Source: Adineta vaga (Eukaryota; Animalia; Rotifera). Taken from it: a DNA stretch of 64,000 nucleotides. How positions within the stretch are numbered: the stretch's first letter is position 1; the number at the start of each line of letters is the position of its first letter. Shown one piece after another: positions 1 to 64,000 of this stretch. The stretch lies in assembly GCA_021613535.1 (NCBI GenBank), contig CP075495.1:8246001-8310000 (forward strand), in the 5' to 3' direction. Made by a program: the position numbers and the translations under genes. The notes beneath the pieces were generated by a model. The model ran no database searches, was not told where the DNA came from, and saw only the letters and a program-made list of their open reading frames with translations.

Positions 1-2358
1 CATCGTTTCGAGAGACACCATCGCTTATGACGAAATGATTGAGAAAAGAAGAGAATAAAGAGGGTGTGTCGAAAAAACATTCAAGTATTGGTTGATTTAT
101 TCTCTTATTCTCTCTCTTTCTTTCTTACATTTCATTTGAATCGTTTAAGATAATGGACTCGAGCCAAAAAAATTAAACATACAAAAAAAGATTCAGTTGA
201 ATATTATCACGTCGAGCTTTCATCGGAGAGTGTATTTCATTAAAAAAACGAACGAAAGAAAGAAAGAAAGAAAGGAAGAAAGGCTAGAGCATATGAAGTA
301 TATGATGCATTGATGCAATGGTTGACATATACGTCAATGTAGTGTATTGATTTATTTATTTCTTTCTTTCTTTTCATATCGAATATTCTACATCATTATA
401 GTAAGGAGAAAAATGTCATGTTAGCATGACGTTGCATTTGTTCCTTAAATTTCAAATCGAACTTTTAATTCAATCGAAATGACTCAAGATGAATTTAATT
501 CATCTCTTGATTAGAATATTGCGTCGATTGATAAAAAGTATATGAATAATCATAACTTGAAAGGAACAGATTAGATGATCACGCGTTCTTAAATCATGTG
601 AACAGAGTGACGACATATTCGCTTGATACTTACTTGAATATCTATAAATTGTAGACAAAGTCTTATTTCTTTACGAAATATTCAATGAAGACAATAGTTG
701 AACAGTGAATATATTTTCTTTTCTGTTCAATTTTACACATGATTGACCATATCATCGAATAGAAGGATACGAGACAACGAATATTAATCCTTCATTTAAC
801 CGAAACTATTCATCATGTTGTTTTCTTGTTGATGATGATACACGAAAAACAAATAACGTCATTATTTTTCTGTTTTTTTCGGAATATTTGATAAATTATA
901 CTGCTTCGCTTATATTATCGTTATGTTAATCAATATATGAAGATATTATATGGAAGTGATCGTACTCATTCGTTTCGATAAAAAGAAGTTAAAAAATATC
1001 TATTTTAATACTATTTATAGATGTTGAGAATGAAAAGTAAAATAAAAGCAGATGGTTTTTTAGGTGGATTTAGTTTTTTTTACAGATTAAATATCTTTAA
1101 TAATCATAGAACAAGTAACTTGTTTGGGAATAAATTGCAGACGATTTCTTTGGAGATATGATGACTTTTACTGTCTTTTGTATCAATTTAAGACTATTGT
1201 TTCTATATTGTCAAATATTCAATCTTTAATTTGTCTATGATAAAAGCATTTCAATATCACTAGATTCAAAAAATTCGATGTTGCATTCAAAAGCTCGTGT
1301 CCATATATTCGACTGATTTTTTACTTTCGTTACTCGTTTCATATTTTTCTCTTTTCCTATCACTTTCGAATATTCACATGGATACACACACCCCCTTAAC
1401 TACAATCTCTTTTGACTATTTCCTCATTCCATTTAGCGTCAACTGACACACCCACTATGCATCATATTAAATAAATCATACTTTATTGCGTCTTTTCCAA
1501 CGACGCAGTTTATATATATATATATATTATATCTTTCTTTGTGTGTCTCTCCCCCCATTTTTACCATATCATACTATACTTTAGGGTCGTTCGATAACAG
1601 GAACAAGACAAGAATGTTCTTTGCTTCTTCAACCTCTATATGTAACAAATATTCGATATTGAAATTGTATTCTATTGCGTTGTTCGGTTTCTTTGCACAT
1701 TAAATATCTGCACATAAAAACGAAAACAGAGAGAATGTGTGCTCGAATTTCTCTTGTAGTTCAATGAATAACAACATAAAATGTTGTGTATGTAATTTAG
1801 AAATACAAATGTAGTTTAATTGAATTCTTCATCTATCGTCACCTTGTGGGAATAACAATAAATGTACACATTAGGGAATGTTACATCCCAGAAATGTTGA
1901 TCATTTACATATAAACAATCTACCATCGAAATTTTTTTTTGTTTTCTGTTTACGATCTTAGTAATATCTACTCAGCTGTAGAAAAGCATGATTTATTCTA
2001 GTAGAATGTTGGTTCTAACCACACTATCGTACAAAATGTTTTATTATTTATTTAGATCCTATTTCTTTTCCAGCTAGGCACATTTTGAATTATTCATCAT
2101 ATTTTCCTACAGGATATCATATAAAAATTCATTTCAAATTGTTGATTCTTTGCTTCTATCTACTATACGGGCTTGATCTTCAAAGCATGAATCAATAACA
2201 GCTGAAAAACGTGCTATTTTTCCTACTAATCTAATAAGACAACAATGATCATCCGGTGTTTTTGTTTCTTCAAATAGATATATATATATATATATTTCTA
2301 CAATAATCGAGTCTTTTTATTTTCAGAAAAAATCTTCAAAAAAAAACTGCTTTCAACC

Positions 2359-4987
2359 ATGACTGTTCCATCCATAATGCAGAAATCATTCGATGATGTT
2401 TATGATGAATTTCTCTTTGCATGTTCTCATGGTGATTATCTTTCCGTTGAACATCTTCTTCAAAATGGTAATATAAGTTACACAGATATATCAACAACCA
2501 AGGATGACGAAAAATTTTCACCTATTGTCATTGCTATTGAACATAATCATCTTGAAGTGATTAAAATATTACTTGATCGTTTACCTTATAATGAGTTTCG
2601 TGAAGCACTTCTTCTCGCAATTTATCTTGATTTAACGAAAATTGCTCAATTTATCATGGAACATGACACATTTAAATGTTTCTATGGAACATTTGCTGAT
2701 TGGCAAACAGATTCGGTTCAAACATATGATGAATCACATTTTGCTTCGATACGACCAATTCAATTAGCAGCACAATATAATCGAACAACGATTCTATATA
2801 ATTTCCTTAAAAAAGGTATCTATAGTTTTGATTTTGAATAATAAAATTCTTTTTTCTTTTCTTTTTTCCTGGTGAACGTATCGAAGTACCACATAATATT
2901 GAATGTACATGTAATGAATGTAAATCAGCTGGTTTAAGTGATAGTTTACGTCATTCTCAACTTCGTTTATCTGCATATCGTGGTCTTTCATCTGATGTCT
3001 ATCTTGCTTTAGTATCAAAAGATCCAATAACAAAAGCGTTCGCTCTAAGTAATGATTTATCTATATTGATTATAAATGAACCTCATTTTCGAAGTGAGTA
3101 TTCATATTTACGCAATCAAATATCACATTTTACTGCAAATCTTCTTGATCATATTCGAAATCAAATTGAACTAGAAGTATTATTAACAAATGAACGATTA
3201 GATTCTGCTATTGAACATAATCAATACGAATTTATTACTCATACGACTACACAACAACGTTTAACTGATCTCTGGTATCAAAATATTGATTTAGTTCGAT
3301 ATGATACATTAAGAAAACGAATTTTAGCATCAATCTATTATTTTATCATATATATTCCAATGTATATCGCTTATTTTTGGTTACCATTTCATTTTGAACA
3401 TCGATGTCGATGGTATTTCAAACAAGCAGCTATTCAAGCATTAATGCATACGATTACATATGATATTTTTCTATTAATGTTAATATTTTCCAGTATATTA
3501 AAATCTTATGAAACATTACTCGATGATCAATATTCAAATATATCATCTTACTATCATCGATTATTATCCATGGACAAGAGAACACTTTATTGTAAAGAAA
3601 CAATTGTAACATCATTGGAAATTTTCCTTCTTATCTGGATGGTTGGTTATGTTCAACGAAATGTTAGTCGAATAATTCGCGAACGACGACAATTAGAAAT
3701 AATGGATATATCAACAACAATTTTATTCATTTTATATATTTTGCTATTTACAACTGCGGCAATACAAAGTCATATCGAATGGAAATTTATTCTTGATATT
3801 AATCAATGGAACTATTTTGAACGATTACATAATGGTAAGAGATATTCTTCATGAAATGAATTCTTTGTTTATTTATTTGTTTATTAGGAAGTCAAATATC
3901 AAATGAATATAAACAATTAAAATATCGATATGAAAATAGTTTTATTATCTATAAAAATAAGGATAGTCTCGAACAAAATGATATAAAAATAGTTAGTGAT
4001 GTTATTTTTACGTTAATTCTTGTCTTTTGCATTGTTCATCTATGTTTTTTCTTATTAATTAGTGAATATTTCGGTCCACTTCTAGTTTCATTAACTATTA
4101 TGAGTAAAATTATTCATCGATGGTTTATTTTTATTCTAATTTTCATCTTAGCATATCAAACATCTTTTCTACATTTATTTTCCTATTATTTTCATGAAGA
4201 AGAATACAAATATGTTTATCTAAATAATACCGATTCAAATCGAAAACTTGCACAAATCATCATAAGTTATCCTAATCTCAAACGTTTGATCATTAATGTT
4301 TTCTATACATTATTTGGTATTGTTCAAAATGAATTAACAAAAACATATACAAATAAAAGTAACATTGGTTTTACAGATTTTATAAATCATACACATGATT
4401 ATTATCTTTTAAATTCTTTTACATTAACAACTGGTTCATTCATCTATGGATCATTTGCATTTGGTGCACGTATTATTCTTATAACAATGATTATTGCTTA
4501 TATAAAATTACTTTATAAATTAAATAAACAACAAGCATTAAACGATTGGAAATTGGCTCGTGCAACATTATTTATGAAATATATTTCTAAAGATCCGGAT
4601 ATTTTACCAGTTCCATTAAATCTTATTCCTACACCAAAACATTTAATAAATTTATTTCGAAAAAAATCTGTACAAAAAACGACAAAACAGAAAACATTTA
4701 CACAAGAAAATTATTTACGAAGTTTAAATTATATTTCTCATGAATATAATTCTAAGAAAACACCAACAAGTGAAGAAGTAATGAATTGTATTGTTTTACG
4801 TTTTCTTACTGAATCGTATCCGTTCGATATACAATCATCGAAACGTACAAGACAAATACAATATAAAGAAGAATTATCCAATATTCGACATCATGTTAGT
4901 GAAGAAATTCAAATGATTCAACAAGAAAATCAAACATTGAATAAACATATTTCAACAGTTTTTTTCGATTTGGATAAATATGAATAG
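2359..4987 (+). CDS. TRPC-like cation channel, copy 1 (3 coding exons: ~2359-2815, ~2872-3834, 3888-4987)
   Basis: N-terminal ankyrin repeats, the TRP_2 Cys/His motif (PHNIECTCNEC...DSLRHSQLRLSAYRGL), TM helices, pore FYTLFG, TRP box DWKLAR and LPVPLNLIPTPK. Exons join in frame. Confidence 0.88.
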
Positions 4988-5386
4988 GTTGGGGTTTTTT
5001 TTCTTGATTTAGTCGTAAATGTGCTTTTGTTGAATAAGAAAAAAAAGAAAGGAAAATGTCAAAGGCAACGTAATTAACACTATTTGTATGATTTATTGTT
5101 GGTTTTAGTACTAACTATATTATATGAGAAGTCGTGACAAGAGAAATAGAAGTACATCATCCAAGTATAAATTGCACGAATGTAGATAGACTTTAGAAAA
5201 GTAAATATATCCATGGATTAGAAATCGTTTCCAATACTTTTAGTTTTTCTTCGAGAAAACAATTGATGTGTCATAAAATAGGATATAATCTTGCATGTTC
5301 AAACTACTTTTCTAAATAACTGATCATCTATGCTCTTCAGGCTTTTCAACCACCATTCATTTTCTCACTAGAATACAAAAGAAAAC

Positions 5387-8300
5387 ATGACAGAAACTCA
5401 TCGTATCCTTCATGGTACAATACATGAGATATCTACATCAACTTTAACAACTTATACATATTTTAATCGAACATTTGATGACCTAACAGATTTATTTATT
5501 TTTGCATGTACACATGGAAATTATGTACTTGTCTATAAACTTTTACAAGAAGGAACAGTCAAAGCTGATTCATCGAATAAAATAGGTAAAAGTGCACTTC
5601 AATTAGCTATTGAAAATGAACATGATGAAGTTGTTAAAATTCTTCTCGATTACATTCCTTATGAACAATATCGTGATGCACTTCTTTTATCGATTTATTT
5701 AAATCATACCAGTATTGCGAATTTAATTTTAAATCATCCAATATATCAAACGTTTACCGGTAAATTTCTTAATCCAGTAGATCCCGAAGCTTATGATGAT
5801 TCACAATTTAGTTCCGATATAAGTAAATCTTTGAAACAATTTCTTCAAATCATATTGATATATATTTATTTCATAGCTCCACTCATTCTTGCTGCACAAT
5901 ATAATCGTTTACCAATTATTCATTATTTATTAGCGCAAGGTGAACGTATAGAAAAGCCTCATCAAAATACATGTATTTGCACGAAATGTGTGAATAATTC
6001 TAAATTAGATTCATTCCGTCAATCTCAAAATCGCTTATCGGCATATAAAGGTTTAGCATCGGAAGTTTATATTGCATTACTTTATCCTGATCCGATTTTA
6101 CATGCATTTCAATTAGGTCAAGAATTACGAGAACTTGCCAAAATTGAACATTATTTTTCTGCAGATTATAAGAAATTAGCTGAACAATTATCTCGATTTG
6201 TTGCCCGATTACTTGATAATATACGCGGATGTGAAGAATTAGAAATCGTTTTAAATAAAACTGGTTTACCTAACGAAGAAAAATATGAAAGTTTAGCACG
6301 CTTTGATTTAGCTATTCAATATAGAGAAAAACCATTTGTATCACATTCAAATTGTCAACAAAATTTAATCGATAATTGGTATGCAAATCTATCGATTATT
6401 CAAAATACTGATGTTTTCAAACGAAGTCTTTTTTATCTGGCTTATTTTATTTGTTTTCCATTTCTAGCTATCACTTATTATCTATTTCCAAAATCAAGAA
6501 TGGGATCATTGGTATGTAATGAATATCTTTCTTATCGTTCGATGATTATGAATTACGTCATGACCTTCTTCTTCTTCTTTTTCTCAATTTAAGTGTCAAC
6601 AACCCAATTTGAAATTCAAAGCTTATATTGCATCTTATTTGATATTTATTATCTTAAATATTGCATCTAGTTATTTTTCTGCTAATCATATTAAAACAAC
6701 AAGATTTCTTTCTGATTATGACCAAAGACTTTATACAAACTATATTCAATATATTTATCAAAATACAGAATTAAGAAATTATATCAATGGAATAGACAAT
6801 GATACAGTTCATTCACTAGTCGATTGTGATATAAGTCTTCGATTTTTCACACCAAATCTATTTCAAATTGCTATGTCAATATGGGTTATTGGATTTTCTT
6901 GGAATGAATTCAAACAAATTGCAGATACAGGATTAAAGGTTTATTTAAAAGTTGCCAGTAAGTAGACAATATTTTTCTCTCAGAATCGAATCGAATGTTT
7001 TTATTAAAGGTAATTATGTTGATTGTTCAATGAATATTCTCTATATACTTTATTTTATTTTTCTTTATTCTTCAATGATCTTTACTCGTCTAGCAATGAA
7101 TATATTTCAATCAACAACTTATTGGACAAATCTTGCTCGATATAGTACAATGACAAATGCAGAAAAACAATACTATATTTCTCAAACTCGACATATTTTA
7201 TATTGGTTAAATGCTGATCGATTCTATTGGAAGGCTACTGATTTAAATAACTTAGCTGAAGCATTTTTTGCTATGGGAATTGTTGTTAGTATATGTCGAA
7301 TGTGTTTTCTATTGCCAATTATTCCATTTGTTGGACCATTACAAGTAAAAATTAAACTGAAATAAATAGAAATTCAAAGATCAATCATTTTCATTCTAGG
7401 TCATGTTAGATTATATGATGATCGATATATCAAAATGGATTTTTATCATTGTAATCTTTTTCATATCATTTGCATGCGCATTATTTTCAATCTTTTCCTA
7501 TTTTGCTGTCAATCTTCAACAACAGATAAGTCTCTTTCAAACATCATTAAATGTGAATTCATCAATCGAAATTTCGAATATCACACTATTCAATCAATCT
7601 ACATGTTCAGATTATTTTTATGAACTTTTAAACGGATCGATTCCATTCATAATGAGCATTGTAGAAGATACGAATGATATTAACAATGCGAATGATTCCT
7701 GTCAACAAGCATCAACTTATCAATTGTATCAAAATATTGAGACATATCCAGCAATTAATTATTTTGGTCAATCATTTGATTCAACATTATTGACAACATT
7801 TTTTACATTATTTGGAGTGATTGGAGATGGTACATCAGTATGTAGTCAAAGCTGACGAGACCGTTTCAAAGAAACTCTACATCGATAATTTCTTGTTTTA
7901 GAATCGTGGCTATGAATTACAAGCAGATTCGTCTTGTCAATCTGATCCTAATAGTTATTTACCTGGTTTTGATAATTTTGTATCAAATCTGGGTTTTATT
8001 ATCTATGGTCTATTTACATTTATATGTATTACAGTTCTAATTAATACATTAATTGCAATGTTGGAAGAAACGATTAAAGATATTGATAATCGTGCTGATA
8101 TTGAATGGAAATATGCACGTTCGAAACTCTATATGGAATATATCAGAAACGGTAAAGATAAAACTACTCTATCAAAATGAATATTTTTTTTTATTGAATT
8201 TTACTTCTAGGAAATCCTCTTCCAGTTCCATTGAATATTCTTCCAACCCCAACAGCAATTAATAATTTTTTTCATTATATTAAGAAAATAATTCTTCGAA

Positions 8301-8707
8301 AAAACTACTCATATGATAATAATACAGAAACATCAGTTGGCAATCGACGAAATTCTGATTCTGAATCAATCAGTTTTGATAACGAAGGAATCTTTAATCG
8401 TAGACAATCATACATTTCGAATAAAAAATTAACTTATAAAAAAGTAATTGAACGTGTTATAAAACGTTTTTTACTTTATTATAAAGATCTTCGTATTGGT
8501 TTACCTGATAACAAAGATACTTTGAAACTTCGAGAATTGCAAAATGATGTATTTGCACTTCATTTTGAATTAACAAATAATATCGATGAGTTTAATGAAA
8601 TGTATACGTCAATGGAACAATCAATGAATGACTTCAATACGACTTTAAATGCATATTTTGATTTACAACATATTAAAGAACATTTCAATAATCAAAACAT
8701 ATCATAA
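5387..8707 (+). CDS. TRPC-like cation channel, copy 2 (7 coding exons)
   Basis: Ankyrin repeats, SQFSSDITPLILAAQ, PHQNTCICTKC, AYKGLAS, DPILHAFQL, FVSHSNCQQ, GPLQV, FFTLFG, TRP box EWKYARSKL, LPVPLNILPTP. Six GT-AG introns. Confidence 0.92.
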
Positions 8708-8882
8708 TATTGCCTTATGTCTGCTTAGCTTTCTCTTGTTTATGAATCAATAAGAAATATGTCGAAAAGACTTTTATTTAGAATAAAATCTTATTTGTTC
8801 TTCTAGAGACTTTTATTTTGTGCGATAAAGGATTTCTTTTAACGTATAATGTATAAAAAAATACGTAGATATATAAGTAAGG

Positions 8883-9835
8883 TTAAGCTAATTTTCTTTG
8901 TTTTTTATCGTGTACAGTGATTTCATCATCCTGAACACCTTTTTGTTGAACATTTTGATTATTCTTGCCACTAATTAATGATGTATGACCACTCTTATTT
9001 CGTCCCCAATTGATAATCAATGTTTCACGAATACAGAACAACATGATAGAAATTTGTGCAATGGAAAAGAAACACCAAATTGATGCTTGTTCCATTAAGT
9101 TTGGCGTAATTAAAGCAGCTAAATAAGGTCCGAAAACGAATAAGAAGATACCTTGAATAACCATTCCTTTCTTTTCATATAAAGCAAAAAATGGTGCAAA
9201 CATTAAAAATGAATGGATAGCTGCACCAGGTATGATATATGTTGGATCAGCCATTGGAACAGACCAAGCAAGATGATAGTTTCCTATAAATATAATTCAT
9301 TAGACCAAAGATAATAATAAATATTTTCGTACCTCGGAATGTGCATAATTTTGAACCACGTAACCATTCGGTTGATGGACCATTCATTGTTTGTGGCCAT
9401 TGATAAGCTAATAAAAATCGACCAAATAACATAGTGCCACCTAAAATAAGTAGAATGTATATGGATTAATGTTCATTGACATTTTAGAGAAAGAAAAACT
9501 TTACCAATTAAACATAAACGTTTGATTACTAAGTAACGATCAATGTATTTGGCATTTTTTGTCAATGATGCATTGATAACATGACAAAAGTAAGGTTGTA
9601 AACAGATATGTAAATATCCTGCAATTGTTAAAACTTGATTGATAACTGTGTCGCAAATTGGTGAGTCAATATTTGGTGCAATAAAGAAATATTGAATGGC
9701 TTGTAATAGTTCCATAGTGAAAAAGAAGAAAACACCACTCGCTAATTGAGTATTTGATGTTTTCGACCATATCCACCATGATGAAAAAAGACCTATAGCT
9801 GCAAAAGCAGCAGACATTTCCATAGAAAAGCACAT
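8883..9835 (-). CDS. DUF5765-like multi-pass membrane protein (HGT candidate), 2 introns
   Basis: MCFS start, FTMELLQAIQY, GYLHICLQPYF, LCTFRG and ASIWCFFS resemble DUF5765 proteins as recalled. Introns at ~9441-9504 and ~9284-9332. Confidence 0.7.
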
Positions 9836-10672
9836 TGTTCTAATGTTGTCGAACGGATTCTATATTCTTTGAATATAAATATATCGCACTAGTGGTCCAA
9901 CAAAGCGTGCAAGTGTAAGTGCAACTGTAATGATGGTGATGGTGTGATGTTGTTTTTCTCTTATCTATATCTATATAGATCTAGGGCAAATAAAGAAAAC
10001 AACCAATGAAAATATTTATAAAAGAACGATAGATAGATGGAGGAATGAACTTTTATCTTTTTTTCTTTCTGTATGCATGTATTTTTCTATTTTTGTTTCC
10101 ATGCAAAAACAAGATCTGCTTGCTTCAGTACATTCTATGAGTAATAAGATGGCGTTAGTAAACATCCGATCTACTTTTCTTATTGATGAATAATATCGAA
10201 AGAAACTGGCATTTCATTGGAGCGAACCTGTAGTAAACAAGACGGCTGAATGAGTGAGCGTTGCGTATAGAAGATTTTAATGAATTATACTCTATTAAGC
10301 AAGAAGTGTGTCAAGCTTTATCGTTCGATAAAACAGAGGCATATATAGGTCACTTTGATCACTGTGTATATCAAACAAAGGATCGATTTTTTAAACTGAA
10401 ACTCTTTATAAGTAATCAATTTGCTAATTAGATAATCATGTGAAATCGATTTTTTAATCACATTTATTTCTCTCATTGTGTCTTATAAATAGATAAATAC
10501 GAAATAAAGTAAAGATATTTATCGATTATATTCAGCAAAATGGATTCTTTCACTATTCAAACTCGAGATATGATCATTTTACAGCAATACACATGTACAT
10601 GTCATACAACTACTATTGTTAGCGAAGAGAAGATTTGTTAGTAGGAAGGAGATGTTTTTATCAAAATCAAAG

Positions 10673-12504
10673 TTAATTCTCAGCAGTTATATATGCAATA
10701 TACACTGCTGTTTGTCCACCATTAGCACTTGAAGTAAATTCAACACCAACTTCTCTTATATCCGATAGTGATGATGATGGAATAGTATTCAAATTGAGAA
10801 CAACTTGTGTGGCTGAATTGCTATTTAATTGTGTCAAACCAGAATCATACCATGTCCATGATGATCCGCTTTTAATATAAAGTTTTGCACCCATGGTACC
10901 ACCCGATGAAAATCCCCATGAAGCAGTTCGAGCACGAACAACTAATCGTTGATAACTACCAAATGTAAATGTCGATGCTTGATTTGTATATATAGAAGAT
11001 TTACCACCTTGATATAATTGAACATCAGCTTTGAGACTATCAGTTGATGAATAAGTAAATTCATTTGATTGCCATGGACCACCATTTACACTTCCACCTT
11101 GCCATTGACCAATACCATTTGAAAAATTATAAATTACAGTTGTAGATGATGATGAACTGCTACTTGACGATGTAGTTGAACCTGTTGATGAAACAGTCGA
11201 TTGGCTTGTAGTTGAAATTGTTGTTGTTATTGTTGTTGTTGTTGTAATTAAACTATTGTTCAAACTCATCCCATCTCGATTGATTACTCGATGATGATTA
11301 TAAAAAGCACATGCATATTTATTAGAAATAGGTGCCCAACCATCATTCCAAGCTAAGAAATAAGCCACTTGAGGGAATTTCGTTTCAATAGCAGTTAACC
11401 TTAATACAACAGATATTATACTTGAAGAAAAAAAAAACATCGTTTATTTTGTTTCTAATTACCAGCGAGTATATTCAAATTGATTATTGACTGTACTTGG
11501 TCCAATTTCACCAAGAGCAAAAACTTTATTTAAAGTGATCATTTCATCATATCCATTCATATTATTCTAAAACAAAAGTAACAATCAACATAAAAATATA
11601 ATTCAAAATTCTATTCCTTACTGGATCATCTGTGTAAACATCAAGTGCAACAATATCAACATATGCACTGCCAGGATAATAAGCCAATCGATTTCCACGA
11701 CTATGATCTGGTGAATAAACCCAAAGAAGATTGTGTAAGTTCTTTGTAGTTGTCAAATAATTAAACATATCTATCCACACATTTTTGAATGTTTGTGCAT
11801 CCTATTGATGAGTGAAAGAACATTGTTTGTTTGTTTGTTTGTTTGTTTGTTTGTTTGCTTACCTGATTACCCCAATAAAACCATTCACCATTCATTTCGT
11901 GAAATGGACGAAATAGAACAGTCACACCAGATTGTTGTAAATCGTCGAAACCGGCTGCCATTCGATCAAGAAATAGACGCCATCGTTGACCAGTTTGAGT
12001 GGCTGTATTTGTTAGATCAGCAAAATTCAGATTCCATCGATCTTTATATCCGCCACCATTTGATGAAACAGGATTCGGTAAATGCATATTAACCGTAACT
12101 AAACCACCTAAACTCCAATGAGTTTTTAATGCAGAATTACATGCATAATTGATTAAATCTTCAGGTGGTGTTTTATAATTCCAACCACATGCCCAATCAC
12201 AACCAAGAATGCCTGGTGTTCGACCAATCTGTTGTGTGATTTGATCAATGATACTTGTACTGAATGTATCTGGACTATAACCAGCAAATTGACCAGAGAG
12301 TACTTTTCCTACAAATAGATATAAATTTCAATCTGTTGAAATTTCATCATTAAAAAAAGTACCTTGTTGAGGTAATCCAGCGAGATAAGTAAGAACTTGT
12401 CTTGTTTTAGTATTAGCTGAACTATCAGCTGGTTGTTGTTGCGCCAAACATGAACATGACATAGATAGGAGAAAACAACAATTGACCAACAATTGCCAAT
12501 TCAT
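10673..12504 (-). CDS. Secreted GH26 endo-beta-1,4-mannanase with Ser/Thr linker and C-terminal CBM59-like module, 4 introns
   Basis: Signal peptide MNWQLLVNCCFLLSMSCSCLA. VLSGQFAGYSPDTFS, acid/base motif VLFRPFHEMNGEWFYWG, WVYSPD, YYPGSAYVDIVALDVY, nucleophile FALGEIGP, FLAWND. C-terminal SLKADV...GAKLYIKSGSSWTW...REVGVEF. Introns 12309-12362, 11802-11862, 11567-11621, 11400-11462. Confidence 0.92.
11823..11856. repeat. (TTTG)n microsatellite inside GH26 intron 2
   Basis: About 8 copies of TTTG are visible directly. Confidence 0.9.
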
Positions 12505-14578
12505 CTTGCAACGGTATGCACACTCGTAACAGATTCTTGTGAAGAAATCAATGAATGTATTCTGATTTTCTTCTCTCTATTTATATACATACAAGGAAAA
12601 TCAAGCAAAACGAAAATAGCTATCAACAAATGTCCTGTCAAGAATCTTATTCGTTGATTACCATCATATTTTTCAAAAAAAAAGGTTGTATACTTCAAAC
12701 ATAGCCTTCAACTTTTACAAAAACTTGCAATTTTCGTGCATATCTTCGATAAAAAAACATCAGCTGACATGAAGATTTGCTTACGTCACTGATGCAAAAG
12801 GTTACTAATAGATTATTTTATTGAATATAGATGCAATAACGATAGTATGTTGCGCCCTATATACCCCACGTGAAATCAATCATGTTTATTTCTTGCTTAT
12901 TAGAAATGCACTCATTTTTATTTTTATTTTTATATTTATCAAGGTCGGATGAACGAAAAATAATGCTTGAAAAACTTAATTGGATAAATAAATACTATCC
13001 ATAATTGTTGAGAAGAGTGAATAGAAAAAAAGTATTGCTGAACAGTATGAAGAGCAGATAAAACTGATGATTCATTTCATCAATATTGCATGAGTTCTAT
13101 TACTGGTAGGTAATCATACATCTTTGACTTGTTTCTATTTTGTTTATCTCATACAATATGTCAAAAAATATTATCACTGTGAAAAATCTATTCATTAAAA
13201 TATTCGGTAACATTTGTTTACCCCCAGTTATAGACGTCATCGAAGCTAAAAAAAAGTAGTAAATAACCAGTTTCCAATAGGTGCAACAAAATAATTGCAA
13301 GCATCTTTGCTATAAAAATCGTCATATACAATTTTCGATAAACTAGTATATAAAATATGATGAGGGAAGAGATTTTGTATGAAATAGATAGACGAATATC
13401 TCATTTTTAGCAGTTTATTTTCAATTTAAGAGCAATGATGATATCTGTTACTTTTGTTAACTAAAATTAACTACGACAATTTTTTATTTGTCAGATATTC
13501 TTATCTTTACGACATCGTCAGAGCACTATTTTCGGTATAATAATTGAACATTTTCTCTAAAACGTTCATTTGATCTTTTTTATATTTTACCAAACTTTTC
13601 AAATCAAGATCTTTCAATAAATCAACAAAACTTGGTTTCGTACGAGAACGCTCGCATCGATTAATATATCAAGAACATCAGCAATTTTTTTCATAAATAC
13701 GAACAACATCATTTAATTCATCTTTTGAAATGCGTGTAGCACTAAATAATTATCATCAAGGAGTGCAATTAGCAAATCCTCTCCTATAACGCATCTAGTC
13801 GTATTCGTTCTGTTCAAAAATATACTTAGAATTCCTTTTTTTGCAGTATTAAAACTAAATACGATAATCTTCAGAGTTCTATCAAAAAACATAATTTGAT
13901 GCACAAGGCAAAGTTTTTTATACTACGCAATAATAAGAAAATTTGTTTTGGAGTTACAGTACTGTTATTATTAATATTATGACTATCCCTAGAGTTTCAC
14001 ATACTTGTAGTAATGAAAAATATATGTAAATATAAATACGATGAAAAGTGATATGAGACGATTCTTGACTTTTAGTATATATTTCTATATATTTATAACG
14101 GCAAGATGATCTTATTTTGATGGGAAATTTGAACTCATTTACTTGATCGAAACTGATTTATCTGAAGTCAATTTTGTGTAGAACAATCGATAATCATTAA
14201 TCTGATTCGCGTATGGTTTTCATTACTATAAACTATTCACCAGACTAATAATTTTTTATTTCCTTGGATAATAAATGACGTTGTTTTAATCGTACTTATA
14301 TATTATTGCATTGAATCTTTATTACTATTGTTATAGATATGAATAATACTATTTATCTAAAACACAATTTCCTGTTTAGCCATATTGATTGGTTTCCGAA
14401 AATGTTTTTCTAATTTCTATCATACATATTCATACAGTAAGATCAAGATAAACAACAGAACGAATAGTCAGACAAAAAACATTCTTGCTTTTTTTTGTTG
14501 ATTAATGACAAAAACTTCCCAACCCTATTTATAAGTACTACATACAAGTTCGAAAATTATCATTTAACATCAAGAAAA

Positions 14579-16255
14579 ATGAGTATGACAAATGATACAA
14601 TCGATTCTATTGCAAATGTTTCTCCAATAAAACATGATGTATCAATATCTAAACCAAAATATTATCACGTTAGTGCAATTGTTAAACAATTTAGTTTAAA
14701 CACATCAACACATGGTGTATCTGATATCGCTCGTAGTCGAAGTATTTCGAGTCGTATTTTTTGGACAATTATATTATCATTTTGTGCTTGTTTCATGATT
14801 TTCCTGATTGTTCAAGCTATTCGAGCATATCTTCAATATCCAACTCAAACATCTGTTTCTTTTGTTGTTGAATGGCCTCAATCTTTTCCTGCAGTTACAG
14901 TTTGTAATTATTCTCCACTACGATACGATCGATTTGTTGAACCATTTCTTAATTATACAAATACATTCAATTTAATAAATACTTCAAATGCAACCGAATT
15001 TACGAAAGAACATGCACGATATATTCACCAATATTTACTCTATAAACTTAATCGAAATGAATCGTTAATGGAGTTTTTTTATCCACTTGAGACAATGATG
15101 TTATCGTGTACTTATAATATCATGCCGTGTACCGTTGCTGATTTTACTTGGTTTATATCATCTTCATTCGGTCTTTGCTATACATTTAATGCTCGATTAA
15201 AACCTTCTCTCAATAAAACGATAAAACAAAATTCAGAGAATGGAGTACATGCAACATTCGAATTACGTTTCTACGTTCATCAACATCAGTATGTTCCGTA
15301 TTTATCCAACGGTGAGTATTATTGTATAATTTTGACCATATTTTTTTGTATATTTTTTGGAAATAGGGATTGGCATGGTTGTATTAGTACATGATAACAT
15401 ACAGATACCTAATATTGAAATGTCAGCAATGCAATTAGCACCTGGACAACATCATAAATTGAATTATAAGAAAAAGACTAGTTCATTTTTACCAGCACCT
15501 TATACAACGTGTAATGATAAAGTAAATATTCAGATGCAAGCTATGTATGAAGGATATCATAACACTGATTATGGTTACTCGCAACTTCCATGTTTTCTTG
15601 CTTGTTTACAAATCTATACGTAAGTATCCTAGTTGGATTTTCTATCTAATTTTGTTTTGTTCAAATCATTCATTTCAGTTATGAAAATTGTGGTTGTGGA
15701 AATCCTTTTCGTTGGGCAACTCGTTCAATTATTATTCCTGGTACAAATAAGACAGCAAATATCTCACTATGCGACATCGAAAATCCGTGTTATACACGTG
15801 CAGCTACAAAACTTATGAATGATAAACGTATTTGGATGTCCTATTGTCATGATTGTACACAGGAATGTACTTGGTCTGAATTTCAAATTAAATCAAGTTC
15901 AGTCTTAGCACCACCTTCTTATTTATTTAATGATATTAAACAATTTGTCGAAGAATCATCGATTCCATTACCAGCAAATTGGTCAATAACATGGAAAAAT
16001 GAAATTCAATCGAGTTATGTTTCTTTATCAGTTCTTTATGAAACAACTCAAACAGAAATCTATTCACAGCAAGCAACAATTAGCGTCGTCGATGTTGTTT
16101 CTAATATTGGCGGACAAACTGGTCTTTGGATTGGCATCAGTTTTCTTTCGATGATAGAAATTGTTGAAATGCTCTATCAATTAATTCGAGCTCAATGTTA
16201 TTGCCTTTGGACAGCTGTATTGAAACATTGTCAGACACAAGAATCTGTACTTTAA
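14579..16255 (+). CDS. DEG/ENaC (ASIC-like) sodium channel subunit, 3 exons
   Basis: NTSTHG gating motif, TM1, FPAVTVCN, GLCYTFN, Cys-rich thumb, TM2 SNIGGQTGLWIGIS. Introns ~15312-15366 and ~15620-15677. Confidence 0.92.
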
Positions 16256-16917
16256 CTAGTTAATGAATAGATGACAATAAGATACTTACCGTCACTCTCT
16301 TAGAATATCTATATGCTGATACATGTATTGCAATTGAGAAACTTGAATAACTTCGAAATTGTAGAAAAACAGAAATTATGCTTCTTTTTTGTTTTATTAT
16401 TATAAGAAAATATAAATAGTGTTTTGAATTCTAATTATCTTTCTTAAGTATATACACATCTGGATGTGATGATGGCTAAAATCATTCGCATAGAAATTTC
16501 CATATGGACTGCAAACTAAACAAGTAGAATTTAATAATTGCTAATGCGCATTACCTATTTCATGATCATTATTTTGATAGCAAACGCATGATATGATTAT
16601 TTTCTATATCAATCTGTATATGCTTCGTTCATTCTAAACAAAACATATTTAGAAGAAAAAAAAAACGTTCTCCCCTTTTTTCTTAACGAAACATTTCAAC
16701 ATTATCTGAGAATTTTTATTTACTTTTAAGATACTTTTAAATGTCTATCTTATGTAAGCAAAAGCATATTGTTATCTACAATCTTGTTCTTTTTTCTATC
16801 GTCAACATTAAGTTTACTTTATAAGAAACTTTTGAGTCGTCGAAAACACGATTATTTTTAGAAAAGGAAGTCGAAAGGTATCTTATCTCAAATTATTACA
16901 AATCATTATACGAATAA

Positions 16918-17643
16918 ATGAACCAATCACATACGCAAAACTGTGCTGTAGCATATAATATCGAACCTGCAATCACTCTTTCAACTTCTCAGGTACACAT
17001 GTCTTCAAATACTGCCAATGAAGAACAATGGAAACATTTTCTGAGCAATATACGTCCAGCTACATCAAGTAAATTAATCGTCATTGGAGTTTTTTATATC
17101 CTCATCGGTATTATTGCTATTGGAATAGAAGTTCGACTACTACAAGAATATACCTTTGGGTAAATGACAAACAGTATCTTTTATAAATAAAAGTTTATTT
17201 TTTCTAGGTTTTATTTTGGCTTCCTAGACGGTGCTTTTTCAATATCACTTGGCATTCTGACATTAATACTGTGCCGTCAACAAGTTTATGTTTTAACAAA
17301 TTTATTTATTCTCGTCTTTTTCGAATTATTGATTACAATAATTTCATTCGTTTTTTATTGCATAGCACTCTCTATAATCGACGGTGACGCATCTCATTGT
17401 TTACATTCGTATGATAGCTGTATTAAAACGGGCACTTTAATTCTTCTAATCATCAAGATAATTCTCTGTGTTATTACATTTTCATTATTGATTACAAACT
17501 TTATTCTTATTGTACGAGCGCGTCGACCAAACATTCCACCAATGACAACAAACTATGTGGCATATATTCCACAAACGCATTCAATGCCAACTTCATTTCA
17601 AAATCCATGTGCCATGACGAATAGTCAACAAAGTTTAGCCTAA
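16918..17643 (+). CDS. Small four-TM membrane protein (CD20/MS4A-like topology), 2 exons
   Basis: Two ORF segments joined by an intron at ~17160-17207, four hydrophobic helices and a Cys pair in the last loop. Family assignment is tentative. Confidence 0.6.
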
Positions 17644-18259
17644 ATAACAATTTTAATTTTAATATTCCTTTAATAAATTTATTTTCAAAACGAAAAATAG
17701 TTCGTCATATGATTTTGATCATCTGTCGAGATGAAGATAATGTAAATCCTAGGCCACCCGTACGACTACAGTTGTTTTCGACTCTATAATAATAGAAGAA
17801 CATACTCCGATTGACATAGAGTCGAAAATGATCCAGAAAAAGAACACATCTGCTTTTTTTACCGATTATCATACCATGATTTATACATTTCACTTTATTG
17901 CCTTCGATAGCATATCGTAAGGTTATTTCAAATTTTTCTGCTAACGTACTTTGAAAACAATAAAATATACGTTTTGTCATATGATGTTCTAGATATGAAT
18001 TTACTTTTCTGCGCGTGATCTTACTGTCCCTATCAGTAATCCACAACTACTTTCTTTCAGAACAGCTATTGGGAACATTTATGCAAGGTCGTACCGACTG
18101 TTTATTTTATATCATGTCATATTTCGAATCAGTATAAATACACTTCTTTGTCCTTATCAAAAGTATTCCTTACATTGAGACAATTAAGTTTATTCTAGTT
18201 TTTCTATCTTTTGTTACATACAGTGTTAATGAATTTACCGTTTATCTAACGAAAAGCAA

Positions 18260-19150
18260 TCCTGAACAAATTTGTCTAGCCTTACGACCTGATGATGTAA
18301 CAATATTGTGGACAACAAGTGAATATTTTAATAATAATGATATACCAAAATCTCAAGATAATGTATGGTACAGTTCGGAATAATCTTGACAAAAATTCAT
18401 CTGGATTTACCTCAACTTATCATCCACTACCTGTGTTGAAACGATTTTTCTTTGAGTTTCACTTCGATAACTTGAATTCCTTGACAAGATATTTTTATCA
18501 AATTGAAGGAACATCACAATGTGTACAATCATCGATTTTGTATGTCTGGTCAACTTAGTAAGGGACACAGAAATATGTGGTAATCGTATATGATTAATAC
18601 AGAAACAGATTTTACTGATGCACCGTCTGAAAAATTCAGGTCAATATTTTTGTACTACTGGTTAATTGCAATGGCTTGAAAATGATTTGAAAACAGCGAT
18701 CAGTCCAGAGCGTCGAGCTAATGTCCCATGAATTGTTGTTGCTGGTCGTCGATCTTTCTTCGTAAGTACTGCAAAAGCTCAACTAGTCATAGGTAAGTTT
18801 ATATGAATATTTCACCGGATATCTTTAAGAAGAACTTACTTATATTAATAGAATTTTATACAGAAAAAAAACATAGAAAATCTATTCTAATACGAGGAAT
18901 ATTTGTTTCATTGTATACTGTTTAATTTTAGATGGATATACAATTATTACTTCATCGAATAATTGTAATGCATGTCGAAATGCTTTTCTACTTCTCCTCC
19001 ATAAATATAATGTCGATTTCTATTTTGCTAGTCATCTTCATTGGATAGAACTATTGTATCCAATGGATGAAAATGATTACATAACTGCCAGACATTTCAT
19101 TGACGGTAATGGTCTTATTCATGTTACAAATGGCGCAGATGCTGCCCCGA
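18260..19150 (+). pseudogene. Purple acid phosphatase pseudogene
   Basis: PEQICLA...ILWTT, YGT, TRYFYQI, NTETDF, QWLENDLK, YNVDFYFASHLHW, HVTNGA. In-frame stops at 18663-18665 and 18729-18731. AGH has become AGR and GHxH has become SHLH, and the GDxG/GDxxY region appears missing. Confidence 0.75.
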
Positions 19151-19514
19151 CAGGTCGTGAAACAGCTGACACTGAACATCGTGCATAGTTTTCATCAACT
19201 ATTGATCAAATATTCTTCGCATGCAACTCTGAAATTGATTCATTCCGTTGATATTGTATATATATATGTATTCACAGTATCTACCGCCATCTATCAGTTG
19301 AAACTTGTGATTTGTTGTTATGTTGATTACGAAATTAATGACTCAGAAAAAAACTTACATTCTTGTTCTTGGAAAGGAAAAAAACAACAACAACAAAAAC
19401 ATACAAGCTTATTCATTCTCATCGTATCGTATTTGATTGTTTGAAATTACCTTGAATCATCCATTTAATACAAGCAAAAGTTACATTTATTTGAAAACTT
19501 TCACAATTGAAAAA

Positions 19515-20340
19515 ATGACCGATATTAGACAGAGCTCAATTGAAGATGATTTTATGTATGGCAGTAATGTCGCCTCATGTCATGTATATATTCGAATGCG
19601 TAAGAATGAAAATCTTGAATTATATATCAACTAAACTAAGATTGTTTGTATTTTAGAATTTCTACGTAAGGTTTATGGCATTGTTGCAGCTCAACTTTGT
19701 CTTGTTGCTATTGTCTCAACGATTATGGTGACAAACGATGGTGTAAAATTATTTTTTCAAAATCATCCTGGTTTTCTGTTATTAACTTTTCTGGCAACGA
19801 TGGTTAGTTTGTTAGCTGTATATGTCAAACGTTTAGAATATCCAACAAACTTTGTTTTATTGGGTTTATTTACTCTCTTTGAATCGTTTACAATAGGAAC
19901 GATTGTTTCATTTTTCGATAAAATGTTAGTTATTCAAGCAGTTATTTTAACAGCTGTAATTGTGCTTGGTTTAACCATGTATACATTTCAAACAAAACGA
20001 GACTTTTCTTTCATGGGCGCTGGTTTATATGCATTTTTATGCGTATTAATTGCTGGTGGTTTCCTTCAAGTACGTTATCTAGAAATAAAGCGTGATAAAA
20101 GAAAAAAAAATCATTGATTTCCTTTCAATTTAGATATTTATTCGTAGTCCAGTGATGGAATTAAGTTTGGCATTGGGTGGTGCACTTGTATTTAGTCTCT
20201 ATTTAGTATACGATACACAACAAATCATGCGCAAAACATCTCCAGAAGAATATATTGATGCTGCTATTCAAATTTATCTTGATATAACACGTTTATTTAT
20301 TGAAATTTTACGTATACTTGAAGCAGCTCGAAGAAATTAA
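19515..20340 (+). CDS. TMBIM4: Lifeguard 4 / Golgi anti-apoptotic protein (BI-1 family), 3 exons
   Basis: SSIEDDFMYGSNVA...IRM|FLRKVYG, YPTNFVLLGLFT, YTFQTKRDFS, YDTQ, SPEEYI..AIQIYLD. Confidence 0.92.
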
Positions 20341-20617
20341 TCAAATTCGTGATACATTCATTTTATTTCAAAACATACAAACTTGAATTATAGCTCACTT
20401 GCTTAATATACTTTCTTCAGTAAACTAATTACAATAATATCCATTTTATTTATTCTCTTATAGATAAAATAAATAAAAATATGAAAATTTTTTTTACTGT
20501 TTATTGTTGTTAGTTATCGGATAGTTAAGTTCATTCTTAAACAAGAAGTTAAATATAGAATCTTATTTCAGATTTGTTATTGTTATTATTATTATTTTCA
20601 TTCAACGATTGATTATC

Positions 20618-21696
20618 ATGGTAAACATTTTGTTCAGGTTTTATATTTTCAAATGAACTTATTCATATTTTATAGATTTCTCGTGAGAAAGATACCGATT
20701 ATCAGAATGCACTTTATTACGATCTTATACTTGATGATATCACTTTATCCAATTTTGGTATGAACTATCTTCAAGTTACTATGAAAATCTTTGTAAAGTT
20801 CTTCATTGTTTTTTTATCTAGATGGATCGACCGAACAATTACAACACTTGCTTAATATTGATTGTGCTTTAGCATTAAGTGTTTGCAAGTATGTTGAACA
20901 TGAATTGGTTGAACTATTTATTCATTCGGTTTTCTTTTCTAGAAGTCGTAATCTTCCGTCTTGTGTTTTTGTTTTAAGTCTTCTGTATATGAAACGTTTA
21001 CGTTCACTCCATTGTTCTTCAACATTATCGACAGTTAATGATTTAACAACGAAAGAGTTATATTTAATAGCAACATTACTTGCTAATAAATATCTTGTTG
21101 ATGAAGGTGAAGATGAACAATTATTTAATTCTGAATTAGCCGAATTAACGAATATTAGTACGGAACGTATTAATCTTATCGAACGACAAGTCTTAATAGC
21201 CTTAAATTGGAATTTATATATTTCGAATGATGAATTTCAACAATTTCTTACCTTATTCAAATGTCAAATGGCACGTAAACTTCATAAGACGATTAAGAAA
21301 ATTGATACAGATGATCCAATGAAATTCTATAGTTTATGCCTTCAATATCTTCCACATGCCCTGGAATATCTTGCTTTAACAAGTTTAGTTTTACTTGGCT
21401 CAACTATATCAATTCTAACTGCGATACATATGAGTACATTAACTCAAGCAACATTGATGAAAGCATTACATCCACCATCATCAACAAATTGTTCGCATCC
21501 ATCTATTTCATTTGATCATTTAGATAATCAAGAAAGAACAAATAAAAGTTATGATTTATTCAATTTTCAAACAGATTTCCTTAATGAATCGAACAATCAA
21601 CATCCATCCACATTTTACTTACCATCTTCTTATTCAATGAATCTTCTTCGGACACATTCATCATTTTCGAGACCATTCATTCAAACATTTGGTTAA
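20618..21696 (+). CDS. CNPPD1: Cyclin Pas1/PHO80-domain protein
   Basis: PSCVFVLSLLYMKRLR, ELYLIATLLANKYLVDEGEDEQLFNSE, ALNWNLYIS and a C-terminal TM. The ATG is immediately followed by an intron, so the start is approximate. Confidence 0.82.
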
Positions 21697-22076
21697 TCGT
21701 CTATTTTTTTTTCTATATTTTACTTTAAGTATTCAACAAAAATAGATGATTTTTTCTCTAAAATTAACTTTTTGTTATATAAATAAGTCATTCTGAGAAG
21801 AACATAATGATTCCAAGAATCTGTCTGCGATCAACAAAAACATTTATGAATTTCACTTTTCAACGATTGACTTTATTTTTCTAAGCATTTGTTTTGTTAT
21901 TACAATCCAATGTTGTATTATCAAGATTTTATTTGAAATAATGAATGAGAAACTTTACAAGATTGTTTTTATTTTTCTCTCTCTCTCTCTTTCTTTCGCC
22001 TAATATATATAAATACATATGACTTCGTTACACATAATTATAAAGAAAGAAATTGCATTCGACATATACCAGAATA

Positions 22077-22680
22077 ATGAGTGATTTTTTTATGATTATT
22101 CTTTTTCTCATAAATCCAAACTTGATTTATGCAGGAATCGGTAAGATTGTTACAAAAAATAAATTAAATTTTCTTCTGTGTTCAAGCCGATTCTAGTAAC
22201 GCGGTGACTACAATAACATGGTTTTGGCCGGTATTTGGTGTATGCTTATCACTTATCCTCAGTATTCCATGTGCATTAGCAGCAATGTTCTTAATATGTC
22301 ACAAAAACAAGCATTCCAATCATTCTGATGCATCAAGTATTAGTTCAGATTCATCACCATCAACAATGCACACTCATCAACGCTCATTGTGCGATCATCA
22401 TAGACATCTTCATCATTTATATCATGCTAGCGGTTTTCCTAGCCCACCGCCACCATATGCTTCTCATGAACAACCGGAAAATGTATTTAGTAGTTCTTCA
22501 CTTCCTCCACCATATGAGTCACATTTTCCATCCGATATTTCAACGACAGCAACAACAGTCATTCATGTTGAACCAAATGAAAGTATTCTAACGGAATCGT
22601 CAGATCATACAAGAACGAATACAGCATTAAATGTTTCGCCTACAGCAACTCATTCATCACTTCAAACATTCCATGTTTGA
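22077..22680 (+). CDS. Small single-pass membrane protein with PPxY motifs (WW-domain/Nedd4 adaptor-like)
   Basis: Signal-like first exon, intron 22141-22186, TM helix, cytoplasmic PPPPY and LPPPY. Confidence 0.65.
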
Positions 22681-23260
22681 ACAGAGAATTAAAATTATTG
22701 TGCATTTTTTATCTGTATCTTTCGTTTTCCTAATTGTTTAAGAGAAATATGGGTTTTTTTAACGAGCAAAAAAGATCAAGAAGAAAGAAAATTATTCGTG
22801 ACTGCCGCTGATGTAAATAGAAAAGAAAAATCAAAGAAGAATGAAGGAGTTCAAGTATTTGTGAAAAATAAACGCGTTAAACATAGACAAGTAGTGATAA
22901 TAGAAGGAGAAGAAGAAGAATGAGAAATCGAACGATATATATATATAAATATGATACAAAAAGACAGGAGAATATAGAACGAATCAAGCACGTACAGAGA
23001 GAATCGAGTAGAAATTATCTGCTAGACGAATGACTGATGTTAAATGATGATACGAATTCATTTTCTCTTTCTTTTAGTTGGTTGATTAATAATAGATATG
23101 ATATAGAAAGAACGAAGGAAATCGTGAGGACGAAAATCCCTCACAAACAGACATTAAACATGTAAAATAATATTTCACTTGAATATGAATATGAATAGAA
23201 AAAGCCTGGCTTTACAAACACACACGCACACATTTATAAAGATACAGAGCACCGTCTTTC

Positions 23261-25771
<2,511 letters not shown>

Positions 25772-27170
25772 AATCTTTTGAAAGAAAAGTCAAGTTAAAA
25801 CAAATTTTTTAGAAATACTATTTTAATTTGATACATACATTTAATTTGCTTTCAATTTGAGAAATAATCGATCATAAGTGGAAAAAATGCAAATCGTTTG
25901 ATAAAATGATTAATAAATAACTAAATAAAATAAAAAGAAAACAATAGAACAATTGTTGTTTTTATTTCTTTAACAGACACATCTGGTGTTAATATCTTTC
26001 TTTCTTTTTCGACACGTTAACAGGACAATCGAAAAGTTACCTGTCATTTGAAAAGATGCACAATCAATGGAAAAGAAACACACAAAAAAAATAGAGAAAA
26101 GAAAAAAAACAGACAGCAAAAATGTTTCTTGTGTCTGTATGTAGATGTTTTTTTTTCTTATAAACGTCTTAGCTTAGGCAAAAATGATAATATCATTGTT
26201 TTTCATTAAATCAATAGAATAATCTAGAATCGAAAGAATAATCATTATCTTATAACCTTGGAGATCTGGATGAATATCAATCGAAAGGATCATTCATCTA
26301 TTCGATTGTCCGGAGAAAACAAAACTCTCATCATTGGTGGAGTACTTTTACCAATCAAGAATAAACGAAATAGAGGATGAAATTTATTCAAATGGCCACC
26401 TAACGACCAACATATGATGGGCAATTCTATTGTTATGCTATGAAATGAAAAACAGGATGTAGTGTAGATTCACAAATATCGATATCGACAAAGATGTACA
26501 TGTAAACTTATGTCAATATCAATCTGAAGTGTCTTTCATTATGAAAGAGGTATTATTCGATGATTTAGCATATAGGAAAGTCAATAAGAGGATTGTTTGG
26601 TGAAAAATTTATTAAATTAAGTTCTAATCATTTATTTTTCTTTGTGTTTAATCAACTGATTAACATATTTATTTAAATTTTTGATTTAATTCATCAATGA
26701 CACATACATATCTGATAGCATTGGTCACAAGATATAAAGTTGTAATGAATTCATTTTCGCTTCAATGATTCGAGTTTTTTTTTCATTAATCGACAAAAAC
26801 ATGTGACATATTGATTGCATACCTTATGATGCTCTAGACAGCTTATAATCTCTGTCAAACTTGATCAGTTTCATTATTAAGTTTATCTGAGTACACGTTT
26901 TTTTTGTAACGTAAAAGATATTGTTAATCTATTGTTGTAGGTACATATAAATGATATTCAGTACTCAATACAACTTTGTTCTGTTTGTTTTATTTCATAA
27001 ATAAAAATTACTAAAAAGTACGATTATTCTGAAAAGAAGAATCGTGAAGTACTTGATTGGTTGTTCTAAAATGACTCAATAGCCCAATAAATTTTCTATT
27101 CTATTCATTGAATATTGATACAAAAGAGACTGATCAGTCAATATCATAACTTTTGGAGAATCAAGCATAG

Positions 27171-28064
27171 ATGATTTCGAATAGAATTCTAATCTTCTTA
27201 TCATTAATCATTCTTTCTTTATTGAAAAGTACCTTGGGATATTACACTGTGGTTGATGCACATGCTGAAGAATGTTTTTTCGAAAAGTTAACATCTGGTA
27301 CCAAATTATTATTTACATTTGAAGTTGTCGAAGGTGGTTTTCTTGATATTGATATAACAGTAAAAAGAAATTTTTATTCAATTAAGTTGTAAAAATCATC
27401 TTGTTCATTTTTATTTTTGTCAGATTACCGGACCTGATCAGAAGGAAGTCTATCATGGTGGACGAGAATCTAGTGGAAAGACAGCATTTTCTGCTCATGT
27501 GGATGGTAACTTTACTTTTATGGTGAATTTAATGTTTCACAAGTTTTCTTCTAGGTATTTATACAGTATGTTTTAATAATAAGATGTCATCAATAACACC
27601 AAAAACAATAATGTTTTCAATTGAAATCGGTGATAAACCAAAACTTGATTTATCCAATGATGCTAATGGTGAAGATGTTACAGGTAAATGAAATGTTTTC
27701 TATTCTTTTTTTTTTTCTTTTTTTAATGATGAAGAAAACACTAATTCATTGATATTTTACTTTTGAAATTATAGTTACACATAATAAACTTGAAGAATTG
27801 ATTTCTGAACTATCAGCTTCATTAACAGATATTAAACATGAACAAGAATTCATGGAAGTTCGAGAACGTGTTCATCGCTCTAGTATATTTTGTCTTTTCG
27901 TTGAAATTCATTGAAATGTTTCTTCATATCTTTTATTAGTTAATGATAATACCAATGCTCGTGTTGTTATGTGGTCATGTTTTGAAGCATTTATTCTTGC
28001 AGCAATGGCATTCGGTCAAGTTTACTATCTTAAACGATTTTTTGAAGTTCGAAGAGTCATATAA
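27171..28064 (+). CDS. TMED2: p24 beta cargo receptor (GOLD domain), 5 exons
   Basis: [62 protein letters not shown]. Confidence 0.93.
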
Positions 28065-28302
28065 AGAAAAACAACACTATTCATTTTAATATTCAATAAA
28101 CTGATCAATTGGTTATGTTTTTATGTTTAAATTATCAATTATTGTTATTCTTCTTTTACATTCTGTTATTTATTTGATTTTCTAGTCTATTGGTTAATTG
28201 CATTTTTTGTTTTTCTTCGTATCATATGGTAAATCTCTTGCGCTGATTTAATAAAAAGTCTTTCTTATTGAAATGAATTGATTTCATATAAGGACGGTTT
28301 AT

Positions 28303-28315
28303 ATTATATTATGAT
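28303..28315. repeat. Target-site duplication, left copy
   Basis: ATTATATTATGAT, identical to 33580-33592. The terminal bases are ambiguous with the element ends. Confidence 0.88.
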
Positions 28316-28657
28316 TTTTTTTTTTTTTTTTTTTTTAAATTCGCTTTCTTTATTGTGACACTCGGAAGTGCTAACAATTAATGTTTGTCATACAGCAAGG
28401 ATTTCACTACCCGTACAGATAACAATTTCTTACGATACATCACATACTTCACTTGCACTTATCCACGTTTGGTGATATTAAGAGAAAAGGAGAAAGGGTT
28501 AATAAGGAGTCACGAAAGGAAAAGAAAAGAAGTACGTGCGAGGAAAAAAAGGGAAGCGTTTACGATCGAAAGCGAAAATAGACAGGAGAGGAAGAAAAAG
28601 AAAAGAACAAAATATGATTCATATAGAGGAGTATCTCAAAACAGCAAGGCTGTGTCT

Positions 28658-31630
28658 TCACATGTATAAAAAGTTAAGCCATTGAAGTAACAGACATTGA
28701 TGTCTCTCTATTTGTAGTTTTACTCTTTTCAGTTGGAAAAAATGGCCCACGTAGTCATTTTTTGTTTTTTGATATGTATCCCAATAGAAAATATCGCTAT
28801 GGAATGACGAACGTATTAGATCGGTTTTCTCAATTCTTTCAAGTCTTTTCTTCATATATCTTTTGATGTAAAAATCTATATTATTTTCTTTAGTTATGTG
28901 GAATAGATCTGTTGCTCTAGCATAGGGACATCGATGAACCAGCCTTAACCCGTTACGGAATTTTCTTTCAAGACATTCTTTTTGAGTTTCTGTGAGTATG
29001 GGATATAGAGGAAATATCCATGCGAAGTAGGGAAAGCTATAGGCAAAAAAACATTTACGCAGAACGTCTGTCGATAGGCTTTTACCACTCTTAATCCATT
29101 TTAGTTTAGCAAATGTTTTTTGTATATTTTCGAGGGTTTTGTCAATTGTGGGCTGCAAGGACATCTTACTGGTCCATGTAAAACCTAAATATTTAAATTC
29201 TTCTACCTGTTCTAATTTGCGTCCTTGCATGGACACGTCTACTATCTGTTTTTGTACTTGTGAATAGAAAACTTGAACTACTGTTTTTGCTAAATTAATT
29301 GGTTGTTTCCACTTCTTCGAGTAGTCCGCTATCTTATCACAGACTCTCGTACCTTCTACTTCCAGAAAGTCGATCATAGGTTTGAGCTTTTTCGTTATTG
29401 AAGGAGTTATTAGGACGCTGAGGTCATCTGCAAATATGTGGCTTGCATGAGCACCTATACATGAAATCATATCACTATGATAAACAATAAATAGGTATGG
29501 GCTAAGGCTACTACCTTGCGGTAGGCCTGTGTGCATGTAGAGAACTCTAGAGTTGTGATCCCCATAATTTACATAAGCTCTTCGATTGCTCAGCCACGCA
29601 AGTAATAATTTCAGTATTCCTAGTGGTATACCTAATCTTTTTAGTTTGACTAAGAGACCTTTATGCCAGACTTTGTCATAAGCTTTCTGATAATCTACAT
29701 ACACCGCTAGTGTTGGTATATTCCCTGCCATATTATTTTTAACTTCCTGGTACATTGACAAAACTCTTGTCGGAAGAAGACAACCAGGACGGAAACCAGA
29801 TTGTTCATCCGGCACTAGTTTATTTGTTTCGGACCAGTGTCTTACTCTTTCCAGAATTATCTTTTCGAATATTTTAGAGTGCGTAGCTAAAAGTGAGATA
29901 GGACGTGTTTGATCACATCGAGGAACACCTGTTTTTAACTTATTAAGAGTAATTAATTTTGCTATTTTCCAAAAATCAGGATATTTGTATTCACTAATCC
30001 AAGAGTTAAAACAGTTCACTAGGCAATTAATATAGCCTGGAGGTACTCTTTTAATTATCGAGTTCGATATTTTGTCCAGCCCCGATGAGTTTTTTGGTTT
30101 AAGTTTCTTAATAAACTTTTTTACTTCCAATTCATTCGTTCTTTCTATCTTTTCATTCGATAATGACAACTTATGTATTAGCTCGCTATATTCTGTTTCT
30201 ATTTCTACATCATGTGGATCGCTCATGTCCATTATTTGTTCCTGAAACTGATCTGAATAGTATCGGTAGAGTTCGTTGCTAATTTCCATTCCGTTGGATA
30301 TTATTTTTTTGCCTGTATCTAACTTTGAGAATGCTGTTGATCTTGGTCTATATACGCGCGATAGGTGAGACCAAAAAGCTCTTTCTTTGTTGTCATGAGT
30401 CTCTTGAATTTTATCCAAAAACTCTTGCCATTTACTCGATTTATATTTTGCTATTTCAATTTTTACTTCTCGGGTCATAACTCGCAATAATATCCTCATC
30501 TCTTCATTATCCGTACCAGAATTTTTCGTATGATAGTATTTATTCCTTACTTTCTTTACTGCTTTTAGTTTCTCAATTAAATACGAAGGCAATGATGGTC
30601 TGAATTTTTCTTTTTCTTTCCATGTTGTTAGCCTATTTTTCAGAGCAGCGAGAAATCTTACATAGTTAGTATACCATTCATCTGCTTGAGTCCCGATGTT
30701 TTGCTCTCTCGTCCAGAAATTTTGTAGTAGTACAAGAATTGCTTCATAAACTTTCCAGTTGACATATGGAAACATCCCACTTTCCTCAATACCTATTTTT
30801 TCGAATGTGACTAATATAGGCCAGTGATCACTCGTACCAATAAGTGGAGTTTCACATCTTACTGCATCTATATTTGTAAACGCTAAATCTATGTTTCTCT
30901 CCGAACGTTTTGAAGAGTGGTGAGTCGATGGGATGTAGTACAGATTATTTCTTTCGACCCATTCTTTTACTTTTCGACCTCTAGTATCCGTCGTCAAGCT
31001 ACCATATTCTTTTGCTGTTGCATTAAAATCTCCGGTTATGATAGTGTTCTCAGTAATATAACTTTCTAACTCCTCTAGTGAACTACTCTGTTCAGCCGGC
31101 CAATATATTGCTATTATTCTGATTGCTTCTGTGCCTATACTTACGTCTACAATAACTATATTTTTAATATCAATGTTTATTCGTGTTCCCTTTAAATGTT
31201 TTCCTACTGCGACACAAACACCTCCACTTTTATTTGTTCCATCTTGATGGAAGATATCAAAATGGGGTACTTTCGTGGTGTTCCAAAGCTCTCCTACTTC
31301 TGTGAACACGCATATAGATGCTTCTGTTTTATATACCATATCGGTGACCTCTAAACTTCTAGATCCCCATCCTAGGACATTATAACAAAGAATTATAAGC
31401 GGCGATTCTTTAGTAATGTTTTTCTGTCTAGTAGTCTCCCACTGGGAAAAAAAATTTTCTAATGTTCCTGCTGCGTACCACTCTGTAAGCATTTTATCTA
31501 CTAGTTTTTGATCATTCTGATGAAAACCCCACTGAAAAAGCTGGTTCATCGCTATTTCTTTCTTATTAATGGTCTTAATGGGATAAAAAGGTTTAGCTTC
31601 GGCTTTTAAATGTGAAGATAAGACACTCAT
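28658..31630 (-). CDS. LINE ORF2: AP endonuclease plus reverse transcriptase (990 aa)
   Basis: APE motifs YNVLG, VFTE, GDFNA, IDL, SDH. RT motifs RPISLL, QSGFR, DYQKAYD, GLPQGSSLSP, IFADD, KYLG. No obvious RNase H or C-terminal CCHC. Confidence 0.96.
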   Translation of the reverse strand: MSVLSSHLKAEAKPFYPIKTINKKEIAMNQLFQWGFHQNDQKLVDKMLTEWYAAGTLENFFSQWETTRQKNITKESPLIILCYNVLGWGSRSLEVTDMVYKTEASICVFTEVGELWNTTKVPHFDIFHQDGTNKSGGVCVAVGKHLKGTRINIDIKNIVIVDVSIGTEAIRIIAIYWPAEQSSSLEELESYITENTIITGDFNATAKEYGSLTTDTRGRKVKEWVERNNLYYIPSTHHSSKRSERNIDLAFTNIDAVRCETPLIGTSDHWPILVTFEKIGIEESGMFPYVNWKVYEAILVLLQNFWTREQNIGTQADEWYTNYVRFLAALKNRLTTWKEKEKFRPSLPSYLIEKLKAVKKVRNKYYHTKNSGTDNEEMRILLRVMTREVKIEIAKYKSSKWQEFLDKIQETHDNKERAFWSHLSRVYRPRSTAFSKLDTGKKIISNGMEISNELYRYYSDQFQEQIMDMSDPHDVEIETEYSELIHKLSLSNEKIERTNELEVKKFIKKLKPKNSSGLDKISNSIIKRVPPGYINCLVNCFNSWISEYKYPDFWKIAKLITLNKLKTGVPRCDQTRPISLLATHSKIFEKIILERVRHWSETNKLVPDEQSGFRPGCLLPTRVLSMYQEVKNNMAGNIPTLAVYVDYQKAYDKVWHKGLLVKLKRLGIPLGILKLLLAWLSNRRAYVNYGDHNSRVLYMHTGLPQGSSLSPYLFIVYHSDMISCIGAHASHIFADDLSVLITPSITKKLKPMIDFLEVEGTRVCDKIADYSKKWKQPINLAKTVVQVFYSQVQKQIVDVSMQGRKLEQVEEFKYLGFTWTSKMSLQPTIDKTLENIQKTFAKLKWIKSGKSLSTDVLRKCFFAYSFPYFAWIFPLYPILTETQKECLERKFRNGLRLVHRCPYARATDLFHITKENNIDFYIKRYMKKRLERIEKTDLIRSSFHSDIFYWDTYQKTKNDYVGHFFQLKRVKLQIERHQCLLLQWLNFLYM

Positions 31631-33466
31631 CTATCTGATCATATTTTGATTATGTTCAGTGTTCGATTTGTAATTGTCGGCTGTCTTGGCTTGATCCATT
31701 GGTGATAATTGTGGTTGTGGTGAGTTGATTTGATTTCGATGCATCGTATGTTCTACATACAATTGCTTAATACAATCACCAGTAGTATCAAAAAGTTTTT
31801 GTAATTCTGCTTGTTTGTGTGCTAGTCCTGCTATATTTTTGGACATCAATGGCCAAATAAAACTATGAATTATATCATTTTGTACTTGTAAGCATTTGAT
31901 GATTATGTCCTCATGAAGTCGAATATTTTGTCTTGTTTGTTCCATCTTACTGTTGACTTGATCTATTTTATCGTCAATACATTTGATAATTTCCTGCGTA
32001 TTTATCATATTTTGATTTAAGGTATGCAGCAGTTTCATTGGTTCATCATCCATACTTCCATCGATCATTGTTTGCGGTTGAGTTGACTGTTGTTTCCATG
32101 GATTGGGTTTCGATGATATTGATGGCAGAGCTGGAAATTCATTTGGATTCATTTGACATTGTTTCTGCTGAGTTCCAGCTTGTGGTATTGACCGTTTCAA
32201 TTTTCCAGCTGCAATAGCCTCATCCACTTGTTGCTTCAATTCGTTTCGATATTCCATTATTTTCTCACAAGCATTTGATAGCGAGTGGTGATCCCCTTGA
32301 CATTGAGCACATCGGGAAATATTCGAACAATTGTGAGTTTGTCCGTCAAGCAGATTGTCTAGGCAGGTACGACAACGTGGATGTTCCATTTCACATTGAT
32401 TTCTCATATGACCTATACACCAACAACGAGTACAAAATGTCATTTTGTTACCTGTTAAGAAGGGTGTAATTGTGCAGAAGCTATTTCCAATTGCTAGTCT
32501 TCCTAATTTTAATGTTGAGTTGTATTCACGAAGATCTTTCACCATAAAGCGATAGTCGTTTGATTTCCGTTGAAAGCGATATTGGATGCGTCTTACATTC
32601 TCCATAGATTTTATGCTTTTCTCGATTTCTCCTTTGACAAAATCGTCGGAGTATTGTGCTGGTACATATCGAACTACCAGAGCGAATGAGTCTGGAATAA
32701 ACTTAGGTTTAATAATTGTGATACCAATATTATTGATTTGAGTTGGCCAATGTGGAGTAGATACTAATGTTGCATATATTTCTTTATCATTAACTCCTAA
32801 TTTTAATCTGTTGCCTGCGTGTCCGACAAGTGAAAAACTTATTGAGATTTTGTTTGCCTTGAAATGGTCTTCAATTATTCCAGCAGCTACTACGTCCGAT
32901 GGACGAGCATTCGAGTCTTCTGTTTGATCATATTCTATGAAGAAGCATGGCAAATTGCTCGATACCGCTCGTCTCAGTTGTTCGAAAGGAATACGTTGTT
33001 GATGCTCTTTTGTTTCTGATAAATTATCCTGGTTTGGTCTATAAGTTCGACGATTAGTTGTAGGTGGTGTTTTTTGCGTTGTTGATGATGTTGTATTTTG
33101 ATTTGAGCTATTTTGTCTAGGATTTGATCTAATTCGTTGTTGTTTAGCTACTTGGTTACCATCATTCTCACTTTGTTCCAGACCACGTTTCGGTGTACAA
33201 GGTGTAGATGTTTCTAACTGATGGTTCGTAGGTTGCTGATTGGATGTATGCGAAAAGTTTTGATGTATGGCGAGTGCAAAACCGGGATTTTCACGAATTT
33301 GTGCAATCATCTCTTCTAAATCGTATGTCGTTGAGCTGTTGTTCATACTTGTATCTTTCTGTTCACTTGATTTCGACGTTGAGCTCGAGTTTTGGCTATT
33401 TATTTTCTGTTTTTGCAATGAGAGTTTTGGCTTGAAGTAATAATTCTCATTATTATTTTTCCCCAT
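31631..33466 (-). CDS. LINE ORF1 (gag-like, 611 aa, three zinc knuckles)
   Basis: CTRCWCIGHMRNQC, CRTC..HNC and CAQCQGDHHSLSNAC after an RRM-like region, followed by a C-terminal coiled coil. Confidence 0.92.
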   Translation of the reverse strand: MGKNNNENYYFKPKLSLQKQKINSQNSSSTSKSSEQKDTSMNNSSTTYDLEEMIAQIRENPGFALAIHQNFSHTSNQQPTNHQLETSTPCTPKRGLEQSENDGNQVAKQQRIRSNPRQNSSNQNTTSSTTQKTPPTTNRRTYRPNQDNLSETKEHQQRIPFEQLRRAVSSNLPCFFIEYDQTEDSNARPSDVVAAGIIEDHFKANKISISFSLVGHAGNRLKLGVNDKEIYATLVSTPHWPTQINNIGITIIKPKFIPDSFALVVRYVPAQYSDDFVKGEIEKSIKSMENVRRIQYRFQRKSNDYRFMVKDLREYNSTLKLGRLAIGNSFCTITPFLTGNKMTFCTRCWCIGHMRNQCEMEHPRCRTCLDNLLDGQTHNCSNISRCAQCQGDHHSLSNACEKIMEYRNELKQQVDEAIAAGKLKRSIPQAGTQQKQCQMNPNEFPALPSISSKPNPWKQQSTQPQTMIDGSMDDEPMKLLHTLNQNMINTQEIIKCIDDKIDQVNSKMEQTRQNIRLHEDIIIKCLQVQNDIIHSFIWPLMSKNIAGLAHKQAELQKLFDTTGDCIKQLYVEHTMHRNQINSPQPQLSPMDQAKTADNYKSNTEHNQNMIR

Positions 33467-33546
33467 TTATTAAAAAACGAGGAAAAAAGTAAGTAAATAA
33501 GAAGAGAAAAAATGAAGAAACAAAAGGAATGTATGAATGGTGCGTG

Positions 33547-33580
33547 CGTCTATTCACGAGATAGACAAGGATGAGAATGA
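33547..33580 (-). promoter_or_regulatory. Internal Pol II promoter of the LINE (Inr + DPE)
   Basis: The minus strand starts TCATTC with A+1 at 33578, and AGACG occupies exactly +28 to +32 (33551-33547). Confidence 0.72.
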
Positions 33581-33592
33581 TTATATTATGAT
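33580..33592. repeat. Target-site duplication, right copy
   Basis: ATTATATTATGAT, identical to 28303-28315. Confidence 0.88.
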
Positions 33593-33756
33593 GCGACATA
33601 TGTGTTTTTGTTCTTTTCTTTAGTCAAGGTTAACCATTTTTTTTTCGATCGTTTTCTTTTTTTGAGTAGTTTATTATAATTTATTTTTTTCGGAAAAAGA
33701 AAAAGCACAAAGAAAAACGAAACTGATGAAGAAAAGAAAGTCGAAATAAGATCTGA

Positions 33757-35042
33757 TCAATGTGGTCGCATAGTTTTGAATACATTGACAAATTTGTCGA
33801 ATGCTTCTTGTGAACGATTTCTTCTCATTCCAAGAGAAGTTGCTGCTGCCGATGTCGTTGGTATTGCTCCTGAATCTGTTGGACTAGAATTATTTGAATG
33901 ATCAAATCGTACTTGATCATAATCTTCATCCGTGATATCATATCCATGTGTAATAATTAAAATTAATAAACGTTTGATTTCCATAATATCAACATGAGTT
34001 TTAATTGTTTCATCAAGTGTTTCATCGTATATTTTCGAATATTCTAAACAAATTTCACCTAAATCTTTCTCTTCATGTCCGATTATTGTTCGTATCACAG
34101 TGGGATAATCGATAGGTACTTTTTCTAAAGCTTGTCGAAGAGCTTTTGAATAATAAACACCAGGTGATCGTGTATATTCGACAATATCTTGAAAACATTC
34201 AATATGATTTTGTCCTTGAAATTCTCGTTCAATTGCTTCTTGTATAGGTCCTCCATATTTATCTTCATAAATATCGAATATAGCTGCTAATTGTGAGAAA
34301 GCATCATGTGTAAAAATCTTGATAAATGTATCATAATCAATTCCTGGTGTACCTTCACCAGCTTCATATAGTTTTTTAGCAATCATTTTTGCAACTGTCA
34401 CTGAATGTCCTGGTTCTTCATAACGTTTTCCAAGAAGCAAATTAATTAATAACTGTGATGTAATACTATCTGAACCTTCTACAAGTTCAATATCTTTTTC
34501 AATAGGATTTTCAAATAAAGTTTCGTAAGTTTCTTTCATTTTTTGTGCATCTTCATTATTTAATGCTAATAGAATTTCAACTAATTTTCTTGATATATCA
34601 TAATTGATTTTATCCATTAGTTTCAATGTTAATAAATCATGAAAATCACGTGCATATAATTCGATGGGTTCAATTAACATCGCTAATGTGCATGAACGCA
34701 TAGGTGATTCTGGTCGTTCAAGAACCATATCAACAAGTTTATATTCATATTCAAATTCAAGATCATGAACAAGTATTATACGTTGTTCACAGGTATAAGA
34801 TGAAAGAAAATGAAGAATATAATCTAAATCTAATGTATGCGCTGTAATACAATGTTTCATTATTTTACATAGATGTTTTGTATCACGTTTATAATCGAAA
34901 TCTGTCGTATGACCAAACGAAGGAACAGTTGATTGTCTCTGAAGATTTGAGAAAAAGAAAAAATTAATTATTTAATGTTTAATTAAAGGATATTTACCTT
35001 CAATGAAGCTCTAGTTAGTAAACGATTAGATAAGACATGCAT
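33757..35042 (-). CDS. Divergent annexin-like protein, 2 exons
   Basis: AKKLYEAGEGTPGIDYDTFIKIF, IQEAIEREFQG, YYSKALRQAL, VIRTIIG..EKDLGEI. The first exon MHVLSNRLLTRASLK splices in frame. Confidence 0.8.
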
Positions 35043-35845
35043 TTATTTTTATTTGTTATTGAAAACAAAATTTGAGAGATGAGAATGTAAAAGGTTAGAA
35101 TTTTATATATCAGTCATAAAAGATTAATTTTACAATATGAGAAAAAATGTCGTGGACTTACTGGCAGCCGTTTCTCTAATTTCGTTAGATTACTATCATA
35201 TGTTTTCGATCGTACAAGTGTTGACGTCGCTTTTTTTATATCCGTTGAAGAAACATGAGAAAGTTTACGTAATAAACCAGCCATTATCAATATGAATTGA
35301 CTTTCAATTGATTAGTTAAGAATACAAAAAGAGAGAATAACTTAAAATGATAAAGTAATAATATTTGTTGATGTTATTTATATGAGAAATAGATATTCGT
35401 AACGAAAAAATACGAAATAGAAAAATACGATTAATTCGTTTTTGGTCGTGTCATTTAAATGATGATACGAGGGAGAAAGGGATAATATGGAGGATGAAAA
35501 AAAGAAAAAAACATGTGCATCTTTTAAGTCATGCTTGGTCGATTTATCTCTAGATATATGAATTGTTCACTAGTAGAAAAGAAGAACAGATTAAATATGA
35601 GACATTGATTCTTTTGCCTACGTCTTGGACATATAACTAAGTACTTTTTTTTCTTTATTCATGAGTCACATAAATATATGTATATGTATATATAATAGAA
35701 AGGCTGTGATCGGAGAGTATTTTAAAGGACATTGACGAGTCGACTAAAGGGCAAATGAAGGTCAGATAAAGTGCAATCAGATAATTCTAAATGAATTAAA
35801 CTCATACTGAATATATTTTAAAATCAAAACAAATCGATCTATTGT

Positions 35846-37299
35846 TTATGTCTTCTTTTCTGCTATATATTCATCAATAATATTTCGCATTGTACGAATT
35901 TCATTTGGATTGACATGACAACAGCCACCGATGTATTTTACACCTGCATCAATATAAGAACGAATATATGATGAAATTGATTGTCCTTGATAGTTAAATT
36001 CACTAAATAGATTTGATTTGACAAGAAAAGAAGTATTAATGATGATTATGATTACTATTTTTCGCTGTCCCAAATGACACCCGCGTTAGGATAAGCAATC
36101 AAATCACGATTAGTATGCCGTATTCTTTCAATAAGAGGAAGAACATTAGTTGGTTGTACACAATTGACGCCAACAGCAATAATTTGATCAGGAGATTTAA
36201 GACAAATGGATGAAGCTGCTTCTTCAATCGGTTCACCATGCGCAGTTGTTGTCGAATTCTAAATAGATTTAGAAAGAAAAAGAATGACCTAACCGAACAT
36301 ATGTTGTTCAGATGAACGTTTGAGAATAATGTTTTCTTAAAGTACGTTAGAAATGACGTCATAGAAGATCAATATTTATTTTCAATTCTTAGAACGAAGA
36401 AATATGATGATCTGTTCGATTAAATAATTATTAGCAAATAGCACATTCAATTGTATTTTTCTTCTTCTAGGATCTATTCAACCATAGACCAAAAACGTTC
36501 TTTCAATACCTGGCAATTGAAAGAGAGCCATCCTTTTAAATTTGGAAATTCTTTTAGTAATTCAACAACTGCTTCTGCTTCTTTTTGCGATGGAATAGTT
36601 TCAAAGGCAATTAAATCTGGTTCAGCACGTGCTAATATAGATAAACGAGGTCGATGCCAATCTTTGAATTGCTAAAAAAAAAATTTATCAATAATTCTAT
36701 AGAAATCTAAATAAAAAATGATTCAATTGAAATACCTCGATAGTCATCGAATCTGTATACCATCCATTGAATTCACTTCCATCCGAAAGCATTGCTCCAT
36801 ATGGACCAATTGAAGCTGCCACGTAACACTCTGCTTTTTCTTCATCTATATATAACAAAACATGAAAATATTTCACATCAAAATCTAACTAACCAATAGC
36901 TTGACGAGCAACTTTTACAGAATTGAAAATCGTTTCTTCTGCTTGTTCATAAGACATTTCACAGCATTTCATTAAACTATCTGTTGAAACTTGATATGTA
37001 GCTGTTAATATTATATCACATTTAGCTTGAACAAAACTATACTATATTCAAATAAGTATTTAGAACATATTTTTATCCTATCAACGTACGCTTGATGTAC
37101 TTTTACAAGCTGTTCAGGCTGTTTGACTAAGATTTTTCCAGACCTATGAAAAGTAAATCATTTAACTAAGAAAAAAAGTTCTTTTTGAATCTATTAACCA
37201 TAAGGGATCACTAAGAATATTCAATCCATATTCCTGTAATGTTGTGCCAAGACCACCATCAATTAAAATAATTTTCTTATTTAAACCTGAAAAATTCAT
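35846..37299 (-). CDS. mmuM: Homocysteine S-methyltransferase (MmuM/HMT family), multi-exon
   Basis: IDGGLGTTL, DPLWS, ILTATYQ, AASIGPYGA..DGSEF.G, DLIAFETIPS, AVGVNC, YPNAG, IGGCC. Confidence 0.88.
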
Positions 37300-37473
37300 C
37301 TAAAATAATTTCTTTTCCGCTGTTATTATTTTTTCCCCGCTTGATTTTTCCTTTTTCATTGACATACAAAAACAAAAGGAAATAATTTTATTTGAAATAG
37401 AATTTCTTTGTTCTTGATTTTTTTTCTTTGTCTTCATCATTGTCATCGTATCTTTCATTTTTCTTGGCATTAG

Positions 37474-38777
37474 AAAAGAGAAAAATTGATGATTGTCATA
37501 TAGAAGAAAAAGAAAATCTTCTTTACGATCAAACAAACATTTCTCTGATGTTTCACGATGATATACAAACACAACTGACGCACAGTATAAAACGGAATAC
37601 GAATGAACATCCAATCGATCGTATATATGCTGAACATTATAATGTCACTCATCTGATGAAAAATTCGTCAATCAAAATTCCATCAGATGATTATAAATCG
37701 GAAACAAAACATATTATTCAACGTCAACGAGTGATACGTTCATTTTTAAATAAATCTGATGAAATTGATGTAAGTAAATACTCAATTCGATTAAACTGTA
37801 ATGGAATTATTCGAAAGTAAGCTCTTACTTTTGTTAGAATTCGTAGCTGCTTAACTAACATGATAGTATAGTGAAGAATAGAATGAATGCTTTTATCTAC
37901 TTCGTACTCATTTTCATTTAAAATTATCTATTTAATTGAATAGTTTCAACCATCACCTCGTAAACCAATCATACTCGATACTCAACCAACATTTCTATCA
38001 ATAACATCTATCTCATCATTACCTTCACCATCAATTTCTGAACTAAATGATCAATCAACAAATAATAATAATCGTCAACAGAAAATCGATCGACATTCTC
38101 CTCTACTAATTCGTCGTCATCGTCCAACTATGGAAAATGTTTCTTTTAATCAACAAATGTTAGATACACCAAATGCGTCTCCCAATCAATTATCATTCTC
38201 ACTTCCAACAAGTTTTATCTTTCGAAATCGACCATCACGTGTAGTTCGTTCTGATCGATCATCGTATAAAATCAAAGATCGAATTTCATCTCCACGTATC
38301 AAAACATTGAAATATACGAAACCATCGAATGAAATCAAACAAAATCTATTCAATTCAAAATCAACTTATCAAAATAAATCATCTTTAATACCAATACTAA
38401 CATCAACATTAATTGAACAAGAAACAACACATAATCGAACATTAACGGATACGTTACGATCGAAATCACAACCGGTAAGACTACCAAAATCTCGTCTTTC
38501 TCATCAATTACAATTGGAAAGAATCAATACAACTCTGAAATCAAATGATCTTCAAGATTTATACATATCACCACGATTAGTATATAGTTCTCAACAAGAT
38601 ATGGATATACATACAAATTCGATGCAGAAAAAAGAATCAATTCTTGAAGAATGTAAGTTTATAAAAACTCAACAATCAGTTATCTTTTCCTTTCCTTTTG
38701 AGACATATTTAGCTTCTTAGTTGTCAAATGTCATGAATCACACAAACCGGAAATAAGCACGAGAATAGATTTTTGAA
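37474..38777 (+). CDS. Uncharacterised Ser/Arg-rich low-complexity protein (boundaries approximate)
   Basis: ORFs 37428-37820 and 38130-38720 have flanking GT/AG sites. No domain recognised. Confidence 0.4.
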
Positions 38778-39067
38778 TTTCTAAATTTTCAAACAACAAA
38801 AAATAACGGAAATGAATAATTATTATTTCTACTTAAATAATAAAACTAAGTAGCTCTTTGTATACTAATGTTTATTTCATCACAATCAGATGATTTCTGC
38901 ATATAATTAACTTCAATTATCAACAAGCGACCTACTTTCCACGTGAAAAAAATTTTGAGGACTTTCTTCAAGTTATATTATCTCAAGTAGATTTTCTCCT
39001 ACGAAAAACTTATTGACAGATTCTCATACTAGGTTGTTTAATCATATACGTTTTCTTCTTCACATAG

Positions 39068-39354
39068 GGGAAGATTTGAAATCGAACGCTACCGATGTTG
39101 TATCAGATGAAGATGAATCAATTCATAGTAGTGGAAATAGTTCAACATCGACATGTCATTCTCAAACGTATATTGAAGAAAATCAAGATAAATCTTCGAC
39201 ATTTATTCTCGGTAATGGTCTTCCAGAAAGTCAACATTCATCAATACAACGAAAAATACCACCACGACGACGACGACGACACGCATATAATATACCTTTA
39301 CCGCCCGTTGTTGAACATGATGAAGAAGAAGAAACAGGTGATAACTTTCGTTGA
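39068..39354 (+). CDS. Terminal exon of an uncharacterised protein
   Basis: An AG acceptor at ~39067 is followed by an open frame with RRRRRHAY..LPPVVE. The upstream exon could not be resolved. Confidence 0.35.
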
Positions 39355-39736
39355 CAAAGATTTGGTTTCTATGTATATAAAACTTTTCTGATGATATTTA
39401 TACAGATCTAACGAAAATTCTCGAGAAAATTTCTTCTCTTCAAAAGAAAACATTTGATAAGAACAAATTCGAAGAATCATTTACAGATGAAGATAGTTTA
39501 ACATTTCAATTATTAAATCAACAAGAAACAGAATTCGAAAAAAAACTATCCAAATTAAGAAAATATTCATTCAAACGAAATTAATACAAAAATATTTTCC
39601 TTGTCTCTTGTTTATCTATTGAATGACGAAGAAAAGAAATATTTATATACATATGCATTAAAATACAATCAAACCATTTACTTTATGTTATTATAAAATA
39701 ACATTACTATAGAAAAGATGTGTACCGAGTTTATTT

Positions 39737-42700
39737 CTAAACCAAACATTCCCAAAGAAAATAACTAATTCGATGAGTAAATGTTTGAATAAATGATGTA
39801 CAATCGATATCATTTTGATGTTTGACCAAACAAGATTTCTAGAATGAGGAAAAGAAAAAAAAATTGTCTTTGATATTACGCGAGTTCGATGATTTTATCT
39901 TACTAAGCTATTTTGATCCGAACGATAGATAAGAACAAGAAATGCATCACATTGATGTGGTGCTTTGCATTGAAAGACGACCTAAAACGTAAATGTAATG
40001 TTCCATTATGATCATCTACAGAGTATTCATTATGAAAGATCCAACCAATAAAGAAGATATTTTAGGAATCATATGATCGTAAAGAATTTTTACCCTTATG
40101 ATTATTTAAACATTCGCGATCAACAAATATCGTGCTCTATAAAAGAATTGTGGCTAAAAGTATATAACTACATAATATGGGGATAGAAATTCAAGTTTTT
40201 CATGACTAAATTGATCTTTTGGTATTCACTTATATTCAAAGTAACTTTCACTGTTCTATAAGTGTTTTCGAAAGGTAACTTTGTTTTCTTACTAGATAAT
40301 TAATTGTAGATGAATTTAACATATGAAATTGCGAACCATATCGTGAACGTAAAAATCGATATAATCTATCAAATTGTTCTTTATTATTAAATACGCGTTG
40401 TAATAAACTATTGATTGCTGGTAATTCGATTGTTTCGTCACCGACACACGAATCTAATAATGTTTGAAATTCATTGATTTGAATTGGAATAGTCTAAAGT
40501 AAAATGTGTATTTAAGGAGACAGAGATTGAAGAGAATTAGATTTCATTACTTCTTGACGTCCAGTCAAAAGATTATCGGATCGGGTTGCGATTAATTTCT
40601 CCCAAAGACTTTCACGTCGATGTGATAATGATGCTTTATTTAATATCGATACTAATTTTGATCTACAAAATAATTTCTTATGAAGTTCTGAATTCCATCG
40701 AATTCAATTTCATATTTTACCTGAGATATTCAACATTTCGATCCGCTGGAATATTATTTCCAATATTTTGTTCACCACCAACTGAACTTGAACGAACTGG
40801 AACAACCAAATAAGGTTTTAAGGATGGAGATAATATAGTTGAAGCACGTTCTCTCATTTGATTTATATTAGTATTATTTTTCAAACTATTTGCCATTCGA
40901 TTATTACTTTGTGGAAGAACGGAAATTCTATTCAATGATGATGAAGTTACATTTGATGAATTATGCTGTTTTGGACCTAGATTTGTATAGATTATATACA
41001 TAACAACTGTTAATTCCGATGGTGTTGATGGAGTTATACGAGCAGCGAACCAATAAATATCATTACCATCACAATCAAATAAATATTCTTCCTACGATTT
41101 AAAAATAAAATCAAGATTTTTATCAACAATAGAGTAACAGTTATGCTCGTAATTTGATAGAAATAAACCTACCGAATTTCGTTTCTTGATGTGAATATTG
41201 TACGCTGCTGCATGTTCAAGTACATATTTAAATAGATAACTATCAGCTGATCGTTTATTTACATCAATTGTATGATGAATAATTGCTAAAGTGAAGAAAA
41301 TATCCTATTTATAAAAACAAAGAACAAACAAATGAGATTTACTTTTAAATAATGCTGTTTTCGATCCAATTGGTGCATTTGGATAATATTCAATAAAATC
41401 TTGTAGAAATGTAATTAATGTAAAATCTGATGGAAGTAAATGTATATCTTCTGGATTAGTTTGATAACGAACAATCGTTTGAAGATGAAAATCATATACA
41501 AATGCGTCGAGTTCAGCTTGTTCAGGAATCCAAACTGTATCATATGAAATCTATGGATAAGAATAAATAGATATGATTCGTAATCGAGCCTTTTTTTATT
41601 ATTTTACTGATCGAAAATTAGTTGATGTTGGTGTTTGATTATTTGTTGGCATTTTAATAATATCGTATTGAAGAAAACGTAGAACAATTTGAACATTATT
41701 CAATAAAGATAATTCGACGAGTAATGTTGAACGACGATTTGAATCGGAACGATGAAAATTATATTCCACGGGAGATTGAACATGTGATGAACGAGGAATT
41801 CTTTAGACGAAAAAAAAAGGGAACAAATTTAAAGAATATTGCATAAAAATCGTACTTTCGTGGATTTAATTTCGTATTGATTGGATAGAATTTATAAGTT
41901 GTTTGTAAATATGAGCAAATTTGCTCTATAAACGCAACGACGATTTGTGTATGCTGCTGCTGCTCATTGATATTATTTAAACGAATTGAATCATGACGAA
42001 TTAATTGTCCTTGAGCAATTTGATAATCATTCTAAAGAAAACAATTCCAAAATAGTTCTAACCATTTCATTTTCAATTGAATATTCAGTAGCAGCTTCTA
42101 CAAATGAACTGTTAGAAAACGCGTTTTTTCCTAATTGCCTATTTTCTTTTCAACCAGTAACTAATAATTGAAATTATATAAAATCCTATTCAATTTATCC
42201 TTAAAAAAATTTCAAAACTTTTTCCTAAGAAATAATAAATAATTAGTAAGAACTAGTTAGAAAGAAAGAAAAATATCTTTCATATGATAGAAGATAAAAG
42301 TTAGTAGTCAATACCAGTTAGTAGAGAAAACAAAATGAAAGAGGAGATAAAAATGAAGAAGACATTGTCTTCAAAGTGAAAAAATGCAAATAAAACGTAT
42401 GTGATAGGTGTAGTTCTAAATATGTGAGTTAGGAGAAGATCTTTTATGAGCAGCGAGATGATATAGAAAACAATATCAGACACCTCATCAACCGATTGTA
42501 TACATCGGCGTAGAGTAAAATCGACTGGAATGGCAACAGATTTTCGTTTGTTTGTCAGACGAGTTGCTATTGAGATTTCAGCTTGTACTGCTGAGGAAGC
42601 ATCCTGAAAACATAGATAACGACATATACACCTCGAATTTGGAACTTCTACAAAATAAACTTGTCTTTGAAAAAAAAAACCAAACAAACAAAATATTACA

Positions 42701-45700
42701 ATTTTGTATTAGATCTTTGAAAAAAAAAACTTCAAATAATGCAAGAAAAACTTACTAAACAAAGTGCATTGTTAGCACGTAGTGTGCAATCATTTTGAAA
42801 GAAATGTCGAGCTGGTCGAGAGAAAAGTATAGATGCAACAGTAATATTTAACAATCGAGAACGATGTTTCATTTGAGTTAATGAATCATCCTTTCAAATG
42901 AAAAGAAAATAGTTTTTTTTTCTTCTTCTTTTCATTAAGTTAACAAACTGTAATGATTAATTTGGGTTTTAGTGCCCAATTTGAACAAAGTTCTTCAAGT
43001 TTTCCACATCGATCCATATCTAAATATTGAAAAGTAATTCTAATCAAATTCTGATATCTCTTTTTCCTCTAAGTAGATTGCAATATTCATGCAATGAATT
43101 GAACTAAATAAAATAACATACGGATCTTTTTATTCTCTTTCAATTGTAGTAATTGTGTTCCATGTCGTTGAATTAAATCTTGACTTAAATCATTCGATAA
43201 TGATGGATATGATCCAATTAAATTACAATAAAGTAAATCAATATTCCAAGATGTATAAATATTTCCTGTTTTCGGTGGTAAAACTTCTCTAATTACTTGT
43301 TCAAGTTCAACATTATCACCTTTTGTTGAATGCTAAAATATTCGTATAGATTTTTACAAGATAATAAAAAAAAATGTCAAAACAAACTTTAGCTATTATT
43401 CCATGTTGTATATGATGACGATTGTATTCGGAATGTTGTTCGTGATGAAATGATCGATAACGAAAAAGACCCATTTTTTGTGTTACAATTATATTTAAAA
43501 CATGTAAACGTCGATTTGACCAACTGATAAGATTCGAAAAATGAGTCGTTAATAATTTTGATAGTTCATCAGGTGCATTATGTAATATCATTGTTAACTA
43601 AATATAAAATTGATGATAGTCTTTTCTGTGAATATTAAATAAATTTCATTTACTTTTTTATCATTGGCTATAATACATAAGAATATTTGCTTAGGGATAT
43701 CCGAACTATTCGCTAGAGCCACTGAAATAAAAATATCAGTTAAGATGTAAATAAATGAACTGATTTTATTGTACGTACTTGCATCACCCGATTCTTGCTG
43801 TGGTGATGATTCATTACTTTCAATAACTAAATCACTAATCATTTTTGTACTTTGATATAAAACAATAAGATTAAGATTTTCACCGGGAATACGTGTTGGC
43901 TACAAATAAAACGATTTTCATTCAAATATTCGTTTAAAATCTAAACTTATCAGTTTCATACCATTTGATCTAACGATGGTACTGGTAAATATAAAGTTCG
44001 TTCTTGATTACATCGAAATATCATTCCATGTAGTGATTCATGTTTATATGCAATGAATTTTTGATCATTAAGCCACGAAGTAAAACTATGAATAACATCC
44101 ACAAGAAGTATTCGATTGGATAAAGTATGAGAACAACTTGTTAATGATGGAGGTCTAGGATCTAGAAAAGATTTGATCAGTAGATTAAATAGACCAAATG
44201 ATATTTTCTTACTTTCTATTGTTAGATGTTGAAACCATAATGTTAAACATTGAGCATGTTCAAATGAAAGAGGTTGTGGTTCATCCATAGAGGAATTACT
44301 TAACATTGAACTTTGAATTGATTCTTGACGCTATTAAATGAAATAAAAGAAAAGAAAATATATCGATTAGAATTGAACCGGATTTTTTTTGAAAAAGTGA
44401 GAAAAAAAGAAGAAATGTATAGCATAGATATAAATGTAGAATAAAAAGCATGGATTGCTCACCCAACCAGAGATGAATATAGGCAGAAGCAGTAGTTTTA
44501 CTCAGATAAGTTTCGGTTTTTTTTAATAGATATATTAGTGAAAAAGATTTGAGTGAGATGAGACCTGAAGTTTAACAGGTGAATATGAACCCATAGATTT
44601 GTTCGTTTTCATAAAAATATTAAATAGACCAGCAGTACTATTCGTCGAATGCTAGAACAATACATTGGTCCAAAATAAATCGTTGTTAATCATTCGATAG
44701 GAGAGAAAATCAATGAAAGAGATCAAATATATCTTCTTAAATACTTTACTTACACGTCTTGATTGAACTGTTGGTGTTGTTGGTCCTGTATCCATAGTAA
44801 ATGTTCGTGCTGTTTGTACATTTCGATCGAGAATAAAAGCTTAAGAGAAATAAAAAGAATGGAGAATAAGATCAAACGAATAATATTTACTTGTTTCATT
44901 TGCAAATTTAACTGTATTCATCGAACGAGGTGATGGTGGTGGTTCTAACGATCCATGTCGTTGATAAATATTATTACTACTATTATAAAGTTTTGGCAAA
45001 AGTTTATATTCAGTAACATAATCTGCTAAAGCAAATCTAAATGCTTGTAATAATGTATTTGACATGATACTTGGATCAGTTTCTGGTTGACCACCACGTG
45101 CCCAAACATGACAACGAAGAATATTTTCATTGGAATCTAATTGAAAGGAATTTTTCTTTGAAATAATAGATAGAATAGCTTACTATCATTATTTGTCATT
45201 GAAGAAGAATTTATTTCAGTCACACGAATTAAATCAATCAATGAATCGACCGTTAAGTCATCGGATAAATCTTCTGTTGATAAAGGACTTGGTCGATTAC
45301 TTGAATTCAAAACATGTAATTCAATCCATGCAAGACCTAATCGATATCAAAACAAGATTAATTTCAAATTAATTTCCTACTATATACCTGGTCGAGGAAT
45401 TCGTATATTGTATGTTTTATTATAGACAATCAATGTTTGTCCACGATAATCTTTGATAATATCCTATTATCGAAACAATCATTGAAAATTCGTATTTTCT
45501 TTTCTTTGGTGTCAAATAAAATTTTACTTTAAGATCTTTGGCAAGAATAGGAAGTAATAAAGGTTGATGAAATTGATTTGTTTTAACATAACGTCGAAAA
45601 TAGTAGAGAAAAGCATTTGTATTAATAAATGATGAAATTTTATATTCAAATATATGTTTTGGTTCACTATCAATCGGTCGAATAAACTAATTGAATGAAA

Positions 45701-48700
45701 GATGAAAAAACAAATTTTTTTCATGATATCAAAATGAATATTTACAGTAACATCATCAGGATTTAAACGTGTCATCGCAAAATGATACAGAGCATTGACA
45801 AGTTCTTTGACAACTTCATCTTCTAATCGACTAACAATTGATTGAACAAGATTACTTTTTATTGTTTCAAATTGTGGATCAACTACAATCACAAAATCGA
45901 TATAGTTTTTAAAATAATGTCAATATGAAACAAAAACTTTACCAGATGATTTCAATCCATAGAGCATTACATGAACACAAAAAGTACCCTAAAGAAAAGA
46001 AGTTTTTCATTTAAAGAATAATTGAAAATTTTTCATTTACTGAATCATGTCGTTGTCGATTTTTCATTGAATTATTCAATGATGAATTACTATTTGCATT
46101 CAAAATTTGCGGTGATGGTGGTTCACCAGCATAGAGAGGATAATGATGATGATCATTTATCAATGAAGTTTCATCAATTAAACCAGATGTTGAGGGTGGA
46201 AGTGTATCTTCACGAAATCTCATATAATAATAAGTACGATCACCACAATAAACAAATAAATTCTTTCGATTATGTACAGCTAATGAACTAAAATGTGTCG
46301 ATAATTCACGTAAAAGTGAACCTAGAGTAGATAAAAAGAAAGATTTAGAATCGAATTGGAAGAATGTTGCGTATTTTTCTTACCTGGATGATAACCACTT
46401 GAAGTTTTCGAACTTGTTTGTGTATGAAGATGTGGACGAAGACGAAAATGTAAAGGAAACGAATGTGTCCATAGCTCATCACAAGCATACTAAATTTCAG
46501 TAATCACAAACAATAGAAAGAAAAACAAAGAAATTACTTCGCCCGGTGGAATATTTAAATTTGCAGCTAAGATTGGAGCATCAGCATCGAGAGTTAAATC
46601 ATCATTTTCACCAGGTGGTACCAATAATGAATTACACAATCGAGTTGTTGATAAATTACTCATTAATAATTTCTAAATACAAAACGTATTGAACTATAAA
46701 CAAATATTCAAAATGAATCAAACTTGGTTTGTTGTACGACATAATTGTTTAAATTCATCCATTAATTCATCTAAGATTATTTTTGGTTCTTCTGATTGTT
46801 GCATCGTATCGGATGATGAACTAAAAATGATAAAGAACTATGTGATAAGAATCAATGATGTTTAATTTCTTTACCCGCAATAAAGATAGAATTTCACTTC
46901 GAGTAGATCGATTTGTGTGGACGTTTTTTTCTTTCGTTCAATAAAAAGCCAAAATGATGGTTTGACATAATCATTTAATCTATCATCAATAGGTGTCTTC
47001 TCAATATCATCATCATCGGCGACAGAACTATCAGAAGGTAAACTATCTTCCATTGTAAGTGATGATTGATCATCACTTGAATTTGTTGATAAAGCTAACA
47101 GTAATAACAATAAGATGGTTTACTATTATTATTAAATTCAACATACCCGAAATGCGTCGTCGTTGATTTTCTTCCGAATCTTCATAGATAGGTTCAAGTA
47201 GAATATAATAATTACCACATTCAGTAAGAACATATTTATTTTGAATACGAACATTTCGTAGTTCCTAGATACAAAAATATTCTTGTATTTCTTTCCTTTC
47301 TACTGTTGTGTAAAAATGAGAATATTACTTCGAGAAATGGTTTTAAAGACTTATCAATACCAAGAACAAATTTAAGATCAATTGAACGACATAAACATTT
47401 TGATCCTTGGATATTCGCAGATGCTTGTACATGTCCAATAACATGTTCAATTAAATCTTTATCCAATGTACGACGCGTGAAATATGTTGATAGTTGTTCA
47501 TCACGTAAAAGCCATTCGATCTACATATAATGAAAACAATGATTGAATTTTTCAATTGATATTAAAATGTATCGATTTTCTCATTGAAAAGTTATCCTCA
47601 TAGATACTCGAAGTTTTTTTTCTTCTCATGACTTTGTCTTAGTAACTCCGATTTACTTTCTCTCTTGGATATATCTTTTGAGTAGACTACAGAACAGAAA
47701 CAATTCATCAAACCTCGCGTCGACATAACATAATTGCTCGTCGTTGTGCATCAGATAATCGAAGTTTATCCAAAGGATTTCTAAAGATATTCAATTAGGT
47801 TTAATTGTTTTCTATAAATTTCTTACTTATTCAATTCTCCACCCATGGTAGTTCCTGTACATGTACTTGCATTTTCAACTGCATCAATAGGATTCAATTC
47901 TTGTAAACGTCTCGCTGATATTAACGACGGATGATTGAATGTTGGTGTATTTGTTGTCATACCATTGATATTAACACCTGGTGTTTCGACATCTTCACGT
48001 CCAAATGTCAAACACATTAAACCAAATGAAATACGTAACGAAGGAAGATCAATTTTTGTTTCCGCTGGTTTAGTAATTAATTCATCTTAAATTTAAAATC
48101 AATATATTTTTTAAAGTTTTCAATTATCTTTGACTTACTTATACAAAGTGGAATTGTTTTGACTTGTTTATTATAATCATAATCTTTCATTACTAATCGA
48201 CAATCAAAGCAAATAAATAATGGTAAAACTTCTTGTATAGATAAATCTCTTGAACGATTTGATATTGAACTTGATGATTCATTTGATCGACGACGTTTTT
48301 TTGTCAATTGCAATTCATATTCTTCATCGTCATTATTTTCATGAATATATACTGTACCATTACTTCGATGATCATCATCTTCATTCTCACTACTACTTTC
48401 ATGATCATGTCCGTTTGTTTCATCGAATTTATATGGACCTGATGTTGGTAATACTTCATTATTATCGACTAAACGATCGATTTCAATAGAATTCCGACTT
48501 GATTCATCAGATTCTTTATTTGGACGAAAATAGAAATAATCCGAATCCAATGAAACACGACGAAAGAATTTATTGATGATAGCAAGAAATTTCTCATCTA
48601 AATAAGTATGAATATGTTGTGTCGTTGGTTTACAAGTCGTATCAGATTCGTCTGATCTATTTAAAAGAAGAGGAAGACATTATTTTTAATAATATTGAAA

Positions 48701-51700
48701 TTTTACTGTAATTCATCATCTGATAAATGTGAACACATTGCTTTGAGAAATGAAGTTAATTCAATATCTTCACAATGATCAAAATAAATTGTATTCAATG
48801 CATGATCAATATCAGTGCGATGTGTTATTAATTCAAATAAACAATTTTTATAGAATGCTACAAAAAGCAAACAATAATTGTATCGAAAAATAATAGAAAG
48901 ATGAATTTTACCGGTGGCAAAAGCATAATCGAATGATTCACGCAAAGTTTCAACTTGTTTATCATCAGGAAACGAATGTTCTTCGTCAAAACGTCGAGAA
49001 TTGTCTATAAAAATAAAATACTTCTCTCAATGAAAAAGATTCAAACCAACAATATTACATACCACGTTTACGAGGTTTGATATTGTGTGATGTTGTTGCT
49101 GTTGAATTGACTGTTGCTACTTCATTTGTTAAATCATTATCATCGATTGTATAATCGAGATAAACATCTGTTTCTAATGTTGCTAATTGTTGTTCATACG
49201 AAAGAAGTAAGGATGATGCCAAACGCCCTTTATTACAGCCATATAAAAATATTGGAATATGCCATTGACGATTGAATGATTTCTTAAAATGTTCATAGGT
49301 CATATTCTGTTGTGGAGATGCATTCGTAATATTAACTGTAGGTGCAGTTAAAAGATTATAATGGTGATTTGGTGGTGATAAAGTAGCGGATGCTGAGTAA
49401 CGACGACGTGACGGTTCAACATGTAAAAAGTTACTTGTATCTATGGTTAATGGAGAATATATTCGACGGCAAGTAATAGCATTTGGTTGAGATATTGCAT
49501 GTTGGAATTGTTGAGCTACGGAATTAATAATAGGAATTGGTGATGATGTAGAATTTCTACCATGAGGATTTGTTGAATGTGAACTATGAGGTACTAATAA
49601 ATCTGATGAAGTAAATGTATCTCGACGTTGACGACGCCGTCCTGTATATTTCGCTAAAAAATAAAAACATGTTTTCATATTATAAACTATATATTTCAAT
49701 AAACCTGTTTGTTCTTCATGACAACCATGATCTATTTGTTCATTTGTTGATGCTATACATTTTGGTTGATAATCAACTGATGTTTCAATACTATCGATTA
49801 AACCATCGATAGCATATCGACAATCATCATAAATTAACATTCCATTATCAATATTTTCCATTGAATAATGTCCAATAAGATCATGCATGAGTACATTTAA
49901 ATCTGTATTTAATAGAAATAAATCACGTTCGGTTTTCGGTAATAATATCATATAAACATGTTCATCTCCATCGGTTGAAACAAGAAAATCCCAACGTGGA
50001 AATAACATTCCAATTAAATATTCTTCGAGATTTGTTAATGGTTTCGTTGATTTTTGTTGTTCATTATAATTCAGTAAATAAAGTAAATATGGACTTGATT
50101 TCAAACTACGTAGACCAATTGGTAAACGTTGTATTTTTGAATGAGTTGAACGTAAAATTAATGTACGTGTAAATGCATTATGATTTTCCAGCGTATCAGA
50201 AAATAAATGTTTTTTATTTTCATAAGTTTTTGAACATAAACGATCGTAAAGTACACCAAGTAATGTTGAATTAAGACTTTTTGTAAGAAATGAACCATTC
50301 TTAAAGATATAGTCCTGTTTAATTTTGTCATAATCTATACAAGGAAAGAAAAAAGAAACTATAATTCGAAGTCAAATCTTCAACTACCATCAATAAATGC
50401 TGAAAAATCAAAATGAGTTTGATGTGAACGACTTATAAGACTAATTGTATCTTGATTGAATGGTACTTGAATTGTATCAAGCGTTAATACTCGAGGTGGA
50501 CGTAGTATTGGACTTGAAAAGAAGAGTGTTTAGAGAAAATTAAGTTTTCATTTGAAAAAAAACATAATACCCCGTTAAAGATGAAGTTCGTTCTTGTAAA
50601 TATTTAACAAAATAGAATGAAACAAGTGTATTAAAACATTCACGATCGACTTCATTGATCTAAATATTCAATAAATATGTTTTCAGATAAGACATACAAT
50701 AAGTTTTGAATTCTTTTAGACTCTCTTTATTTTCAATAGTAACGATTCTTGTAATTGAAACAGTGCTTATGATAATTAAAATATTTTCTACAATAACGAA
50801 TTGCAATAATGTCTTTCTGCTTTCTTTTTGCTCTTTTTTTTTATATAATAACTGTTTTTAGATATATATATATACATCAAACAAACAAGACTATCTTCAT
50901 ATCAATCAAATACAATTTTTATCATTCCGATACTTGATTTTATCATCTTAAAACATGATCAATAGACACATAATATTCAAATCAAATGAAATTATTTATT
51001 TATAAAATTTATTCAAACAAAACGAAATTCTTCATGTATGATATGATATTAAAATGAAATTGCTTGAGATAAATGCTTCAATTATAGTAATAGAAGCCAT
51101 AAATATATATTGTTCTTCATTTGGTAGAACGATGAAGCCATTGATATATTGACTAAAGAACAGCAGCTTACCTCTGCATACAAATCATTTCAATTATCAT
51201 CATTATTATCATCAATAAAACAAGAAAGAGTTGATATGAACGACTGCAAAGAAGTGGAGGAGTTGAATCTCACCAATTGCTGGTGTTCAGGGTGAGACGA
51301 ACTGCTCCACTTAGTCGAGTCGAGTATGCGACTAGAGAATAAACTGATCGTAAATATAATATAATCAAGAAAAAACAACAAATGGGTCTATTCGCACGCG
51401 ATAAGGTCTTCATTCTTACTCTCTCTCTCTCTGTGTCTCTACGATCATTATTATGATCAAGCTCAAACTTACGAACGAACGGCTGTTGTTCTCACTCAAG
51501 AACGTGAAAAGTAATCGAAAAAAAAGTGAGAAGCGACTAAGGAAGAGTTGTAACATACGTTACTGGCTTCATTTATGCGTTTTTTTCTTCTCGTTTTTTT
51601 TCTTTCGTTCGTCTAGATGTGCTTTTGTTTTCTCCCTGAACTTTACAGCTGTTGATAATCTGTTCGTATGTTCGCGTAAAACGTGCTCCGTAGCGAAATT

Positions 51701-54700
51701 TGACTACATATATAACATGAAGAACGATGAGGGAATTTCGAGTGGAGCGTGCAAGAAACTCAATCTGAGCTCGATTTACTTTCACTTTGTCTCTCTCTCT
51801 CTCTGTGTCTTGTTCGTTTTCGATGAATGAAGGATGGAAAGAAAAGACAAATTGTGCGTATAACATGTATACATCGTCAATATAAAAATTAGAATTTGAT
51901 TTACTACTTCTCTTCCATCCTGAACAATAGTATGATAAGGACAATACTATTTAGTAGTAGATACCTTCAAAAAAATCGAAGAAGAAGAAGAAGAATGAAA
52001 CGAACGACACACATTCTAATCGAAAAAAATCTATTCAATAGTCATGACAGAAAGGAAAAAAAACAACGAAGTATTAAAGCTGATTGAATTCGAATCGTAT
52101 TTGAGCTCTCGGCTTAAGTAAAGGTCGTTAAATAGAATAGAAGATGAGACTTACAATATAAAGATATGTACATATATTGATGATGACTAGAAACTTATTG
52201 ATATGAGCTGGAAGAATATAGATCTGGCATCAGAAGACATCTATGCGAAATCCATCTTCCAGCTGATATACAACTAAGTGAAAACAAGAATCGTTTGTTT
52301 GTTGATGATCTTGTGTATGTTGAAGAAGAAAGAAATGAATCTATGAAAATTTGGTTGATGTAAACTGCTCATTTTATATACGAAACGAAACGAGATGATA
52401 AGGGGAGAGAGAGAGAGCACGAAAGAGAGAAGAAGCAAGTAAAATATGTTCTTCGGGGTATGCGCATTGGTCGAAAAATTCTTCTTCGCTTTTTTTTTCG
52501 TTAATGCAAACACTGTTATCCGTTTTCGTGATGTTGACATACCTTTAAAGACAAAAAAGCGCTTTGACGACAAATGTCTTATCCAAGAAATTAGAGATAA
52601 AAATCTAAACTCAAGTATGTTCTATACTTGCTAACAAGTAACCTTTTCATTGACGAGAATAGAGCGGAGAAGAAGAAGAAGAAGAAGAAAGAAAGAGATA
52701 ATGATGATAATGATGATGATAATAATGATGAATTTTGAAAAAGAAAAATATGCTAACTTTTCAAAACGAATGAATTTCAATCCGTTTTGTTACAGTAATC
52801 AACAATTGATATGAACTATCTTGAATGTTTGATGTATTAAAACAAAATAAGAAAATTTCTCACATACGTAAGAGATAAAAGTTTCAATTGTCTATTCACT
52901 TTCATTAATGAGAAAGATGAAAAGTCTATCATTACATCATTTTTCACTTTAGACTTTGGATAGGAATGAATCATATGTGATAATCAGTTTGTCTTTCAAG
53001 TACTTTGACTTCTGATATCTACCGTTTGTTAAGTAAACATACAGATACTTGTCTTTTATATGTTGTTTAAAATTACTAGACAAAAAGCAAGAAGAGCGAA
53101 GTCAATGATGATAATGATTGACATGTTCACTCTTAAGATTATACGAAGAGATGAAATCAGTTGATTATACATGAAAATTTGTCTGATTAGACCGTCCTAC
53201 TTGACATTCTTTTCTTCAATTAAACAAGCAGCAGCAGAAGAATAAGAATAAGAAATGCAACTAACCTTATCAACAATTTGTTTATAGGTACAATGATTAA
53301 GAAATTCAAGTTCAGGACAATCAGTATCCACAAAACCATCTTGAGGTTCAACCCAACATTGTGTAAGAAAATAATAACATGTTGGATGATCACAATAAAT
53401 ACTAGAAGAACGCCGTAATGGCATGGTACGAATTTCTCGTGTTGGACTTCTAATTGAAAACAACCAAATCGCTTTAGTTTACATTAATTAAATAATCAAG
53501 AAATTCTTACGTATCAGATAAACGACCATATTCTACAGGATAGATTCGATATTGTACAAGACAAGTTCGAACATTTTCATCTGGATAAAAATTAATATCA
53601 GAATTTAAACGAAATATATCTTTTGAACTATCTTCTTTTGGTACCTAAAAAAACATAAAATTATATTTTTCGAAGAATTCTACTTCTCTACATACATTCA
53701 TTTTAACTTCAAGAACGAGATTATGTATGTTATTATGTGACATAGCAAAATGAAATCCTTCTTGAAGCCGTCGTCTTAAAAAAGAGACAATATCAATTAT
53801 TTATTTGAATGAGTTTTCGTGTTTAACATTTGATTTACCTTATGAAAGTATCAAGAATAATATCCGGAATTCGTTTTGGTGCATTTGATAAATGTTTTAA
53901 ACTATCGAATGAACGTATAAATGTTCGTATATAGAAAAATTTTGCAAGAGCTTGTCGTTTGGAATCTAATTCGGATGGATTCTTCTGTTGTATATCATCA
54001 TCATCATGTTTCGGAATACCAAGCAACCCATAAGGAAATGGATCCGGTCTAGTAAAAATCAGGATAAAAAAAGAGATTAAGTTTTTCCTGAATGAACAAT
54101 AACATACTTGAGTATTAATCGTTCTATATTTTTATGTAGTACAACACAACAAGATGATATTGTTGTTGTTAATACTAGTCGTTGTTGAATTGATATGGAT
54201 GATGATGCACAGGAATTTGTTCGTTGAGTAATCGATGAAACTGGTATGGATGTGGATGAATTTGTTCGTTGAGTAATGGATGTAACTGGTATTGATGCCG
54301 ATGAATTTGATCGATGATTAGTCGATGAAAGTGGTGTTGAGGTTTGTTGTTTACGATTACTATCCGTAAAATTACCTGATTTCATTCGCGAACGTGGCCG
54401 AAGACGAAGAAGATTATTTCGAAAATCTTCTATGATCTATAGAAGACAAAAGACAATAATCTTATAGATCTAAATTTCGATATTTAGTTATGACTTACAT
54501 GATGTCGTTCAACTGTACTTGCATTCGATTGAAAAGCAAATTTCAAAAAGAGTAATGGCGCCTGTCCCATAATACGTAATAACATAAAACTGTAGGGAGT
54601 AGTGTCATTATTGTCATGTATCAAAAATTTTATATAAGATTGACCATCCAAAAGAACAAAGGAAAAATATTCGGATAGAAATGCTTCAAAATCATTTTTG

Positions 54701-57455
54701 GCTGCACGACATGAAACAATTGAATGAGGTTGAGGGTGTGGGTGAGAGAGATGATGATTCATGTTGAATAAAGAATTCGAAAGAGAATCATTGACTAAAA
54801 TTATTGTTAGATTATGTGTATACATAAAACGTTGCCTATTAAAATGGAAAGATAGATTCGAATAATACAAAAATGAAATGAATCTTTTAGTTCTACCATA
54901 ATGATCCATCAAGGATAACAATTGGACGCCAAAAGTCGAAGAATTCTTGAAGACTTTCGTCTCTAAAATAGAGGTCAATTTTTAAGTACGAATACAATTC
55001 CTATCTGTAAAAATATAATGGGTACAATCGCTTAATTGTTCATTAATTCGTATGCTGATATTATTCACAAATCAAAATAATATTCTGTCTGCATAAAAAC
55101 CACATGTCAAACTTGAAAAAATGTTACTACATACGTAATACAAAATGGATACTATGTAGATAGATTTTCTTTTGATATTCAACTCTTTCTTCTCTAAACA
55201 TCAGTTTAGATTGACTCATTACTAGAAATTTTCGATTGAATCATTTCAGTCATTGACTTACTTGACATTTAAGACTGTTTGTCGTGAATTATTCATTGTT
55301 ACATAGAAAATAGGTTTTCCACGTTTAATTGTTTCTGGTACTTTATAATATGATGAATTTTGAGCAAATGTATTAATTAATGTTAAATGTCGATCAGTCA
55401 CCGAAACACTAAAACATTGAAATTCAAATAGAATTATAAGAATTTATTTGTAACTAAAACGCTTACGTTTGTATCACATCATTGTATCGTCGAACCAGAT
55501 TATTACGGGTAACATTACCTGATTTTGTTGTTTGATTGTACGATAATTGGTTTGATTCTTGAAGAAAATAGATTGGTGCTTCTTTGTAAACACGAATATC
55601 TGTTCGAATACTCTCCGCTAATGGCCAAACAGAACGAGCTACATAATATATTTGAATATCATATCGCCAAGGTAATATTAAATGAACTTCAATTTCATCT
55701 AAAAGAATCAAGTTTTGTCAGACACAAAATAAATAAATAGATAGATAGATACAGAAAATTCATCGAACCTTTTTGAATTTGAACATGTCGAACAGTATAA
55801 CCTTCACGTAAACGTAATGAAAGTACATTTTCTAATGAAGTTTTAAGAACGGATTGATTGACTAATTTATATGATACAGGAAGACTAGTCAAATTTAATT
55901 TACTAGAAAAAATAAAATTAAAATTGTAGTTCATTTCTTAGAAATCATTTGAAAAATCAGACCTGTTTCGATTATTTTCATCTTCAACACTAAATGATCC
56001 AATAGGTATTCGTTTCGATGGCGCAAAACTTTGTTCACAAACTGCTTTATGAAAACCTAATTGTCAAAGAAATTAAGTAGTCTTTTTGAATAAATACAAA
56101 AAATTCTTCTTACCCCAAGATAATAATTCATGTTGAAATTCATTCAATCGTTTGCAAACATTAAATAATTCAAATTGATTCGAAAATAAACGTGCTAATA
56201 ATGTTGATCCATTACTTATATGATCAACATCAAAATGTATAAATGAACCAAATGTTGATAAACTAATAAATCTCAATAATTCTTCATTAGGAACATGTCC
56301 TAAACTAGCAATAGGTAATTTAAATATTTTAGTATTTGATGATTTTTGTCGTTGATTATTCGAACCAATTTGTACAAATGAACAACTTATTATACGAGCA
56401 CGTATTTGTCTCATAACTGTTTCAAATGCTGTTAAATTTGGAACATCAAGAATACCGTCCGTAATAATGACTAATGCAGCTGTTGATTCTTCTGGCATTA
56501 ATTGTAAAGCAGTAATACCATAGCTTAACATATTGATAATAGCACATGATGATTCACTATTCGAATAAACTGAATTTAACTAGAAAGAAAAAAAAATGAT
56601 AAAAAAATCTTTTCTCGTCTATCAATTTGTTCGAAAATGAAGATCATCAATAACGTACATGACTATTGATATTATCATCGGAATCCATCGTAGATGATAT
56701 GGAATGACTATTAGATGGTTGACCATTACTCATCACTTTATGTAGAAGATCAGTGGCATTTTTTAAATTATTTGTTATATCACGGCAAACACTTTCTAAT
56801 GTTGACCGACTCAATCGATAACCTTTTATAGAAAAACAAAAAAACAATGATAATCTTCATGTAAATTCTTCTTCTTCGTCATTTACCATGAATAAGTACT
56901 TGATGATTTGGTGCTCGATGTAATGGAAAATAGACATAAACTGAAATATCTATTTCTGGTTGAAATTGAACTTCACAACCTGGTAATGTAAATGTTTGAG
57001 CAAGTGAATATAAAAGTACACATAAACAATTTGTTAATGATTCTAAATAGATATGACCACCATCCATAGAAACTGAAGCACATGAATCAGTCATATCAAG
57101 AATAAAAGCAAATTTATAACGTGTAGCAAAGTAAGAAAAATGTGTTGAACTAGTACAGATAATAGTTGATGATGCTGGTATGGGTACATTATTTTGGTCA
57201 ACTGCGGAAAGAAGAACAATTTCATCGGATGATTGTTTCTGCCAAAAACGAAAAAAAAAAATTTATTATTTGAAAATAATAATGTAGTATACGAACGATT
57301 TCTTCTGTTGTTGGTATCCGAACTGGATTTGATGATAATGATGACGATGAAGCAGCAATTTGTTGAAATTGCCATAATGCTCGAGTATTTCTTGAAACTC
57401 GATAGTTTCGACGAAGTTGAGCGAATACTTGATTAGCATAAACTGGAGTCTGCAT
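39737..57455 (-). CDS. SZT2: KICSTOR complex scaffold SZT2, dozens of exons
   Basis: ANQVFAQLRRNYRVSRNTRALW, FTLPGCEVQFQPEI, HQVLIHG, GITALQLMPEESTAALVIITDG, LGHVPNEELLRFI, VLSLRLREGY, LPWR, RRLQEGF, QCWVEPQDG. The C-terminus ISYFLWECLV* resembles the vertebrate SZT2 end. Confidence 0.92.
51241..51317 (-). ncRNA. mir-1175: pre-mir-1175 hairpin
   Basis: The 3p arm UGAGAUUCAACUCCUCCACUUC (51272-51251) matches the recalled protostome miR-1175. The 5p arm AAGUGGAGCAGUUCGUCUCAC (51312-51292) pairs with it. Confidence 0.9.
52198..52273 (-). ncRNA. mir-750: pre-mir-750 hairpin
   Basis: The 3p arm CCAGAUCUAUAUUCUUCCAGCUCA (52227-52204) matches the recalled miR-750 (CCAGAUCUAACUCUUCCAGCUCA). The 5p arm AGCUGGAAGAUGGAUUUCGCA pairs with it, using G-U wobbles that exist only on the minus strand. 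Confidence 0.9.
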
Positions 57456-58210
57456 ATGAATCTTGAATAAAAGAAAATTAAATTGATTGATTTGATGTAT
57501 GTATATATTTCTAAAATACAAAGTTAGAGAACAAATATAAAAATCCATTTATATCTATCTGATATTCGTTTAATCAAGCCAAATCAAACGAGATGAGATA
57601 TTTTCAAGTCCATAGTTTACTTATGCTACATCAAGAACGAACAAACTATCTATAGCTGTCACTAGCTGTCAACAGGTAAAAAGAAAACAGCAGACTTCTA
57701 TCTATTCTCTTAATAGTCTTTGATGCAATAGAGAAATGATAATTTGTTTTATTTATTCATAATTCATACCGAAAAACTGTTAAGAATATGGTTATGATAG
57801 CGATAGCGGTAGAACATTTTTTGGTACATTTTAATTACATAATTCACTTTATTTTATAGTTTATACTTGAAGTTTCACTTTTTACTATTGAAATGAAATA
57901 TCCTCATGTGATTTAGATCTGATATAAAGAATAAGTTGTGTGCTGAGAACAAATCTTCATTATATTATATCACCAATTTCCTTCTATTATGAGCTATTAT
58001 GTTTTGATAGATTTGCTATTTGACTCCGACCTTCGTGCTTATATTTTTTCTCATTCTTATCAAAATATAATTTTCGATAGCGACCATCTGTTTTGTTGCA
58101 CAAATACACATAGACATTTATTGTTTTAACCATCACTCCATTGATTATCAATCACGACAATCGTGTTCTATTTTGTTTAGTTATAGTTTACGTATATTTA
58201 CTTTATAACG

Positions 58211-59830
58211 ATGAAAATTGAAAAGATGGACATGTTTCATGTCAAACCACGATGGCTTTTTCTGAAGGTAATCATTTGTTTGAACTGCAATATACACGTA
58301 TATCGACAATAATTGTTAAGATTACCTGTGATGATGGAACAGTAGGATGGGGTGAACCTGTAGTGGAAGGACGTGCTCAAACAGTTGAAGCAGCTGTTAG
58401 AGTAAGAAATTATATTTTCTTCTTTTTTCGTTCATAGAAACGATCACTTTGTGTAAACTTTGTTTATCTCTTTTCAGGAAATTGCACGATATTTAATTGG
58501 TCAGGTAATGTATGAGAAATGTTGATATGTTTATGTAATGGTTGATTTAAAAATAGGATCCACGAGATATTGAAAAACATTGGCAAATAATTTATCGAGG
58601 CAATTTTTATCGGTATACGATTTTTTAGATGTGTCATGATGCCTTTCATATCGAAAATTTGCATTCTTTTTGTATAGAAATGGACCGATTCTTACTAGTG
58701 CTTTATCAGGTGTTGAACAAGCTCTCTGGGATATTCTTGGCAAACAGTATATTTGCTTCTAGATTAGTTTTTCGTTTTGAATAAGAATCGACTTTTATTT
58801 AGTTTAAATGTACCTGTATGGCGATTACTGGGTGGTAAAGTACGCGATCGTATTCGCATGTATGGATGGTTATCATTGGAACCAACTGGCGATTATATTG
58901 ATTTGTACGCTAAAAGTATCAATGAAAATGTCGAAGGCTTTACAGCTTATAAAACATGTCCAATTCCACCAATGCAAATGATTGAACAACCACACGTACT
59001 ACATGCTATTCGAAATAATGTTGTTCGTCTTCGAGACAAAGTCGATAAACAAATTGATGTTGCTTTAGATTTTCACGGACGCTGCACACCTGCTATGGTA
59101 CGTTTTCATTTAAAATTATTTGTTTTATCACGTTCAGATTATCATGTAGTCACGTCGTTTGATTCATATGATTAAGGATGTGGATATTATGTTTATTGGT
59201 ACGTATTCTTTGATACGAAATCATTGTATTCAAAAAATCTCGATAGAATTCTTTGTGATTCTATTTTGTTCTTTTAATATTTATAGAAGAACCTGTATTA
59301 CCAGGTGATGTTGCTGGTTTGAAACAAGTCTCTTCATCGACCAGTATTCCTATCGCTACAGGAGAACGTCTGTTCACACGTTGGCAATTCAATGATTTGA
59401 TCGAACAACAAGCTGTAGCCATTATTCAACCTGATATTTCTCATTGTGGTGGCATTTTTGAAGCTCGCAAAATCGCTTCCATGGCTGAAGCTCGAAATAT
59501 TGCAGTTGCACCACATTGCCCACTTGGTCCAATTGCATTAGCTTCTTCATTACAATTTGCTTCTTGTACACCAAATTTTCTATGTCAAGAACATTTAACA
59601 TTAGGTCATGATTACCTCAAAGTTCCATTTCAAGTAAGAAGAGATTATTTGTACGTTCACATTAATGATACATAATTTCTATCTAGGTTAAAGAAGGATA
59701 TGTTGAGGTACCATACCTTTCCGGACTAGGAATTGAAGTAGATGAGGAAAAAGTACGAGCAGGTATGTTTCCGGGTGATTGGCCAACACCACAGTTTCGA
59801 CTTAAAGATGGTAGTTTTGCTGAATGGTAA
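58211..59830 (+). CDS. dgoD: D-galactonate dehydratase (enolase superfamily), bacterial type, 8 introns
   Basis: [86 protein letters not shown]-terminal DGSFAEW*. Collinear with E. coli DgoD as recalled. Confidence 0.94.
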
Positions 59831-62020
59831 AACTACTTAGTTTTTTTTTCATAAAAGTTAAACATGCACATGTTAATGAGAAAGTGACTAATTAGATTAT
59901 GTTTAATATACGAACATTAAGCTATCCTAAATATAGCACGGTACTTATATGCATAGTCACGTTTTACATTACTTGAAAATATAAGGAGATTTGATTAAAA
60001 ATATATATAAGTCACAGTTAGATATTTACGTCTTAGGAAAAGAAATAGAACATCAATTACAATACAATTAGTTTTCTTAATATCGAAGTCATATATGAAA
60101 CGAAAATTCGAAGATGTTCGTATCCAAATATTTACATACACACATAATATCAGTTTTGCTTATTTTATTGCACTTACAAATAAAACAAGAGATAATGGAG
60201 TAGATTGAACGCTACATAACAGATGAATAGATTTGAAGGCAATGATTCTATTCATTTGTTTAATTCACATTTAATTCAGTAATAATATCTCATCTGTTAA
60301 CGCAATAACTACATGGCAAATGAATATTTTACACTAGTATTTTATTCGATTGCTTTCTCTGTTATTATTGAGTATGGTACATTTGTGAGTTTATAGAAGA
60401 TCACATGTTAAACGAACAATGATTAGCATGAATCTGTACATGTATGTTTTCAATGTCACAGTTAAAATGGTTGCTTGATTATCGACTTGAAGATCATAGG
60501 TTAAATAAATGTATTAGACGATAAAGTTATTTCATTGTCTTGCTTTCTTTGTTGCAAGTATATCAGAGCGATCAAATATTGAAGAATATCATGTAAGATG
60601 AATAGGTTTCATCATAGGTTTATTCACATATGTTGTTCACGTCATGTGAATAATATCTGCATCTCAATCATTGACAAATTATTTATAAAGTGAATCTTTT
60701 CAATCATCACTTTATTCAGCTATTAGCTTTACTCACCCATATCGATTATTTGTTCACTAGTTAGTTGAGAGATGTAATACAATTGATTATGCACAACGAC
60801 AAGTATAATCATTTTGTTCGTAATCTCGCATATGACTGATGATCAATATAAGCTTATTCTTATCGTTCAAAAACGCCAAAATAAATGAATAAATATTACC
60901 ATTCTTATATTCACAAACATTATCATAATTCAACCGAAACTTCAATATCATCAATGGAATATGAATTTCATTAGCACTGAATAATCAGAACCATAACTAT
61001 TTTCATCAATAGTTTGATTCTAAAAATTGAAGCTATGATGTATTTATTGGTAAGAGGATCACTTCTCAGATGAATTCGCTAAACGAGCGTATTGTTCCAT
61101 GACATCGTTGATCTGATTGATAATACTTCAAATTTACCAACTAATTGGAAATGACGCAAAATTAGAATAAATGTAACGCACAGTTTGTTTAAATAGTACA
61201 TCAATAGTATCACGAAATAGTCCATTGATTAGCTGATCGAAGATGGCAAAGAAAATGAATGGCGGTTTTCCAAAGATTATGTTCTCGTTTTCCATGTTCC
61301 AAAACCATATACTAGATTCGATCAAATGATTATGCATAATATAACAGATGAATAACGAATATCTTTGTAATAAGTTCATGTATGAATTGTCTCTACGATG
61401 AAACCAAAGTTCGTTTATGTATAATGAAACACCAATCACATGTTATATGACAAGCCGTGAAAATAATTTCATTCAAATTTTACAATGAATTTACTGACGG
61501 GTGTCAAGATAGAATTCTACAGGAACAATATAAAATTGATGAATTATTTCATACCAATAGACCGATACATTCATCTCGTGAAATACAATATAAATGCTTG
61601 TCGTTAAGTCAAGTAAATAACCATAAGATAAATGAATAATTAACATCAGAATTGTATTCAAATACTTTGTTCCGTTAGAATTCGATATTTCCATGTGAGT
61701 TAGTGCGTGAGAAGTGAAATGTCAAATGAATGTTTTGTACGACATTTGCCAAAGTTTTATTCATCTATTTTGTTCACTTCGTAGAATTATTCCTATATAT
61801 CGTTATGAAATTATTATTGAACGGCACAAAAACAGTTGATACACTTCAAGCATGATCGACCACCAATATCGTACTCATCTACTTAACACACATCGAAACC
61901 AATCGTCCATGACAGTCTTGCGGGAAAGGTTTGCACAACAAATGAATGCCTTAAACAACGTCTCAATTCAACTATTTTGTCGCTTATCAGAGAAAAAGTT
62001 TTAGCTAGTAATTTGTTCTA

Positions 62021-62763
62021 TTATTGCAAAGAACATGATTCAGTCTTAGGTGGTTGTTTTCGAGGAGAATTTTCAGTCGATTCTAATTCTGGTTCTTCTA
62101 AATCGAAAAACGTCAGAAAATTTCAAAATCTTATCATGATTGCGAATCAAATTCCTCAGATTATAGCGACATTAATCAGTTACGGATCTTACCTATGGGA
62201 TATGGTTGCTGTGGTTGGGTTTCTTTGTGAACAGCTTTTTCTTTAGCATAAATAAGATCATCCCAAATAATTTGATCACTTAATTCTGTATGTAATTCCA
62301 CCGTAATTGGCTCATTGATATGTTTTAATTCCTTATTCAATTCGTGAACTTTATGTTTCAATCGAGTTAAATCAGCTTCAATAAAATTTTCTGTTTCTTT
62401 CAAATTATTCAATTCATAAGAAAATCTTGTAAAATTTTCATTGAGTTTAGTTCGTTTCGAATTCAGTAATTGAGTTACTTGTCGACGAGTTTGTTCAGCA
62501 ACGAGTTGTACTTTTTCAATCATCATTTCTTGCCATTCATCAATTTGTAGAAGAAGTGGACTATGTAAGTCATTAGATTTTATTAATCTCTCAATTCTAT
62601 CTCGAAGTGTATTGCGATGCGTAATTACACCAGCCATTTCATTAGATAGAGCTTTCCGATGAGTTTTAAAATCTTTCGTACAGAAACAAGTTCCACATCC
62701 TGTGCAATAGCTTGTACCAAGTCCTTTGTGACATACCGAGCATCGATTCGTTGTTTTTGTCAT
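62021..62763 (-). CDS. B-box-like Zn finger plus coiled-coil protein, 2 coding exons
   Basis: CSVC...CTGC...FCTKDFKTHR, QIDEWQ..MIEKV, ENFIEADL. An intron at ~62098-62191 leads to a short acidic tail. Confidence 0.72.
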
Positions 62764-63499
62764 CCCTACAAAAGAATATAATAGAACATGTGACAATTTA
62801 TCTCATAAATTATACGTTAATCAAGACATATATGAAATGAATTAATTTCAGTTTTACTTACTCGATCAATCGAAAAAAAATTTGTTTTAAAGTATAGAAA
62901 TACTTTCACGTACTCGAGAAGAATAATAAATGAATGATGAATTTACATTAGTATTATACTGATCGGACGAACAGAAGCAAAAACAACTCATTTCGATTTT
63001 CTCTTTCTCTCCTTCAAAATTCTTTTGGTTACATGTGATGAAAGTATGAGCATGTCTGCCAAAAGACAACCTATAAATATTAGTGCAATATTGTTAAATG
63101 GCAACACTTCAATTTCGAGGTATGAGAAGCTAGTTATTAAAAAGAAACCATCAATTTTCTTTTTACAAGTGCTTCTTATTATTTGATGTAGGAAAATCAC
63201 ACGAAGCTTATTAACATACGAACGAAAAAACATGCAAGTGAATGAATAAATTACTTTTCTCCTTTAAGGACACACTAAAATCAAGTTTATAAAAAATATA
63301 GTGGACAAATTTCTAATACGTATTTCAATCTATTGATAACAACACATTTTGTTGAAGTGTAAAAGATTGTCAAGTATACATTGAATACTAAAAGAATAGT
63401 ATGATGATGTATTCTTATATTGGACAAAAATTTGATTTCATTTTTGATTCAACATCAAAATAAACAAAATTTTGAAATTCATCGATTTCTATCAGCTAA

Positions 63500-63873
63500 C
63501 TAATCATACTCAAGTAATGTTGTCTTCGATCGTATTACTTTGTTTGATGTGGTGTTATATGGATGATAGCTATGTCGATGATTTGATTTCTTTCGAATAT
63601 TATCTTCTAAATGTGATGGCTCCGGTAAAATGAATTTATCTGTATCATTTGTTGGAGTAGGTTTACATTCAAATTTTAATGTATATTTTGGTGTGATGGT
63701 TGATGGTAAATCAATATGTATTGTTACTTCGTAGGTTTGAAGCTTTTCCTGAATACTATTGAGTTGATACAATAAAGCTTCCATTCGGTTCGGTTGAAAA
63801 TCGATTCTTTAGCAAGTGTTGAAATATCGCTTTTAACGGTTTGTAATTCTAAGCTAATTTGTCTTAAATATTT
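63500..63873 (-). CDS. Last exon of an uncharacterised gene that probably continues upstream
   Basis: Open frame from an AG acceptor near 63874 to the stop at 63500. Confidence 0.45.
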
Positions 63874-64000
63874 CTGAAAAGAAGATAACTAAAAGAATGA
63901 ATCAATTCATTACATATCTTAATTCAGTGTTTTGTTTTTCATTTTTAATTCCAATCGTTATCTCCTGATTTATTTCTAATAAATCATTTTGGCATTTTTT

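Follow-up and report, generated by a model that had tools for sequence, protein, structure and literature searches.

The window analyzed here (the whole 64,000-nucleotide stretch of Adineta vaga DNA) carries on its reverse strand a Hebe-like LINE that is intact, ends in poly(A) and was recently inserted, and whose features are collected in Table 1. The element begins with CATTCTC at its 5' end, and its anatomy is that of jockey/Hebe-like retrotransposons: ORF1 contains three CCHC knuckles, ORF2 encodes an AP endonuclease and a reverse transcriptase without RNase H, and the CATT start, the target-site duplications and the poly(A) tract soon after AATAAA agree with the published description of Hebe (PMC2861651). 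Placement as jockey-type rests on this shared anatomy together with kinship to Hebe-like copies of the same genome. The combination of AATAAA and a poly(A) end is common to the window element and its relatives. A conserved 3'-UTR hairpin that immediately precedes the polyadenylation signal is shared with the 3' ends of three copies from divergent families (L027, L036 and L037); its fold z-score is weak (-1.75).

Table 1. Features of the Hebe-like element and its flanks, in window coordinates.
Feature	Position	Strand	Remarks
5' target-site duplication, TCATAATATAAT	33580..33591	(-)	same letters as 3' copy
Hebe-like (jockey-clade type) non-LTR retrotransposon, full length	28315..33579	(-)	5,265 bp, with target-site duplications and poly(A)
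ORF1, gag-like	31631..33466	(-)	611 aa, three CCHC knuckles
ORF1 stop directly followed by ORF2 start, UAG AUG	31628..31633	(-)	same frame
ORF2 (N-terminal tail, three-helix domain, AP endonuclease, reverse transcriptase)	28658..31630	(-)	990 aa
Predicted disordered N-terminal tail bearing the motif	31565..31630	(-)	residues 1-22; AlphaFold2
PAM2-like motif, SHLKAEAKPFYP	31580..31615	(-)	ORF2p residues 6-17; 12 residues
Predicted three-helix domain	31436..31564	(-)	residues 23-65; AlphaFold
AP endonuclease domain	30815..31384	(-)	residues 83-272; PF14529, PF03372; fold modelled by AlphaFold
Reverse transcriptase domain	29177..29929	(-)	residues 568-818; PF00078, E 4e-28
3'-UTR hairpin GCACU-UCCG-AGUGU, conserved	28358..28371	(-)	immediately before poly(A) signal
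AATAAA polyadenylation signal	28349..28354	(-)	
Poly(A) tail, 22 A	28315..28336	(-)	12 nt past AATAAA
3' target-site duplication, TCATAATATAAT	28303..28314	(-)	12 bp

Interpretation of the N-terminus of ORF2p depends on where translation begins. The ORF2 frame has no open codon upstream of its ATG. The UAGAUG junction of the window element recurs in one relative (L029), and in six others (L002, L003, L024, L025, L026 and L027) the ATG lies between -17 and +5 nt relative to the ORF1 stop (offsets for the eight elements: 0, 0, -8, -8, -8, +1, -17 and +5 nt). All three relative frames of ORF1 and ORF2 are found among the relatives, and a fusion of the two ORFs by frameshift or readthrough is thereby ruled out. 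An initial annotation, made from the letters of the window, had named a start farther downstream at MNQLF as the alternative that would undo its proposal; such a start is untenable, since many relatives have I, L or V in place of that methionine (Met28), while the ATG next to the ORF1 stop has been kept. The comparison thus indicates that ORF2 is translated from the ATG abutting the ORF1 stop, in an arrangement of the termination-reinitiation style. Because the ATG of the relatives lies near the ORF1 stop in all frames, the motif described below is taken to be at the real N-terminus of ORF2p, and with this start it would be the first part of the protein to leave the ribosome. The protein does begin MSVLSSHLKAEAKPFYP, as had been read initially, and the extension said to precede the endonuclease exists; its length is 77 aa, not about 75 aa, as the conserved endonuclease start L-x-I-L-x-Y-N-V-x-G-W falls at residue 78.

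The first 20 residues of this extension are predicted to be disordered, as is usual for PAM2 sites, with pLDDT below 50 in a 340-aa AlphaFold2 model and about 61 in a 77-aa model, and with no secondary structure in either. The modelled three-helix domain that follows has invariant E50, W51 and W64 and near-invariant E65, and it always accompanies the motif. A UBA-like identity was considered for its W-G-F ... E-W-Y ... W segment and dropped, for although a three-helix bundle is modelled, a Foldseek search of the PDB with this domain gave no match (nothing at E < 4). The module as a whole is rare; a profile of its 77 aa retrieved just 53 proteins among 1.84 billion representatives.

Comparison of the 12-residue motif with PAM2 begins from the published MLLE structures, in which PAM2 positions 3, 4, 5, 7, 10 and 12 contact the domain, and in which a hydrophobic residue at position 3, the small Ala at 7 and Phe (or Trp) at 10 serve as anchors (PMC2854688, PMC7356810). 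In the window copy L3, A7, F10 and P12 are all present in the translation, as the initial annotation had stated, and the three anchors correspond to L8, A12 and F15 of ORF2p. Position 4 differs: there the polar N, or less often S, of PAM2 contacts Glu587 and stabilizes a beta-turn (PMC2854688), and the window copy has K, as its subclade has K or R. Position 9 is seldom the usual E anywhere in the family. Because of the K at position 4 the window copy is classed as PAM2-like and not as canonical PAM2. The identity first proposed is accordingly kept as that of a conserved PAM2-type peptide and qualified by this lysine and by the lack of a Pfam PAM2 match for the window copy.

Among bdelloid Hebe-like elements the motif remains conserved even where identity over the N-terminal 77 residues falls to ~22%. 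In a set of 34 complete N-termini, whose identity to the window copy over 77 aa is 22-55%, three columns of the first 40 residues are near-invariant, namely M1, A12 and F15, with A12 and F15 conserved in at least 90% of sequences; and in the 26 sequences that span both the N-terminus and the endonuclease, F15 is invariant, like the columns of the endonuclease catalytic site. Most relatives carry the canonical core LN[VP]xAxxF (for example LNVHAKVFFP, LNPNASAFAY, LNVNANNFYP, LNPNASPFHP and LSVRAKPFFP), and position 4 is N or S in most other lineages of the family. The conserved positions are those six that contact MLLE, with N4 and V/P5 in most lineages. The genome of the window itself has six copies of the N-terminal module, and the motif is found in each: in the divergent L035 (MSLSPFASPFF) as well as in the decayed copies L034 and L033, of which L033 keeps just a remnant. 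A pattern search returned 60 proteins with the core and 48 at 12 bits or more; the corresponding tally of module-bearing proteins was too loose and caught unrelated regions, so that only its positive counts are usable.

Losses are also found. The motif is lost or degraded in some members of the family (P0031 and P0052) and degenerate in a more distant sister group of the same genome (L047, L050 and L051). A protein search with a profile of distant ORF2 sequences returned bdelloid proteins almost exclusively, the few exceptions being unrelated LINEs that lack the motif. In the same genome a further abundant LINE family with poly(A) tails (907 aa, ending in AATAAA and 22 A) has neither an N-terminal extension nor a PAM2, which rejects the idea that PAM2 strictly accompanies poly(A) tails and indicates that LINEs of the poly(A) type can do without it in this host. 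Within the Hebe-like family the non-conservation that the initial annotation had allowed for was not encountered, as nearly all complete N-termini have the motif, and selection on the protein maintains it across the family.

Likeness to PAM2 was judged from the Pfam model, from a host-derived matrix and from the cited structures. With the position matrix, built from just 12 host PAM2 sites of the same genome, the window 12-mer scores 18.6 bits and the runner-up among the 979 windows of that protein 5.1; ORF1 has no PAM2-like site, its best score being 3.5 bits. Motifs of the relatives score 12-21 bits, and of 109,383 control windows taken from all retrieved relatives none reached 18 bits and five reached 12 bits or more. 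In Pfam, PF07145 is the sole match for six of ten N-terminal peptides of relatives, at 13.2-19.6 bits, with none above the cut-off of 20, and the window peptide has no match; the genome's host PAM2 sites score 14-23 bits in the same model. One of these host sites, SGLSAEAKEFVP (L021), closely resembles the SHLKAEAKPFYP of the window.

A candidate receptor is encoded by the host. The genome contains at least four PABPC MLLE domains with KITGMLLE, and the MLLE of L005 keeps all 16 published PAM2-contact residues (Q560, G563, E564, F567, G579, K580, T582, M584-E587, K606, A610, V613, L614 and H617), so that its peptide pocket is intact. In a 71-residue alignment the rotifer MLLE examined matches human PABPC1 at most positions. 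The same genome also encodes a KITGMLLE MLLE followed by a HECT-like region (L010), and the rotifer MLLE has homologs among solved structures of the UBR5 MLLE.

These last two observations are what favors one alternative, namely that the motif is a true PAM2 whose receptor is the MLLE of a UBR5/HYD-type HECT ubiquitin ligase, engaged for ORF2p turnover or ligase recruitment. This is considered distinctly improbable, as copies of the PABPC MLLE outnumber it, PABPC has an obvious role on a poly(A)-tailed template, and a site at the extreme N-terminus suits co-translational capture on the mRNA more than recruitment of a ligase. Alternatively, the peptide may be conserved for some other role (binding of ORF1p or of the helical or endonuclease domains of ORF2p itself, localization, or N-terminal processing), its likeness to PAM2 being superficial. 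The off-consensus position 4 of the window copy, the lack of E at position 9, the Pfam scores below cut-off and the constant company of the adjoining three-helix domain would all fit such a role; however, conservation falls on exactly the positions that contact MLLE, AlphaFold leaves the tail undocked from the rest of ORF2p (pLDDT < 50), and a chance resemblance at such a score is expected in fewer than 1e-4 of windows. This explanation is therefore regarded as unlikely.

Two further explanations dispense with a docking peptide altogether. Conservation could reflect an RNA signal past the restart codon that promotes termination-reinitiation in the manner of SART1, with no function for the peptide; SART1 does have RNA structure past its UAAUG junction that affects ORF2 initiation (PMC3894237), and the motif lies 16-51 nt past the ATG. 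Structure at the rotifer junction was nevertheless rejected, RNAalifold having found 0 conserved pairs over eight junctions and the window junction folding no better than shuffles (z = -0.68). The conserved residues, moreover, use differing synonymous codons (TTA, TTG, CTT or CTA for L, GCT, GCA or GCC for A, with variation also at P), and an RNA signal is very improbable. The other explanation is a chance match without function. Short motifs do arise by chance, and the window copy deviates from the strict pattern at one position; but with no control window at 18 bits, and with dozens of diverged lineages conserving the motif at that place, a chance match is hardly credible and is, for practical purposes, refuted by the conservation data.

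The preferred reading, to which a probability of roughly 0.6 is assigned, is that ORF2p residues 6-17 form a PAM2-type short linear motif that docks on the MLLE of PABPC and thereby tethers the nascent enzyme in cis. L8 and F15 would fill two hydrophobic pockets of the MLLE; the PABPC so engaged would sit on the poly(A) tail of ORF2p's own mRNA; and tethering in cis would place the nascent enzyme beside the 3' end needed as template for target-primed reverse transcription. As a side effect other MLLE clients, e.g., eRF3 and deadenylase adaptors, may be excluded. The broader proposition, that there is a family of bdelloid jockey-type LINEs with a genuine N-terminal PAM2 whose nascent reverse transcriptase seizes the PABPC MLLE on its own mRNA, is judged somewhat more probable than its contrary. 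If true, it would provide the first transposon-encoded PAM2, and transposable elements would join the few genetic parasites in which mimicry of host PAM2 motifs is known. Such a motif would further provide a much simpler handle on the old question of LINE cis-preference and of how the mRNA 3' end is found, as the peptide has 12 residues with known single-residue knock-outs (F10, L3) and the receptor is conserved.

Among known systems the nearest in form are the host PAM2 motifs (Paip1/2, eRF3, ataxin-2, Tob, PAN3 and the LARP4 variant; PF07145; LNxxAxEFxP). They likewise comprise 12 residues in a disordered region and share the pattern of a hydrophobic residue at 3, N/S at 4, P/V at 5, A at 7, F at 10 and P at 12; the LINE family consensus S-x-L-N-V-x-A-x-x-F-x-P fits this pattern, and host sites of the same genome are nearly identical to it. 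Unlike host PAM2, the LINE motif belongs to a transposable element and is confined to the first 20 residues of its protein; it rarely has E at position 9, has K/R at position 4 in the subclade of the window element, and scores just below the Pfam threshold. No paper linking PAM2 to LINEs was found in the literature.

The closest kin is Hebe of Adineta vaga (Gladyshev and Arkhipova, 2010; PMC2861651), which has in common with the window element two ORFs, three CCHC knuckles, endonuclease and reverse transcriptase, a CATT start, AATAAA ~11-12 nt before poly(A), duplications of 7-12 bp, no 5' truncation and low copy number. The window element is of a sister family: its first 100 aa share 41% identity with the Hebe-like copy L002, and its ORF1, at 611 aa, is longer; an N-terminal ORF2 motif is not mentioned in the description of Hebe. 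With SART1, for which UAAUG stop-start translational coupling is reported (Kojima et al., 2005, as cited in PMC3894237), the rotifer elements share the lack of an intergenic spacer, the ORF2 start codon touching or overlapping the ORF1 stop; they differ in that their junctions are UAGAUG, overlaps of 8 or 17 nt, or gaps of 1-5 nt, with no conserved downstream RNA structure found.

In mechanism the nearest counterpart is human L1, also poly(A)-tailed, where the PIE of ORF2p is proposed to bind RRM1 of PABPC1 directly and co-translationally for cis-preference, a contact put forward only in 2025 on the basis of mutants and structure prediction (Ghanim et al., 2025; PMC7617806). In both elements a segment of ORF2p is thus proposed to bind cytoplasmic PABP while nascent, with cis-preference, 3'-end placement and perhaps tail protection as the outcome. 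The initial annotation knew of no such description; this holds for a PAM2 in a LINE, but not for direct contact of nascent ORF2p with PABPC in cis-preference and 3'-end loading, which had already been proposed for L1 through a different interface. Located in the linker that follows the endonuclease (residues 272-297), the PIE has RRM1 and not MLLE as its predicted target, shows no PAM2 pattern and belongs to the L1 clade, whereas the rotifer motif is of the classical short linear type and stands at the very N-terminus in an element of jockey-clade type. Any function common to the two would be convergent; if the rotifer motif acts as proposed, it would be an independent route to LINE cis-preference through another domain of PABP, and a second LINE clade with a PABP-docking peptide would argue that selection has favored capture of PABP by the nascent enzyme as a general solution.

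The PAM2-type peptide placed by the initial annotation at the N-terminus of ORF2p is real and lies far from chance. In a matrix built only from 12 host PAM2 sites (among them SGLNPEADEFVP, GGLNVNAMEFVP and SGLSAEAKEFVP), collected by a PF07145 search of the genome containing the window, the 12-mer scores 18.6 bits vs 5.1 for the runner-up in the same protein; in a control set of 109,383 windows, drawn from positions after residue 45 in every retrieved protein, a score of 12 bits is attained by 5 and one of 18 by none. Where a full-length relative has its complete N-terminus, the N-terminal window is in most cases the best of ~980, at 12–21 bits. The Pfam scan of ORF2 N-termini that had been proposed succeeded in part: PAM2 (PF07145) is the sole family matched in 6/10 N-terminal 30-mers, at 13.2–19.6 bits against a cut-off of 20, but the window peptide gives no match. 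In crystal structures PAM2 Leu3, Asn4, Val/Pro5, Ala7, Phe10 and Pro12 touch MLLE (PMC2854688; PMC7356810), and the conserved positions of the motif coincide with these. A host gene pair (L014, L021) has N-terminal PAM2 sites closely similar to the window peptide, one gene starting MSTSPSSGLSPEAKEFVPL and the other with a peptide containing SSSGLSAEAKEFVPL.

Features of the LINE and its ORF2 in the window
Feature	Position	Strand	Basis
PAM2-like motif SHLKAEAKPFYP, ORF2p residues 6-17	31580-31615	minus	translation of 990-aa ORF
ORF2, 990 aa	31630..28658	minus	ORF translation
AP endonuclease, ORF2 residues 83-272		minus	Pfam
Reverse transcriptase, ORF2 residues 568-818		minus	Pfam
ORF1, 611 aa, directly upstream of ORF2, three CCHC knuckles	33466..31631	minus	

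Conservation in related LINEs, the check on which the PAM2 assignment had been made to depend, is borne out by 87 ORF2 relatives, where the motif stands in the first 20 residues of nearly every complete N-terminus (LNVHAKVFFP, LNPNASAFAY, LNVNANNFYP, LLNVYARPFFP, LSVRAKPFFP). Across 34 aligned N-terminal modules, all complete and 22–55% identical to that in the window, the columns M1, A12, F15, E50, W51, W64 and E65 are invariant or near-invariant; PAM2 A7 and F10 are therefore the most constrained of the first 40 residues, and F15 is invariant in 26 sequences spanning the N-terminus and endonuclease, as are the catalytic-site columns of the latter. Searched against 1.84 billion cluster representatives, a profile of the module matched just 53 proteins, the majority beginning with LNPNASPFHP, SSLNVNAPPFLFP, NPYAKEFFP or the like. 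In the window's own genome the motif occurs in 6/6 module copies, including a very divergent family (L035, MSLSPFASPFF); it persists in two decayed copies, L034 and L033, the latter with no more than a remnant. Conserved residues are encoded by differing synonymous codons (TTA/TTG/CTT/CTA for L, GCT/GCA/GCC for A), thus the constraint acts on the peptide. The ancestral family form is the canonical LN[VP]xAxxF, with position 4 shifted to K/R in the window's subclade, and the window's own copy is a position-4 variant. A related family with a 1006-aa ORF2 (L039, G000:C5:2533898-2537227) starts MNPNAQTYKS, with the initiator Met at PAM2 position 3 and Y in place of F10, and P0111 (MNPNALTYAHA) resembles it.

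In the window the ORF2 ATG abuts the ORF1 stop (UAGAUG), and the ORF2 frame is closed upstream, with no codon open. In seven ATG-start relatives, from the same genome and public assemblies, the ATG lies -17 to +5 nt from the ORF1 stop in 7/7 (L029, 0; L002, L003 and L027, -8; L024, +1; L025, -17; L026, +5). This arrangement is that of SART1 stop-start coupling (PMC3894237), and with all three relative frames represented among related elements, an ORF1-ORF2 frameshift fusion was rejected. An eighth element (L028; P0023) lacks an ATG where ORF2 begins, and a TTG +14 nt from the stop was taken by the gene caller; its ORF2 frame (-1) opens 9 codons earlier, overlapping the ORF1 stop (L028:2391-2410), and it may be a decayed copy or initiate at a non-AUG codon. 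In one subfamily, three Rotaria gene models in which ORF1 is joined to ORF2 contain a second PAM2-like stretch, SLVPVANEFYN (P0062:530-541, P0064:503-514, P0169:430-441), in the ORF1 frame and ~35 residues ahead of where ORF2 should begin. The alternative start at MNQLF (Met28) falls away, since this position is often I, L or V in relatives and so cannot be the family's start. The peptide is a family-wide PAM2-type motif under protein-level constraint at the true N-terminus of ORF2p.

ORF2p residues 1-20 are unstructured in the AlphaFold2 model (pLDDT < 50), followed by a confident three-helix bundle at residues 23-65 (pLDDT 85–92) and the endonuclease fold; such a predicted disordered tail is exactly where a short linear motif is expected. 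The three-helix domain (window 31436-31564, minus strand) always follows the motif, with E50, W51 and W64 invariant and E65 near-invariant; it is limited to bdelloid elements (53 matches, 1.84 billion representatives), and a Foldseek search against PDB gave no match. In the host, the KITGMLLE signature marks at least four PABPC MLLE exons. One of them agrees with human PABPC1 in most columns of an alignment of 71 residues and, together with its next exon, keeps 16/16 PAM2-contact residues named in PMC2854688. The tail carrying the motif is disordered, the element is poly(A)-tailed and its host has an intact receptor. The best-supported reading, with a probability of about 0.6, is that the ORF2p motif would bind the PABPC MLLE and serve cis-capture.

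The host also has a UBR5-like MLLE-HECT gene, and a UBR5-type MLLE may be the receptor in place of that of PABPC, with a low probability. Less probable still is that the conservation reflects a SART1-like RNA signal past the restart codon: RNAalifold finds 0 conserved pairs in eight junctions, and in its folding the window junction does not stand out from its own shuffles (z = -0.68). Intramolecular docking of the N-terminal tail gains no support from AlphaFold, which does not place the tail on the rest of the protein.

Not every LINE family of this genome has the motif. The host's most abundant LINE family with an endonuclease of this type (L056-L066, L069/L070) has a 907-aa ORF (start MLSLCHININ) that begins directly at the endonuclease, with no N-terminal extension and no PAM2, and ends in AATAAA and about 22 A; poly(A) LINEs in this host therefore do not in general need the motif. 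L047, L050 and L051, which form a more distant sister group, have an N-terminus that is degenerate or absent, a few family members (P0031, P0052) are without the motif, and none was seen in non-rotifer ORF2s, a small sample with unreliable gene models.

The element is complete, running from CATTCTC at 33579 to AATAAA, 12 nt and 22 A (28336..28315), with the same 12-bp duplication, TCATAATATAAT, on both flanks; its ORF1 is without any Pfam match. This anatomy is that of Hebe, a jockey-clade LINE described from Adineta vaga, with three knuckles, a CATT start, poly(A) ~11 nt past AATAAA and 7–12 bp duplications (PMC2861651); the Hebe paper makes no mention of the ORF2 N-terminus. Across the 100.8 Mb of the own genome (6 contigs) the element is single-copy at high identity, with identities of 41%, 36% and 32% to its nearest relatives there across the first 100 residues, and all close protein relatives are from bdelloid rotifers (Rotaria, Adineta, Didymodactylos). 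An annexin-like ORF (33757..34860; three Pfam Annexin repeats) has its stop ~165 bp upstream of the insertion (region 33592-34860, minus strand); the LINE is oriented as this gene and probably lies in or just past its 3' UTR. Just upstream of AATAAA is a hairpin of a 5-bp stem and tetraloop (GCACU-UCCG-AGUGU; window 28358-28371, minus strand), shared by four divergent Hebe-like families at their 3' ends (window, L027:4195-4215, L036:443-460 and L037:540-556, the last with 3' arm and loop altered, GCACU-CAAG-GGUGC); its fold z-scores are weak, and it may serve in RT recognition or belong to the poly(A) signal context.

The initial annotation knew of no description of such a motif, and no paper on PAM2 in a LINE came up in full-text literature searches that paired PAM2 with ORF2, non-LTR, LINE-1/MLLE or retrotransposon; the mechanism, however, has already been proposed for human L1. 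There AlphaFold3 predicts binding of PABPC1 RRM1 to a 'PIE' segment (ORF2p 272-297), retrotransposition and co-localisation with PABPC are lost when PIE is mutated, and the authors propose co-translational capture leading to cis-preference and to ORF2p positioned at the 3' end (PMC7617806). What is new here is a known motif class, PAM2, in a new bearer; ORF2p-PABPC contact is a known concept, and the interface in the bdelloid element would differ from that of human L1.
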